Part shown: positions 1-64,000 of the stretch, one piece after another
How the letters are laid out: the number at the start of each line of letters is the position of its first letter
Position numbering within the stretch: position 1 is the first letter of the stretch
Assembly (NCBI GenBank): GCA_964016885.1
Contig: OZ024740.1
Location: 355,012,001 to 355,076,000 of the forward strand
From: Eledone cirrhosa
Lineage: Eukaryota
Direction of reading: 5' to 3'
DNA length: 64,000 nt
Notes under the pieces: model-generated
The model's database searches: none
The model's input: only the letters and a program-made list of their open reading frames with translations
Told to the model about the DNA's origin: nothing
Translations under genes and position numbers: made by a program

Positions 1-1243
1 GGTAAAAGAGTGAATGTGTATATATATGTTATGTATGTATATATATGTATATAACATATAACATAGTGAAAAGACATATTAAAACATATCTTAATGCTAC
101 ATGTATCTACTTGAAACGGGTTATTTCTATAGAAACTTAGAAGCAACTTAATTTATTTCTTAGATTTGTGCTACCAGTGTTGGCATATGTGATTAGAAGA
201 GTACTTTACTGTTTGAGCGTTAGTCTGCCGCATGGTCCCAGCAGACAGAAGGGCAATGTTGGCTTGGAGGATGGTGAGGGGGAAGCACTGGAACAACCAC
301 TCTAACTCATGTGCCATACTCATGTGGGTAGCTAACTCCAAGCTCATTGTAGGGATCTGGTGTATGGGCCAAGAATGCCAGTTAGCAAGCTCCCATATAA
401 TATAGTATTACAATTTTATTTCATAGCTTTTGTGTTGGAAAATTTTCAACATTCTAGAATAAATATTCCCCCTTTTTTTTCTTTTTGTAATTGAAAAATA
501 ATATTTTTTTAGGATTGTATCTATTAATGGACATTTCTAAAATATTTCCGGAATCAATTCTGTTTTCTCATTACTTCATCTCATGTTATTCATTTCTATT
601 AGATTGGCTCTCATCTTTAAGTATTTAAGAGCTTCACTTCCTTCCCTGGCCCATTTTCCCATTCCAATTTGGTCTCTTTTGCTCTTTTCAATTAATTAGT
701 CAACACGGACAACATTACTCATTAGGAATGTGGCTTTGATGCAGAGAAATATGAAATGCACGCTTGATGAAGCATTCTCCGTTATTACAGAATTCAAGGG
801 CTGTTTTATGTAATACCATTTCTAGGATATAGATAAATTATTAGGTTAGATTTAATAAACTTCAGATAATAATCATACTCATGGTCTATATATTTAATTG
901 ATTACAAAGAGGGATTTTATGCCTGTTACTAATGAATTACACATTTTAAAATTGTTACTTTGCCTGAATAAATTCTGTGTGTGTATGTTTGTAAGTGTAT
1001 GCTATGAGCACATGCATGTTTTTGGAGTTTTACATTCAGTTTTCCATAATAGCTTAAGAGGTAGTTTTGTTTCATTGCGAATATGGATATTTGCTGATTG
1101 TTAACACTAATGATTTGATGGTTGGATACCATTTTTATGATTATCTACTCAATGGTAAAATAGGAGTAGAACTTCAGCTAGACTGAAGAAAGTAGGACTT
1201 TGTGCATTAAAAAGGAGTACAACACACATACATGCACACGCGT

Positions 1244-1275
<32 letters not shown>

Positions 1276-2734
1276 TCTCTCTCATGATTTTTGTTTGGAA
1301 AACATGTTCTTATAAAATCTATTGAGGAGTGCTCTGCATCTCCCATTTTCCTGCATAGTTAACATGAGCTTAAACTGTGCATCATGCTAATATTATGCAG
1401 GGCAGTAAAAGCATAGACATTAGAGCAGCAGACAAAACATAGAACCATTGAAGGATGGCCATTAGAGCACTGGAAAAAATGCATTTGGGGTATTTGTAAT
1501 TTCATCTTAATGTTCTGAGCTCAAACGGTTGACCATTTGACTATGGATCAGAATAAATAAGTGGATTCACTCCACCATACCACTTTCTTTATGAATTCAT
1601 AGCCCTGTGCCTCCCTATGTTTCTATGGTGTGTATTCCAGGTGTACAATCAATGGAACCACCCACTCATGTAATTAATGTGCAAGTGGCTGAGCATTCTA
1701 CAAATACACACATTCTTAACATAATTTTCAGAGAGATTCAGCATAATGTTGTGTGTGTGACAAAACTGGCCCTTTGAATTACATATATAGTCGATCCATT
1801 AGGCTATCAAACAGTCTCCATCTACCTAATTTCATTAACAAAGTTTGGATGGACCTGAGGCAATGGTAAATGACATTTACCTGTGATGTGCTCACAAGGA
1901 TTGAGCTGTAGATTTACTTAGGTTTTGCCATCACAGACAAATTAGTAGACTGATATTGTTGATATGCACTAATGTTGTATATCTATGTAACTACTTAATG
2001 ATTATATGTTCTAAATCTTGGGCATATTACTTGTTTCCTCTTTTTGTATGTTTATTTTTGTTTATTGAAACTTCTTATTAGTTTTAGATTGATTAAAATA
2101 TTTACATTGCTATTTTTGTCTTTAACTCTTAAGATCCTATAATGATTGAGCAGAAAATGTGGTTTTTTAATTCAAATATTTGTTGAACCTTTATTAATAG
2201 ACAGAAAATTTGCATTATTAAAGTAAAGACACTAATTTGTAATGAATGTGATGCAGTCATAGTGCTGTTTTATACATTTCAAGAATGCTTTGCTAATGTG
2301 GTTTCATGTCGTACAGGATGTTAAAAGTTAAACCAAACAGCTGTGTGTCAGAAGCAGAGACAAATTCATGCAAGGTCATTATTGACATATGATATTAAAG
2401 GAACTTACCCTGTTTGGAATGGCTATTTAACAGCATTTAGCACAATAAGAAATGTGTTAGTAGTAGTAGTAGTAGTGATGGAAGTTTCTAATTTAGGCTC
2501 AAGGCCAACAATTTTGGGGAAAGAGGAAAGTTGATTATATTGACCCTAGTACCAAACTGGTACTATATTTTCTTTACCTCAGAAAGATGAAAGGCAAAGT
2601 TGACCTTGGCTGGATTTGAACTCAGAATGCAAAGGGTCAGATCAAATGCTGCAAAACATTTTGTCCAATACTAATAATAATAGTATTGATTTCTAACATA
2701 AGAAAAGGTTGGAAATAGTTTGGGAGCTATCTCT

Positions 2735-3180
2735 GTTGACAGCAAAGTATGATGATTTTGTGAGATGTGTAGAGTTGCATAGCAGTGACACATGAGCAGT
2801 AAATACAGAGGATATGCAGTGGGTGGAGAGAAATGAAATGAGTATGTTCCATTAAATGTTTAATGCATGAATGATGGTGTTTGGATGAAGTGAGAGAAAG
2901 ATTGGATATAAAAGAAATCAGTTGTAATGTGCAAAGGAGAAGACTGCTCTGGCATGGACATGTGATGTATATGGGTGAAGAAATGCCAGGAGAGGACATT
3001 AGAAGAAAGCTGTAGTAGAGAAAGACTGAGGAAAACCTGGTTAAAGGTAATTAGACCCGATCTCAAAACACTCAACTTAACTGAGTAGATGACCAAGGAA
3101 TACAAGTATGGGTAGGCTATGCTGGCAAGGACATAGCCAACCTAGGCAAGCATGGAAAAACAGACATAAAATGATGACGA
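2735..3180 (+). mobile_element. Decayed RTE 3' fragment
   Basis: AGAAGACTGCTCTGGCATGGACATGTGATG (RRLxWxGHV) and GCAAGCATGGAAAA...ATGATGA end. Similar relics at ~27300-27835, ~32115-32380 and ~46150-46945. Confidence 0.75.
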
Positions 3181-3519
3181 GGATGTGTGTGTCTGTGTGT
3201 GTGAGATTAGATTTTAGTTGGTCCAATTATCACTGCATTATTAACAATTACTATGAAATACACCAATTCACACACACAAGTATCTGGAATCCAGAGAGAT
3301 TAATAGTGCTCTACCTCAGCAAAAAATTTATATATTGGCTATGTGTAAAGTTATCTAAAAATGTGCGTGATTGGGAGAACAGCTTTTGATCTTTCAGATA
3401 AAATCATTCTTCTGGCAGTGGGAAATGTTTTTACTCACCCTCAGTCTTTACTCTCATGGACATTGTCTGAAAGTTCAGAAATTCCTCTCTAAACATCATA
3501 CAAAGTTATGAAACTCTCT

Positions 3520-3622
3520 ATACACTGGTCTGTTGGAGACGCAGGATATGGCAACGATAATGAGGGACAGAGACCGCTGGAGAGAACTCGTCCATGGATC
3601 TCGGGAATTTTACTCGCCTTAG
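3520..3622 (+). mobile_element. 3' end of another LINE family, ending in (TA)n
   Basis: ATGAGGGACAGAGACCGCTGGAGAGAACTCGTCCATGG (MRDRDRWRELVH); reverse-oriented relative at 22366-22442, also next to (TA)n. Confidence 0.65.
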
Positions 3623-4523
3623 ATATATATACATATATACATATACACACATGAGGTTGACAGACATGGGAATTAGTACTCAATACCGAAGTAGAATTAA
3701 ATATTCTTTATTATGGCTAAAGGATGAGTATTGTTACTCTGAAGTTTCACCTGTGTACTGACAGGATCATCTGATGTATGTCTTGTCTGAATATATATAT
3801 ATAGAGAGAGAGGGAGAGAGAGAGGTATAATCCTGACTGCGGTGCCAAGTGGTTTCGGCTTATATGTACAAGTGATCAGGATTGTACCTATCTCTATACC
3901 TACTCTGCATCTTTACATGCATTGAGTACTCACATGATTTATGGTCTCCTCGGCCTCAGCACTGCAGACTCTCTCTATATATAGTGTAACCTAGATATGC
4001 CCTACCATTTTGGCATCAAAATGGTTTAAGCTAGATATGCCACACCATTTTGGCATCAAAATGGTTTAAGCTTGACTGTTGGGCATTTCAAAATTAGGCT
4101 TATTTAGTGACATTTTCTCAACCTATCTATCTATCTCTGTCTGAACTTGCCACTCTCTCTCTCTCTCCTCCCCTCTCTTTCATTAAAAATGAATTCATAA
4201 TTTGCAGTTAGTGTTGCTAAAATTTTATGACAATAATCTAAGAAATGTTATTTGCTATAATCCAGCCCTTGAATATTCTTACACACACACAGTGTGTCTG
4301 AGTGAGTGTACTTTTGTAAACCATGCCTACATGGCTTATGTAGTATTTTGTTTATTTTTAAATACGTTCTTTTATTTTTCTGGTATTTTTTGTATTTGCT
4401 GCTGGAAACTGGTATAAGTATAAATATAGAATATTTTTATGCTGCCCTTACATTAACCATATTTCTATGTTCTTTATAATGACTTTGGGTAGTTCATAGA
4501 TTTCACAACATGCAGACACAAAG

Positions 4524-4524
4524 A

Positions 4525-4583
<59 letters not shown>

Positions 4584-4694
4584 ATTTATATATGTGTATA
4601 TATATATGTGTGTGTATATATATGTATGTATGTAAGTATGTATATTTATGCGTGTGTGTACATATATATGTATGCATATATATATATATATGTA

Positions 4695-4736
<42 letters not shown>

Positions 4737-4745
4737 TACATACAT

Positions 4746-4798
<53 letters not shown>

Positions 4799-4810
4799 TG
4801 TATGTATATT
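4524..4810. repeat. Compound (TG)n/(TA)n microsatellite
   Basis: Direct reading. Similar tracts at 5083-5161, 5850-6016, 8276-8335, 16355-16490, 21745-21880, 36166-36219, 45933-45972. Confidence 0.97.
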
Positions 4811-5076
4811 GTGGGATTCTGCAATAAAAGGAGGCATGTCAGCAAGATTATGTTGAATTGACTTTTATTTAAATAAGATACTAACATGAATGTTAGTACT
4901 GAAAATGTCACTGCATTGGTAGATAAATAATATGATAGATATTTGTTCAACAGCTTATATTGTTTTCACACTTAATGTTCCCTTCATCTAATACCAACTA
5001 CATGAACATGTTCTCATTAATAATTAACTCTTTGAGGATTTAAGCTACTAGATATACTTTCTTTAATTTTGCAACA

Positions 5077-5161
<85 letters not shown>

Positions 5162-5165
<4 letters not shown>

Positions 5166-5570
5166 TACTTTGGGAGGGTCATGCTGCCAATAAAAGCACA
5201 CACACATGTTGGTTTTCACTTCAATTTATTATAAATTTCCAGTTTGTTGGTTCAATAACCAGATGGTTCTTTGTCAAATCTCTTGTCATCACACATTCTG
5301 TGACCTTAGTGAGTGATTTCTTATCTTGTGTCTCTCTTTTGTTCTGTCCTACACCATCTTGTTTCTGTGTGTTGGACAGAACAAAGGAGAGACACAAAAT
5401 TAGAAATAAGTCACTGGGGAGGTTACACAATGTGTGATGAAAGAGCTTTGACAATATATAAACAATCATCTGGTTATTGAACCAAGCAACCAGAAATTTA
5501 TAATAAAATGAAGTGAAAACCAACAGGAGTGTGTGTTTTTATTGGCAGCTTGACTCTCACAAAGTATAAC
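5162..5570. repeat. Degenerate ~410-bp foldback adjacent to (TA)n
   Basis: GTTATACTTTG/CAAAGTATAAC ends; internal pairs such as TTGGTTCAATAACCAGATG/CATCTGGTTATTGAACCAA and TTTGTTCTGTCC/GGACAGAACAAA. Confidence 0.9.
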
Positions 5571-5976
5571 AATATCTGTTTCAACATACGTTTTCAGATA
5601 ATAAATCTTGCAAAACAAATTCAAAAACGAAGTATATATATATATTCATTTTTATTATAGAAATGAATCCTAGAGGACTGTTTCATTTGTAAGAAATCAT
5701 CGGGACTTTCCTGATGGTCTCTTACATATGAAACAGTCCTAGTCCTGTAAAAGTTATTTCTATAATAAAATTAATATACCTATACTCTACTAACGTATTG
5801 AGTGCCTTTTTTTACTGCAGTCTTGTCCCGATTTATGTCAAGATCCAACATATATGTGTGTGTGTTTGCGCGTGTGTGTATGTATGTGTGATTATATGTG
5901 TGCGTGTATATATGTATATATATATATATGTGTGTGCGTTTGTGTGTCTCTCTATATATATAATGTGTGTGTGTAT

Positions 5977-6018
<42 letters not shown>

Positions 6019-8030
6019 TTTGAGAACTGCAATTATTTTTGAATTCTTGAACTCTCATTTAAAGCTTCTTATTTTATGAGGAAAATAAATAAATATTGTG
6101 TAGAATCTTCTCTAGTTGTCTTTCTGAGATATTAATTTCTAAAATGTTCCAATTCTTTAAAATGTTCCAATTCTTTATTTATCATTATTATATAACATTT
6201 TTTAATGCTTGCATGGGTTGAACAAATCTTCTCTAGCACTGTGTCTCACCACTAATTACAATCTTTTGTCATCTCCTTCATTAACATTCTGTTTTCCTTG
6301 GGCTGTTTGATATATCAACCTACTATGACTAGGGAGCCCTATTTATTCTCCTCCTAGCTTTCATAATTCCTAAAATGGTCTTACAACATGCGTGTTCACA
6401 CTGTTGTTAGATAGTCATTGACTGTATGCTGCATTCATCCATCTTCTTGACAAGTCCTTTTTTTTTCTGTACTAGAGGATTTCTAGCAGCCCACCTAATT
6501 AGGCTAGTCAGGTGTGGTGCTGTTTTAGTCATGAAGCTCTCCACTGTTACTAGTAGCACTCTAAGCCACCTGACACAAGTTTGTTGCAAAACATTAACAG
6601 ACCACTTTAACTTTTTTGATACCAAACCACCCTGGATTTATGATATAAAACTTACTAATTTTAAAATGTCTATCCTTATATTGAAACTTTCATCATAATT
6701 TTATTTTAGATATTTTTCTTCAGTAATGTTCTAAGTATCAGTTTATTAATGAAAAACTATTTTTAATTAAATTTTATAAAATTCCTTTAAATATTTGCTT
6801 ATTTTTAAAATTAATTGCAACACATAGGCAGTGTATTTCGTTAGAAATATGATAATGAAAAGGGTAAGCTTCTTTCCATGCTATACATGGCAGTTAGTTT
6901 CTTTTCTGCTTACCAGATGTTCCTTACCCCACTCACTTTCTTCTAATTTTTTTAGTGCCATTTCATAGGTTTATAGCTCTCTCTCTCTATTGTACACTTC
7001 CACTGCCACATTGTCTTTTGTCTTGCTGGAAGTTTGGTCTATTAACCTATCAGACCTGTAGCTTACAGATGTTTGTATCACAGAAACTCCCAATTGGCCT
7101 CTATGTTATAACTCCTTAACTCCTTGTTATACATGTTAACTAGTACTTCTTTAAACCTACATCTAGCTGCAGGATTTTTCCGCTTCCTTACCTTCATTTT
7201 CCAGATTGTCATGTGTCTGTCTATCTCTTGCACTGATGTCACAAATCACTAGTCTATATTGGGCAGTACATTTTACACTGGGGAAAGACTATTCACAATA
7301 TTCACAATCTTGTTTTCTGGTGAGCATGAAGTCTACCTGACTTGTGTGATCACCTGATTGTTAGGTGATTTGTAGTAATTTTAAACTTGGTACCTATTTA
7401 AAAATCAAAATTTACATAGATTTTTTTTTTTTTTTTTTTTTTTTTTAACTAATTGAAACTGGAAACAAGCAACAAAAAAATATTTTTCTTCTTTTATTTA
7501 AACTAATTGCTTGTGAAATTTTCTGAAATAACTGCTGGTAGCAAGGTATAAATCATCGTTCTGAAAAGAAAAATTATATACCAAGATTAATTCTTCTCTT
7601 GTGTTTGTGGATATTGCCAGAAAATGTTCTTTATCTTGTAATTGCAGTGTTATTTACTGAAATCAGGTCTGTTTCTTTCTATTTAACGTTTGTTGAATAG
7701 CTAGTTTCAAATTTTAATTCTATCTCAAGTAGATTTAGAATGGATGATTTACCTTGATATCACAAATTTGTTGCATTTTAAAACCATTGTGAAATTATTT
7801 TTCTTAATAGAATGTTAAGTGAAATGACCACCTCCCTGCCTTTTTTTCTTCTTCAAAATATGTAAACTTTAACCCAAATTTCAGTAACCCCATATTAATA
7901 TAAAATTTTATGTTCTTGAACTAACCTGTTTTTCATGATACTGTTTCATTAACTTACTTTTAATTTTACTGTTTTATTTACTTATTTTTTTTATTCATGT
8001 TTAATCTTTTTGTTCTCCCTTGAACACCAG

Positions 8031-8120
8031 GCCAGAGGCATTATTCTTTTCATAATCCTAACCCCAAACATGTGGAACGTTTTTCCTCTCTCAATATGAA
8101 AAGACCAAATCGTAATGAAG
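8031..8120 (+). CDS. FAM135A: Candidate internal coding exon of the FAM135-family gene (GQRHYSFHNPNPKHVERFSSLNMKRPNRNEG)
   Basis: Long polypyrimidine tract ending CCAG, 90-nt open frame, donor GAAG|GTATAT; phase 1-1, compatible with the phase-1 start of the 17059 exon. No recognisable homology (variable middle region). Confidence 0.55.
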
Positions 8121-8271
8121 GTATATAATATTCTCGCAGCATATTGATCTCTTTTAGAGGAAAAGTAAAACTACTTTTCAAGATTCCTCTTGAAACCCAA
8201 CTAATCTCTACACCACGTAATCTGCAGGATTAGAATAGTGTGTCTATATAGTGTACTTCAAAATAATGTAG

Positions 8272-8339
<68 letters not shown>

Positions 8340-9646
8340 TAACTGCAAAGCTATTTCACTAGCTTGAGGGCCAGGAGTTTTGAGCTTTATGCACTCTTCA
8401 AATATTACACAAGTTTGAAAAGTGCATTAAGCATAAAACTCCTGGCCCTCAAGTCACAGTTCTAGCTTCAGTGCTATGAAGTTATAGATCACTTTACCCA
8501 TGTGTTGAGCTTTTTGTTCACATTTGCACACTCAAACCTATACACACACGCACACACATATATGTATACTCACATATAATGTTATTTATTATAGTTAGTA
8601 TGTATTTGAGTGGATATGTGTATATATATATATATATATATAAGTAAAAGGTAAACAGAAATAACAAAACAAACAGTATAGAAGGAATATATTAGTTTAA
8701 TGCTTGAAATAGCAGGAAGAGTGTCTTAACGTTTCGGGCGTTAGTCATTCATTAGAAGAAAGAATGAGAAATTAGAAAAATTGAGGGATGGGCAGGGCTG
8801 AACCGGAAAATTTTTTTAGAGAAAAATAACAGGCCCATTGATCTTGCCATCTATATATATATTAATTGGCGGTGGTGATGATGATGATATATATATCTAC
8901 TTGTATCTAGTCACACAAACAAAATTAGAAATATAGTAATTCGTTTTCAAAAGCATTTGAATTTAAGTATTTTAAATCTTATTATTTTAAGTAGTTGTGC
9001 TTCAGAATTGCATGATTCCCTGAAAACTATTTCTTTAAATCTTAACAGCTTTAATGATTTAGCAGAATGTATCTAAACATGGGTTTGGTAATTCAAATGT
9101 ATATAGTATCTTTACTAGTAGACAGATAATTGTGAAACATTACAGCAATAAAGTAATGACTTATGTGATGTAGCTATAGTGCTGTTTTGTTTATGTGGTT
9201 TCACAAGGCACAAGACACTAAGAGTTAAATACACAGTTTAACCAATTGTCTAAAAGTTCTAAATATTTTGATACAGCAATTATTTTCCCCTTTTCCTCTA
9301 TATGGTTGACTTTTATTTAAAATGTGTTCCTACAATAGTCATTCATTTATATTTGATCACAAAAAAATTGAATAATTACTATAACTCTGAGGGTGGGCTA
9401 GTTAAAAATATTTTATTTGATTCAAGTGAAATTACAGTTTGTCAAGATTATCTTCTAAATTACAATCCAATCAACTGCTTAACTAGAGAATCCAATTTCA
9501 ATTTATGTTGTATTGAATAAAAAGAAAAAAACTATAACTTCTCTCTAAATGTGTGTGTGTAGTAAGTTCCGTAAGCTTTAGTGGCATCACTGAAGGCTTT
9601 CTGTTCATATGGTGTATCTAGAGCAAGACATCTAACTTAGCAATTA

Positions 9647-9702
<56 letters not shown>

Positions 9703-9704
<2 letters not shown>

Positions 9705-11439
9705 CATCATCATCATCATCATCAACGTTTAACGTCCGTGTTCCACGCTTGCATGGGTTTGGACGGGGGTAGTCCCACTTGAGGCAAGAGTGATTGTCTT
9801 GCTCGCATAGGACTGTCTGGCAGGTTTTCTACAGTTAGATGCCCTTCCTAACACCAACCACATTTACAGTGTGGGTCTGGGAGGTTTTTACCGTGTTGCC
9901 TACACGGCCACATTACAGCGTGGACTGTGTGTTTTTTTGTCGTGACACCTACACGATCTCATTTGTTTCGGCCTGGATGGCGCGGCACCAACATGACTTT
10001 ACATAGAACGGGGTGGTGTGGATGGGGTGGGGGTGGCGGCGGGAGGGGTGTATTTTGTTAGAGATGCCTACTGGCAAGGCGGGTCTTCTCTGTTACTGAG
10101 TACCGCCAAAGGTCACGGTCCAGTGACATTGTCTTGGAGAGGTGTAAGTGTGTGAGGTCGGAGTTTATCAGCTCATCCCATGTTTTTCTAGGTCTGCCTA
10201 TTCCGTGGCTACCGTCTATCTTTATTGCCCTGCACTTTGTAATACAGCTATCGACTTTCATGCGCATCACGTGTCCATACCAACGCAGCCTTCTCTCGAG
10301 TAAACAACATCTGATCCCTCTTATCTCTAATTTTTTCCTTAGTTCGTTTATGCTTTGCCGTTCACGTATATTACTGTTACACATCCAGCGGAGCATGCAA
10401 GCTTCGTTCCTCTCTAGTCTGCGTATATCCTCTGCACACAATGCCCAGGTCTCACTACCATGCAACATTGCTGTTCGTATGCAGGCATCGTACAACCTGC
10501 CTTTCATTTTTAGGGAGAACCCTTTAGCAGCTAATAGTGGTATAAGCTCTCTGAACTTTTTCCAACCAGTTCTGACTCTAGCTACAGTGCTTTCAGAGCA
10601 CCCTCCCCCACTGCTGATTTTATCGCCCAGGTAACGGAAGCTGTCCACTATTTCTATAGAACCCTCTGCGCAATTGAAAGAGCTAGTATTTTGTGGGCAC
10701 TTGCTGCTACTTATTGCACCAGAACACCGGCCACATGTAAAGTCTATGTTCTTAGTTAGCTTACCTGTGATCCCACTACATCTTTTATGCACCCATACTT
10801 TGCATTTAGGACATAAGATGGAGTTTCTACCTACGCCTTTCCTACATACCGAGCACGACCATTTCCCAGAAGGGACCGCCGCCTTGTTTTCTTTCCTACA
10901 AACTAGAACTTTGGTCTTAGCCAGGTTAATTTTAAGTCCTTTTGACTCTAGGCCGTGCTTCCATGTTTGGAATTTCTTCTCTAGCTCGGCCATTGATTCC
11001 GCTATGAGTGTCAGGTCGTCTGCGTATAGGAGTTCCCATGGGCAGCCTGTCTTGAACTCCTCTGTTATAGCCTGAAGGGCAATAATAAATAGTAGGGGGC
11101 TGAGAACAGAGCCCTGATGGACGCCAACTTTTACGCTAAACTCTTCACTATATTCGTTGTTAATTCTAACCTTGCTGACTGTTTCTTTATACATGGCTTG
11201 TATAGCCCTCACAAGCCATTCGTCAACGCCTAGTTTTCTAAGAGCCCACCAGATAATGGAGCGGGGGACTCTGTCGAAGGCTTTCTCCAGGTCGACAAAA
11301 GCTAAGTAGAGGGGTTTACCTTTAGCTAGGTACTTCTCCTGTAGTTGTCGTACTATGAAAAGAGCGTCTGTGGTGCTTTTGCCTGACACAAACCCGAACT
11401 GCATTTCATCTAGATCAATTCTCTCTCTGATTAGTTGCG

Positions 11440-11442
<3 letters not shown>
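9703..11442 (-). mobile_element. 5'-truncated young copy of the same RTE LINE (RT-PHD-C-terminus, ORF 10058..11404)
   Basis: Protein nearly identical to the C-terminal part of the 1076-aa ORF; (CAT)n tail at 9703; a ~28-nt deletion removes the normal stop; flanked by (TA)n on both sides. Confidence 0.95.
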
Positions 11443-11469
<27 letters not shown>

Positions 11470-11476
<7 letters not shown>

Positions 11477-12123
11477 GAAATAAGAGGGATCAGATGTTGT
11501 TTACTCGAGAGAAGGCTACGTTGGTATGGACACGTGATGCGCATGAAAGTCGATAGCTGTATAACAAAGTGCAGGGCAATAAAGATAGACGGTAGCCACG
11601 GAATAGGCAGACCTAGAAAAACCTGGGACGAGCTGATAAACTCCGACCTCACACACTTACACCTCTCCAAGACAATGTCACTGGACCGAGACCTTTGGTG
11701 GTACTCAGTAATAGAGAAGACCCGGCTTACCTAAATACATAGTAAAACCTACTACAGTCAGTAGGCATCTCTAACAAAATACATCCCCATCCCACCACCC
11801 CCACCCCATCCACACCGCCCCCTTCTATGTAAAGTTATGTTGGTGCCACACCATCCAGGCCGAAACAAATGAGATCGTGTAGGTGTCACAACAAAAAAAA
11901 ACACACAGTCCACGCTGTAATGTGGCCATGTAGGCAACACGGTAAAAACCTCCCCGACCCACACTGTAAATGTGGTTGGTGTTTGGAAGGGCATCCAACT
12001 GTAGAAAACCTGCCAGACAGTCCTATGCGAGCAAGACAATCACTCTTGCCTCAAGTGGGAAAACCCCCGTCCAAACCCATGCAAGCGTGGAACACGGACG
12101 TTAAACGTTGATGATGATGATGA
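11470..12123 (+). mobile_element. Short 3' fragment of the same RTE LINE, opposite orientation
   Basis: KLEIRGIRCC...EKTRLT*, then the 3'UTR and (GAT)n tail; begins directly after (TA)n. Confidence 0.95.
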
Positions 12124-12724
12124 AGGTGTTGGTGCCGTGATAAAATGTACTTAGGACACTTTATAAAGTGATAGTACTGGTGCCACAATAAAATGCACCC
12201 AATACATTCTGTACAATGGTTGGCACTAGGAAGGGTATTCAGCAGAGAAGAAACTATAAAAATATGGAACATGAGAAAAACATTGTTATCCAGCCATGTG
12301 GTTGCAAAGTGAACTTCTTAACCTCACAGCCAATCCTGCCCCTTTATACATATATATAATTCTGGCTCTGCACTTTTTCAAATCCTGCCAAGGCTAATTT
12401 TTGCCTGTCATCCTTTCTGTAAATAAAGGACCAGCTCGGTACTAGGGTTAATTTATAATGTCATTCACTCTTTTGGGGAAAAAAATTCTGCTGTGGTCAA
12501 ACAGAAAGGGAGAGGTGCTTCCAGATTTAAATTGTCCAAGACATACCAAATAATGGTGCTCCTATGTCTCCATTAGGAATTATGGGAATATTAGCAAAGA
12601 CTGTACTGTACTCCTAACATTGAAGGTAATTGACTTTGAGCTATGGCTTAGTTAATCCAGTTCAATTATATCTCATAGTAATTATTTGTCAATGACAAAA
12701 TAATATTTATTATTACTAAAACAC

Positions 12725-12920
12725 AGGCAGTGAATTGGCAGTATTGGTAGAGGATCGAAGGCCATGCTTTACAGCATAGTTAAGTCCCTTTACGTTCTGA
12801 GTTCAAATCCCACCAAGGAATTAACTTTGCCTTTCATCCTTACGGGGTCGATAAAATAAAAGTACCAGTAACGTATTGGGATAATTACTGTCCTTGTGCC
12901 AAAAGTAGAAACAATTATTA
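12725..12920 (+). mobile_element. SINE copy (same family as 24346)
   Basis: Same A/B boxes, core and 3' end. Confidence 0.85.
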
Positions 12921-15900
12921 CTAAAACACACGCACACACATACATTTATATATACTTAAATGATGAAATATGGCTGATTGACTTAAAGATAACTTGTTTG
13001 ACTAGGCCTTCTGGTATATTAAACTAATAATTACTGAATTAGATATGGTAGCACCTCAGCAAAATAATAAATATAACCACCAGGAAGGTGTATCATAAAC
13101 CAAGGTTAAGCCTCTATCCTTATTTATGTCTGTGATTTTTATGAATAGTTCAGGTTATTGTTCCATTTATTGTAAACGTTGTTATTATCTATATTGTTTT
13201 CTAATGTAAAAAAAAATCATTACTTTTTCATTTAGCATACAAATGATTATTGTTTTGTTTTTTTTTGTTTTTTTTTGGAAGTACAAAAAAAAGGTTATGA
13301 AATTAAACAATAATTTGTGATTGCTAAAATACACTGTGTGGGGAGAAGAAAGGAAAAAAACGTGCTTTTTTTTGCATGTATACAATGTTCTTTTTTATTT
13401 TTATACTCATTTAATTTAAATATAAATTAGTGCTAGTGCCATGATAAAATGCACCCAGTACAACATGTAAGGGGTTTACTGTTAGGAAGGGCATCCAGCC
13501 ACAGAATCCATGCCAAATATGGAATGTATAAGCAAGATGAGGACTCTTTGACCTGTATAATCTCAGAACATGACAACCTGTCCAACCCATGCCAGAACAA
13601 ATGGCAGACATACAATGGTGATGATGTTACATGGGAGGGTGGGAAATAACTTGATTTTGTTTCATAGAACCAGAGGCTGTTTGGTGTGGTTTGGTATCAA
13701 AATGGTTAATTCTTTGTGTGATTCTGTTATCTTCAATGTGTCAAGAGTGTAGAGTTGATAGAAATCTGTTGGTGAATTGTGTTTAGAACTTGTTTTGATT
13801 GAAGCCAAATAACTTTTGTAACATTGATTGACAATGCACTTTGAAACTTATGAACCTCTCATATCCTCATCTTTTCTCCTCTTTTTGGAGATGGTAACTC
13901 TCAGATATTTAGACACATTTTATTACTGTTATGGTTTCAACATTTGGTAATGTGGAAAACAGATGTTAAATGAGGATGATGGTTCATAAGTATCTAAAAA
14001 TCTCATAGATTCCATCTAAAAAAAAAAAAAGAATAATAGATAAAAATAAAACCATAAAATCATTTCTTGTTCCATTTCACTCAGCTGAAAATAAGTACCA
14101 GTGACAGCTGGGAGTCAGCTCTGCAATGGATTGTTGTTTCGTGAGAGTTTAGTACTCTCAGTCCATGAAACTAAGATAAACTCTGGGCTTTGTCCAACCC
14201 ATGCAAATATGGAAAAATGTATGTAAAAACTCTAACTCTAAACTCACATTTTATTAAATTGGTTCAGAGATCTAAGAATAAAAATATATGCTTTTTAAAA
14301 TTCTCAGTAATATTGAATTGAATGTAAAAAACTGTTTCATATTTATAGACGAAAGGGAAGCAAGATTTTTTGAGGTTCAAGTTGCTCCGAAAGTCTTTAA
14401 TGATGCTAGGAATGTGTGTTTGTTAAATAATCGTTTGTTTTGGATTATTGACCTCATCTTTAGATATAAAATAGCTTTTAACATTTACATTTACGTACTC
14501 TATGAATTGCTTGATTTCCACCCCTCATCAGATGTCTCATTCCTGGATGTATACATAGTACCATGTTGGGTTCATGATCATAAGGTTTTGTGTTCGATTC
14601 CCAGAGCAAGCAGTGCATTGTGTCCTTCAGCAAGACACTCTATTTCATATTGCTTCAATTCACTCAGTTGGCAAAATGTATTGTGTCTGTAATTCAAGGA
14701 ACCAACCTTGTCACACATTGTGTCACACTGAATCTCCTTGAGTTCAACATTAATGACACGCATGTCTGGAATGTTCATCCACTAACATGTTAATTTCATG
14801 AACAGTCAGTTCTGTTGATTGAATCAATTGGAGCACTCATTGTTGGAAATGACAGAGGTACAACACAACACAACATAGTAACAAATTGGATTTGAATCAC
14901 AAACTTTTATTTTTAAGGACAGCCTAATGTATATGAATGTCATTCCCTTAATTTAGAAATAAATGTTCTTAGTACAAACCCAGTTTGATACTATGTACAC
15001 ATCTACAAATAAAGCACTTAATAATGATAAAGATCAAATTTATCAAAACAATGTAAAGATTAAAATCTCTGGAGATGAGGTTGATAGAGTTAAAAATTAT
15101 GGCACCAATGATATTTGTGAATTGAAGTAAAAATAATTTCAGTTGGAAATCAAGTTTATTTTATGAAATCTACAAGTTTGGTTTCTATGCTAAACACCTA
15201 TTCATAAAATGTATTTGGAAACAGAAATTTGTTATGCCTTCATTTTTTAATATCAAACCACCTGGAACTGCCCTTGGTTCTATGATACAAAGATGTTTAT
15301 TTTAAAGAGTTTATATTCATCTAAAACTCATCCATCATAATTTTATGTTGGGACAGTTGCTTATACTATTGAATCTTTCGAAATTTTTGATTATTTTCAA
15401 AACGATTTGAAAATCATAAAGATATGGTAATAAAAGAGTCAAATTGAAGTCATTAAATAGCTAGGAAAAAAAAATCAATAGATATTCTCTATATATTTCT
15501 GTATACAAATTACAGTTTGTAGCAGTTTCTTCAAAGTGTTGAATAGCATAGATACATTTTAAAACCAAGTGCAGTAAATAGACAGGAAGTTAAATCACTG
15601 GACTAGATAAATAGATCACAATATTTAAGTCAGGGATCATATTCCCTTTTCCTTCATGCAGTAGTGGTACAATAAATACCCAGTTATATACAGAAATCAA
15701 TTCAGTAAACAATCCTATCTTCTATATACACATATGTACAACATTGAAGTGAGTAATTAACTACAAATCTTATTTTATTACTTCTGATCAACTGTTTGTT
15801 GTTGAAAATGTTTTCTTCTTCTAATCTGAATGTCTTCACATTTTCCCAGCACTGTTATTATTAATGCATGCAGCATGTTTATCCACTTATCTTTTATTTC

Positions 15901-16356
15901 ATGGTTTGAATCATTTTTTGTTTGTTTGTTTTATTGTTTAATATTCTATTTGATTGTGTTTTGTATTATATACATCATCTGAATATATAAATAAATGAAT
16001 AGATAAATAAATAAATTGTTAACCACATTGCTGGTTGTAAACGTTGAAGTCTATTGATTCCCTCAGGTTATAGCTTGACTAGATGTTGTAATTTATCTAT
16101 CATTCAACTGTATTGATTAACCAACTCCTCTTGTATGTTATGTATTCTCAATGATAAATAATATATATGTATATGTGTGTATGTGTGTGTATATACACAT
16201 GCGCTTTTATAAATATATATATATATATGCTGGGACTGAGGAGACAACTAATCATGTGAGTACTTGATACATGGAGAAATGTAGAGATGTGTAAAATCCC
16301 GACTGTGGTGCCAAGCAAAAACAAACCAAAACCACTTGCCGCCAGGGTCGGGTTTT

Positions 16357-16406
<50 letters not shown>

Positions 16407-17058
16407 GGACACATATAGACATATATATATATATATACACACAGACACATATAGACATATATATATATGGACACATATAGACATACACACAGAGTTGTTA
16501 GTGCAGTTGAATGGAAAGGAACTTAAAACTGCCATTTTTCACATTAAGAGTCAATGTATACTTATAATGTAGCCTTCTGAGTGATTTAGTTTGATGCTGA
16601 AACTAAGTATTTTCCGTGATTGGTAGCTTAAAAGATAGTTCTTTAAAATTGTATTTTATTGGTTTCTTTTAATGTAAATTTGTAATCATGCTAAAGATCT
16701 GAATTTATTTGGAATTTAAGGAACCTTGTATACTGTAATGAATCGAAAAGAATAAAAAAACTAATTTGTTTAGGTTAATATAATGTCTAATATTTTTCTC
16801 TCTGTGTATAATAAAACTATGAGAGACTACAGTTATGTTATTCATTTGATATTTATCAAATAGAATTCACTTAGTTTAGATGAGAGGCTATGTAAATGAA
16901 ATTATTTAAAATAATTTTTAGACAATTTAAAATAATTTTTAGACAATTTAGAATAAAATCTAGAACATTTTTAGTTTTGTAATATTTCTAATTTAAAATC
17001 CTTAAAATGTTTGTAGTTTTTGTCTAATCATCCCTTTTTTTAATTTGTTTATTTTTAG

Positions 17059-18163
17059 GTAAAAAAATCAAAGCAGATACTCTTTCTGATAGTGGTTTAG
17101 TAAAGGCATCCAAAGAGAAACATTCCCCTAAATCCCCTACAGTTCCAATTATCAATACAAATAAGTGCCTTCAAAATGTTGATGGACAAGTTAATGAAGC
17201 CTTCTTACTTGACAGGGAAACTCCGGAAAATTTGTCCCCGAAAAACTGTCATAATCACCAATCAGAAAATATAATTCAGGATAATGAAAATACATTGTCA
17301 GATTGCTCTGAAGTTGTTGAAAGTATTTCTAACAATATCGATGCAGCATTGAGTTGTTCAGAATCTGCGGAGGATCATTCAAACAATGTTGACTCTTTAT
17401 CTACGTGCTCAGAAGCTCTAGAAGCTGTTTCATTAAACAATGCTGACACACTGTCCAGTTGTTCGGAACCTTTAGAGGTTGCTCTGAATGAGAATGCCAT
17501 ATCTGATTGCTCAGAAGTGGCAGATGTTGTTTCAAAAGAGTCTAATGTACACTCTAATTATTCAGACAATTGTCAAGTAGTACAAGACTCAATCCCCAAC
17601 AGCAGCAATACTGTTTCAAATAATATTGATCTCAATAAAAAAGAAGATAAAACTGATTCATGCATAGACAGTCCTAGTGAGGTCTCTCAAGACAATAGTC
17701 TTGGCCTTTGTTCTTCATCAACCATTACAAGTGAACGAAACTCAACCGATGAACAAATAACAATCTTTGAGCTTCTGAAAGAAGAGTTTGCTAAAGTAAA
17801 CCTCGAGGAAAAGATTAGAGGAGAGGTGATAGTGGAGGATGAAAGTTCTGAAGAGAAGGATGACTTTGAATCTGACTATTATCAAGCACCCAACAGTCCT
17901 CTTCATACTCAAAAGTCTGCTAGTGACCCAGACATTCATCAGAGTGTCATATGTCGAGCAAGGAGCTCTGAGCTATCACTTGCTGAAACATTAACAGAAG
18001 GCACTGGTAGTATTGGACCAAATGGTACTATCTGGTCGCAGTCGACAACCACTGGAAATTCTGCCATATCATCATCATCATCATTTCCTGAGCTTTCGCG
18101 AATATATGACTTTAAATGTGATATGCCAAGGCTTGTGTCAGCTGTAGGGCACAAAACTGTGAA
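17059..18163 (+). CDS. FAM135A: Large acidic Ser-rich internal exon of the FAM135-family gene
   Basis: TTTTTAG acceptor at 17058; 1105-nt open frame containing ORF 17232..18167; donor AA|GTAAGT at 18164; phase 2 joins the 26522 exon. Fits the large low-complexity central exon of FAM135 genes. Confidence 0.85.
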
Positions 18164-19628
18164 GTAAGTAATTTTTCTTGTTAAATCTTCTTTGTTATAT
18201 TAAAGTTTTCATCAATCAGTCATTTTTTATGAACCTATATACAAGCAAACTTTGGTATATTTGCATCAAGGGCTTGACAACCACTTTAGAGAGGTTGGTG
18301 ATAGGAAGGGCATCCAGCCATAGAAAACTCACCAAACAAAAGGTTTGAGAAGACTATGATTGTATCAAAGACATGAAAACCTCATTAGTGCTGGTGCCAC
18401 AAATAAAATGCACCAGGTGTACTCTGTTGTGTGTGGGAATGTATGTAAGTGAGATGTAGCCTCAGGCCAGTCTGAGAGATCAGTAACTCTTATTAAGTAC
18501 TGACTTGATCTTTGACAATATCCAACTAGCATAGAAAACAGATATTTGATGATGATGTATAAAGTATCAAGTTATATTCAAACATATATACACATGTGTT
18601 TCTGTTGTTTTTTCAATGACAGGCTGACCTTGTTTGAACAGACTTATGGGCAAATGAATTCCAGAAGTGATTTTATTTTATGTCATACCAGAGACTGCAT
18701 TGTTTAATATATTTTTTTTTTATTATAATCTTTAAGACGATAGTGTGTTATATGAGGAAGCTATGGCTGCTATTTATTTTATTTCTAGAAAAGTATGCTA
18801 GACATTTGAAACTAGATGTAGAGAGAAATAAAGAACTTGCTGTCCAATAGGCTGGCAAATATGGTGTATATATCATCATCGTTTAATGTCTATTTTTCCA
18901 TGCTTGCATGGGCTAAATGAGTTGTCCACATTATGATTCAAGTTTGGCCAGATGGCCATGCCATACCTTGTACATATCAGGACTGTGTGTTGGCTGGGTT
19001 TTTACAGCTGCTGGGTGCTCTTCATAACACCAACCATGTATATAGTGTGGAACTGGGTGGCACCATTATGAGTCATGTCTGGCCAATTGGCCACGCTGTA
19101 CCTTACTGTATTTTGGCTGAGATTTTTACAGCTGGATGCCCTTTCTAACAGCAACTATGTTTACAGTGTGGAACTGGGTAACACCATTATGAGGGAGATC
19201 TGACCAATTGGCTGTGCCATGCCTTGATCATAGTGGGGACATGCTTAGGCTGGATTTTTACAGCTGCTGAATGTCCTTCCTACTGCCAACCACTTTTATA
19301 GAATGGAACTGTGTGGTCCTTTTATGAAGAGGGGTCTGGCCAGTTGGCCATGCCGTACCCTGCTTGTAACTGAAACTAACTTTGAATGTAAAGCATCAAA
19401 CTTTTGAAATGCTGAAGGGTTATGAAGTTTGTACAAAATGTAGGAACTCAAATGCAGAAATGATTGCAAATTTAGTCAGTTTCTATAAATAATAGCCTAT
19501 AAAATCAGGGAAAATCTGCTATGGTTGGGAAAAAGTGATCAGCAGCTGCTACGAAGAATGAAACTGCATACCTTTCAGATACCAGCTGATTGTCCGAGCT
19601 AAACGACCTCTGATATATATATATATCT

Positions 19629-20997
19629 ATCATTATCATCATCATCAATTTACGTCCACTTTTACCTGCTTGCAAGGGTGGGACGGGTCCTCTTCAGCAT
19701 ATCTCCATTCGTCCCGGTCCCTCATCATCTCCTCTGAGCTTCAGCAATATGAAGTCAGCTCTCACCACCTCCGCCCATGTTTTTCGAGGTCTTCTACTGG
19801 GTTTTCCTTCAACTGGAATTTCCTGGCACTTCTTCACCCAGCAGTCATCTTCCATGTGCATCGCATGGCCATACCAATGCAGTCTTCTTTCCTGCACACT
19901 ACAGTTTATCCTTCTTATACAGTTTCACTCTCTACTTGTCTATGCTTGGTCGTTCTTGCACATTGACATTGCACATCCATCGGAGCATGCTTGCTTCATT
20001 TCTCTCCAGCCATCACATATCCTCTGCAGTTGCTGCCCATGTCTCACTAAACATGCAGCATCGCACATCTCGCACAGGCATCATATAACCGACCTTTCGT
20101 TCGTAGGGAGAAACCCTTTGTTGTCAACAGAGGAAGCAGTTCCTGTTCTTATTCTAGATACTATGGCCTCGGAGCATCCTCCTCCCTTGCTAATCTGATC
20201 AACTAGATATCGGAAGCTATCAACCGCCTCTATAGATCCTACCTACATTTGAAAAATGGGCCTATCACTGATACAACTACTATCAAATTTTCCTGAACAT
20301 CTACCACATATGAAATTTTATCTTCCTGTTAGTTTGCCTGCTATCCCACTACACCTCTTGTGTACCCAAGATCTGCATTGTGTACATTCTATAGAGTTTA
20401 TGCCAACTCCTTTTCTACATATCGAACATGGAATCAGTCTTGTCCTCTTTCCTACTTATCAACACTTTAGTCTTAGCTAGGTTCACTCTCAGTCCTCTTG
20501 ATTCCAACTGCTGTTTCCATAGCCAAAATTTATTCTGTAGCTCCTCTACTGATTCTGCTATAAGTACCAGATCGTCAGCATAGAGAAGTTCCCATGTTAT
20601 AGCTTGGAGAACTATAACGAATAAAAGTAGGCTGATGACCGAACCCTGGTGAACTCCTACTTGTATCTGGAATTCCTTACTAAACTCCATTCCGACTCTC
20701 ACTTTACTGACAGCTCCTCTGTGCATAGCTTGCACTGTCCTCACAAGCTATTCCTCTACACCTAGTTTCCTTAGGGACTACCAGATGACAGATTGGGGGT
20801 ACTCTATCAAAGGCCTTCTCTAGGTCAACAAAAGCTAAATATAGTGGCTTATTCTTCTCTAAGAACCTCTCTTGTAGTTGTCTCACAAAGAAGAGGGCAT
20901 CTCTTGTACTTTTCCCAGGCACAAAACCAAACTGCATCTCATCTAATTTGACTCTTGCTCTAATTAGTTGTGCTAGCACTCTTTCTGTCACTTTCCG
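19629..20997 (-). mobile_element. Older degenerate RTE LINE fragment (related subfamily; RT and PHD remnants)
   Basis: Frameshifted ORFs with QFGFVPGKST, DLEKAFDRVP, GVHQGS, LLYADD, RRLHWYGH; (CAT)n tail. Confidence 0.92.
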
Positions 20998-21149
20998 TCA
21001 GTTTTATGCCCCTATAATTGCTCCTCTCCAGAGTATGCCCTTTATATTTGTAGCAATTTACAAGAATACTGCTGCACCAGTCTTTGGGTATTTATATACA
21101 CACATATATGTATGTATGCATATATATATATATATATATAAATACACAC

Positions 21150-21180
<31 letters not shown>

Positions 21181-21764
21181 CACACACACGCAAAGTACTC
21201 CATATCCTAACATGTTGTAAGTGGCGACTAAAAGAGTTGGAATCAAGAAGGGCATCTATCTGTAAAACATTGTCTCAAAATGTCTCATCCAACCCATGCC
21301 AGCATGGAAAAGTCAACGTAAATATGATATTAATGATATATGTTGTATGTTGTTTATAGTGTGTGTGTGTTTAACATTGTTTATGAATGTAATGTGTGGG
21401 TGTCAGGCTACACTTGATGAACTTTGCTAATTTACTATGAACATGTCCATTCTTGAAAGGGATTAGTCACACATGAGGCTGTGCATGTGTGCGCGCACGC
21501 ACGCACACATGCATACATACAGTGGCTTTCATCTACAAATGTCAATAAGTTGTGTGTAGTGCATCTTACAAACAGTGATCTATATATGATCAATAATATT
21601 ATGATTTTACATTTAGTTTGTTTCCTCATATTAAGGGATAGTGTAGGATAAAAGTCAATGTTATATATATAGAGAGAGAGAGATAGATAATAAATTGCCT
21701 CATATTTCAAGGAATAGTGTGGGTTAAAAGTCATTTATTTACATATATATATGTGTATATGTGT

Positions 21765-21858
<94 letters not shown>

Positions 21859-23257
21859 GTTGGTGTATATATGTGTGTGTCCCACCCTTGCAAGCAGGGA
21901 AAAGCAGACGTAAAATGATGATGATGATGATGATATATCTATATATATAGAGTTTCACTTATTATTGCAATATGAAATATCATGGCTATAAATATGACTA
22001 GTATCTTTTAGTTCTGAGTAAAAAATAAATCAATATTCTGTTTAATATTCAGTTATCAATGTTCTGTTTAAAGGAGTATTTTATTTACTTTATTTATAAA
22101 ACAGGATGGTTTTTACTGAATGTTTCACTAGTTTGTATGTGTTGGTGTGTATGTGTGTGTAAATATTTTAGGGTCAGTCAACAAAAGGAGTTGTGCATAA
22201 TATAAAGAGAAAATATTTTAATGCTTTGGATACTGACCCACCCAAAATTCTCTCTGGTTGTATGGAGTAACATCATCCATTTAGAAGGTTCCTATTTAAA
22301 TTAACCCCCCCCCCCCCCCCCCAACATGATTTTATATATTTGTATATATATATATATCTATCTATCTAAGGCGGGTAAAATTCCCAAAATCCATGGACGA
22401 GTTCTCTCCAGCAGTCTCTGTCCCTCATTATCGCTGTCATATATATAAACTTTTTGTTCTGTTACAAATACATACCATTTTAATAATTGAAATTATTTTA
22501 GTAAATCCCTCCAAATTCAAATATGGTGTATTTTATTAGAAATATGGTTGGTAATGAAAGGGTTAAAAATATAAGGTAGATATAGCCTGTTTGTAGCTTA
22601 ACCCTTTAGCATTTAAACCGACCATTTCCAGTCAGAATTCTCTCACCTCTTTCTGTTGAAACCAGCTATAACTGGCTGCTCATACTTATGTTAAGGTATT
22701 GCTCTCAAAATAAATGATATCAAAATTTCATAGATTCGATATTATGTGAGATAAAGCCTTGACCATGAAAATACTATAGTAAATGTAGAGTAATGTAGAT
22801 GTTAAAGAGTTAATTTATATTTTATGATGTTAGTATCTGTGTTAAGATTTTTGCTTTTGGAATTATGAAATAGAATAAAAGAATAATAGAATAAATTTAT
22901 GTGAATTCTATCTAAATACCTACCCTTCTTTCTTTCCTCTCTCCATTCTGTGTTTCCATTTATTCCTCCTTCTTTTATTTCTTTCATGGAATTCAGATAA
23001 AAATATTGTTTGTGTATATGAGTGTGTGCATATATGTATATGTACACACACACACACACGTGTGTGTGTGTGTTTATATAAAATATGTGATTATAGTGTA
23101 TTACTTCACTATATTCTTTTGTAAGATGAGAGCTCTATGCACATTACAGTCCTTAGTTCATCAGGATATTTAAATATTCTATGAGCGTAGAAATGAAGGA
23201 ATAAATATAATTTCCTTGATATTTTCTAATATTGTACATATTTATATATCAAACTTT

Positions 23258-23556
23258 AAAGTGGCCATGATGGCGGCATGACAAAAAGCACCCAGTACTC
23301 ACTGTAAAGTGGTCATGTAGGCGTCACAATAAAACACTCAGTCCACGCTGTAATGTGGCCATGTAAGTAACACGGTAAAAACCTCCCAGTCCACACTGTA
23401 AACGTGGTTGGTGTTAGGAAGGGCATCCAGCCGTAGAAAACCCGCCAGACAGTCCTGAGCAAGATAACCAATCTTGCCTCAAATTGGGACAATTCCCGTC
23501 CAGACCCATGCTAGCGTGGAAGGTGGACGTTAAACGATGATGATGATGATGATGAT
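23258..23556 (+). mobile_element. Non-coding element corresponding to the RTE 3'UTR and tail, with ~48-bp internal repeats
   Basis: GGTTGGTGTTAGGAAGGGCATCCAGCCGTAGAAA core and CCATGCTAGCGTGG...GGACGTTAAACGATGATG end shared with the LINE 3'UTR. Relatives at ~13430-13627, ~18872-19360(-), ~26690-26930(-), ~35000-35220(-), ~35850-36166, ~50378-50755(-), ~54375-54512(-), ~56790-56955. Confidence 0.8.
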
Positions 23557-24304
23557 ATATATATATATATATGATGGCTGCACCTCAATTTCAAGTTATG
23601 CCATTACTTGATACTTAAGCATGGATGTGGCTTTTTAGTCCTGTTAGGGACTTGCCTATGGCCAGCAAAGCCATGCATTGCAAAAAATACCAAGTGATGC
23701 CTGTGCATGAAGCTTTTTTAAGTGAGGAAAGGCGTGGCACGGAGCCAATCCCATTTTCTGAACATTGAATGCATTTACCCAAAAGGTAGAACAGGTCTAC
23801 ATCATTGGATGCAAATAAAGTGGCAGGTTTTATATCAGACTGACCTTCTCTTAGAGAGATGTCTTAATGAAGACTAGTAGTCTCTTGTTCCACAAGAAAA
23901 AAAACAAACTTTATTAGATGTCTGTTAACTCTTCTGAGTTCCTCCACCTTTTGACAGGTTTTGTTTTTCATCCTGCAGAGCGTCCACAATCACCCTCCTC
24001 ACCAAGCAAGCTTGGTGGGGTTGCCAGTTTAGTCACCAACAACCCAACCATGTATAGGTTGTACTGGGTTACATGTTACCAGTAACGCTGAAGAGCAACC
24101 TGACACACATATATACATATACACTCATACATATATCATACATACATTGACTTTTCACCCACACTATCCCTTGAAATATGAGAAAACAAACTAAATAAAG
24201 TCATAAGATTATTGATCCTATATAGATCACTGTTTCTGAGATGTGCTACATACCACTTATTGACATTTCAAGATCAATATTATTTATTAATATTATAAAA
24301 GAAA

Positions 24305-24345
<41 letters not shown>

Positions 24346-24350
<5 letters not shown>

Positions 24351-24541
24351 CGGTGGATTGGCAGTATCGGTAGAGGGTCGGACGCCATGCGTTGCAGCAT
24401 AGAGTTGCGCCCCTTTACGGTCTGAGTTCAAATCCCGCCGAGGTAAACTTTGCCTTTCATCCTTACGGGGTCGATAAAATAAAGTACCAGTAATGAACTG
24501 GGAAAATTGCTGGCCTTGTGCCAAAAGTAGAAACAATTATT
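24346..24541 (+). mobile_element. tRNA-derived SINE with Deu/Nin-like central domain
   Basis: A box TGGCAGTATCGG, B box GAGTTCAAATCCC, core GCCTTTCATCCTTACGGGGTCGATAAAATAAAGTACCAG, (ATT)n end. Confidence 0.85.
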
Positions 24542-26119
24542 ATCATTATTAAGTATTAATTCATTTTTGTGAGTAAAATGTTTCGGCTATATAAAACCTC
24601 ATGCACATACATGGAAGCATGCATACACCCCTGCAGACACATGTGTGTGCCCACACACACTCACACACCTTCTCATCTAGCTATGTCCCAACTGTGATAT
24701 CTGAACTCAGTGAAGTTGACTGAGAAAATCAATACATTTCTCTTACAGTTACTAAGCAGTTTAAATGGTTGTGGATGAACTTATGATTCTCAGTTCAGTT
24801 AGCTAGCATTGTGCGATCTCTGCAAACTGTACACCATGTTTGCTTATTAAAAAGCCATATCATTTCTGTTTATGGTGCTGTATTATATGACACATGAAAA
24901 TGATAAGAAAGAAAAATATCAACATGAAGGAAAGGATTTTAAAATATTAATAAATAAGAGTTCTTGTAGTAATCCTTTTTACTTGTATTTTTTATGTTAG
25001 GTGCTGCTAATATATTTTCATTGGTTGCTTTATCTGCCACCCAGAGAGTTTGGTATATAAAATATGATCCGTTTCATTCTCACATGCATGCATAATTCAT
25101 TCCAATGTTGTTTTAATGAAATATAGTCAGGCATTTGATAACAAACGATATATATTAACTAATGAAGAATTTGTGAGTTGTTATGTGATACTGAATTTAA
25201 GTTAATGCATATCTGTGTTGTGTTAAGCAGTGAATGCTGACATATAGTTTTGTTATGCATTGGAAAATATAATATTGTTGTTCTACAATAACATAACCCT
25301 ATGTTACAGTATACTTGGCAGTAGAATTACTGTTGGATAGTACAACTCAGTTTGGCTTTAGTTGATTTATTACATTGAGGGAGTCAGCATTCAGTTGACA
25401 TTTTCACTCATGACGCAGTCCTTATATACTTGCATTTAATTTGATCCACTCACAAAGGCTAAGTTTATTTTGGAAGTATTTCAGGGAAAGAAAGAAAAAA
25501 AAAAAAGAAGCAAATGGCACAATAACATTTAAGCTATAAATTGAACAGTTCTCAATTCATTTCCTTTTCCCTCAAGAATGCAACCCATGGAAAGTGGCAG
25601 AAAAATGTTGATGATGATGAGTGGCATATTTAATAATGAAGTGTTCTCTTTGATATTCACTATGTATGGTTAAAGTTAGACAGTTGCAAAATTGAGATAT
25701 TCCTACATTTGAGTGTGGCTTTCTCTTTTGTGATGTTTCCCTCTAGGGTTATTTTCTTTATGACATTTTTAAACATGGAATCATAATGTTCAAGGTGGAA
25801 GGCTATGAGAAAGAAAATGATCACAGATAAGTGGAAGAGAAAAAGAGCTAGCCCCGTTTCTCAACTACAACTGATACATATGTTACAACAAAAAGCATAG
25901 ATACCACAGTTGAATCTTTTGAGATTACTACTGTAATGTCACCACATACAGTGAAGGAAAGTATCACTACCACTTGCAATAACAGCAATAACAGAAATTA
26001 AAACAATAATGACAAAACCACAAGGAAAATATTGTTCACTTCTCTTATGAGCTAATAAACAACCCATTTGCTGGTCAGCAAAGAAGGAGTAATCATAATA
26101 CACCCACTATATCTAAGTT

Positions 26120-26458
26120 TATGTTCTAAGTTCAAATTTCGCCAACATTAGCTTTGCCTTTCATCCTTACGGGATCGATAAAATAAAGCACCAGTAACAC
26201 ACTGGGGTAAATTTAATCGACTTTCCCTTCCTCCTAATTGTTAGCCTTGTGCCTAAAGTAGAAACGGTGGATTGGCAGTGTCAGTAGAGGGTCAGACGCC
26301 ATGCTTTGATGCATAGAGTTACGGCCCTTACCATTCTGAGTTCAAATCTCGCCGAGGTTAACTTTGCCTTTCATCCTTACGGGGTCAATAAAATAAAGTA
26401 CCAGTAATACACTGGGATAATTGCTGGCCTTGTGCCAAAAGTAGAAACAATTATTATT
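26120..26458 (+). mobile_element. Two tandem SINE copies (same family) just upstream of the 26522 exon
   Basis: B box plus core occurs twice (~26130 and ~26340). Confidence 0.8.
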
Positions 26459-26521
26459 ATCAATATTATTATTATTATCGTTGTTGTCATCATCTTTATT
26501 ATTATTTTTTTTCTTTAATAG

Positions 26522-26581
26522 TTTTGTATCTATGAAAGAGAATTTTAAGAAAGAATTAAAATATCAGGGTCATCTGTACAG
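26522..26581 (+). CDS. FAM135A: FAM135-family exon (NFVSMKENFKKELKYQGHLYS)
   Basis: AG/GT boundaries, phase 2-2; resembles the FAM135A segment SFLQAKEELKLLKLPGFMYS preceding the hydrolase domain. Confidence 0.85.
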
Positions 26582-28558
26582 GTCAGTATATTTTATTTAC
26601 TTTATATTTTCTTGACCGTAAAACAATCCATTGATTTCTTTGACCAATGCCTTGTGAATGGAATTTGATAATATATGTAATTACATCACATCATCATCAC
26701 CATTTAACGTCTATTTTCTATCCTTGTATGGGTTAGACAAGTTGTCACATTTTGAAACTAGACTATTCAGGTGACCATGTCCTTCTTGTATGCTCCATTT
26801 TTGTCTTGGTTTCTATGGCTGGATACTCTTTCTAATGCCAAGCATTTTACAGTGTGTACTGGGAACATTTTATCATAACTCCAGCACTACCATCTTTCAG
26901 GGTGGACTGAATACATTTGTCATGGCAGCAGCACTATATGTGTGCGTATAAGCAAGACAATGTCATCAGACCTGCCTTGTCGTACAATGGGGCAACTCGT
27001 CTAACCCATGCTAGTGTGAAAAAATAGATGTTAAACAGTGATGATATGTGTGTGTGTGTATATATATATATAGGCTACATAACCATGTGGTTTCAGATCC
27101 AATCCTTCATTGTTTACATTTAGCATTTGGCCAGAATCACACGTTGGCTGACAGAGAATGTATACTTTGTGTATATAATAGGCGTAGTTATCAGTAAGAG
27201 TTCCCATTCTTTTAAATGTTTGGAAGGTTCCCTTATAGTTAATCGTTTCTGTTACCTCAGGAGACCTAATTATCAGTGGAGGTGTTTAATCTGAAAACAT
27301 AGTAACTTGTGTTAGAAATGGGGGAGAAAAGTTTAGTAGGCTATTACCATTTGTGGTTTCTTTCTTTGTCTAAGTGGAGGTCAGATTATATGATGCATAT
27401 CTATGAACTTTAATGCTGTGTGGTAGCAAAACATGGGCAGTGAATGTGGAAGATGTGTGGAATCTGAAAAGAAATTAAGCATGCATAATCCATTGGATGT
27501 GTAATTTTAGTGTGCATAAATGATAAAGCACAAATAAGCTGATAGAGAAGCTGGATATATGAGAAATCAGATGTAAAGTGCAAGGGAGAAGACTGTACTG
27601 GAATGAACATACTAGGTATATGGAGGTTGATAGTTGGGTAAAGAAGTTCTAGGTGGAAGGAACCTGTGAATGAGGTAGATTGAGGATGGCATAGGAAGAA
27701 GTAATGATGGCTGATCTCAAGTGACTGGATCATGAAGGAGATTGCAACAAATGGTAAGGTGCTATGCTGGATAAGATCAATGTAACCTGTGCATGTATAG
27801 ATAAGTAGACATAAAAATACATGATGATGATGATGGCTGGATTAATGAATAGTTAGGTCTGAAATTAATATATATCCTGTAGTATTATAGTGTATTGATG
27901 TTTACATATTAGCCTCTCTCATTGCTGCTGATTTGATTTCTGCTGTATCCCAGACATTGTCATCAAGTGTACTTTACTATTATGTTTACTGTATAATCAA
28001 AGTTAACTATATTCTGAGATCATTTCTTTTCTATATTAAAGCAAATGATAATATATTAATTATAAGTCACTCTAATATTTAGGCCTACATCTACTTCACA
28101 GTTAGTGTATTTTGTGGATAGTTGACATTGGTGGGTTTGAGTAGTAATTATCTTTCTGACATCTTGTTTCTGTCTACACCACTTATTTGTTATTAATATT
28201 GTTTTGAGATATGTCATATCAGTGACCTTTTCTTTTTTTTTGTGTGTGATTTTTACAGTCATTTTCTTTATCATCGGCATCTTTTTCCTCTCCATTGTGA
28301 TTATCATCTTTATTACTACCACTACTATAATCACCATCATCAACATTATCACTCTAATACTGACAATAATTCTGAACAATATAGTACATATGTTAGTTGA
28401 AAATAGTGTAACCATAGTTGCTGCTAACATTGTAATCATCATCACTACCCTCATAATCCCCACATCAACATTTAACGTTCATTTTCCTTGTTAACAGGTT
28501 TGGATGGGTTATCACAGACCAAGTTGGTATTTACTCAAGAGCCATTGACCTCTTAAAC

Positions 28559-28630
28559 CAGGGGTTCTCAAAGTGGGTGCTACTGCTCCCCTCAGGGAGC
28601 ATTGAGAACTCCAGGGGGTGGTGAGGGGTA
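28559..28630. mobile_element. Probable hAT (Charlie-like) DNA transposon terminus
   Basis: CAGGGGTTCTCAAAGTGGG end motif; similar CAGGGTTTCTCAACC at 54130. Opposite end not located. Confidence 0.45.
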
Positions 28631-30827
28631 GAGATGATATAATATATAAAAGTATATTAAATATCAAATGATGCATATATAGTAAAATAAAAAATATATA
28701 ATATATAGTATATATTATATCATTTATTATATACAAATTAACGATTTTATTTATTATATATTATTTACAATTTGCATGTAGGCAGGTCTCTCTGGAAATA
28801 AGGGTGGGGGCGATGAGGGTATTACGTGGCCGTGAGGGGGTGGGGTGGGGTGCTGGGGGTGTTTTATTGTTCCTCCAGCACTATAAAAGTTGTCATGTCT
28901 TTGACATCAACGAAGAGTCTTCTCTACCCTTAGTTTGGCAAGTTTTCTGTTTGTTTTGGATTCACTTCCTATTACCAACCACATAACCATCATTATCATA
29001 ATTGTACATAAACTTGCATATATAGTGTTGTTAAAGATGCCTACACATGTTAGTTCATTACAAAGAAGTTTGCAGGACATCTTTTAGGTATGAAATATTG
29101 AATGTTAAGGTAAACCTGTTTACTAAATCTAATGTTTCAAAAGTAAGATACATTTATTCTTAAAAAAAACAACAGCATACATTTAGATTTTCTATTATAT
29201 CAAATACATGTTCATTTTCATCTACATGAAATATATGTATTTACAAATTTATATGGATTAACCCTTGCTGTTGCAACTGACCAAATTTAGTTTCCATAAG
29301 CTAGCCATACTCATTCTCTTTGATATCTTACCTTTAATATGAGATAAAATCTAACTATATTACAAATATCATCATGGTTATTTTAGTTCATTTTTTTATA
29401 TGAATACTTCAACAAATATTTAAAATGTATGCGTCACAATGCAAATGACCATAATAATGTCAATCACTATAAATAATAGAGAAAATTGGGTAAATATCCT
29501 TGGATATAGAAAAAAGTGGATAGAGGCTTGAAATCTTTTAAAACAGACAGAATTCATGGTCAACTGCTCTTTTGCATAGTGGTTAACATATTCATATAGC
29601 ATCCAAAAGGTGTGGGGTTCAATGCCTTACAGGCACCTCTGCCTACTGTTTTCCACCATCAGGTGTACTTTACCCAATTTTTCTCAACTATTATTTCTCG
29701 TGATTAAGTATTATTATGGTCATTTGCATTGGGACACACACATTTTAAATTTCAAATTTTCCCAATGCTTCCAAAGTCAGCTGCTTTATTTAAATGATGT
29801 TAATGTTTAAGTATAAATGATTTCTTCATAATGAAATACAGACTCAAAACTATAACCTTTGATACGTTTCATCTAATTACTTTTAAAATCGGGAATGACA
29901 GGAATGGTAATGAGTTGGAAGATGAGTCAGGTACATACACAGAAATTATTATTATTTGGGAACATTTTTCTTTATGATCAAGGGATTTAAATTTGAGATT
30001 TTATTCTATTTACATAAAAATAAAAAACTACCTGAATTTCTTTGCTTTATCAACTTTTGTCTGGCAACTGTTTCCAAATAATGTAGACCTGTAGTAATTT
30101 TTGCTTAATATTTCAGAAAGAATTCACATCATTTGTATATCTACAATTTGTATATCCCAAATGTTTAGCAAGATGAAACCCAGAGTGTGATTCTCTATCT
30201 GTATACCAAAGTATATATCTAAAGTCTGTCTCAAGACCGGAGGCTCACCAGACCGGTGTTTATCCAAGTTTCCATGGCATTAAGTAACTGAGAGTACAAG
30301 ACAGGACGCCAGACCAGTGCAGGGTTAAACTCATTTTCAGTTGAGTATACTGGAGCAACATGAAACGAAGTGTTCTACTCAACACAGGAATTGAACCCAC
30401 AATGTTATGGTCATAAGTTCAACATCCTTACCACGAGGCCACATGCTTCCGTGTATACCAAAGTATATTTATATATGTATTTATGAAATAATCCAATTCA
30501 TTTGAGTTAATAGCTGAATGAAAGAAAGAAAGTTTCAATATAGATGCATTGAAATATCTTCCAGAGTAGAAAAGTGAAATATGAAATTTTAAGTTAATCA
30601 TTATCATCCTATGATGGCATGAGTTGGACAGGTTGGATAAGTATGTTTTGTTCATATATTCCATGCAGTGCAGCTACTGTTTATAATTAATTATATACCA
30701 CTGTGATATCTATGTAAGCTATTGAGAGTTAAATATCTTTGTTATGAATGCAACTCTCTCTCAAAGAATTCACACAAACTATGTTTTTGTTTAATTTAGA
30801 ATTATATATTTTCCCCCTCTTCTTCAG

Positions 30828-30940
30828 TGAATTTTCATCGGTAGCTTCGGACATTCCATATTTCTTGACTCCACAGTATTATGATTCAAACAGTGCTTCT
30901 GATCATCTCCATTTAATCATCTGTGTCCATGGTTTGGATG
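30828..30940 (+). CDS. FAM135A: FAM135-family exon (SEFSSVASDIPYF...HLIICVHGLDG), start of DUF676 alpha/beta-hydrolase domain
   Basis: TTCAG acceptor, G|GTAAGT donor; conserved HLIxCVHGLDG motif. Confidence 0.95.
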
Positions 30941-31737
30941 GTAAGTTAATAACTCTTCATCAATTAAACTTAGACAATGTCTTTCATTAGAAATATGGTT
31001 GCAAACCTTTAGACATTGTTTTCAATTAATTTTAAAAATAATCATGAATTTAGAGAGATTTAGTCATATAACTTTCTCATTATACTGATATTTGGAATAT
31101 AACTTAACAAAGGTTCTCTCAAAACAGTGATGGAAGGGTTTTAGGTAAATATAAATAATTTAACCCTTTCGCTACTATATTTCTAATGATTTTCGATTAA
31201 TTTGGAAAATGATTTCGATTTCTAATGATTTTCTATTAATTTGGAAAATAATAAAAAATGTTGAGAGATTTAGTAATATAACTAACTTTCTCATTGTAAA
31301 GATGATGTTTGGAGTGTAGCTTAACAAAGTTTCTCATATATAATTATGATGGAAGGCTTTTGTATAAATATAAACATAGGACCAGCAGCAGTTTCAGGTA
31401 GTTTGATATGAAAAGATTATACTTCTACTCTCCAAACTGTTCATCTGGTGTCTGGTCCTACAAAATCTCTATCTTTTGAATAGCAATATTAGCATTAACT
31501 GATTTAGCAGAAAATATCTAAAATGGGTTTGTTTATTCAAATATTTATTGTATCTTTACTAGTGGGCAGATCTTTGTAAAAATTTACAGTAAACTAAAGA
31601 CTGTATTTTTAATATGATGCAGTCATAGTGCTCTTTTGAGATTTTCAAGAATTCTTTTGATTTCATGTGGTATAGAATGTTAAAAGTTAATATTTAAACT
31701 TGCTCTTTTTTTCCAGGAAATGAAGAAAAAATATTAA

Positions 31738-31899
<162 letters not shown>

Positions 31900-33527
31900 T
31901 AACATAAAATTGTGTAATCGTTTGTATGATTAACAATATTTTTATCATGGACTTTTTATCACCAGACATATCTTTTTGAAATGTCATAAAGTTTCCAGTG
32001 AATAAATCAGGAAATAATCTGGCTTATCACATTTTATTTGATATTAAGTCAAGGCTAAACAACATCACCCATGATAAGTTAAAAAGGGAAGGATATATAT
32101 ATATATATATATATAGGAGAGAAGACTGTGTTGGTATGGACATGTGATGTGCATAGACAATGACTGATGGGTGAAGAAATGTCAGGAAATCCCAGTTCCA
32201 GTGGAAGGAAACCGCAATAGAGGACAACCAAGAAAGTCCTGGACAGAGGTTGAGAGAGCGGACCCAAATAGGTAAGACTGAGAGAGGAGATGACGAAGGA
32301 ATGCAACAAGGGGAGAGATGCCGTGTTGAGAAGGACCCATGCAAACATGGAAAAGCAAACGTAAAAATGAGGATGATATGATAATGTAATCATGGATACA
32401 CTGGATTGCTTGTAATCATAGATCTATAACAGGCTTATTTGATGACTGTTTACTGTTTGTTTATATACTGTAACTTAACAGTCTGATAAATACTGATATA
32501 GAGATTGATAAAATAAGTACAAGACTTGAAAAATAGGTACCAGGGTTGATATTATTGACCAAATTCCTTGAAAGTGATGCTCTATAATGGCCGTACTCTG
32601 ACTGAAACTAGTGAAAAATAAAAGAATATATATACATATATATATATATAAGAGAGTGTTGAAGTTTGCTTGAAGCATTGTGGAATAATAAAATTGGTTG
32701 TTTTGGAAGCCCCAACAATGCAGATGGGTAAATCTCTGGGTAACAGAATCAGGTGGTAATGAGAGAGATGTAAGAGGAAATGTAGAATGAGACGTATAGG
32801 GTGTAGAGGAACATAGGAAAGAGTGTAAAAATAATAACACGAGATAGAGTTACCATGGAAGTGTCCCTATATTTCGGATTTCGCATCCATCAACTGGGGG
32901 TTTTCTGAGTGGGAACGTTTTTAGTCGGAGAGGAACAACACATGGCCTCTGTTACCCGGAGATTTACCCATCTGCATTGTTGAGGCTTCCAAAACGACCA
33001 ATTTTATATATATATATATATATATGCTAGGTTTAAAGTGCCCTAGACTACACCCCTACAACTCCATCAGCAGTTATGGATATAGAAAGATAGAGAGGGA
33101 GAAAAGAAAGGAATGGAAAAAAATTGAGAAAAACACACACTTGCATATTCAGTCAGCCATTTTGGAGAGATATTAACAGTAATTTGTTCATTAGAATTGA
33201 GAGCAAAGTCAACAGTTACAGTAAAATTGCCATTATGTGAGATCTTAGCTGCTGGGGTGATCACTTTTGAACAATCAAAGTTTAATAATGAATTAATTGA
33301 AAACAAAAAAACAAAAAAAACAAACATTGCAGCATATTAAACTTTTTGTAAAGTTACTGTTGAAATAGTTTGAATATTTTCATCAATATTAATTCCTTTT
33401 TCTTAATTAGACATGTTGTTTCAGGCAAGCAGTTTTGGTAAATATCTGGAAAAAAAATGTTATTTGAAAAAAAATCTATTATTCCTATCTTAATTTTCAC
33501 CTAATGCTCATGTGTACCACTTTACAG

Positions 33528-33628
33528 ACAGACACATTTGCTGATTTTGAGTTGATGACAACAAGATTGGTGAATGAAATTCTTTGCTATGTTCATATGT
33601 ATGATTTACGGCCACCGTCCAGAATCAG
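33528..33628 (+). CDS. FAM135A: FAM135-family exon (TDTFADFELMTTRLVNEILCYVHMYDLRPPSRIS)
   Basis: TTACAG acceptor, AG|GTAATA donor, phase 0-2; DTFADF motif. Confidence 0.95.
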
Positions 33629-34546
33629 GTAATAATTAAATAACCACTTCTACTTAACCCTTTAGTATTTACATTACTCTATATTTACTATTATATTTTC
33701 ATTGTAAAGGCTTTACCTCACATAACTATCTCACATCATATCAAATCTATGAGATTTTGATATTATATATTTTGAGAACAATACCTTAACATAAGTATGA
33801 GTGGCTGGTTACAGCTGGTTTGAACAGAAAGAGGTGAGAGAATTCTGGCTGGTTTAAATGCTAAAAGGTTAAGCTTCATGTCAATTTAAACGTACTTTCT
33901 CTGTTGCATGTTATTAGACTCATCACCAAGTCCTTTTTGAAACATTGTTTCATGGCTGGATACTCTTTTAGTCACTTCTTACGATGCAGAGATATAGTGT
34001 ACCTATTCTAATACATATAGTTATTGGAAAGATGACAGTGTTGGAAAGTTGGCAGGAAGAACAACTAGCAAAAATTGTACAGCACCACAGAACTGGACAG
34101 AACCTTTATCTCTATCCCTTAGTAAACTAGTCTCTGCCTTGTTTTGACACCCAGTGTTTCAGCCATCATGGCTAAGGCCAGGCTGGAGTATTACATTAAT
34201 GTGTGGGTTCTTATTTGTATTTGGCGCTCATACTATGCATCTAAAACATGAGCCTCTATATGGTTGTTTGACCTGCTAGAAACAGCAATCAAATCACACT
34301 TGACTTTCTTTTTCTTTTTTTTTTTTTGTTTAAATAAAGGAAGGACAAATTGGGATAATATAGTATGAGTTAAAATATATTTCAATAAAAGACTGCAGGA
34401 ATTTCACTGCAGAAACAGCTTTCTTAGGGGTTTGTTATACTAAGGCTGACTTTGGGTTAAGCAAGAACAACAACAATGTTAGCTTTGTGCTAACATTTGA
34501 TGAAGCCTGCTTGGTGAAGTCTGACCTGGGATTAAACAACAGCATT

Positions 34547-34946
<400 letters not shown>

Positions 34947-36162
34947 TGACATTTTAAACAAACATACGGATTATTCTGAATCTCTCTCTTCTTCATCAAC
35001 ATCATCATCATCATCACCATTTAATGTCCATCTTCCAAGCTAGCATGGGTTGGACGGTTTTGTTCCACTTGAGGTGAGATTGGTCGAGAGACCATGTTTC
35101 GTTCATGCAGAACTGTATCTGGCAGGTTTTCTATGGCTGGATGCCCTTCCTAACACCAACCACATTTACAGTGTGGACTGGGAGCCTTCTTACTGTGTCA
35201 CCTACACGATCACTTTACAGTTGATAGAAATGGGAGGATGGAGTAGGGTGTGTGGGGTGGGGTGTATATTGAGTTAGGGTTATATTGGGTTAAGAGGTGT
35301 CTATTGACTGTAGGTTTAAGTTTGTATGCAAGGGAATGTGGGTCTTCTGTACCAAAGATCTCGATCCAGTGACATTGTCTTAGAGAGCTGTAAGTGATCA
35401 AGGTCAGTTTTTATCACCTCATCCCAGGTTTTTATATATGTATATATATAAACTTATTTTTATAGAGCACTGGAAGAATTTGAAATATGGAAATGTCAGC
35501 ACCCCATATGCAGAAAATGACTGCAATAATAGCCAATCACAGTTAAAAATAGCTGAGAAAATTGGGTAAAATACCCATAAAAATAGAAATAGTAGACAGT
35601 TGCTTCCATCCAATTTTTTACTACCTTTGGGATGTTCAAATTTCCATATATATATACATATATATTTATAAAATATGTAATACATGTTTGGAAATACGAT
35701 GATGTGTATATTCATTTTGATACAGTTATCCATGTGAAACTAAATAGAAAAAAGTGATAGAACTGCCTACAAGGATTGAACTATATATTGAACAACAACA
35801 TAGACCACTACACTACGGCAACCTGCCAACTTCTCAATCTCGTATACATAGCCCACACTGTAAAGTGGTCATGTAGGTGTCATGACAAAAAGCACCCAGT
35901 CCACACTATAAAGTGGTTATGTAGGTGTCACAACAAAAAGCACCCAGTCAACATTGTAAAGTGGTCATGTAGGTGTCATGACAAAATGCACCCAGTACTC
36001 ACTGTAAATGAGGTTTGCATTAGGAAGGGCATCCCGCTGTAGAAATCAAGCCAAAAAATCGGTTCTGTGTGAGCATGATATGTCCACCTGACCTAGCATT
36101 GCTCACAACAGGATAACTTGTCTAGCCCATGCCAGCATGGAAAAATGGACGTTAAATGGTGA

Positions 36163-36222
<60 letters not shown>

Positions 36223-36283
36223 GTGTTCTCCTAACTTTGGATATTCTTTAACAAACTACCCTATGTGTGTGTGTGTATAGTAT

Positions 36284-36849
36284 CTAGGCCATAGTATCTA
36301 GAATAAGGATGGGTTGGAAGAAGTTTAGGGAGTTGCTTTCTCTGCTGACGAAGAAGGGTTTCTCCCTGCGTATGAAAGGCCGGTTATATGATGCCTGTGT
36401 GAGGAGCACGATGCTGCATGGTAGTGAGACATGGGCAGCAACTGCAGAGGATATACGATGGCTGGAGAGAAATGAGGCAAGCATGCTCTGTTGTATGTGC
36501 AGTGTCAATGTGCGTGAACGACCCAGCATGAATGTGTTGAGAGAGAAACTGTCTGAGAGGGATAGAATGTAGTGTGCGAGAGAGGAGACTGAGGTGGTAT
36601 GGACATGTGATGCACATGGAGGATGACCGATGGGTGAAGAAGTGCCAGGAAATGCCAGTTGAAGGAAGACGTGGTAGAGGAAGACCATGAAAAACATGGA
36701 CGGAGGTGGTGAGAGCAGACCTCAGATCGCTGAAGCTCACGGTGGAGATGACAAAGGACCGTGACAAGTGGAGAGATGCTGTGCTGAATAAGACCCGTCC
36801 CACCCTTGCAAGCAGGGAAAAGCGGACGTAAAATGATGATGATGGTGAT
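36284..36849 (+). mobile_element. 3' fragment of the related RTE subfamily
   Basis: GWKKFRELL...GRLYDACVRSTMLHGSETW; same short 3' end as the 19629 copy; (GAT)n tail. Confidence 0.9.
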
Positions 36850-36860
36850 AATATATATAT

Positions 36861-37074
36861 ATAGTGTAGTTTGTTGGAAGAACACTTCTTAATATTTATT
36901 TCTAACCTCAAATAAATACAAATTGTTTCAATAAGTCATGGGCATCAACAAATCCTTTTATTATATATGTTATAAGACTGATGATGAATGTGTGCTTTAT
37001 GTATATAAATATATATATATATGTGTGTGTGTGTGCGTATGTGTATGTATATATATATATATATACATACATAT

Positions 37075-37142
<68 letters not shown>

Positions 37143-37276
37143 CACACATTCATCATCAGTCTTATAACATATATAATAAAAGGATTTGTTGATGCCCATG
37201 ACTTATTGAAACAATTTGTATTTATTTGAGGTTAGAAATAAATATTAAGAAGTGTTCTTCCAACAAACTACACTAT
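36861..37276. repeat. Perfect foldback: 140-bp inverted arms around a TA/TG/CA microsatellite spacer
   Basis: 36861-37000 is the exact reverse complement of 37137-37276. Confidence 0.97.
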
Positions 37277-37677
37277 ATATATATATCATCATCATCATCA
37301 TCATCAACGTTTAACGTCCGTGTTCCACGCTTGCATGGGTTTGGACGGGGGTAGTCCCACTTGAGGCAAGAGTGATTGTCTTGCTCGCATAGGACTGTCT
37401 GGCAGGTTTTCTACAGTTGGATGCCCTTCCTAACACCAACCACATTTACAGTGTGGGTCTGGGAGGTTTTTACCGTGTTGCCTACACGGCCACATTACAG
37501 CGTGGACTGTGTGTTTTTTTGTCGTGACACCTACACGATCTCATTTGTTTCGGCCTCGATGGCGCGGCACCAACATAACTTTACATAGAACGGGGTGGTG
37601 TGGATCGGGTGGGGGTGGTGGGACGGGGTGTATTTTGTTACAGATGCCTACTGGCTGGAGTAGGTTTTACTATATAT

Positions 37678-40600
37678 TTAGGTAAGGCGGGTCTTCTCTG
37701 TTACTGAGTACCGCCAAAGGTCTCGGTCCAGTGACATTGTCTTGGAGAGGTGTAAGTGTGTGATGTCGGAGTTTATCAGCTCGTCCCAGGTTTTTCTAGG
37801 TCTGCCTATTCCGTGACTACCGTCTATCTTTATTGCCCTGCACTTTGTTATACAGCTATCGACTTTCATGCGCATCACGTGTCCATACCAACGTAGCCTT
37901 CTCTCGAGTAAACAACATCTGATCCCTCTTATCTCTAATTTTTTCCTTAGTTCGTTTATGCTTTGCCGTTCACGTATATTACTGTTACACATCCAGCGGA
38001 GCATGCAAGCTTCGTTCCTCTCTAGTCTGCGTATATCCTCTGCACACAATGCCCAGGTCTCACTGCCATGCAGCATTGCTGTTCGTATGCAGGCATCGTA
38101 CAACCTGCCTTTCATTTTTAGTGAGAACCCTTTAGCAGCTAATAGTGGTATAAGCTCTCTGAACTTTTTCCAACCAGTTCTGACTCTAGCTACAGTACTT
38201 TCAGAGCACCCTCCCCCACTGCTGATTTTATCGCCCAGGTAACGGAAGCTGTCCACTATTTCTATAGAACCCTCTGCGCAATTGAAAGAGCTAGTAGTTT
38301 GTGGGCACTTGCTGCTACTTATTGCACCAGAGCACCGGCCACATGTAAAATCTATGTTCTTAGTTAGCTTACCTGTGATCCCACTACATCTTTTATGCAC
38401 CCATACTTTGCATTTAGGACATAAAATGGAGTTTCTACCTACGCCTTTCCTACACACCGAGCACGACCATTTCCCAGAAGGGACCGCCGCCTTGTTTTCT
38501 TTCCTACAAACTAGTACTTTGGTCTTAGCCAGGTTAATTTTAAGTCCTTTTGACTCTAGGCCGTGCTTCCATGTTTGGAATTTCTTCTCTAGCTCGGCCA
38601 TTGATTCCGCTATGAGTGTCAGGTCGTCTGCGTATAGGAGTTCCCATGGGCAGCCTGTCTTGAACTCCTCTGTTATAGCCTGAAGGGCAATAATAAATAG
38701 TAGTGGACTGAGAACAGAGCCCTGATGGACGCCAACTTTTACGCTAAACTCTTCACTATATTCGTTGTTAATTCTAACCTTGCTGACTGTTTCTTTATAC
38801 ATGGCTTGTATAGCCCTCACAAGCCATTCGTCAACGCCTAGTTTTCTAAGAGCCCACCAGATAATGGAGCGGGGGACTCTGTCGAAGGCTTTCTCCAAGT
38901 CGACAAAAGCTAAGTAGAGGGGTTTACCTTTAGCTAGGTACTTCTCCTGTAGTTGTCGTACTATGAAAAGAGCGTCTGTGGTACTTTTGCCTGACACAAA
39001 CCCGAACTGCATTTCATCTAGGTCAATTCTCTCTCTGATTAGTTGCGCTATTACTCTTTCCGTGACCTTCATGACCTGGTCGATTAATTTAATGCCTCTA
39101 TAGTTACTCCTATCTAGGGCGTCTCCTTTACCCTTATAACAGTTAACGATGATGCTGCTATGCCAGTCCTTCGGAACAACCCCATTCTGTACGACTTGGT
39201 TAACTATGCGGGTGACCATGGTGTGTCCCACCGTGCCAGATGCCTTCAGCATCTCAGCAACTATTTCCGAAGGCCCAGCCGCCTTACCAGTCTTCATATC
39301 CTTGATTGCCTTACTTATTATACTCCCCTCGACTAACACTGCTGGTCCCTCTATTGGGCCGATATGGGGGAGACTGCCTTTCTCCCAATTATTCTCCTCA
39401 TTTAGAAGCCTTTCATAGTGACACTTCCAAGCTACCTTCTTATCAGCGTCGGTGATGGCAAGTGTGCCATCGTCGTTTAGTACACACTTCTCCCCGACAA
39501 TATCACGGTTTTCCTTGACGCATTGCCTAGCAATCCTGAACACCTCACGTTTTTGGTCATCGCGTTGTAGAACATGCTTGAACTTTCTTTCCTCAGCTTC
39601 CCTTCTTGCTAAGTACACTTGTCTCCTAGCTTCCCTCCTGGCCACTTGATAGTCCTCTCTACTTCCCCCATCCCGCCATACTTTCCAAGCCTGCTTTTTG
39701 GCCTTAATTGACCCCTCCACCTTACTGTTCCACCACCATGTTACTCTCCTCCTGCCTACAGGCCTGCTCCAGCCACAGACCTCGTCTGTCGCCAACAGCA
39801 GGTTTGCTTTCAGAAATTCCCACTCTCCCTCTATATTGTCCGACTCTAAATGTTCTTCCTTACTGTCGAAAGCATCAAGTAATATGCTTTGAAATTTATT
39901 CCTGGCTGTGGGGTCCTTTAGCTTCCATATTTTCCTCCTGAGGATAGTCCTCTTCTGTTGTCGAGTACGTCTCGTCCTGACTATGAGGTCGCTAATTATC
40001 AGTCTATGTTGGGAGGTGCATTCTTCATGGGGGAGGGATTTAGTGTTAACAACAGACACTCTGTCACGTCTTCTGGTAAGGATATAATCTACCTGGCTTG
40101 TGTGTTCCCCGGATCTATAGGTGATCAGGTGATTGTCACGTTTTTTGAAGTTAGTGTTACAGATAGTTAGGTTATTTGCATCACAGAATTCCAGGATTCT
40201 GGAGCCTTCCTCATTTCTAGTACCAAACCCATAGCCTCCATGGATTTCGTCGTAGCCGTCACAATGTTGTCCAACGTGACCATTTAGGTCGCCTGCGATA
40301 ATTATATAGTCACTGTCGGATATTTGGGAGGTAGTTAGCATCAGTGTCTCATAGAATCTGTCTTTTATAGTGCCGGGCAGTCCGGATTGGGGTGCGTACG
40401 CAGATATTACTGTCACCGTAGTTCTATTGAGGACAAGTCGTATTTTAATTATTCTGTCGTTCACTCTATTTACGTCTATTATCTTATCTGCCCACTTTTC
40501 TGCTACCATGATTCCTACTCCACCCAGCCCATCGTCGTTTCCCACCCAGAAAAGCTTATAACAACGTTTTTTACCCTCAATGAACCTAGCAGACCCACCC

Positions 40601-40908
40601 CTCCACCTGGTCTCTTGAATACAACAAACATCGACCTCCTTACGTTCAAGCATTTCTACAACCTCGTTAGCGCGACCCTTTAGGGTGCCTACATTTATGG
40701 TACCAACTCTGAAGTTTTGGATTGCGTTTGGGGGTTGGGGGCGGTGAGGGGCGGGGGGCGATGGGGTTATGTTAGCCGTCCGCGGTCGAAACAATGAGGA
40801 GTGCTCGCATTCTCGTCCAAGGGGTGAATTTGTCTTTATCTTTGGCATTGTCGCTGAGCGTCCAGATTTTTCTCTCTCACCTCCACTCTCCAGGATTCCG
40901 CAGTCCAT
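37678..40908 (-). CDS. Intact RTE-clade LINE ORF: AP endonuclease + reverse transcriptase with inserted C4HC3 (PHD-like) finger, 1076 aa
   Basis: APE motifs (GTINVGTL, CIQETRW, SAYAPQ, IAGDLNGHVG, VDYIL, SQHR); RT motifs (NYRGIKL, QFGF, DLEKAFD, GVHQGSVLSP, YADD, YLG); RTE-type C-terminus (RLRWYGHVMR, GRPRKTW, DRDLWR). No stops. Confidence 0.97.
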   Translation of the reverse strand: MDCGILESGGEREKSGRSATMPKIKTNSPLGRECEHSSLFRPRTANITPSPPAPHRPQPPNAIQNFRVGTINVGTLKGRANEVVEMLERKEVDVCCIQETRWRGGSARFIEGKKRCYKLFWVGNDDGLGGVGIMVAEKWADKIIDVNRVNDRIIKIRLVLNRTTVTVISAYAPQSGLPGTIKDRFYETLMLTTSQISDSDYIIIAGDLNGHVGQHCDGYDEIHGGYGFGTRNEEGSRILEFCDANNLTICNTNFKKRDNHLITYRSGEHTSQVDYILTRRRDRVSVVNTKSLPHEECTSQHRLIISDLIVRTRRTRQQKRTILRRKIWKLKDPTARNKFQSILLDAFDSKEEHLESDNIEGEWEFLKANLLLATDEVCGWSRPVGRRRVTWWWNSKVEGSIKAKKQAWKVWRDGGSREDYQVARREARRQVYLARREAEERKFKHVLQRDDQKREVFRIARQCVKENRDIVGEKCVLNDDGTLAITDADKKVAWKCHYERLLNEENNWEKGSLPHIGPIEGPAVLVEGSIISKAIKDMKTGKAAGPSEIVAEMLKASGTVGHTMVTRIVNQVVQNGVVPKDWHSSIIVNCYKGKGDALDRSNYRGIKLIDQVMKVTERVIAQLIRERIDLDEMQFGFVSGKSTTDALFIVRQLQEKYLAKGKPLYLAFVDLEKAFDRVPRSIIWWALRKLGVDEWLVRAIQAMYKETVSKVRINNEYSEEFSVKVGVHQGSVLSPLLFIIALQAITEEFKTGCPWELLYADDLTLIAESMAELEKKFQTWKHGLESKGLKINLAKTKVLVCRKENKAAVPSGKWSCSVCRKGVGRNSILCPKCKVWVHKRCSGITGKLTKNIDFTCGRCSGAISSSKCPQTTSSFNCAEGSIEIVDSFRYLGDKISSGGGCSESTVARVRTGWKKFRELIPLLAAKGFSLKMKGRLYDACIRTAMLHGSETWALCAEDIRRLERNEACMLRWMCNSNIRERQSINELRKKLEIRGIRCCLLERRLRWYGHVMRMKVDSCITKCRAIKIDGSHGIGRPRKTWDELINSDITHLHLSKTMSLDRDLWRYSVTEKTRLT

Positions 40909-40959
40909 CCATCCATCATATATCGTATATCGAAAGGCAACCAGGCAAGCGATAGTATA

Positions 40960-41060
40960 GGCCTCTGGTTTCTGATTGGTCCGCGTGATAATACTGGTGA
41001 TGCGTGGGGGCTCTGTTTTATGATTGGTCCACGTAATAGCAATGGTGGTGTGTGGTGTTG
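40960..41060. promoter_or_regulatory. Duplicated ~48-bp CCAAT-containing motif in the LINE 5'UTR; one copy matches ERSE-II
   Basis: TGATTGGTCCGCGT (40973) and TGATTGGTCCACGT (41021); the ERSE-II consensus is ATTGG-N-CCACG. Function untested. Confidence 0.4.
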
Positions 41061-41062
41061 GG

Positions 41063-41176
41063 TAGCTAGCAAGAAGGTAATGATTGAGTGGGGTCCATGC
41101 TAGCTAGCAAGAAGGTAATGATTGAGTGGGGTCCATGCTAGCTAGCAAGAAGGTAATGATTGAGTGGGGTCCATGC
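41063..41176. repeat. Three copies of a 38-bp unit joining the LINE 5'UTR to the monomer array
   Basis: TAGCTAGCAAGAAGGTAATGATTGAGTGGGGTCCATGC at 41063, 41101, 41139. Confidence 0.95.
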
Positions 41177-44100
41177 ATTTAACAAGCGATTAACAAAAAT
41201 ACAAAATTTGTTCTGTTAAATACGTCCAAAAACCTACGTATTTAGCACTTAATAGAAACAGAAAATGTAGTTTGTTTTAGCGATAGATTGGCTATTTGGA
41301 CTTGATACGAAATATGGATTGTTTTGAAAATACGCTAGGAGAGAGAGAGAGAGAGAGATGAAGTCTGTACATTACGTTTACATGAATTTCGTTGGGACAG
41401 CAAGCAATGAAATGAAATTTGGCGAAGTGAATTCCTATCATATATTTATAGGGAGAGAGAGAGAGAGTGAGCGAGAGCGAGGGTAGGGGGCCACATGATG
41501 GCTGTGGGTGTTAGGCGTTTGACCGCCCCGTGCCTTCGAAGAAGGAAGAAGGAAAGGATTTTGCTTTTTTGTTTTGAAGATACGCTAGAATTAGGGATTG
41601 GGGTTTGAAAATACGTTAGGAATTAAGGTTTGAAAATAGCTAGCAAGAAGGTAATGATTGAGTGGGGTCCATGCATTTAACAAGCGATTAACAAAAATAC
41701 AAAATTTGTTCTGTTAAATACGTCCAAAAACCTACGTATTTAGCACTTAATAGAAACAGAAAATGTAGTTTGTTTTAGCGATAGATTGGCTATTTGGACT
41801 TGATACGAAATATGGATTGTTTTGAAAATACGCTAGGAGAGAGAGAGAGAGAGATGAAGTCTGTACATTACGTTTACATGAATTTCGTTGGGACAGCAAG
41901 CAATGAAATGAAATTTGGCGAAGTGAATTCCTATCATATATTTATAGGGAGAGAGAGAGAGAGTGAGCGAGAGCGAGGGTAGGGGGCCACATGATGGCTG
42001 TGGGTGTTAGGCGTTTGACCGCCCCGTGCCTTCGAAGAAGGAAGAAGGAAAGGATTTTGCTTTTTTGTTTTGAAGATACGCTAGAATTAGGGATTGGGGT
42101 TTGAAAATACGTTAGGAATTAAGGTTTGAAAATAGCTAGCAAGAAGGTAATGATTGAGTGGGGTCCATGCATTTAACAAGCGATTAACAAAAATACAAAA
42201 TTTGTTCTGTTAAATACGTCCAAAAACCTACGTATTTAGCACTTAATAGAAACAGAAAATGTAGTTTGTTTTAGCGATAGATTGGCTATTTGGACTTGAT
42301 ACGAAATATGGATTGTTTTGAAAATACGCTAGGAGAGAGAGAGAGAGAGATGAAGTCTGTACATTACGTTTACATGAATTTCGTTGGGACAGCAAGCAAT
42401 GAAATGAAATTTGGCGAAGTGAATTCCTATCATATATTTATAGGGAGAGAGAGAGAGAGTGAGCGAGAGCGAGGGTAGGGGGCCACATGATGGCTGTGGG
42501 TGTTAGGCGTTTGACCGCCCCGTGCCTTCGAAGAAGGAAGAAGGAAAGGATTTTGCTTTTTTGTTTTGAAGATACGCTAGAATTAGGGATTGGGGTTTGA
42601 AAATACGTTAGGAATTAAGGTTTGAAAATAGCTAGCAAGAAGGTAATGATTGAGTGGGGTCCATGCATTTAACAAGCGATTAACAAAAATACAAAATTTG
42701 TTCTGTTAAATACGTCCAAAAACCTACGTATTTAGCACTTAATAGAAACAGAAAATGTAGTTTGTTTTAGCGATAGATTGGCTATTTGGACTTGATACGA
42801 AATATGGATTGTTTTGAAAATACGCTAGGAGAGAGAGAGAGAGAGAGATGAAGTCTGTACATTACGTTTACATGAATTTCGTTGGGACAGCAAGCAATGA
42901 AATGAAATTTGGCGAAGTGAATTCCTATCATATATTTATAGGGAGAGAGAGAGAGAGTGAGCGAGAGCGAGGGTAGGGGGCCACATGATGGCTGTGGGTG
43001 TTAGGCGTTTGACCGCCCCGTGCCTTCGAAGAAGGAAGAAGGAAAGGATTTTGCTTTTTTGTTTTGAAGATACGCTAGAATTAGGGATTGGGGTTTGAAA
43101 ATACGTTAGGAATTAAGGTTTGAAAATAGCTAGCAAGAAGGTAATGATTGAGTGGGGTCCATGCATTTAACAAGCGATTAACAAAAATACAAAATTTGTT
43201 CTGTTAAATACGTCCAAAAACCTACGTATTTAGCACTTAATAGAAACAGAAAATGTAGTTTGTTTTAGCGATAGATTGGCTATTTGGACTTGATACGAAA
43301 TATGGATTGTTTTGAAAATACGCTAGGAGAGAGAGAGAGAGAGAGATGAAGTCTGTACATTACGTTTACATGAATTTCGTTGGGACAGCAAGCAATGAAA
43401 TGAAATTTGGCGAAGTGAATTCCTATCATATATTTATAGGGAGAGAGAGAGAGAGTGAGCGAGAGCGAGGGTAGGGGGCCACATGATGGCTGTGGGTGTT
43501 AGGCGTTTGACCGCCCCGTGCCTTCGAAGAAGGAAGAAGGAAAGGATTTTGCTTTTTTGTTTTGAAGATACGCTAGAATTAGGGATTGGGGTTTGAAAAT
43601 ACGTTAGGAATTAAGGTTTGAAAATAGCTAGCAAGAAGGTAATGATTGAGTGGGGTCCATGCATTTAACAAGCGATTAACAAAAATACAAAATTTGTTCT
43701 GTTAAATACGTCCAAAAACCTACGTATTTAGCACTTAATAGAAACAGAAAATGTAGTTTGTTTTAGCGATAGATTGGCTATTTGGACTTGATACGAAATA
43801 TGGATTGTTTTGAAAATACGCTAGGAGAGAGAGAGAGAGAGATGAAGTCTGTACATTACGTTTACATGAATTTCGTTGGGACAGCAAGCAATGAAATGAA
43901 ATTTGGCGAAGTGAATTCCTATCATATATTTATAGGGAGAGAGAGAGAGAGTGAGCGAGAGCGAGGGTAGGGGGCCACATGATGGCTGTGGGTGTTAGGC
44001 GTTTGACCGCCCCGTGCCTTCGAAGAAGGAAGAAGGAAAGGATTTTGCTTTTTTGTTTTGAAGATACGCTAGAATTAGGGATTGGGGTTTGAAAATACGT

Positions 44101-44193
44101 TAGGAATTAAGGTTTGAAAATAGCTAGCAAGAAGGTAATGATTGAGTGGGGTCCATGCATTTAACAAGCGATTAACAAAAATACAAAATTTGT
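41141..44193. repeat. Tandem array of six 496/498-bp units plus a ~70-bp partial unit
   Basis: Unit starts (GCTAGCAAGAAGG) at 41141, 41639, 42135, 42631, 43129, 43627, 44123; the only difference noticed is the length of one (GA)n tract. Confidence 0.97.
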
Positions 44194-44484
44194 ATATATA
44201 TATATATAGTGTAGTTTGTGTATATATATATATATATATATACATATATACACACACACACACATATAGGGTAGTTTGTTAAAGAATATCCAAAGTTAGG
44301 AGAACACTTATATATATATATATATATTGGATTAAATGCTCTGAAATAGCGATATATATGTGAAGATAGACATAGAATATTCGAAAATATTCTGTATGTT
44401 TATAATAAACATTTTGAAGACCTAATCGCTATAGAATAGAATACGTCACGTATTACAATTAGATTCTCGATAAAAGCAAGGGAA

Positions 44485-44527
44485 GTAACCTACGCGTTTC
44501 ATTCTTATTAGAAATCTTCAGGATTAC
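44485..44527 (-). ncRNA. Type I hammerhead ribozyme in the inverted copy
   Basis: Exact reverse complement of 44836-44878. Confidence 0.85.
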
Positions 44528-44835
44528 ATATCCAGTGCTTTTATCGAGAATGACACAGCTAGAGACTTATAGAATACTTAGCTGTGTACAGGAACTGGTT
44601 TGAAAGAGCGGTTGCCGGTCCGGCAGAAATTAGAAATTGGATTAAATGTATAAACATACAGAATATTTTCGAATATTCTATGTCTATCTTCACATATATA
44701 TCGCTATTTCAGAGCATTTAATCCAATTTCTAATTTCTGCCGGACCGGCAACCGCTCTTTCAAACCAGTTCCTGTACACAGCTAAGTATTCTATAAGTCT
44801 CTAGCTGTGTCATTCTCGATAAAAGCACTGGATAT

Positions 44836-44878
44836 GTAATCCTGAAGATTTCTAATAAGAATGAAACGCGTAGGTTAC
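44836..44878 (+). ncRNA. Type I hammerhead ribozyme, direct copy 1
   Basis: GTAATC-CTGAAGA-T-TTCT(AATA)AGAA-T-GAAA-CGCG-TA-GGTTAC: stem I GUAAUC/GGUUAC, CUGANGA and GAAA core, palindromic CGCG at stem III, predicted cut after A44872. Confidence 0.85.
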
Positions 44879-45144
44879 TTCCCTTGCTTTTATCGAGAAT
44901 CTAATTGTAATACGTGACGTATTCTATTCTATAGCGATTAGGTCTTCAAAATGTTTATTATAAACATACAGAATATTTTCGAATATTCTATGTCTATCTT
45001 CACATATATATCGCTATTTCAGAGCATTTAATCCAACTTCTAATTTCTGCCGGACCAGCACCGCTCTTTCAAACCAGTTCCTCTACACAGCTAAGTATTC
45101 TATAAGTCTCTAGCTGTGTGATTCTCGATAAAAGCACTGGATAT

Positions 45145-45187
45145 GTAATCCTGAAGATTTCTAATAAGAATGAAACGCGTAGGTTAC
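45145..45187 (+). ncRNA. Type I hammerhead ribozyme, direct copy 2
   Basis: Identical to 44836-44878. Confidence 0.85.
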
Positions 45188-45454
45188 TTCCCTTGCTTTT
45201 ATCGAGAATCTAATTGTAATACGTGACGTATTCTATTCTATAGCGATTAGGTCTTCAAAATGTTTATTATAAACATACAGAATATTTTCGAATATTCTAT
45301 GTCTATCTTCACATATATATCGCTATTTCAGAGCATTTAATCCAATTTCTAATTTCTGCCGGACCGGCAACCGCTCTTTCAAACCAGTTCCTGTACACAG
45401 CTAAGTATTCTATAAGTCTCTAGCTGTGTCATTCTCGATAAAAGCACTGGATAT

Positions 45455-45497
45455 GTAATCCTGAAGATTTCTAATAAGAATGAAACGCGTAGGTTAC
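45455..45497 (+). ncRNA. Type I hammerhead ribozyme, direct copy 3
   Basis: Identical to 44836-44878. Confidence 0.85.
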
Positions 45498-45764
45498 TTC
45501 CCTTGCTTTTATCGAGAATCTAATTGTAATACGTGACGTATTCTATTCTATAGCGATTAGGTCTTCAAAATGTTTATTATAAACATACAGAATATTTTCG
45601 AATATTCTATGTCTATCTTCACATATATATCGCTATTTCAGAGCATTTAATCCAATTTCTAATTTCTGCCGGACCGGCAACCGCTCTTTCAAACCAGTTC
45701 CTGTACACAGCTAAGTATTCTATAAGTCTCTAGCTGTGTCATTCTCGATAAAAGCACTGGATAT

Positions 45765-45807
45765 ATAATCCTGAAGATTTCTAATAAGAATGAAACGCGT
45801 AGGTTAC
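45765..45807 (+). ncRNA. Type I hammerhead ribozyme, direct copy 4
   Basis: Same core; G>A at the outer base of stem I. Confidence 0.83.
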
Positions 45808-45929
45808 TTCCCTTGCTTTTATCGAGAATCTAATTGTAATACGTGACGTATTCTATTCTATAGCGATTAGGTCTTCAAAATGTTTATTATAAACATACAG
45901 AATATTTTCGAATATTCTATGTCTATCTT

Positions 45930-45975
<46 letters not shown>

Positions 45976-47304
45976 TGTTCTCCTAACTTTATATATATAT
46001 CATCACCGTTTAACGTCCATTTTTCCACGCTGGCATGGGCTAGACAAGTTATCCTGTTGTGAGCAATGCTAGGTCAGGTGGACATATCATGTATGTGTGT
46101 GTGTATATATACACACACACACGCATACATATATGTATGTATATAGGCGAGAACAGAGGTATTATATCTATAGGAACTTCTGTATGCAGATGACCTAGTT
46201 CTCATAGCTAAATTTGGGGAAAAATGTGAGAAGAAATTCCAAATATAGAAGCAAAACTGAAAATTGAGAAGTAAATCTAGTAAAAACAAAAGTTTTAGTT
46301 AGAAAGAAAAACAGGACTCTTCTACCATCTGCAAAGTACCCATAGTCAATATACTGTATAGTTATTGCTAGTAATTCCATATTGTGTACCCAATGTAAAC
46401 TATTCTTGCTAACAAATATTAAATGATGATGATGGTGTTCTGAAAGTGTAAATAAATCAGGGAGCTATTAACTCTTCTGGCAACAAAATAATTCTCTATT
46501 ACAATGATTGGTAAATTGTATGATGTTTATATATGAAATGCAATGTTGTGTGGCAGCTAAACATAGACAAAGAATACAGAAAATATGCTAAGACTGGAAA
46601 GAAATGAAGCAAGTGTGCTCGTTTGGAAATGTTATGTTAGTGTGAATGAATAATGGAGTACAAAAGAGCTGAAATTTTAAAATATGGGTATAAGACTAAT
46701 CAGATATTGTGTGCAAGAAAGGAGGTTCCTCTGGTACAGACATGATGTGTATGGAAGTTGATTTTTGGGTAAAGAATGCCAAGTGGAATGGATCAATGGA
46801 AGGCATAGGAAGAAGTTATGAAAGCTCATCTCAGGAATCTTAACCTCATAAGGTAAATAACAAACCATGATAAGTGACAATACACTGTGCTGGAAAAGCT
46901 CCATCCACTCCTTGAAAGCATAAATACATGTAAAATGATATGATGAATAGGTAACATCAAAATTTACAGTGACGTTATGTTGTTGCAATTTTGTTGTTCT
47001 AAATTATTAGTTGAATATATTTTCCTCCCTTTCCTCATTTCTTCTCCTTCCCTTCCTCCATTTCCTCTTCCTCGCATGTCAGTGTTTTTGAAATATTGGG
47101 TGAAATGTCTGCTTTCTCTGCTAACAAGATTGACTGGGTGACCACAGATGAAGTATTATCTGTCTAAGAAAAGGAAATCAAACCTTTTAGATGCAATCTT
47201 AGCTACATGGAGAATATAGATTTCTTTCAGAAACTGTTATTCCTAGAATTGCTTTGATAGTCCTAGAATGTATGTGATGTAAAAGCTGATGAATTAGAAG
47301 TATT

Positions 47305-47563
47305 AACTCTTTTGATACCAAACCATCTGAAACCTCCTGGATTCTATGATACAAAACTGCTCATTTTAAATTGTTCAGACTTATATCAAAATGCTCCCAT
47401 GATAATTTTGTTTAAGAAACATCTATAAAGTTATGTTCCAAGCACCAGCTTAATAATGAAAAAAGTTATTTTATTAAATCCCTCCAATGTTTTAATACAT
47501 TTCCACAATTAATTGAAACATAGGCAATATCTTTCATTAGAAAGATGGCAATGAAAGGGTTAA
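47305..47563. mobile_element. Second TTAA-flanked MITE family
   Basis: TTAACTCTTTTGATACCAAACC...ATGAAAGGGTTAA; relatives at ~6606-6868, ~22230-22567, ~31159-31420(-), ~60598-60845. Confidence 0.7.
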
Positions 47564-47589
47564 GTTATTCCTGTTACATTCATCACTGA

Positions 47590-47769
<180 letters not shown>

Positions 47770-48729
47770 TGATTAACTCTAAAACTTGAAGTATTTTCTT
47801 AAATTTCGATAGGTAGTTATAGTTTGAAATCTTAGATAAGTTACAGAGAATATATGTATGCCATATATACTTGTGTATAAGTTGCGCCTCACAGCATTTT
47901 ACACACAGCATTTACAATTATCATCATTTAAGGTTTTGTAGATCCAGTAGATGTCATATGTTATATTTTTGTGGAATTAAAGTATATACACAAGTATATA
48001 CACTATAAGGCAGAGTCATTAGAACATCGGATAGAATGCTTTATGGTATTTGTTCCGGCTCTCGGAGTTGAAATCCTCTTTGCCTTTCATCTTTTCAAGG
48101 TCGATAATAAAATGTACCAGTTTAGTACTGGGGTTGATTCTTCCTCTCTCTGGAAGAAATCTGGAGAGGGATGGCTTAAAATGCCCAAGAAATGCTGTAT
48201 GTCAATATGGCGTTCCATGACTCTATCAGGAGTTACGGGACCATACATACATACATATACACTATATATACAATATTATTGTTGACTCTTCAAATTCGTT
48301 TTATTTAAATCTTGGAAAATTATGGCAATTATTTTTTTGTATGAAAATGACATTGACAAAATAGAGAAGTTGACTATGGGGCTCACAAGGCCATCCCCAG
48401 CTTCAATGAGGAAAATGGTCACAAAATATCTGTTGTATAAAAATGTCTCATCTCCATTAAATGGAAATTACTAAAGATGGATTTGCTACTTAATTTGACA
48501 AGAAAAAATTGGGGTCTTGAGACTGAATTTTTAAATCAATGTGAATTATAATAGTTCATCACATTTTCTAATGAAATTTGGTGGATGTTTGAAGTTCAGT
48601 TTTTAAAATATGTTCAATTTTATTACTGTTTATAAAAGAAATTCATTTATAAATTAAAAAAAAAAAAATTGGAATTTATTTGGAATCAAAATTTCTTTCC
48701 TTTATTTTGATTAGAATTGAATTAAATGA

Positions 48730-48900
<171 letters not shown>

Positions 48901-50778
48901 TAGTTTATCTAATTACTTATTTTATTAGCACCAATTAGTATCAATTTGGATGATTTAATAGATTGAGTATGTAATATGTGAGCAGAATAAGTTCTCACTT
49001 GATAACTTTCTGGTTATCATTACTGACATTGTGATCTTTTATTAACAAGTTACTGAACATATTGGAATGCGTCTAGTTCATTAGTAAAATTGACAGTATA
49101 TAGCAACTATAGTTGGGGGCAAGTATTTCAGCAATTGAGAAGAAATATCTTCCAGAGAATAAGTGTGACCTCTTATGGTGTTCATCTTAATGTTCTATAT
49201 GTTTTTTGGCATTTTCATAAGATGAATAGAACAAAACATTAGTACTCATTACAGTCCTCAGATCACACAAACTTCTGCACACACACACACATATATATAT
49301 TTATATGTGTGATTAACTCAATGCTTTCATATTGTTAAATTAAATCAACCATAATAATATGCCACGGACGTTTGTATATATTATATATGTATATCAGCTT
49401 CATATACACAATGTTTGTTGATATCTGTGTGTGTATACCAAGCCAATCTCTTGGATTTTTACGAAGCGCTGAGGCAACAAAGTTAATACAAAGAATGGAG
49501 TGCTGATGCACAGAGATGCTATAAAATAGCTTATAAAATAGGGTGAGATAGAAAAAGAAGTTGCTGATGACCTCTTTACTTCTTTTTCTGTTTTTACGTT
49601 TCTTCACTCTATTTTATAAGCCATTTTATAGCATCTCTGCATATGAGAACTCCATTCTTCATATCAGATATATATATATACCATTGATTTCCAATCCCAC
49701 ATTTGGTTTAGTTTGTGTATTTGCACTTCCTCATGCAAGACATTCAGGCAACTATAAAAACAAAATGGCTGTTTGTAATTCCTTAAAATTTGCACAAACA
49801 AGCATACACACAATGTATTTCCTATCTCAGTCATATTGTTAGTATTCCAGACAAAGGGTCTTGAGTTCAAATTCTGCATTTGTCCCTGTAAATAATTATT
49901 TCTCCAAAGTTTCTCATACATTTAAACCTGATACCAACCAATCCCAAAAAAGTAATGTACAGAGGCTTACTCTTTACTTACTTCTGCAGTTGTCTCACAA
50001 GGAAGAAGTCATCGGTTGTACCACCACCTGGCATAAAACCAAACTGCATCTCATCTAGCTTAATTCTATCTCTAATTAGTTGCACTACAATCTTTTCAAT
50101 AACTTTCACGGTCTGGAATGTTAAATATCACTGCCAACAATGCTGAAAGTGAAGAGAACATCCATCAAATTCACTCACAAGACATTAGTTGACTGGAAGT
50201 TATAGAAGACCTTAAGTACCACATAATGAGATAGAACCCAAGACCATATGGTTGTAAATCAAACTTTTTAACTACACAGATGCCTGCATCTATTAATAAA
50301 ATAAATATCAGTAGTATACTGGACACTAAATTTTATATTTATAATATTTGATCAACTCTATACAGCCAGTCTTGAATCATCATCATCATCGTATAACGTC
50401 CATTTTCCATGCTAGCATGTGTAGGACAAGCTGTCCCTTTGTGAGAGATCAAGTCAAAGGACCATGTTTCGCTCACACAGGGTTGATTTTTGGCTTGGTT
50501 TCTACGACTGGATGCCTTTCCTAATGCCAACCACATTTACAGTGTGTGCTGGGTACTTTTTATTGTGTCACCTACATGACCACTTTACAGCGTGGACTGG
50601 GCACTTCTTGTGTCACCGACACGGCGACTTTAGTGTAGACTGGGCGCTTTTTGTTGTGACACCTACATGACCACTTTATAGCCAGGACTGGGCACTTTTT
50701 GTCATGTCGTCGATACAACCACTTTACAGTGTAGACTAGGCGCTTTTTTGTCATGCTATAGTGAATTACAATACATGA

Positions 50779-51075
<297 letters not shown>

Positions 51076-51771
51076 AGTCTAAATTAAACATTTTTTTTTG
51101 AAATTTGGGAAATAAAATAAAAAAAAAAGAAAATATTTTTAAACAGCATTATGGTGACTTGATAAGTTTGGAATATTTTCCCAGTGTTCTTCAATAATTT
51201 TTATCCAATTTTGCCTGCTGTCATTAATATTTGAACTATGCTAGGCTGCCACAAATGCATTCTATTGTCAGGAGTTCATGATCGTCTTAATATTCTTCCA
51301 TTATCTGGGAAATCAACTTGTCAGTTTCTTCCAAATACACAGTTCTAACATAAAAAGTTTTGTTATTTTTATTCGATTTTTTCCCTTCAAGTGCCTGTGT
51401 ATTTGGCTGAAACAATGGGATTACACTCAAATAAATTTGATACAGGACACATCTTATCTTTGGTGATTTTACAGTTGCTGTCATATGCTTAAACAAGTCC
51501 ATTTGGTAGACAACAAATGTATTCTTTGTAATGTTTTCTGGATCATACTAGATAAATAGGGATTGGGGGCTTGTATTTTGGAAATATGGGAAACTACTTA
51601 TGGAAATTGATACCATACTAAACTCAGTTGAATCTAACAGGCTGATGTTAATATTATAATAGTAACAAAAGGAAAAATTCTTTTGATCTCACACTGCACT
51701 TACATGCCCAGAATTTTTATATTTTTGTCTACATCTGATTTACACAGTTGACTTCAAGCTAAGAATTGATG

Positions 51772-53330
51772 GCATCATCATCATTTTTACATCCATTTTT
51801 CCATGCTTGCATGAGTTGGACAAGTCCTTTTCAGCACAGCATCTCTCCACTTGTTGCGTTCCTTCGTCATCTGCTCAGTGATTCTTAGCAATTTGAGATC
51901 AGCTCTCATCACCTCTGATGAAGTCATCATTGGTCTACCTCTACTGCAGCTTCCTTCCACTGGGATTTCCTGACACTTCTTCAGCCAGTGATCATCATTC
52001 ATGCACATCATATGTTCATACCAATGCATTCTTCTCTCCTGCACACTATTTGGGATTCCTCTTAAACCCAGTTTCTCCCTCAGTTCATCCAAGCTCTGCC
52101 ATTCTCTCACATTTACATTGCACATCTAATGAAGCATGGTTGCTTCATTTCCTCCAGCCTACACATGCTCTCAACAGTCACTACCATGCAGCATTGCAAT
52201 TCAGTCCTTTTGTATGTAGGGGGAAACCTTTTGTTGTCAACAGTGGGAGTAGTTCTCTAAACTTCCATCCTGTCCTTATTCTAGCTATTATGCTCTCAGA
52301 GCATCCTCTTCTACTGCTAATTAAGCCACTTTACTTTTGGCTAAGTCTACTCTCGGCCCTTTGTATTCCAAATTCTGTTTCCATAATCAGAACTAGTTAA
52401 TTCTCTAGTTCTTTTATAGATTTAGCTATAAAGATCAGATCATCTTCATAGAGAAGTTCCCCATGGGCAGTTAGTCTTAAACTCCTGTCATAGCGTGGAG
52501 AACTATGATGAACAACAGTGGGCTGAGAACTGAACCCTGATGAACTACTTGTACCTTGAATTCCTAACTAAATTCACTTCTCTTGAATTTAATGGCTCTA
52601 TCCAATGTTCCACTCCCAGGTGACCCGGTCTTGCTTTGCTCCAGCCACAGGTCTCATCAATAGTTCACAAAAGTTGCTCCATAAGAATTTCCAATTGTTC
52701 TTTATTTTATGCGTACTTAACTCATCTCTCCTCTCATCAAACACATCTTGTAGGGCCTTTTAAACCTATATTTAACAGAAAGGTCTTTTAGCTTCCAAAC
52801 CTTCTGTTTGTATTTTCTTGTGTTTATTCTAATAACTAACTTGTGTTGGGAGGAACATTCTTCCTCGGAAGGCTTTATCATTTATTACTGTCCGTCTATC
52901 TCATCCTACAAGAAATCAATCTGGCTTGTGTTCACCTGATTGGTATGTGATCAAGTGGTAGCCAGTTTGCTGAAATTTGTGAATCCATCATGGTACTGTT
53001 CATTGAAATCGCCTGCGAAGATGAGGTTCCTGCTTGTGATGCATAGGTAGATGTAATTGTCACCATTTTATTTCCTACAGCTATTCTAAGATTTCTCAGC
53101 TAGTAGAATATTTATACCACCTACCCAAAAACGTTTGTATCTATGTTGTTTGGTTGAAAGTAGTCTCACTGAGACATCCCTTATGTACACAGCATACATC
53201 CTGTTCTCTCCTCTCTAACAGCTCTATAATTTCATCTAATTTACTTTTCAGGGTGTCACCATTGAGAGTGGCAGTCCTGAGATGTGTAACTTGGCAGTGG
53301 TTAATTCCCTGAGCAATTCTTTGTACCTGG
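51772..53330 (-). mobile_element. Heavily decayed, internally deleted RTE LINE between the two genes
   Basis: APE N-terminus remnant (LRTATLNGDTLK...ELLERR..DVCC), RT remnants and RTE C-terminus (ERRMHWYEHM, RGRP) with (CAT)n tail. Confidence 0.85.
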
Positions 53331-55788
53331 AAACGATAAAGGCTGTGCAATTGCTTGATGACAGTCGAACATAGCTACTCTAGCCACCCCACTACTGAGC
53401 GTAGCATTAACATGACTAGTGTTAGTCCTTTATACACAATTAGTGTGAATTTTTTTCTGTTGTTTTCCAAATTTTGGCATGGTTTTTTTCTGGTTGGATG
53501 CCATTTTACAGCATGAACTGGGTGCATTATTTGTGCCACCAGCACTAGAGTGTCCTTTCCACCTTATATTCAGTGTCTACTCTCTTCGATGGCTTACGGA
53601 ATCCACGTCTGCCATGTGTAGTCATTTCTAATGGGAATCACTACCCTCCTAGATGAGTTGCCTTCACTACAACTTATGGTGTTGTCTGCAATTGGAGTCA
53701 CTGTTCTTCTAGATGGGTTTGCCGTCTATGTCTGCCCTGTATCAGTGACTGCTCATCTAGAAGGGTTGCCTACATGTCAGCTTACAGAGCACACATCTAC
53801 CCCATGCAGTTGTATTGACAAGCACTTCCACATTACAGAGTAGGCTGCAAACATTTTTATCATGACACCAGCACTGGCAATTTAGAGTGGGCTAAGTGCA
53901 TTGTATCATGGTACCAGAGTGTACTGGTTGCATGGTATAGTACTCAAGTGATGTGTCTTCAATATTTGTTGAAGCCATTAATTAGCTTTGACTTCTGGAA
54001 AAGACAAATGTCATCATATTTCCAGCTTTCTTAAAATATAAGACCTGCATTATTTAGAACCATTTTATTATTTTTTTTTTATATTAACATGGCTCTGGTG
54101 AAATTAACTCAGGAGGTAAACATTTAACCCAGGGTTTCTCAACCTTTTTTCAGTCAACCCCCCCCCCCCCCCATTAAATTTCAAATAAGATACTGAATTC
54201 ATCTTACATCAAATGGGTACTAAACCTAAAACAAATGTGTGTGTGGTTGGGCCTTTAATCACCAGGTGTCGATTTAAGTTCAATTGCAGAAAGGAATTCA
54301 AAACGACAACACACTCAATCATATACATACATAGCCACTCCCAAAAGCCAGTTTCATCCAAAATTCTGACCACCATTCATCATCTTCCAAGCTAGCATGG
54401 GTTAGACGAGAGTTGTCCCACTTGAAGCAAGCTTGGTCGGGTGACTGTGTCTCGCTCATATAGGACTATCTGGTAGGTCTTCTACGGCTGGATGCCCTTC
54501 CTAACACCAACCGTAGAAAACCTGCCATTCTTTATATATATACACACATTCAGCTTTTCGCTTTTATTCATTTTTTTCTTCTTTTAGTCGTCTGTCACCA
54601 TTCATCTGATTTTTGTTTTGGAGGTTTCACTTTAGTGACACCAGTTACACATGGTGTTGCCAAAGTGGAAAAAGTGTTCTTTAATTTTTTTAAAATTTGA
54701 AAGAAAAAAAAGATAAATGCTCACCTGAGTATATTTACTGCCTTCCAAATGAAATAAAATTCCCAGCGCCCATGTTGGGAAACACTTATTTAACCCTTTT
54801 GTTACTGTATTTCTAATGGCAAACACTATGATTTTCAAATAATTGTGAAAATAATCAAGAATTTGGAAGGATTTAGTAATAAACTAGTTTTCTTCTTAGG
54901 AAGCATAAGTTTTGATACCAACCCATGCAAAACTATCCATTTTAAAGGGTTCCTACTTAAATTAAAACAATTTTATATACAAACATTTTGTTAAGTTACA
55001 AATACCATCTTGATGAAATCATAATTTTAGTAAATTAAATTTATTAATTACCATATTTGATATAAAATGTACCTCAATTTGGGCAGGCATTTTAAAAAGT
55101 CAAGTGAAGGATATAAAGTTTGTACATGGTATTTATTTTTTGTTATATTCTACATCATAATACTAGTTGTAATATTTTAATACATTTTCAAAATAAGGAA
55201 GTGTAAAAATAAATTTACATTATTCTCTAAATTATATTTTTTTAAAATATTTAGTACATTTTTTAAATAGAAGAATGTGAAAAATTTATTTTATTCATCA
55301 TAAAATTTATTAAAATTGTAGCTTTTTATAGAAAAAAGTTGCCATTGTTGGCGTTGAATGGATCACCCATTTGTTTACATTTGGGAAGATGTCTGTGGTT
55401 TAATTTAAGGGCCACTGCAGTGTTAGAACTCCATTAGCCAATAACCTTATAAGACACAGGGTGATTTTCTGGGACATTTAAAAAAAAAAAAAAGTGCATC
55501 TTATAAGCCACCAAATACAGTAATTAAAGTACAAGGTATTTCATTAGAAAAGTGATAATGAAAGGGTTAGGAATAAAACATAAGATGAAGGTTTAAGGGG
55601 TAAATGATGTGACAGGTATTACACTTGATATGCACTACAAATACACACTGGCCACTGAAAGCAATCAATTTTAAGAAAAACAAAATTAATGACACATTAA
55701 TATATTAAGATATGTTTATTTTTTATTTAATGTTCCTTGTCCAGTCACTGTGCACTTTCATTCAAATTCTCGCTCAACTTGAAAACAC

Positions 55789-56018
55789 TTAATCTTTTGT
55801 ATTGTACAAAATAAAGTCATACAGTAACTGAGCTCCTTTGAATTTCAACATTTTCAGAGATTTGGTCATGGTCCTCATAATTGGTAATAATGTAGCAACT
55901 ACCTCAGGGTGATTGATCTCCAGCATTGCTAACAGGATAAAACAACCTCGGTTACAAGCAGCCCATGATTTCAGTACACTTACAGGAACTGTGTTCAGTA
56001 AGACCAGGGAAAAATAAA
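55789..56018 (-). CDS. PUM3: PUM3 (pumilio homolog 3 / Puf-A / KIAA0020) terminal exon (YFSLVLL...LKSWAACNRGCFILL...YNTKD*)
   Basis: TTGCAG acceptor, TAA stop; LKSWAxxNRG motif; AATAAA on the minus strand near 55715-55727. Confidence 0.92.
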
Positions 56019-56089
56019 CTGCAATGAGATATAGATATAATTTTTACAAACATTTCACATAAACAGGGAGAAAAAATAACTAGACAATG

Positions 56090-56435
56090 TAAAAAGGGTG
56101 GGGCAGACTACACCCCTGCTCCAAATGGACAAAGATGCAACACTTGCTGTATCAGCATGATACACTCCTGCTAATTTTGCAGAGGAAAGCGGCAGGTTGA
56201 CATAGGAGGTTTCAACAGCAACAGGCATGAAAAGGAAGTGGGCTGTCAAGTATTTCAATATCTTTTGCTCCTCTGCTCTACAGGTGGTAGTGCCCAGGTT
56301 TGTGACTGAAGTGACATCATTGGAAGTGCAGAATGTGGCATTCCACCAGATTAGTTTTTTTAACTCCAAATCTTGAATGGAAAAGGTTGATTCTGTTTGT
56401 GTGCTTACTGTTACCAGGGTCTGAATTCAGACTTA
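56090..56435 (-). mobile_element. Relic of a restriction-like-endonuclease LINE (CRE-like) C-terminus
   Basis: Translation LIWWNATF...AEEQKILKYL...FLFMPVAVETS resembles the LVWDAT...AE..K..KY..L...F.PVAVET.G pattern. Confidence 0.5.
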
Positions 56436-56611
56436 TGGATCAACACTGAATTTGCTTTTGCCAAGAATGTAGCACAAAATTCATACATTTACAGGGGAGA
56501 GATATAGTCTATAAAACTGAAATGGCTCCAGTTTTTTTATAGAGGGAATGCAAAGAGAATACATCTCAGAGAATGAGCCATAACTAAATATGTTAATATA
56601 TATATATATAA

Positions 56612-56760
56612 ATGGAGGCACATGGCTTAGTGGTTAGAGCATTGGCCTTGCAATCGAAAGGTTGTGAGTTCAATTCCTAGACCGGGGTGATGTGTTGTTT
56701 CCTTGAGCAAGACACTTTATTTCACATTGCTCCAGTTTACTCAGCTGTAGAAATGAGATG
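56612..56760 (+). mobile_element. Second tRNA-derived SINE family
   Basis: TGGCTTAGTGGTTAGAGC A box, GAGTTCAATTCC B box, CCTTGAGCAAGACACT core. Relatives at ~14560-14870(+), ~30200-30452(-), ~62200-62320(+). Confidence 0.75.
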
Positions 56761-57189
56761 ATAGGGACTGGGGTCCATATCATTCCACTGCAAAGTGGTC
56801 GTGGAGGTGCCACGGCAAAAAAGCACCCAGCACTCACTATAAATGAGGTTGGTGTTAGGAAGGGCATCCAGCTGTAGAAATCAAGCCAGAATCAGTTCCC
56901 GTCCCACCCTTGCAAGCAGGGAAAAGCAGACGTAAAATGAAATGATGATGAATGATATATATATATATATATATATATATGTGAAGGTGAACTTAATGTA
57001 GATGTAACTATTGTTTGAATTAGAAACCTTTATTGTTAAAAGTGTGAAGTGTAAACACTTTCAACTATACCTCTGTACATAGGACATCATCCAGATAAAT
57101 TTCAAACCTTATTGTGTACTTATTAGTGGATAATTAACTCTATGATAATACATATATTGGTATATAATCAAAAGAAAAGCCCTACAAAC

Positions 57190-57369
57190 CTGTATCATCA
57201 TTATCATTATCTTTATCTTTTTCATAATTTTCTTTATCAAAAGCAATCAGTTTCTTCAGAGTTATGTGTCCAGCTGGGTGCTCTACTATGTGTAGATCAC
57301 CAAGACTGCTACTGTCCATAGTCTCAGCACAAATTTCAGCAACAGCTTCCATTGATTTTGTCTTGTCGC
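57190..57369 (-). CDS. PUM3: PUM3 exon (GDKTKSMEAVAEICA...LHIVEHPAGHITLKKLIAFDK...)
   Basis: AG/GT boundaries, phase 1-1; LHIxEHPAGH motif of the CPL domain. Confidence 0.94.
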
Positions 57370-58247
57370 CTATTGGAAATCAAAGAATATTTATTTTGGT
57401 GAATTTGCAATTGTCATTTGGTAAACATATTTTAGCAGTGTAAAATTTTGCATACTTAGTAATATACACCTTTTTCATATATGAAAATATACTGAAGTTC
57501 TTAACACAAGCCCTTTTAATATATTAATTTTTCATATGTAATTATACACGCAATCTAATCCATTTTTCAACATTTATGTGACGGCCAAAATTATAGAAAT
57601 GAATTTGAGGTAGTCAACCTCTATTTATTTGTCGACATCAAATGGAAGAAATATCTAAGTAGCTGCAGCATGATTTGAAAACAGAAATTTGAGTCCTTGT
57701 CATTATATATTTTCAACAATACTGTTGACTGGATATCTATAGCTGAAAAATATTGTTAAACTTCTGCAGAACATGAACATAGCTTTAGATATCCTCCAAA
57801 TAAAACATTATAGCTCACACAGTTCCTTTCTCAGCACCCCAGCTAAAGAACATCCAGTCTAGTGCTCTAACACTTGCAATGATTATTTTAAGTCCACTAC
57901 TAGTGAGTCCCCAGTTTACTGGGTTGCAGGTACTTTACAGTAAGACTGTCCTAAATGTAGGACAAAAGAAATGCAATAGCAGAGCCTATTCATAAGAGAA
58001 AGGATTTGAACATATCACAGCAAGCTAAACAAAACAGCATTCCTACTGTTTCCACAAATGAGTTGTACCTATATATGGTACTTATTTATAAATAGATATA
58101 TCTGGTAAAAGTTGAATGATACAAAATAATACAGGAAAACAAGTCATACTAATCTTTCAAACATTGAAAACTAATTTACAGATAATACAACTTTCACAGT
58201 AGATTAGAAAAGACAAAAAAAAAAGCCAGACTTTGAATAATATTTAC

Positions 58248-58393
58248 CTTTAGCATGTGTGATAATGCTGACCAGGAAGAGGAGGCTGTTGTTGTCACTG
58301 ACCAGATCTTTAGTATTTTCTGTCACAAACTTCAACAATGGTTTTGAGATAATATCCAATAATTCAGAATGTCGAATAAGTGAATCTTTTTTG
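58248..58393 (-). CDS. PUM3: PUM3 exon (SKKDSLIRHSELLDIISKPLLKFV...)
   Basis: AG/GT boundaries, phase 2-1; SKKD..R..ELL motif. Confidence 0.94.
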
Positions 58394-59099
58394 CTGAAAA
58401 TTTACAAACAATAAACTTTATTAAATGATTTAACTCTTTTGATATCAACCTGCCAAAAACTGGCTCTAGTTCTATGAAACAAAGCAGCTAACACGTGTTC
58501 CTACACTCCAGAGTGCACTGAGTGCTTGTCTTATACACAACTGATGAGCCCTCATGGCTCTTTGTTTGGCATGTTTTCTATGGCTGGGCTGGATCCCTCT
58601 ATGATTAAAAGTACAAGGATCTCCATCGATTTCAACAATGAGTGTTACAATTGTTTTTTGAATGGAACAGTCTATTTATGAAATTAATGTACAAGTGACT
58701 GAGCATTCTACAGAGAAGCTCATACATTCAAACCATATTTATAGCCTTTATCATATGTAGCGACATGGAGTTACGGCTCTTTACGGGCTGAGTTCAAATC
58801 CCGCTGAGGTTAACTTTGCCTTTTATCTTTACGGGGTCGATAAAATAAAGTATCAGTGATACATTGGATAATTGCTGGCCAAAAGTAGAAACAATTATCA
58901 TATGTTGCTTGATAAAGCACATAGTTTATTGCTTCAGTATTGTTAAAAAAAAAAAAGTTTCACTTTTGTAGTTAAACAGTAAAAAAAGATCCTACCCATT
59001 TTAGCATAACTGCTGTATGGTTGCAAAGTGAAAGAGTGTGTATCAAGTCTTTTAGTTTAATTTGATGAATAGAAAATCTGAAACCTTAAAAAAAATTAC

Positions 59100-59242
59100 C
59101 TGAATTCATTGTCATCTCCTTCTCGCATAATCTTAATAACATCTGGATGGAAATGTAATGGATCACGAGGAGCTAGTAAGTACAATAGAAGCTTTCGTCC
59201 AAATGAATTAGTTGCTATTTCTTTCAAAGATTTCAAAATTTC
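59100..59242 (-). CDS. PUM3: PUM3 exon (EILKSLKEIATNSFGRKLLLYLLAPRDPLHFHPDVIKIMREGDDNEFS)
   Basis: AG/GT boundaries, phase 0-2; GRKxLLYLLxPRDP motif. Confidence 0.95.
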
Positions 59243-59413
59243 CTGAAGAAAACAAAATGAGTCAGGTTAAAATAAAAAACGATTTTTAAAAGAAGTTTAG
59301 AACAAGACCATAAATTTTGGGCGTCATTATAGTCAATTAAATAAACTACAGCTCTATCCAATAATAACTGTTTCTAACAAACATTTTTTAGAAGAACAGT
59401 TGATTATATTTAA

Positions 59414-59608
59414 CCCTTTAGCATTTAAACCGGCCATAATTCTCTCACCTTTTTCTGTCCAAACTGGCCATAACAAGCCACTCATACTTATGTTAAGGTA
59501 TTGTTCTTAAACTAAATAATATCAAAATCTTGTAGATTCGATATTATGTGAGGTAAAGCCTTTAATGCGAAAATATAACATATATAGAGTAATGTAAATG
59601 CTAAAGGG
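59414..59608. mobile_element. MITE with 14-bp TIRs and TTAA flanks (piggyBac-like)
   Basis: TTAA-CCCTTTAGCATTTA...TAAATGCTAAAGGG-TTAA; homologous copies at ~22599-22813 and ~33654-33872 (reverse). Confidence 0.85.
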
Positions 59609-59773
59609 TTAAGAAACTTTTGTTATGTAATCTTTCAAACATCAGCTTATTAATCAAAATGTTAATTATTTCATTAAATTCTTAAAATATTCAAAGTTAA
59701 TCGATACTTATAGGCAGTATATTTCATAAAAAAATATGGTTAACAGCTAAGACACAAATAGCTTAATACTTAC

Positions 59774-59908
59774 CTCCAAGATAACTTTCGATAGTAATTT
59801 TGTATCATCAACAACATCAAAAGCAGACAGCAACACCTGATGAGCATACTCCTCCTGGCACATTTTCAAGATGAAACCTTTGAAACTTTTTACAATCACT
59901 TTTCGATC
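59774..59908 (-). CDS. PUM3: PUM3 exon (DRKVIVKSFKGFILKMCQEEYAHQVLLSAFDVVDDTKLLSKVILE)
   Basis: Within ORF 59747..60028; AG/GT boundaries; DRKVIVK and DDTKL motifs. Confidence 0.96.
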
Positions 59909-60282
59909 CTGAAATGAAAGCAAGAAAAGGAAATAAAACAAACGGCAAAGATAGACAAACTTAGCATAGAATGCACAAAACGTAATAAAATATTTTGTTA
60001 GTTGAGTTCTGCAATTAGAAATGGTCAAAAGATACTATTGAAAACTTTCTATCAAGTAATTTATCCAAGGCAGGTCAGCTTGGTGGAGACCATCCCCCAA
60101 CTAACTCTATCCAACAGAAAAATCAAAGTCAATAGAACAAGGTAACAAGATAGGGTCGCTCTGACCTGTCTAGTCATGGTCCATGACAACTCATATAACT
60201 GATGCCAATGGAGAAAGCAGACAGAAAACGATGATAATGAACCTATATAGAAAATATTTTAGAATATAAATTATATATTTAC

Positions 60283-60381
60283 CTTGGTATTGCCATACCA
60301 TATACATTTCATAGCCACACGTGCACCATCTCGAGAATGCACCATATTTACAATGCCCTCTCGCAGTTCAGTGATCATTTC
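60283..60381 (-). CDS. PUM3: PUM3 exon (EMITELREGIVNMVHSRDGARVAMKCIWYGNTK)
   Basis: AG/GT boundaries, phase 0-0; HxxDGARVAMxCxWxG motif. Confidence 0.96.
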
Positions 60382-61567
60382 CTAGGAAAATATGATAAAC
60401 ATTCACATTTTAAAATCAGATTAACAAGAAACATAAAAACACTGACATCATCAGAATCTTTTTTCATCAGTGGTTTTTATATTTTAAGGGATGTCAATGT
60501 TTCTGGAAAATATTATAATTTTTCGAAGATTTTTAGAAATAGATGTAAATACAATTCTTTGATTCTCAGCCTAAAACTATTTCACTTCAATTAGTCATTA
60601 ACACTTTTAATACCAAAATGCCCCTAGTTTTATGATACAAAGTTGTTAATTCTTAAGGTGTTTATATTTATCTAAACACATTCCATCATAATTCAATGTA
60701 AAAACTTTTGTTAAGTTACGTCCCAAAAATTAGCTTAATAATGAGAAAGTTAATTCTATTACTAAATCCTTCCAAAATCGTGATATTCAAAATTATTGAA
60801 ACACATAAATATTATTCTTTATTAGAAAAAAACAAAAGGGTCAAAACACTGTTCTTAAACTGACTGTTTGTAAATTTGTGACTGGGAAGGCTGCCTGTAT
60901 TGCTACACACTTTTTCACTTTGCAACCATACAGCAGTCTTGCTAAACCGTAAGTCTGTAAATTTGAGACTGGGAAAGCTGCCTATATATCTAAAAGACAC
61001 ATAGTGTTGAGTATCACCATAAACTTCTGCGCCTGGGAAGGCTGCCTACTTATTTTATCATTATGTAAGAACCTTTTCTTAAGATTTGTGACCAACACCA
61101 TCTTAATAATGAAAAAGCAAGTTATTTCACTAAATCTTTCCAAATTTTTGCTTATTTTAAAAATTCATTGTAACACTGTCACACTATGGAAACATATCTG
61201 ACCAAAGCTAACCAACAACAGACCAACAAACATCAATATAACTTCTCCTGTCCTGTTTGGCTGCCGTAGGTTTATTAAGTCTTTCATGATTATATTTCTA
61301 ATGAAATACAATATATTTCAATTAATTAATGAAACATTTTGATGGATTTACTAAAATATCAACTCAACACATGGTTCTAAAATAAAATTGTTGGAAGATT
61401 ATAATTTAAATAGGAACCCTTTAAAATGGATGGTTTTGTTTCACAGAACCAGGGTGGTTCTGGGTGTGTTGGAGACGACAATAAAGATGGTAGAGGCATG
61501 GCCAAAGATTTGATCAAATGTTTCATTTAATGCACCATTACTGAAGTAAAATTGACTTGAGCTAATT

Positions 61568-62042
61568 AATAATTGTTTCTACTTTTTTGTCACAAGGCCA
61601 GCAATTACCCAGTACATTACTGGTACTTTAGTTTATCGACCCCGTAAATGGTCTCTGATTTAGACACAAAGCCAACAATTTTGGGGAAGGGGAAAGTCGA
61701 TTAAACCGACCCCAGTGCGTTACTGATACTTTATTTTATTGACCTCGTAAGGATGAAAGGTAAAGCTAACCCCGACGAGATTTGAACTCAGAACGTAACT
61801 ATGCTGCAAAGCATGGAGTCCGACACTCTACCTATACTGCCAATTCACAACAAATAATTGTTTCTACTTTTGGCACAAGGCCAGCAATTATATCAGTGTA
61901 TTACTGGTACTTTATTTTATCGACCCCGTAAGGATGAAAGGCAAAGTTAACTTTGGCGGGATTTGAACTCAGACTATAAAGGGCCGTAACTCTTTGCTGC
62001 AAAGCATGGCGTCAGGCCCTCTACCAATACTGCCAATCCACA
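61568..62042 (-). mobile_element. Cluster of three SINE copies (same family) in a PUM3 intron
   Basis: Reverse-complement cores near 61620, 61730 and 61905. Further copies at ~62322-62504(-), ~58765-58898(+), ~2486-2670(-), ~48008-48137(+). Confidence 0.8.
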
Positions 62043-62078
62043 CTGAATTCACAACAAATAATAAAGATCAATACTTAC

Positions 62079-62154
62079 AGTTCGCATAGTTTTATCTGCA
62101 TATAAGAAATACTCTGAGAATAAACGGTGAATAATTGAGTGAGATAACAGGCTC
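62079..62154 (-). CDS. PUM3: PUM3 exon (KSLLSHSIIHRLFSEYFLYADKTMRT)
   Basis: AG/GT boundaries, phase 2-0; resembles HSLVHKVFLDFFTYA. Confidence 0.92.
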
Positions 62155-62533
62155 CTGGAAATTTGAAAACATTTCACATATTAGGTGGATATAAAACATT
62201 ACAAGTGTCTTTTAAAAGTCATATATATATTGTGAAGGTACATTGCTAAGTGGTTAGATTACTGGATTCAAGATGTAAGGTTGTATATTCAATCCCCAGA
62301 CAAGGCAGCATGTTATGTTCTTAATTGTTTCTATTTTTTGGCACAAGGCCAGCAATTATCCCAATGTATTACTGGTACTTTTATCGACCCTGTAAGGATG
62401 AAAGGCAAAGTTAACCTCGGCAGGATTTGAACTCTGAACATAAAGGGCCATAACTCTTTGCTGCAAAGCATGGTGTCTGACTCTCTACCGATACTGCCAA
62501 TCCATGGAAATAGTTAATTGAAATATTACTCAC

Positions 62534-62637
62534 TTTTCAATGAGAGGAACTAAAATTTCCTTCATATTTTCCAGAATTGTTTCCTTTTTCTTGGGGTATA
62601 CATTAAACATATCTTCTAAGCAAGTGATCTCATCATT
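62534..62637 (-). CDS. PUM3: PUM3 exon (NDEITCLEDMFNVYPKKKETILENMKEILVPLIEK)
   Basis: AG acceptor and GTGAGT donor, phase 0-2, in frame with both neighbours. Confidence 0.92.
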
Positions 62638-63691
62638 CTAAATCAATAAAGAAGTAATTATGAATTAATTAAGAGTAAAAAATCATCTGAAATCAAATTG
62701 ATATAATCTCTTAACATTGTATAATTAAAATATTTCAAACAGGTTTGTTAATTCGAATGTTTATGATATCTTTACTAGTGGACAGATTGTTGTGAAAATT
62801 TGCAGCATTCAGAGTAAAGTCATATACTCTTAATATCTTGTACCACACTAGCAAGACATCCTTGAAAAGTACAAAACAGCACTATGAATACATCACATTA
62901 AAAATTAAAGCCTTTAGTTTACTGCAAATTTTCACAACAATCTGTCCACCAGTAAAGATAATATTATAAGCATTTCAATTCAGAATCTTATTTTTAGATA
63001 TTTTCTGTTGAATCATTACAGGGTGTTAACAGTTAATGTTTAATGCAGCCATAGTGCTATTTTGTACTTTTCAAGAATGTCTTGCTAATGTCATTTCATG
63101 TGGTACAAGGTATTAAGGGTTTAGCATTTTAGAAGAGATTTATTTATTTTGAAAGTAGTAAGATGGTCATATGGATATATTATCAGCCTAGTACATAGAA
63201 TTTGACTTCAAATCCACTGCAATTGCAATCATTGTTTCTGAGCAGAAGGCATTATCTGAGGTCAGCTAATCCTTAAAAGAGTACCAGATCATTTAGGAAA
63301 ACTAACTATGATAGACTGGCATCCTATTCAAGAGAAAAAGTCGGTAATCAAGTGGAGCAACTGATCAATTAGACTGACCCACACCTTGCTTACATACATT
63401 CCTGTACTCTACTAAGTGCATTTTATCACAATATCAGCACAAGGAAGGCTGTCATATTTTTGACACAACTGGAGTCCTCTTGACCATTTCCTATAGCTGG
63501 ATGCTCTTCCTAACGCCAACCACTTTATAGACAAACAACATTTTTTAAAAATAGGAACAAGAGCAAGATTACACTAAATTACAGAGACTCTACGTAACTG
63601 GTGCTTATTTTATCAACTTTGGAATGCCAAAAGGCAAAGGTATGTAATACTGTGAGGCAATACTTCATCAATTAATAATAACAATAAGTAC

Positions 63692-63796
63692 CTTTAAAAA
63701 CTTGTATGTTGCACCATAGAAATCTTCCAAAAGTGCTTGGCGTTGTGTTGCATTTGCATATTCATTATAGGTGTATTCAATGATATCTGATGCTTC
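63692..63796 (-). CDS. PUM3: PUM3 exon (EASDIIEYTYNEYANATQRQALLEDFYGATYKFLK); the gene continues beyond the window end
   Basis: AG/GT boundaries, phase 0-0; resembles EASAIVEYAYND...QR...EELYG. Confidence 0.94.
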
Positions 63797-64000
63797 CTAA
63801 AAATAAATGAAAATATATTTTTTTTAAATCAACACAATGTCTACTGATGTTTCAGGACAATGTTGAGGTGGAGGGAAGTAACTGAAACATAAATATCTGA
63901 TGACCTACATCTATACAGTAGTTTCAATTCTCATTTGAAACCATTTCACTTCTATTATTAATGTCTTGTGATTGAAATTAGGTAGACAGAAACTATTTGG

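Follow-up and report, generated by a model that had tools for sequence, protein, structure and literature searches.

A young, dispersed retrozyme family of an octopod genome and the Penelope-type anatomy of its insertions

The window, the whole 64,000-nt stretch of Eledone cirrhosa DNA analysed here, holds a tandem array between two exons of a FAM135 gene, on the same strand as the gene and within an intron of 12.7 kb; the flanking exons bear out the placement made by an earlier, sequence-only reading, and the last FAM135 exon is 100% identical to Octopus and Argonauta proteins. The array forms one part of a two-armed insertion, the features of which are as follows, with sites A and B denoting the two positions of the unit at which outer ends fall.

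34788-34943, plus strand: FAM135 exon on the 5′ side of the host intron, matching aa 1158-1209 of P0003 at 100% identity
44310-44325, no strand: left part of the (TA)n target, read from the sequence
44326-44648, minus strand: inverted arm of 1.04 units, 100% identical, facing the direct arm head-to-head; on its outer side it stops at site A, 165 nt beyond the predicted cut
44326-44360, minus strand: Penelope-type 'tail' of about 35 nt, reaching from site B to site A and present at this insertion end only
44485-44527, minus strand: hammerhead motif of the inverted arm, read from the sequence
44649-45940, plus strand: direct arm of 4.17 tandem 310-nt units, which passes into (TA)n at its outer end, site B, 130-139 nt beyond the predicted cut
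44812-44900, plus strand: 16-bp helix that closes the internal loop of stem I, given for the first copy; the sister family has a counterpart with altered letters
44836-44878, plus strand: type I hammerhead motif of copy 1, with the cut predicted after A44872, a 1-bp stem III with palindromic loop, and U-U at the base of stem II
45145-45187, plus strand: hammerhead motif, copy 2; predicted cut after A45181
45455-45497, plus strand: hammerhead motif, copy 3; predicted cut after A45491
45765-45807, plus strand: hammerhead motif, copy 4; predicted cut after A45801; outer stem I pair broken (G>A at 45765)
45934-45973, no strand: right part of the (TA)n target, from the sequence and TRF
47611-47727, plus strand: FAM135 exon on the 3′ side of the host intron, matching aa 1208-1246 of P0003 at 95% identity

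TRF reports the tandem at 44649-45940 with a period of 310, 4.2 copies and 98% matches, as the sequence-only reading had described, and the direct units measure 310, 309, 310, 310 and 53 nt. Copy 1 differs from copy 2 by four substitutions and one deletion, from copy 4 by one substitution and from copy 3 by none, so the few differences do fall mostly in copy 2 as claimed. Inside the span first given, 44326-45940, an inverted fifth copy (44326-44648, minus strand, 323 nt, 100% identical, with its own minus-strand hammerhead motif) had gone undescribed. Both outer ends of the insert merge into (TA)n. Each full direct copy carries the type I hammerhead motif that had been noticed, with its CTGAAGA core at 44842, 45151, 45461 and 45771, a 6-bp stem I, a 4-bp stem II over U-U and a stem III of 1 bp closed by a palindromic loop, and the five hairpins named earlier are all found. 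There is no credible ORF in the 310-bp unit or the array, and an ORF for reverse transcriptase (RT) with GIY-YIG is absent from the array and present in trans elsewhere in the genome.

In the FAM135 pre-mRNA a 322-bp duplex would form between the inverted arm and the first unit, a likely substrate for the A-to-I editing found in cephalopods. An 18-nt inverted repeat (44292-44309 and 45973-45990) brackets the insertion immediately beyond the (TA)n runs on either side. Similar non-repeat flanks that match outward turn up at a few loci more, strongly at L224 and weakly at L220, L223 and L214, without a general rule. Upstream, at 41139-44193, a 496-bp unit stands in 6.1 near-identical tandem copies that stop about 130 bp short of the retrozyme. 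These copies adjoin, on its upstream side, an intact 1,141-aa APE-RT-PHD LINE frame (37678-41103, minus strand) and are probably the repeated 5′ region of that LINE. Exons at about 55,800-60,030 on the minus strand, for which Pfam returned no match, resemble what we take to be a Pumilio-homolog-3 gene.

Folding of the circular monomer, suggested in the sequence-only reading, predicts a strongly self-paired molecule (-69.0 kcal/mol; z = -5.4 against 150 dinucleotide shuffles), the reverse strand being as structured (z = -5.8, dinucleotide shuffles), and the 16-bp helix proposed beyond the stem I internal loop forms at 44812-44827/44885-44900 with pair probabilities of 0.6-1.0. A scan with hammerhead models, also suggested there, brings up in Rfam only Hammerhead_HH9, below threshold (17.1 bits, E 1.6, against a gathering score of 52) and at two of the five motifs. 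The predicted minimum-energy fold of the isolated motif (-32.8) is not the catalytic one (-19.0 as drawn, without internal-loop pairs); in the alignment fold stems I and II form, and the predicted minimum of the window monomer is a non-catalytic fold. The palindromic stem III duplex is predicted at -7.5 kcal/mol, favouring a dimer; PMC4209133 describes hammerheads that become active as dimers by way of such a palindromic stem. The U-U at the base of stem II, raised earlier as a caveat on activity, is indeed present but is not disqualifying, as it recurs in the sister retrozyme and in Penelope hammerheads of the same genome, and axolotl HHR_Amex2 cleaves despite it (PMC7229834). Among the Xenopus retrozyme dimers reported in the text of a preprint, only one of nine cleaved (10.64898/2026.07.22.740005).

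Genome-wide, a degenerate hammerhead-core pattern has 16,981 matches and its reversed control none, the exact core variant of the window accounting for 987 matches, and a DNA search of the genome gives 229 matches, of which the listed full-length ones are mostly 99-100% identical (39 of 412 candidates scored). The mapped loci are dispersed and show no LTR organisation. Within arrays, the subfamily of the window carries 2.3 non-shared changes per kb (105 units), compared with 0.09 per kb in nine younger arrays, in which 72 units hold two non-shared substitutions. A younger variant of the family has a CUGAUGA core and A-U, where the subfamily of the window has CUGAAGA and U-U. A sister family with a 306-315-nt unit (2,737 candidates, 40 scored; best copies 94-96% alike) is 64% identical to the family of the window and keeps the hammerhead core and, as judged by eye, both end sites. 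Of 76 consensus pairs compared between the two families, 39 are unchanged, 10 changed on one side, nine on both sides and 18 broken or gapped, a tally that is supportive rather than an independent test as the consensus structure derives from the same two-family alignment. On this sequence evidence the window element is a young, dispersed, non-coding retrozyme of a known class, the metazoan non-LTR retrozymes. The octopod FAM135, the dispersed near-identical copies and run X1, which holds both the unit and its single-copy flanking introns, support the earlier description of a young cephalopod retrozyme family. Runs X4-X6 were rejected as other species carrying the unit and are not counted as independent conservation, as they hold high-copy repeats of the region and essentially none of its single-copy DNA and their variant matches the young subfamily of this genome. 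Separately, an abundant fold-back element found in (TA)n (L106 at 7990-8210, and L099, L102 and L115) contains a hammerhead core whose stem II is an almost exact match to that of the retrozyme family.

To describe the insertions we mapped 63 loci, 35 by identity to the unit of the window (the window included), 17 by position in the first 31 Mb of C1 and 11 by haplotype, the last from one subfamily. Counted from the predicted cut, outer ends fall at site A, near +165, or at site B, +130 to +139, the position of B being blurred by TA-like sequence. An inverted truncated copy abuts a partial tandem at 48 of the 63 loci, the arms joined head-to-head with little or no overlap, and 43 of these two-armed loci have one A and one B end, none has AA or BB, and five have an end outside both classes (binomial p 2e-13). 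The 15 single-armed loci divide into eight with A and seven with B; one of them, L044, has a second arm of roughly 13 nt ending at A, so that a fair count is 43 of 44 classifiable loci. A tail is accordingly present at one end only in 43 of 44 classifiable loci, measuring 26-35 nt since site B merges into (TA)n, and target-site duplications are unreadable within this target. Penelope insertions are described as having a truncated copy in inverted orientation and, at one end, a tail of 30-40 bp (PMC8557442; PMC3846280). In vitro the tail has been shown to span the interval from one RT start site to a second, both strands of the target being cut and extended (PMC11167929). Because the spacing of the two ends fits both the 30-40 bp tail and the two RT start sites, we conclude from the sequences that the retrozyme is very probably mobilised by Penelope-type machinery. 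The earlier link to Penelope is thereby backed by insertion anatomy; its other part, a Penelope element sharing the unit, found no counterpart in the families sampled, as no homology of the unit to the terminal repeat of an autonomous element emerged among them (150 of 10,596 GIY-YIG candidates scored).

GIY-YIG searches over the same candidates recovered several Penelope families, in most of which a cysteine linker joins the RT to the endonuclease. The best helper candidate is a family with a 4,202-bp tandem unit, in which a 775-aa RT-endonuclease frame follows an upstream ORF and is free of stops in 67 of 69 scored matches; over 36 copies the median identity is 99.84% (528 pairs, a few from overlapping fetches). 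The C-terminal GIY-YIG follows the RT with a linker of the form CX2-5CxxC, a feature of the Neptune/Nematis clade (PMC8557442), which places the family as Neptune/Nematis type. Its target is (TA)n, its insertions end about 123 or about 177 nt beyond the predicted cut of the hammerhead that it carries, and all seven two-armed insertions read at both ends have one long and one short end. Tandem 4.2-kb units share locus-level variants, as do the arms in five of six insertions with two long arms, the sixth having none in either, and the hammerhead has the same CUGAAGA core, U-U and palindromic stem III. This family is matched to the retrozyme in age, target and geometry and not in sequence: unit and helper have no alignable sequence (z 1.6; 15 of 200 shuffles as good), and the unit set against four Penelope 3′ regions, of the helper and three other families, gave nothing above shuffles. 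A second Penelope family likewise has long open frames. A junction between the array and a Penelope 3′ end at L048 was rejected as a co-insertion, the Penelope copy being 5-6% diverged from its best-scored kin and so older. In the left flank of L217 a retrozyme insertion and the 3′ end of the candidate helper lie in one (TA)n tract. The Penelope 3′ regions at L097, L068 and L225/L229 carry hammerhead-like motifs with U at core position 3, and two of these families have the U3-A8 swap described in PMC4209133, which CUGANGA patterns miss.

The arms also bear on the template. The cut site is spanned intact by 102 of 116 arms, and inner ends within 3 nt of the cut number three of 116 where 2.2 are expected, with an even spread round the unit (chi-square p 0.47), so that cut linear monomers are not the template. 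Both arms are often multi-unit, they reach up to 17 units or 5.2 kb with random stop points, and the same variant is found in both arms of an insertion. In one subfamily (12 loci, 97 units) three nested variants are fixed in all full units of their arrays, in 4 of 4 and 17 of 17 units across both arms, one of them common to two loci, and four variants are confined to single units, with none at intermediate frequency; such a pattern of fixed or single-unit variants is what repeated reading of a circle predicts. The homogeneity of young arrays together with read-through of the cut site favours a circular monomer as the template over an uncut multimeric RNA, the less likely alternative. Changes cluster just past the predicted cut at L198, L207, L224 and L031, where substitutions fall at positions 1-2 and two 1-nt insertions arose independently at positions 2-3; these may be errors of a ligation junction.

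We propose a model in which an RT-endonuclease of Neptune/Nematis type acts in trans on a circular 310-nt monomer, and we consider this whole chain, as reconstructed from genomic sequence, to be probable. Read-through transcription of the array would give a multimeric RNA, in which neighbouring hammerheads would pair through their palindromic stems III and cut out monomers that a host ligase would circularise, as in the axolotl, mussel and coral retrozymes on which this second step is modelled. A Penelope endonuclease would then cut both strands of (TA)n, the target seen in the insertions, and each DNA end would serve as primer for copying one shared template by reverse transcription, starting at site A from one end and at site B, about 35 nt upstream, from the other; the rule of one A and one B is observed, and the priming is modelled on in vitro work with an anole Penelope. 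Each cDNA crosses the cut site and runs for up to 17 units before a random stop, for which rolling round the circle would be the cause, and the two cDNAs join head-to-head with little or no overlap. More tentatively, and with somewhat less than even confidence, we extend this model to the pair of elements: a pair of Penelope RTs would set out from the two ends of the (TA)n break, using two start sites, and copy a single RNA circle made by the ribozyme through rolling-circle, target-primed reverse transcription, the retrozyme hijacking them by shape and spacing, not by shared sequence, and the autonomous helper using the same route. The helper is included because its own tandem units and both its arms share locus-level variants. 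If true, the partial tandems, inverted ends and tails of Penelope would fall under one mechanism, and the pair would be an active, clonable helper and parasite.

Two-ended Penelope insertion on an uncut linear multimer, with a weak or later-acting hammerhead and no need of a circle, is the main rival; in vitro, hammerhead-dead RNA inserted as well as wild type, with uncut RNA as the main substrate (PMC11167929). The motif itself looks weak, with its U-U and 1-bp stem III, and arms of up to 5.2 kb lie within reach of the helper's own arms. Homogeneous source loci could moreover explain array homogeneity, as haplotypes are common to many loci; the variants at L203, taken at one point as private to that locus, were rejected as such when their haplotype proved to be a 710-unit subfamily. 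Copying a linear multimer, however, cannot lengthen an array, nor can it alone bring a new change to every one of 17 units across the two arms. The lack of intermediate-frequency variants in young arrays and the retention of core and helices between two families only 64% identical also speak against it, and we judge it unlikely, if still to be taken seriously. Improbable in our view is the insertion of one or two units by Penelope machinery followed by satellite-like growth in place through unequal exchange, per Li et al., a model stated in 10.64898/2026.07.22.740005: older arrays (L056, L064, L045, L050, L031) do have variants repeated in blocks, at L056 with a period of four that is not continued a third time, which implies some growth after insertion or from mixed templates, but both arms are often multi-unit, and the longest arrays belong to subfamilies with next to no divergence (0.09 changes per kb), so that they had little time to grow. 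The reading as a local satellite or an assembly artefact in which a hammerhead-like motif arose by chance, to which the Rfam score far under threshold might have pointed, is refuted by the 16,981 exact core matches with none in the reversed control, by dispersed loci with fixed ends, by the core kept in the sister family and by the joint presence of unit and single-copy introns in run X1. The model of a circular monomer copied by Penelope machinery is the reading that we prefer.

How animal retrozymes move is an open question, for which Penelope enzymes and circular templates have been proposed and not demonstrated; the circle-plus-Penelope route was put forward without insertion-site evidence (PMC7229834; 10.64898/2026.07.22.740005). 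The present family gives a quantitative footprint of insertion, with one end per start site, read-through of the cut site and homogeneous arms, and an intact helper candidate of the same age means that the route could be reconstituted in vitro with the existing Penelope assay. It also follows that an octopod genome now holds thousands of perfect inverted repeats and predicted self-cutting sites, some of them in introns. Literature searches, with the supplement of PMC7229834 and its further invertebrate retrozymes outside their scope, found no published cephalopod or octopus retrozyme, and in the main text of PMC7229834 the words 'inverted', 'tail', 'microsatellite', 'octopus' and 'cephalopod' do not occur.

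In unit organisation, dispersal and self-pairing the element has the sequence traits of a metazoan non-LTR retrozyme. Like the retrozymes of coral, mussel and axolotl it is a tandem repeat of a non-coding unit a few hundred bases long, each unit bearing one type I hammerhead (Cervera and de la Pena 2020, PMC7229834; Li, Clavereau and Pollet 2026, 10.64898/2026.07.22.740005), low in GC, with a strongly self-paired predicted circle, thousands of copies and Penelope in the same genome. Its stem III resembles that of axolotl HHR_Amex1 (1 bp and a palindromic tetraloop) and its stem II U-U that of HHR_Amex2 (PMC7229834). Unlike the metazoan retrozymes as described in these texts, its insertions into (TA)n are double arrays joined head-to-head and bounded at two fixed end sites; and where 24 of 57 Xenopus retrozyme families have TE matches (10.64898/2026.07.22.740005), the octopod unit is no alignable derivative of the Penelope terminal repeats sampled. 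It resembles endonuclease-bearing Penelope elements of Neptune/Nematis type, which have partial tandems, an inverted 5′-truncated copy, a 30-40 bp tail and a (TA)n target (PMC8557442; PMC11167929; PMC3846280; PMC4209133), together with a hammerhead predicted to act as a dimer. Finally, it differs from them in having no ORF, the whole element consisting of the 310-nt unit, repeated up to 17 times per arm.

Follow-up and report, generated by a model that had tools for sequence, protein, structure and literature searches.

A young hammerhead retrozyme insertion in an octopus intron, probably built by a Penelope-type enzyme primed from both target strands at two fixed RNA sites

Insertions of Penelope-like elements (PLEs) carry an inverted, 5'-truncated copy, often have a tail of 30–40 bp at one end and show a bias for (TA)n targets (PMC8557442). 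The inversion has been explained by self-priming on an antisense template (PMC3846280), and how these elements build insertions that are both tandem and inverted is named as an open problem (PMC8557442). For the Poseidon PLE of Anolis carolinensis, in vitro work described extension of both target strands from two internal RNA start sites that bound the tail, with the start site equal between strands, and modelled the enzyme as a dimer (PMC11167929). Metazoan retrozymes are described as tandem repeats of ~170–400 nt with low GC, and their mobilisation by PLEs has been argued so far from common ribozymes, co-occurrence and phylogeny (PMC7229834; bioRxiv 10.64898/2026.07.22.740005). The second of these accounts links retrozymes to, or derives them from, PLE terminal repeats (pLTRs) by phylogeny, and its available text never uses the word 'tail'; it also reports that self-cleavage was absent in eight of nine Xenopus retrozyme dimers tested (bioRxiv 10.64898/2026.07.22.740005).

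The DNA analysed here, referred to as the window, is a stretch of 64,000 nt from the octopus Eledone cirrhosa (contig OZ024740.1) that contains an insertion built from a 310-nt unit of 34% GC. Judged from its sequence, this unit is a metazoan non-LTR retrozyme, non-coding and with a predicted self-cutting ribozyme. It agrees with the published descriptions in being tandem, ~300 nt long and low in GC, with arrays of up to 15.6 copies; there is no ORF of at least 170 aa over the array, and the unit lacks the ORF combining reverse transcriptase (RT) and GIY-YIG that marks an autonomous PLE. Every unit carries a minimal type I hammerhead on the same strand as the direct array, the core, helices I–III and cut triplet of which were read by hand in 5/5 copies and in sister families. 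Its core is standard, helix II has 4 bp with a U-U pair at the base, and helix III consists of one pair capped by a palindromic tetraloop, a form from which the hammerhead is predicted to act as a dimer; a co-fold prediction has two hammerhead copies pairing via the palindrome. Rfam gave zero matches to the unit at the gathering score, so that the hammerhead call rests on the motif. At low stringency HH9 reached only 17 bits (E 0.73), and the top matches, to miRNA models, were rejected as non-specific since they matched the palindrome. Folding of the unit beat 100/100 shuffles (z -5.35).

Phases of the unit are numbered so that phase 1 is window position 45268. At the window locus (Table 1) the inverted arm is 323 nt long, or one whole unit plus 13 nt, matches the unit exactly and runs from phase 67 to phase 79 of the next copy; the direct array has a period of 310 and runs from phase 1 to phase 53. 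The two arms meet at a blunt junction with no overlap and (AT)n abuts both outer ends, the last 9 nt of the short arm being indistinguishable from the TA run. This is exactly the arrangement given in the first-pass annotation, which had described a leading inverted copy of one unit plus 13 nt, a direct join to copies that begin at a different point of the unit, and (TA)n at both outer ends. It had also singled out the 13 nt as a terminal redundancy, which is a coincidence of a fixed 3' end at phase 79 with a 5' truncation at phase 67; it carries no special meaning because 5' phases are uniform across the unit. Among the direct copies, copy 2 (44959–45267) has five differences, four of which are absent from all other fetched loci, and copy 4 has a single difference.

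Table 1. Features of the insertion and its host intron, in window positions
Feature	Position	Strand	Remark
Host intron of FAM135A-like gene	34942–47614	+	Flanking exons 34788–34941 and 47615–47727; contains the insertion
18-nt left flank	44292–44309	+	Recurs inverted at 45973–45990
Left (AT)n target remnant	44310–44327		
Long arm	44326–44648	-	RNA-sense 3' end outward; bears the 35-nt tail
35-nt tail, phases 45–79	44326–44360	-	Stretch between the two fixed 3' ends; offset identical in sister family B
Inverted-arm hammerhead	44485–44527	-	Antisense to host transcript
Head-to-head junction	44648–44649		Two 5'-truncated ends meet, blunt at the window locus
Short arm, 4.17 tandem copies	44649–45940	+	Ends at short site 45931
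Hammerhead copy 1	44836–44878	+	Predicted cut after 44872; copy that the inverted arm would mask
Hammerhead copy 2	45145–45187	+	Predicted cut after 45181
Hammerhead copy 3	45455–45497	+	Predicted cut after 45491
Hammerhead copy 4	45765–45807	+	Predicted cut after 45801; one change in helix I
Three-hairpin module	45880–45936	+	Immediately 5' of the short end; found in every unit, the position being that of the last copy
Right (AT)n target remnant	45933–45973		

Elsewhere in the window, ~200 nt at 36074–36286 (-) with an unbroken (TA)n form an inverted paralogue of the insertion flanks (44245–44327 plus 45930–46091); as its (TA)n is uninterrupted, it represents a likely empty site. This paralogue and the insertion flanks bracket a long LINE. 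The inverted copy of the 18-nt left flank sits outside the right (TA)n, and both copies of the 18 nt are without one base found in the paralogue; the duplication is possibly a TA-hairpin repair product. It was rejected as a part of the element since it is absent from every other fetched locus. On present evidence the window locus is a real, young insertion rather than an artefact.

A DNA search with the unit gave 412 candidates, 39 of them scored, and 34 of these loci were fetched, followed by 20 picked as pairs or exceptions and then by 40 more (nine pairs and 31 of 85 unpaired ends); the 95 loci of this family (family A) that were examined are a non-random sample. Copies are very young, the first set of loci showing 123 differences over 55 kb of arm sequence. 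RNA-sense 3' ends occupy two fixed sites separated by 35 nt, one at phase 44 (read as 44–53 because the next 9 nt resemble target) and the other at about phase 79, and the 5' ends are scattered over the whole unit. Two arms were present at 73/95 loci of this non-random sample: 66 combine a long with a short arm, one is long+long, one is short+short and five have one atypical or unread end. The 22 one-armed loci use the long site (11), the short site (10) or are unclassed (1). The Penelope-like geometry recognised in the first-pass annotation is therefore family-wide among the loci examined; its expectation that other loci would show inversions is borne out, but its permuted ends are not supported, as variation is confined to the 5' side and the 3' ends are fixed.

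Since the fetched sample is non-random, arm pairs were also sought by exact end patterns alone, which occur genome-wide at 111 long and 174 short ends by comparison with 0 for reversed control patterns; pairing was based on the first 100 of the 111 long and the first 100 of the 174 short ends. Outward-facing pairs numbered 38, of which 37 were long+short and one short+short (C1 to C5:107.5 Mb, among the matches listed). Chance pairing would give about half mixed, and 37/38 has p ~1e-10 among the matches listed. The family A exceptions are L137, long+long with a complex junction, and L138, short+short. Targets are AT-rich, with at least 9 A/T in the next 10 bases at 151/165 typed ends, and the 14 exceptions are mostly variant ends that continue into TA runs.

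In 129/162 arms the sequence crosses one or more predicted ribozyme cut sites, which indicates a circle or an uncut multimer as template and bears out the circular or multimeric RNA suggested for the window locus, genomic data not separating a circle from a linear multimer; a cleaved linear monomer as sole template was rejected on the same count. Slightly more 5' ends than expected lie immediately 3' of the cut (15/162 at phases 225–240, p 0.02, the interval having been chosen post hoc), which may reflect some cleaved templates or an RT pause.

Several further features of family A were seen in passing. Eight long ends match only to phase 72 (L186, L188, L190, L191, L193, L196, L200 and L201), and the seven of these with a flanking sequence have a 3-nt shorter variant leading into a TA run; these are possibly a subfamily or a priming slip. 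A two-armed insertion on C28 (L156) is repeated at 4.09-kb spacing with an identical junction, copied later in a larger tandem duplication. Arrays of 8–15 units (L031, L045, L050 and L064) contain variants recurring at intervals, which suggests local expansion after insertion.

Sister family B (315 nt, 67% identical to the unit; 1,440 candidates, 40 scored) ends at the two positions homologous to those of family A and does so without an AT run at the short site, so that priming of the short arm by AT complementarity, which had been considered, is not needed. A long arm with an opposite short arm was found at 13/30 family B loci; one further locus ends at an intermediate position, and the remainder have a single arm or an unresolved structure. 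Family C has a 316-nt unit, and 18 of 20 hand-picked loci of families C and B were two-armed: 14 long+short, two with an intermediate shorter end, one atypical and one long+long (L175, family B). Across these sister families (L132:1541–1640, L171; G000 genome-wide) a shared pattern has 2,269 matches with internal copies counted, and the hammerhead core of family C starts with U instead of C.

Ordinary PLEs of the same genome were also surveyed. GIY-YIG loci gave 10,596 candidates, of which 150 were scored, and in some of them a single ORF also includes RT. In two PLE families with RT+GIY-YIG encoded by their longest copies, all 6 two-armed loci pair a long with a short arm, and the tails measure about 45 and 65 nt. 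When 40 GIY-YIG loci were examined by BLAST and nhmmer, no autonomous PLE was found to end in the three-hairpin module or to carry the 35-nt tail; two partner matches in these loci were set aside, a nested family B copy and a weak match at L095 (E 1.5e-4). By eye, PLE terminal repeats at L094:6895–6940 and at the 3' ends of L102 and L066 have hammerhead-like motifs with U and A replacing the usual C3-G8 pair. Another small hammerhead-bearing repeat, 73% like the unit around the ribozyme, lies between TA runs at L094:7580–7720 and 8500–8710.

The three-hairpin module is kept in three families, where it shows four double-sided changes, pairing in 99.5% of cells and G-U pairs that fall on the strand of the hammerhead. 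Its structure was read from the same 10 related sequences that give the covariation, which is thus suggestive only; the module is a candidate signal for the PLE reverse transcriptase.

Taken together, the fixed 3' ends, scattered 5' ends, long+short pairing and junction microhomology are read as two cDNAs made in a single reaction from the two target strands and joined by repair. We consider it probable that the window locus is a young insertion of a non-coding 310-nt retrozyme into (TA)n, likely made by a borrowed PLE enzyme that primed from both cut target strands, each at one of two fixed internal RNA sites 35 nt apart. A PLE RT-endonuclease dimer would bind the three-hairpin module and nick both target strands; each target 3' end would prime copying of the tandem or circular RNA inward from its own fixed site; both cDNAs would stop at arbitrary points, and repair would then join them head to head. 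Coupling of site to strand is suggested by the insertions themselves; the anole in vitro study, for its part, saw no start-site difference between strands (PMC11167929). Evenly balanced, in our estimation, is the broader proposal that all two-armed Penelope-type insertions are made by an asymmetric enzyme dimer through coupled priming of two strands at two fixed RNA sites, with the 310-nt octopus ribozyme RNA and its three-hairpin signal as a complete protein-free substrate. If true, the asymmetric-dimer reading would account for the inverted arm and the tail at once, and the insertion footprint would show that PLEs move retrozymes.

The first-pass annotation had proposed a strand switch. In such a route a single priming event is followed by fold-back of the first cDNA, or an antisense template primes itself (PMC3846280), so that the second arm is copied from the first. 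The junctions offer this some encouragement, as microhomology of at least 2 nt is present at 27/42 insertion-free junctions against 18% expected; inserted bases occur at 19/61 junctions. Arm lengths are correlated as well (rho 0.63, p 3e-5, 37 end-ascertained pairs), a relation expected if both arms grow in one reaction but likewise compatible with one arm being a copy of the other; the correlation is absent from the first 20 loci (rho -0.21), chosen for their full-length copies. Close to the junction at two loci (L042 and L064) the arms have variants in common, a sign of some exchange between them. However, at 9/19 loci where both arms are shorter than one unit neither arm could have been copied from the other, since the short arm extends further 5' than the long arm and has no tail; at L139 the two arms correspond to neighbouring stretches of the RNA that do not overlap. 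The remaining 10/19 and the window locus are formally compatible with copying, and the exclusion applies at the level of the family. Nor are the junctions near-symmetric (phases within 20 nt at 6/61 versus 8 expected; phase differences uniform, KS p 0.31), and one-armed loci start at either site. Family B arms differ within loci as much as arms of separate loci do (11 loci, permutation p 0.38). In family C the two arms of a locus belong mostly to one subfamily (5.4% versus 13.4% difference), with some loci discordant, and each insertion may have drawn on one RNA or on two. Fold-back as a general route is, on these insertion sequences, already refuted, and we regard a strand switch as an improbable account of the insertion.

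A different possibility is that the unit is no free retrozyme but only the stump of a terminal repeat (pLTR) belonging to an ordinary PLE with coding capacity. The derivation of retrozymes from pLTRs in the 2026 preprint (bioRxiv 10.64898/2026.07.22.740005) lends itself to this, and an evolutionary origin of the unit from a pLTR is likely. As a description of the present element it is nonetheless very unlikely, given that up to 15.6 copies of the unit follow one another directly, end to start, that the array has no ORF of the length given above and that 0/40 GIY-YIG loci have the unit as terminal repeat.

Two separate insertions into one (TA)n run, or later rearrangement of a tandem array, would be exceedingly unlikely to give what was observed, even though TA runs gather many nested insertions, flanks resemble the ends of other repeats and the variants recurring within arrays suggest local expansion after insertion. 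Separate insertions should yield long/long and short/short pairs about half the time, by comparison with 1/38 seen among the matches listed, and usually leave target DNA between the arms, whereas the arms of 61 simple loci abut within -11 to +16 nt. An assembly artefact (a chimeric fold-back read or a misjoin) is the least likely of all, for although a palindrome next to a TA run is difficult to assemble and the junction is known here from the assembly, the 61 simple loci have individual junctions with the same two ends, the one-long-one-short rule holds in diverged sister families and PLEs, and a paralogous empty site is present in the window.

FAM135A proteins of octopus and argonaut were the best homologues of a window ORF, and mapping of FAM135A homologues placed nine 3' exons of a FAM135A-like gene at window 17028–51072 (+), the large exon being only ~72% identical to Octopus proteins and the C-terminal exons 88–100%. 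The inverted arm is 100% complementary to 44715–45036 over 322 nt with a 66-nt loop, and a perfect stem of 322 bp (~-500 kcal/mol) is predicted in the + strand pre-mRNA. The ~310 bp of near-perfect duplex with one direct copy that had been anticipated from the window would thus be somewhat longer and perfect, formed with copy 1, the intron being transcribed on the + strand. Pairing of the inverted arm with copy 1 in the pre-mRNA would mask hammerhead 1 and leave three free. We take the duplex to be probably a by-product of the insertion route, any functional role, such as the suggested use by ADAR or Dicer, being hypothetical. Genomic copies bear no ADAR imprint, with 12 A>G versus 13 T>C among the 123 differences of the first set, a count that probes edits carried from template RNA into DNA and not editing of the pre-mRNA.

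Other repeats share the window. An intact LINE ORF of 1141 aa with endonuclease, RT and a PHD finger (37681–41103, -) lies in the same intron as the insertion, with six 496-bp tandem repeats, 99% identical, at its 5' side (41139–44193) and a 556-nt imperfect palindrome (85%) near the LINE 3' end at 36794–37349. A partial ORF related to the 1141-aa ORF is found at 10061–11473.

The case for the enzyme that moves animal retrozymes has rested on co-occurrence and phylogeny, and the footprint described here would tie retrozymes to PLE enzymes. The one-long-one-short rule favours double priming over self-priming, and the model can be put to the test in an existing in vitro system, since the RNA is short and its two start sites are mapped. 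Material is ample, as the clade supplies hundreds of near-identical family A copies and about two thousand sister-family pattern matches. As two-armed insertions predominate, the family is a source of long perfect hairpins, of which one or more lie in an intron. Octopuses belong to an animal group known for heavy RNA editing; the effect of perfect hairpins seeded in such a group is hypothetical.

L1 twin priming resembles the octopus insertions in that cDNAs are primed by two target 3' ends and join head to head at short microhomologies. Its second primer, however, anneals upstream of the first cDNA at an internal position that varies, whereas the octopus sites are both fixed and the arms usually overlap on the RNA. 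The closest relatives of the unit itself are the metazoan retrozymes (PMC7229834; bioRxiv 10.64898/2026.07.22.740005), with which it shares a ~300-nt low-GC tandem unit, one type I hammerhead per unit, the lack of coding capacity, dispersed arrays and the presence of PLEs in the genome. Published axolotl ribozymes likewise have a helix III of one pair with a palindromic tetraloop and a U-U pair at the base of helix II. Circular RNA and cleavage were demonstrated for those retrozymes whereas the octopus unit is known here from sequence alone, and the available portions of the published accounts are without inverted arms, fixed 3' ends or tails. A search of the open literature, with subscription papers outside it, returned no report of a double-end footprint in retrozymes, nor of a cephalopod retrozyme.

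Endonuclease-positive PLEs (PMC8557442; PMC3846280) show the same head-to-head inverted arm, one-end tail, (TA)n targets and microhomology at the 5' join, and differ in that the octopus unit has no ORF. In the available text of the PLE papers the tail is optional or often one-ended, whereas in the octopus family the rule is near-strict (37/38 among the matches listed), and the self-priming model (PMC3846280) is disfavoured by the octopus family data. The likeness to Poseidon (PMC11167929) extends to two internal start sites that bound the tail, lie downstream of the hammerhead cut and fall at a stem-loop, to extension of both strands and to AT-rich targets; the two sites were not linked within single insertions in the available account of that system, and the distance from cut to start is 130 and 165 nt in the octopus unit by comparison with about 85–92 nt for the Poseidon site given. 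The geometry of an inverted arm with a tail is therefore already known as a published PLE signature; what is added here, as read from genomic insertions, is the counted one-long-one-short rule, the exclusion of fold-back as a general route and footprint evidence for a PLE enzyme moving retrozymes.
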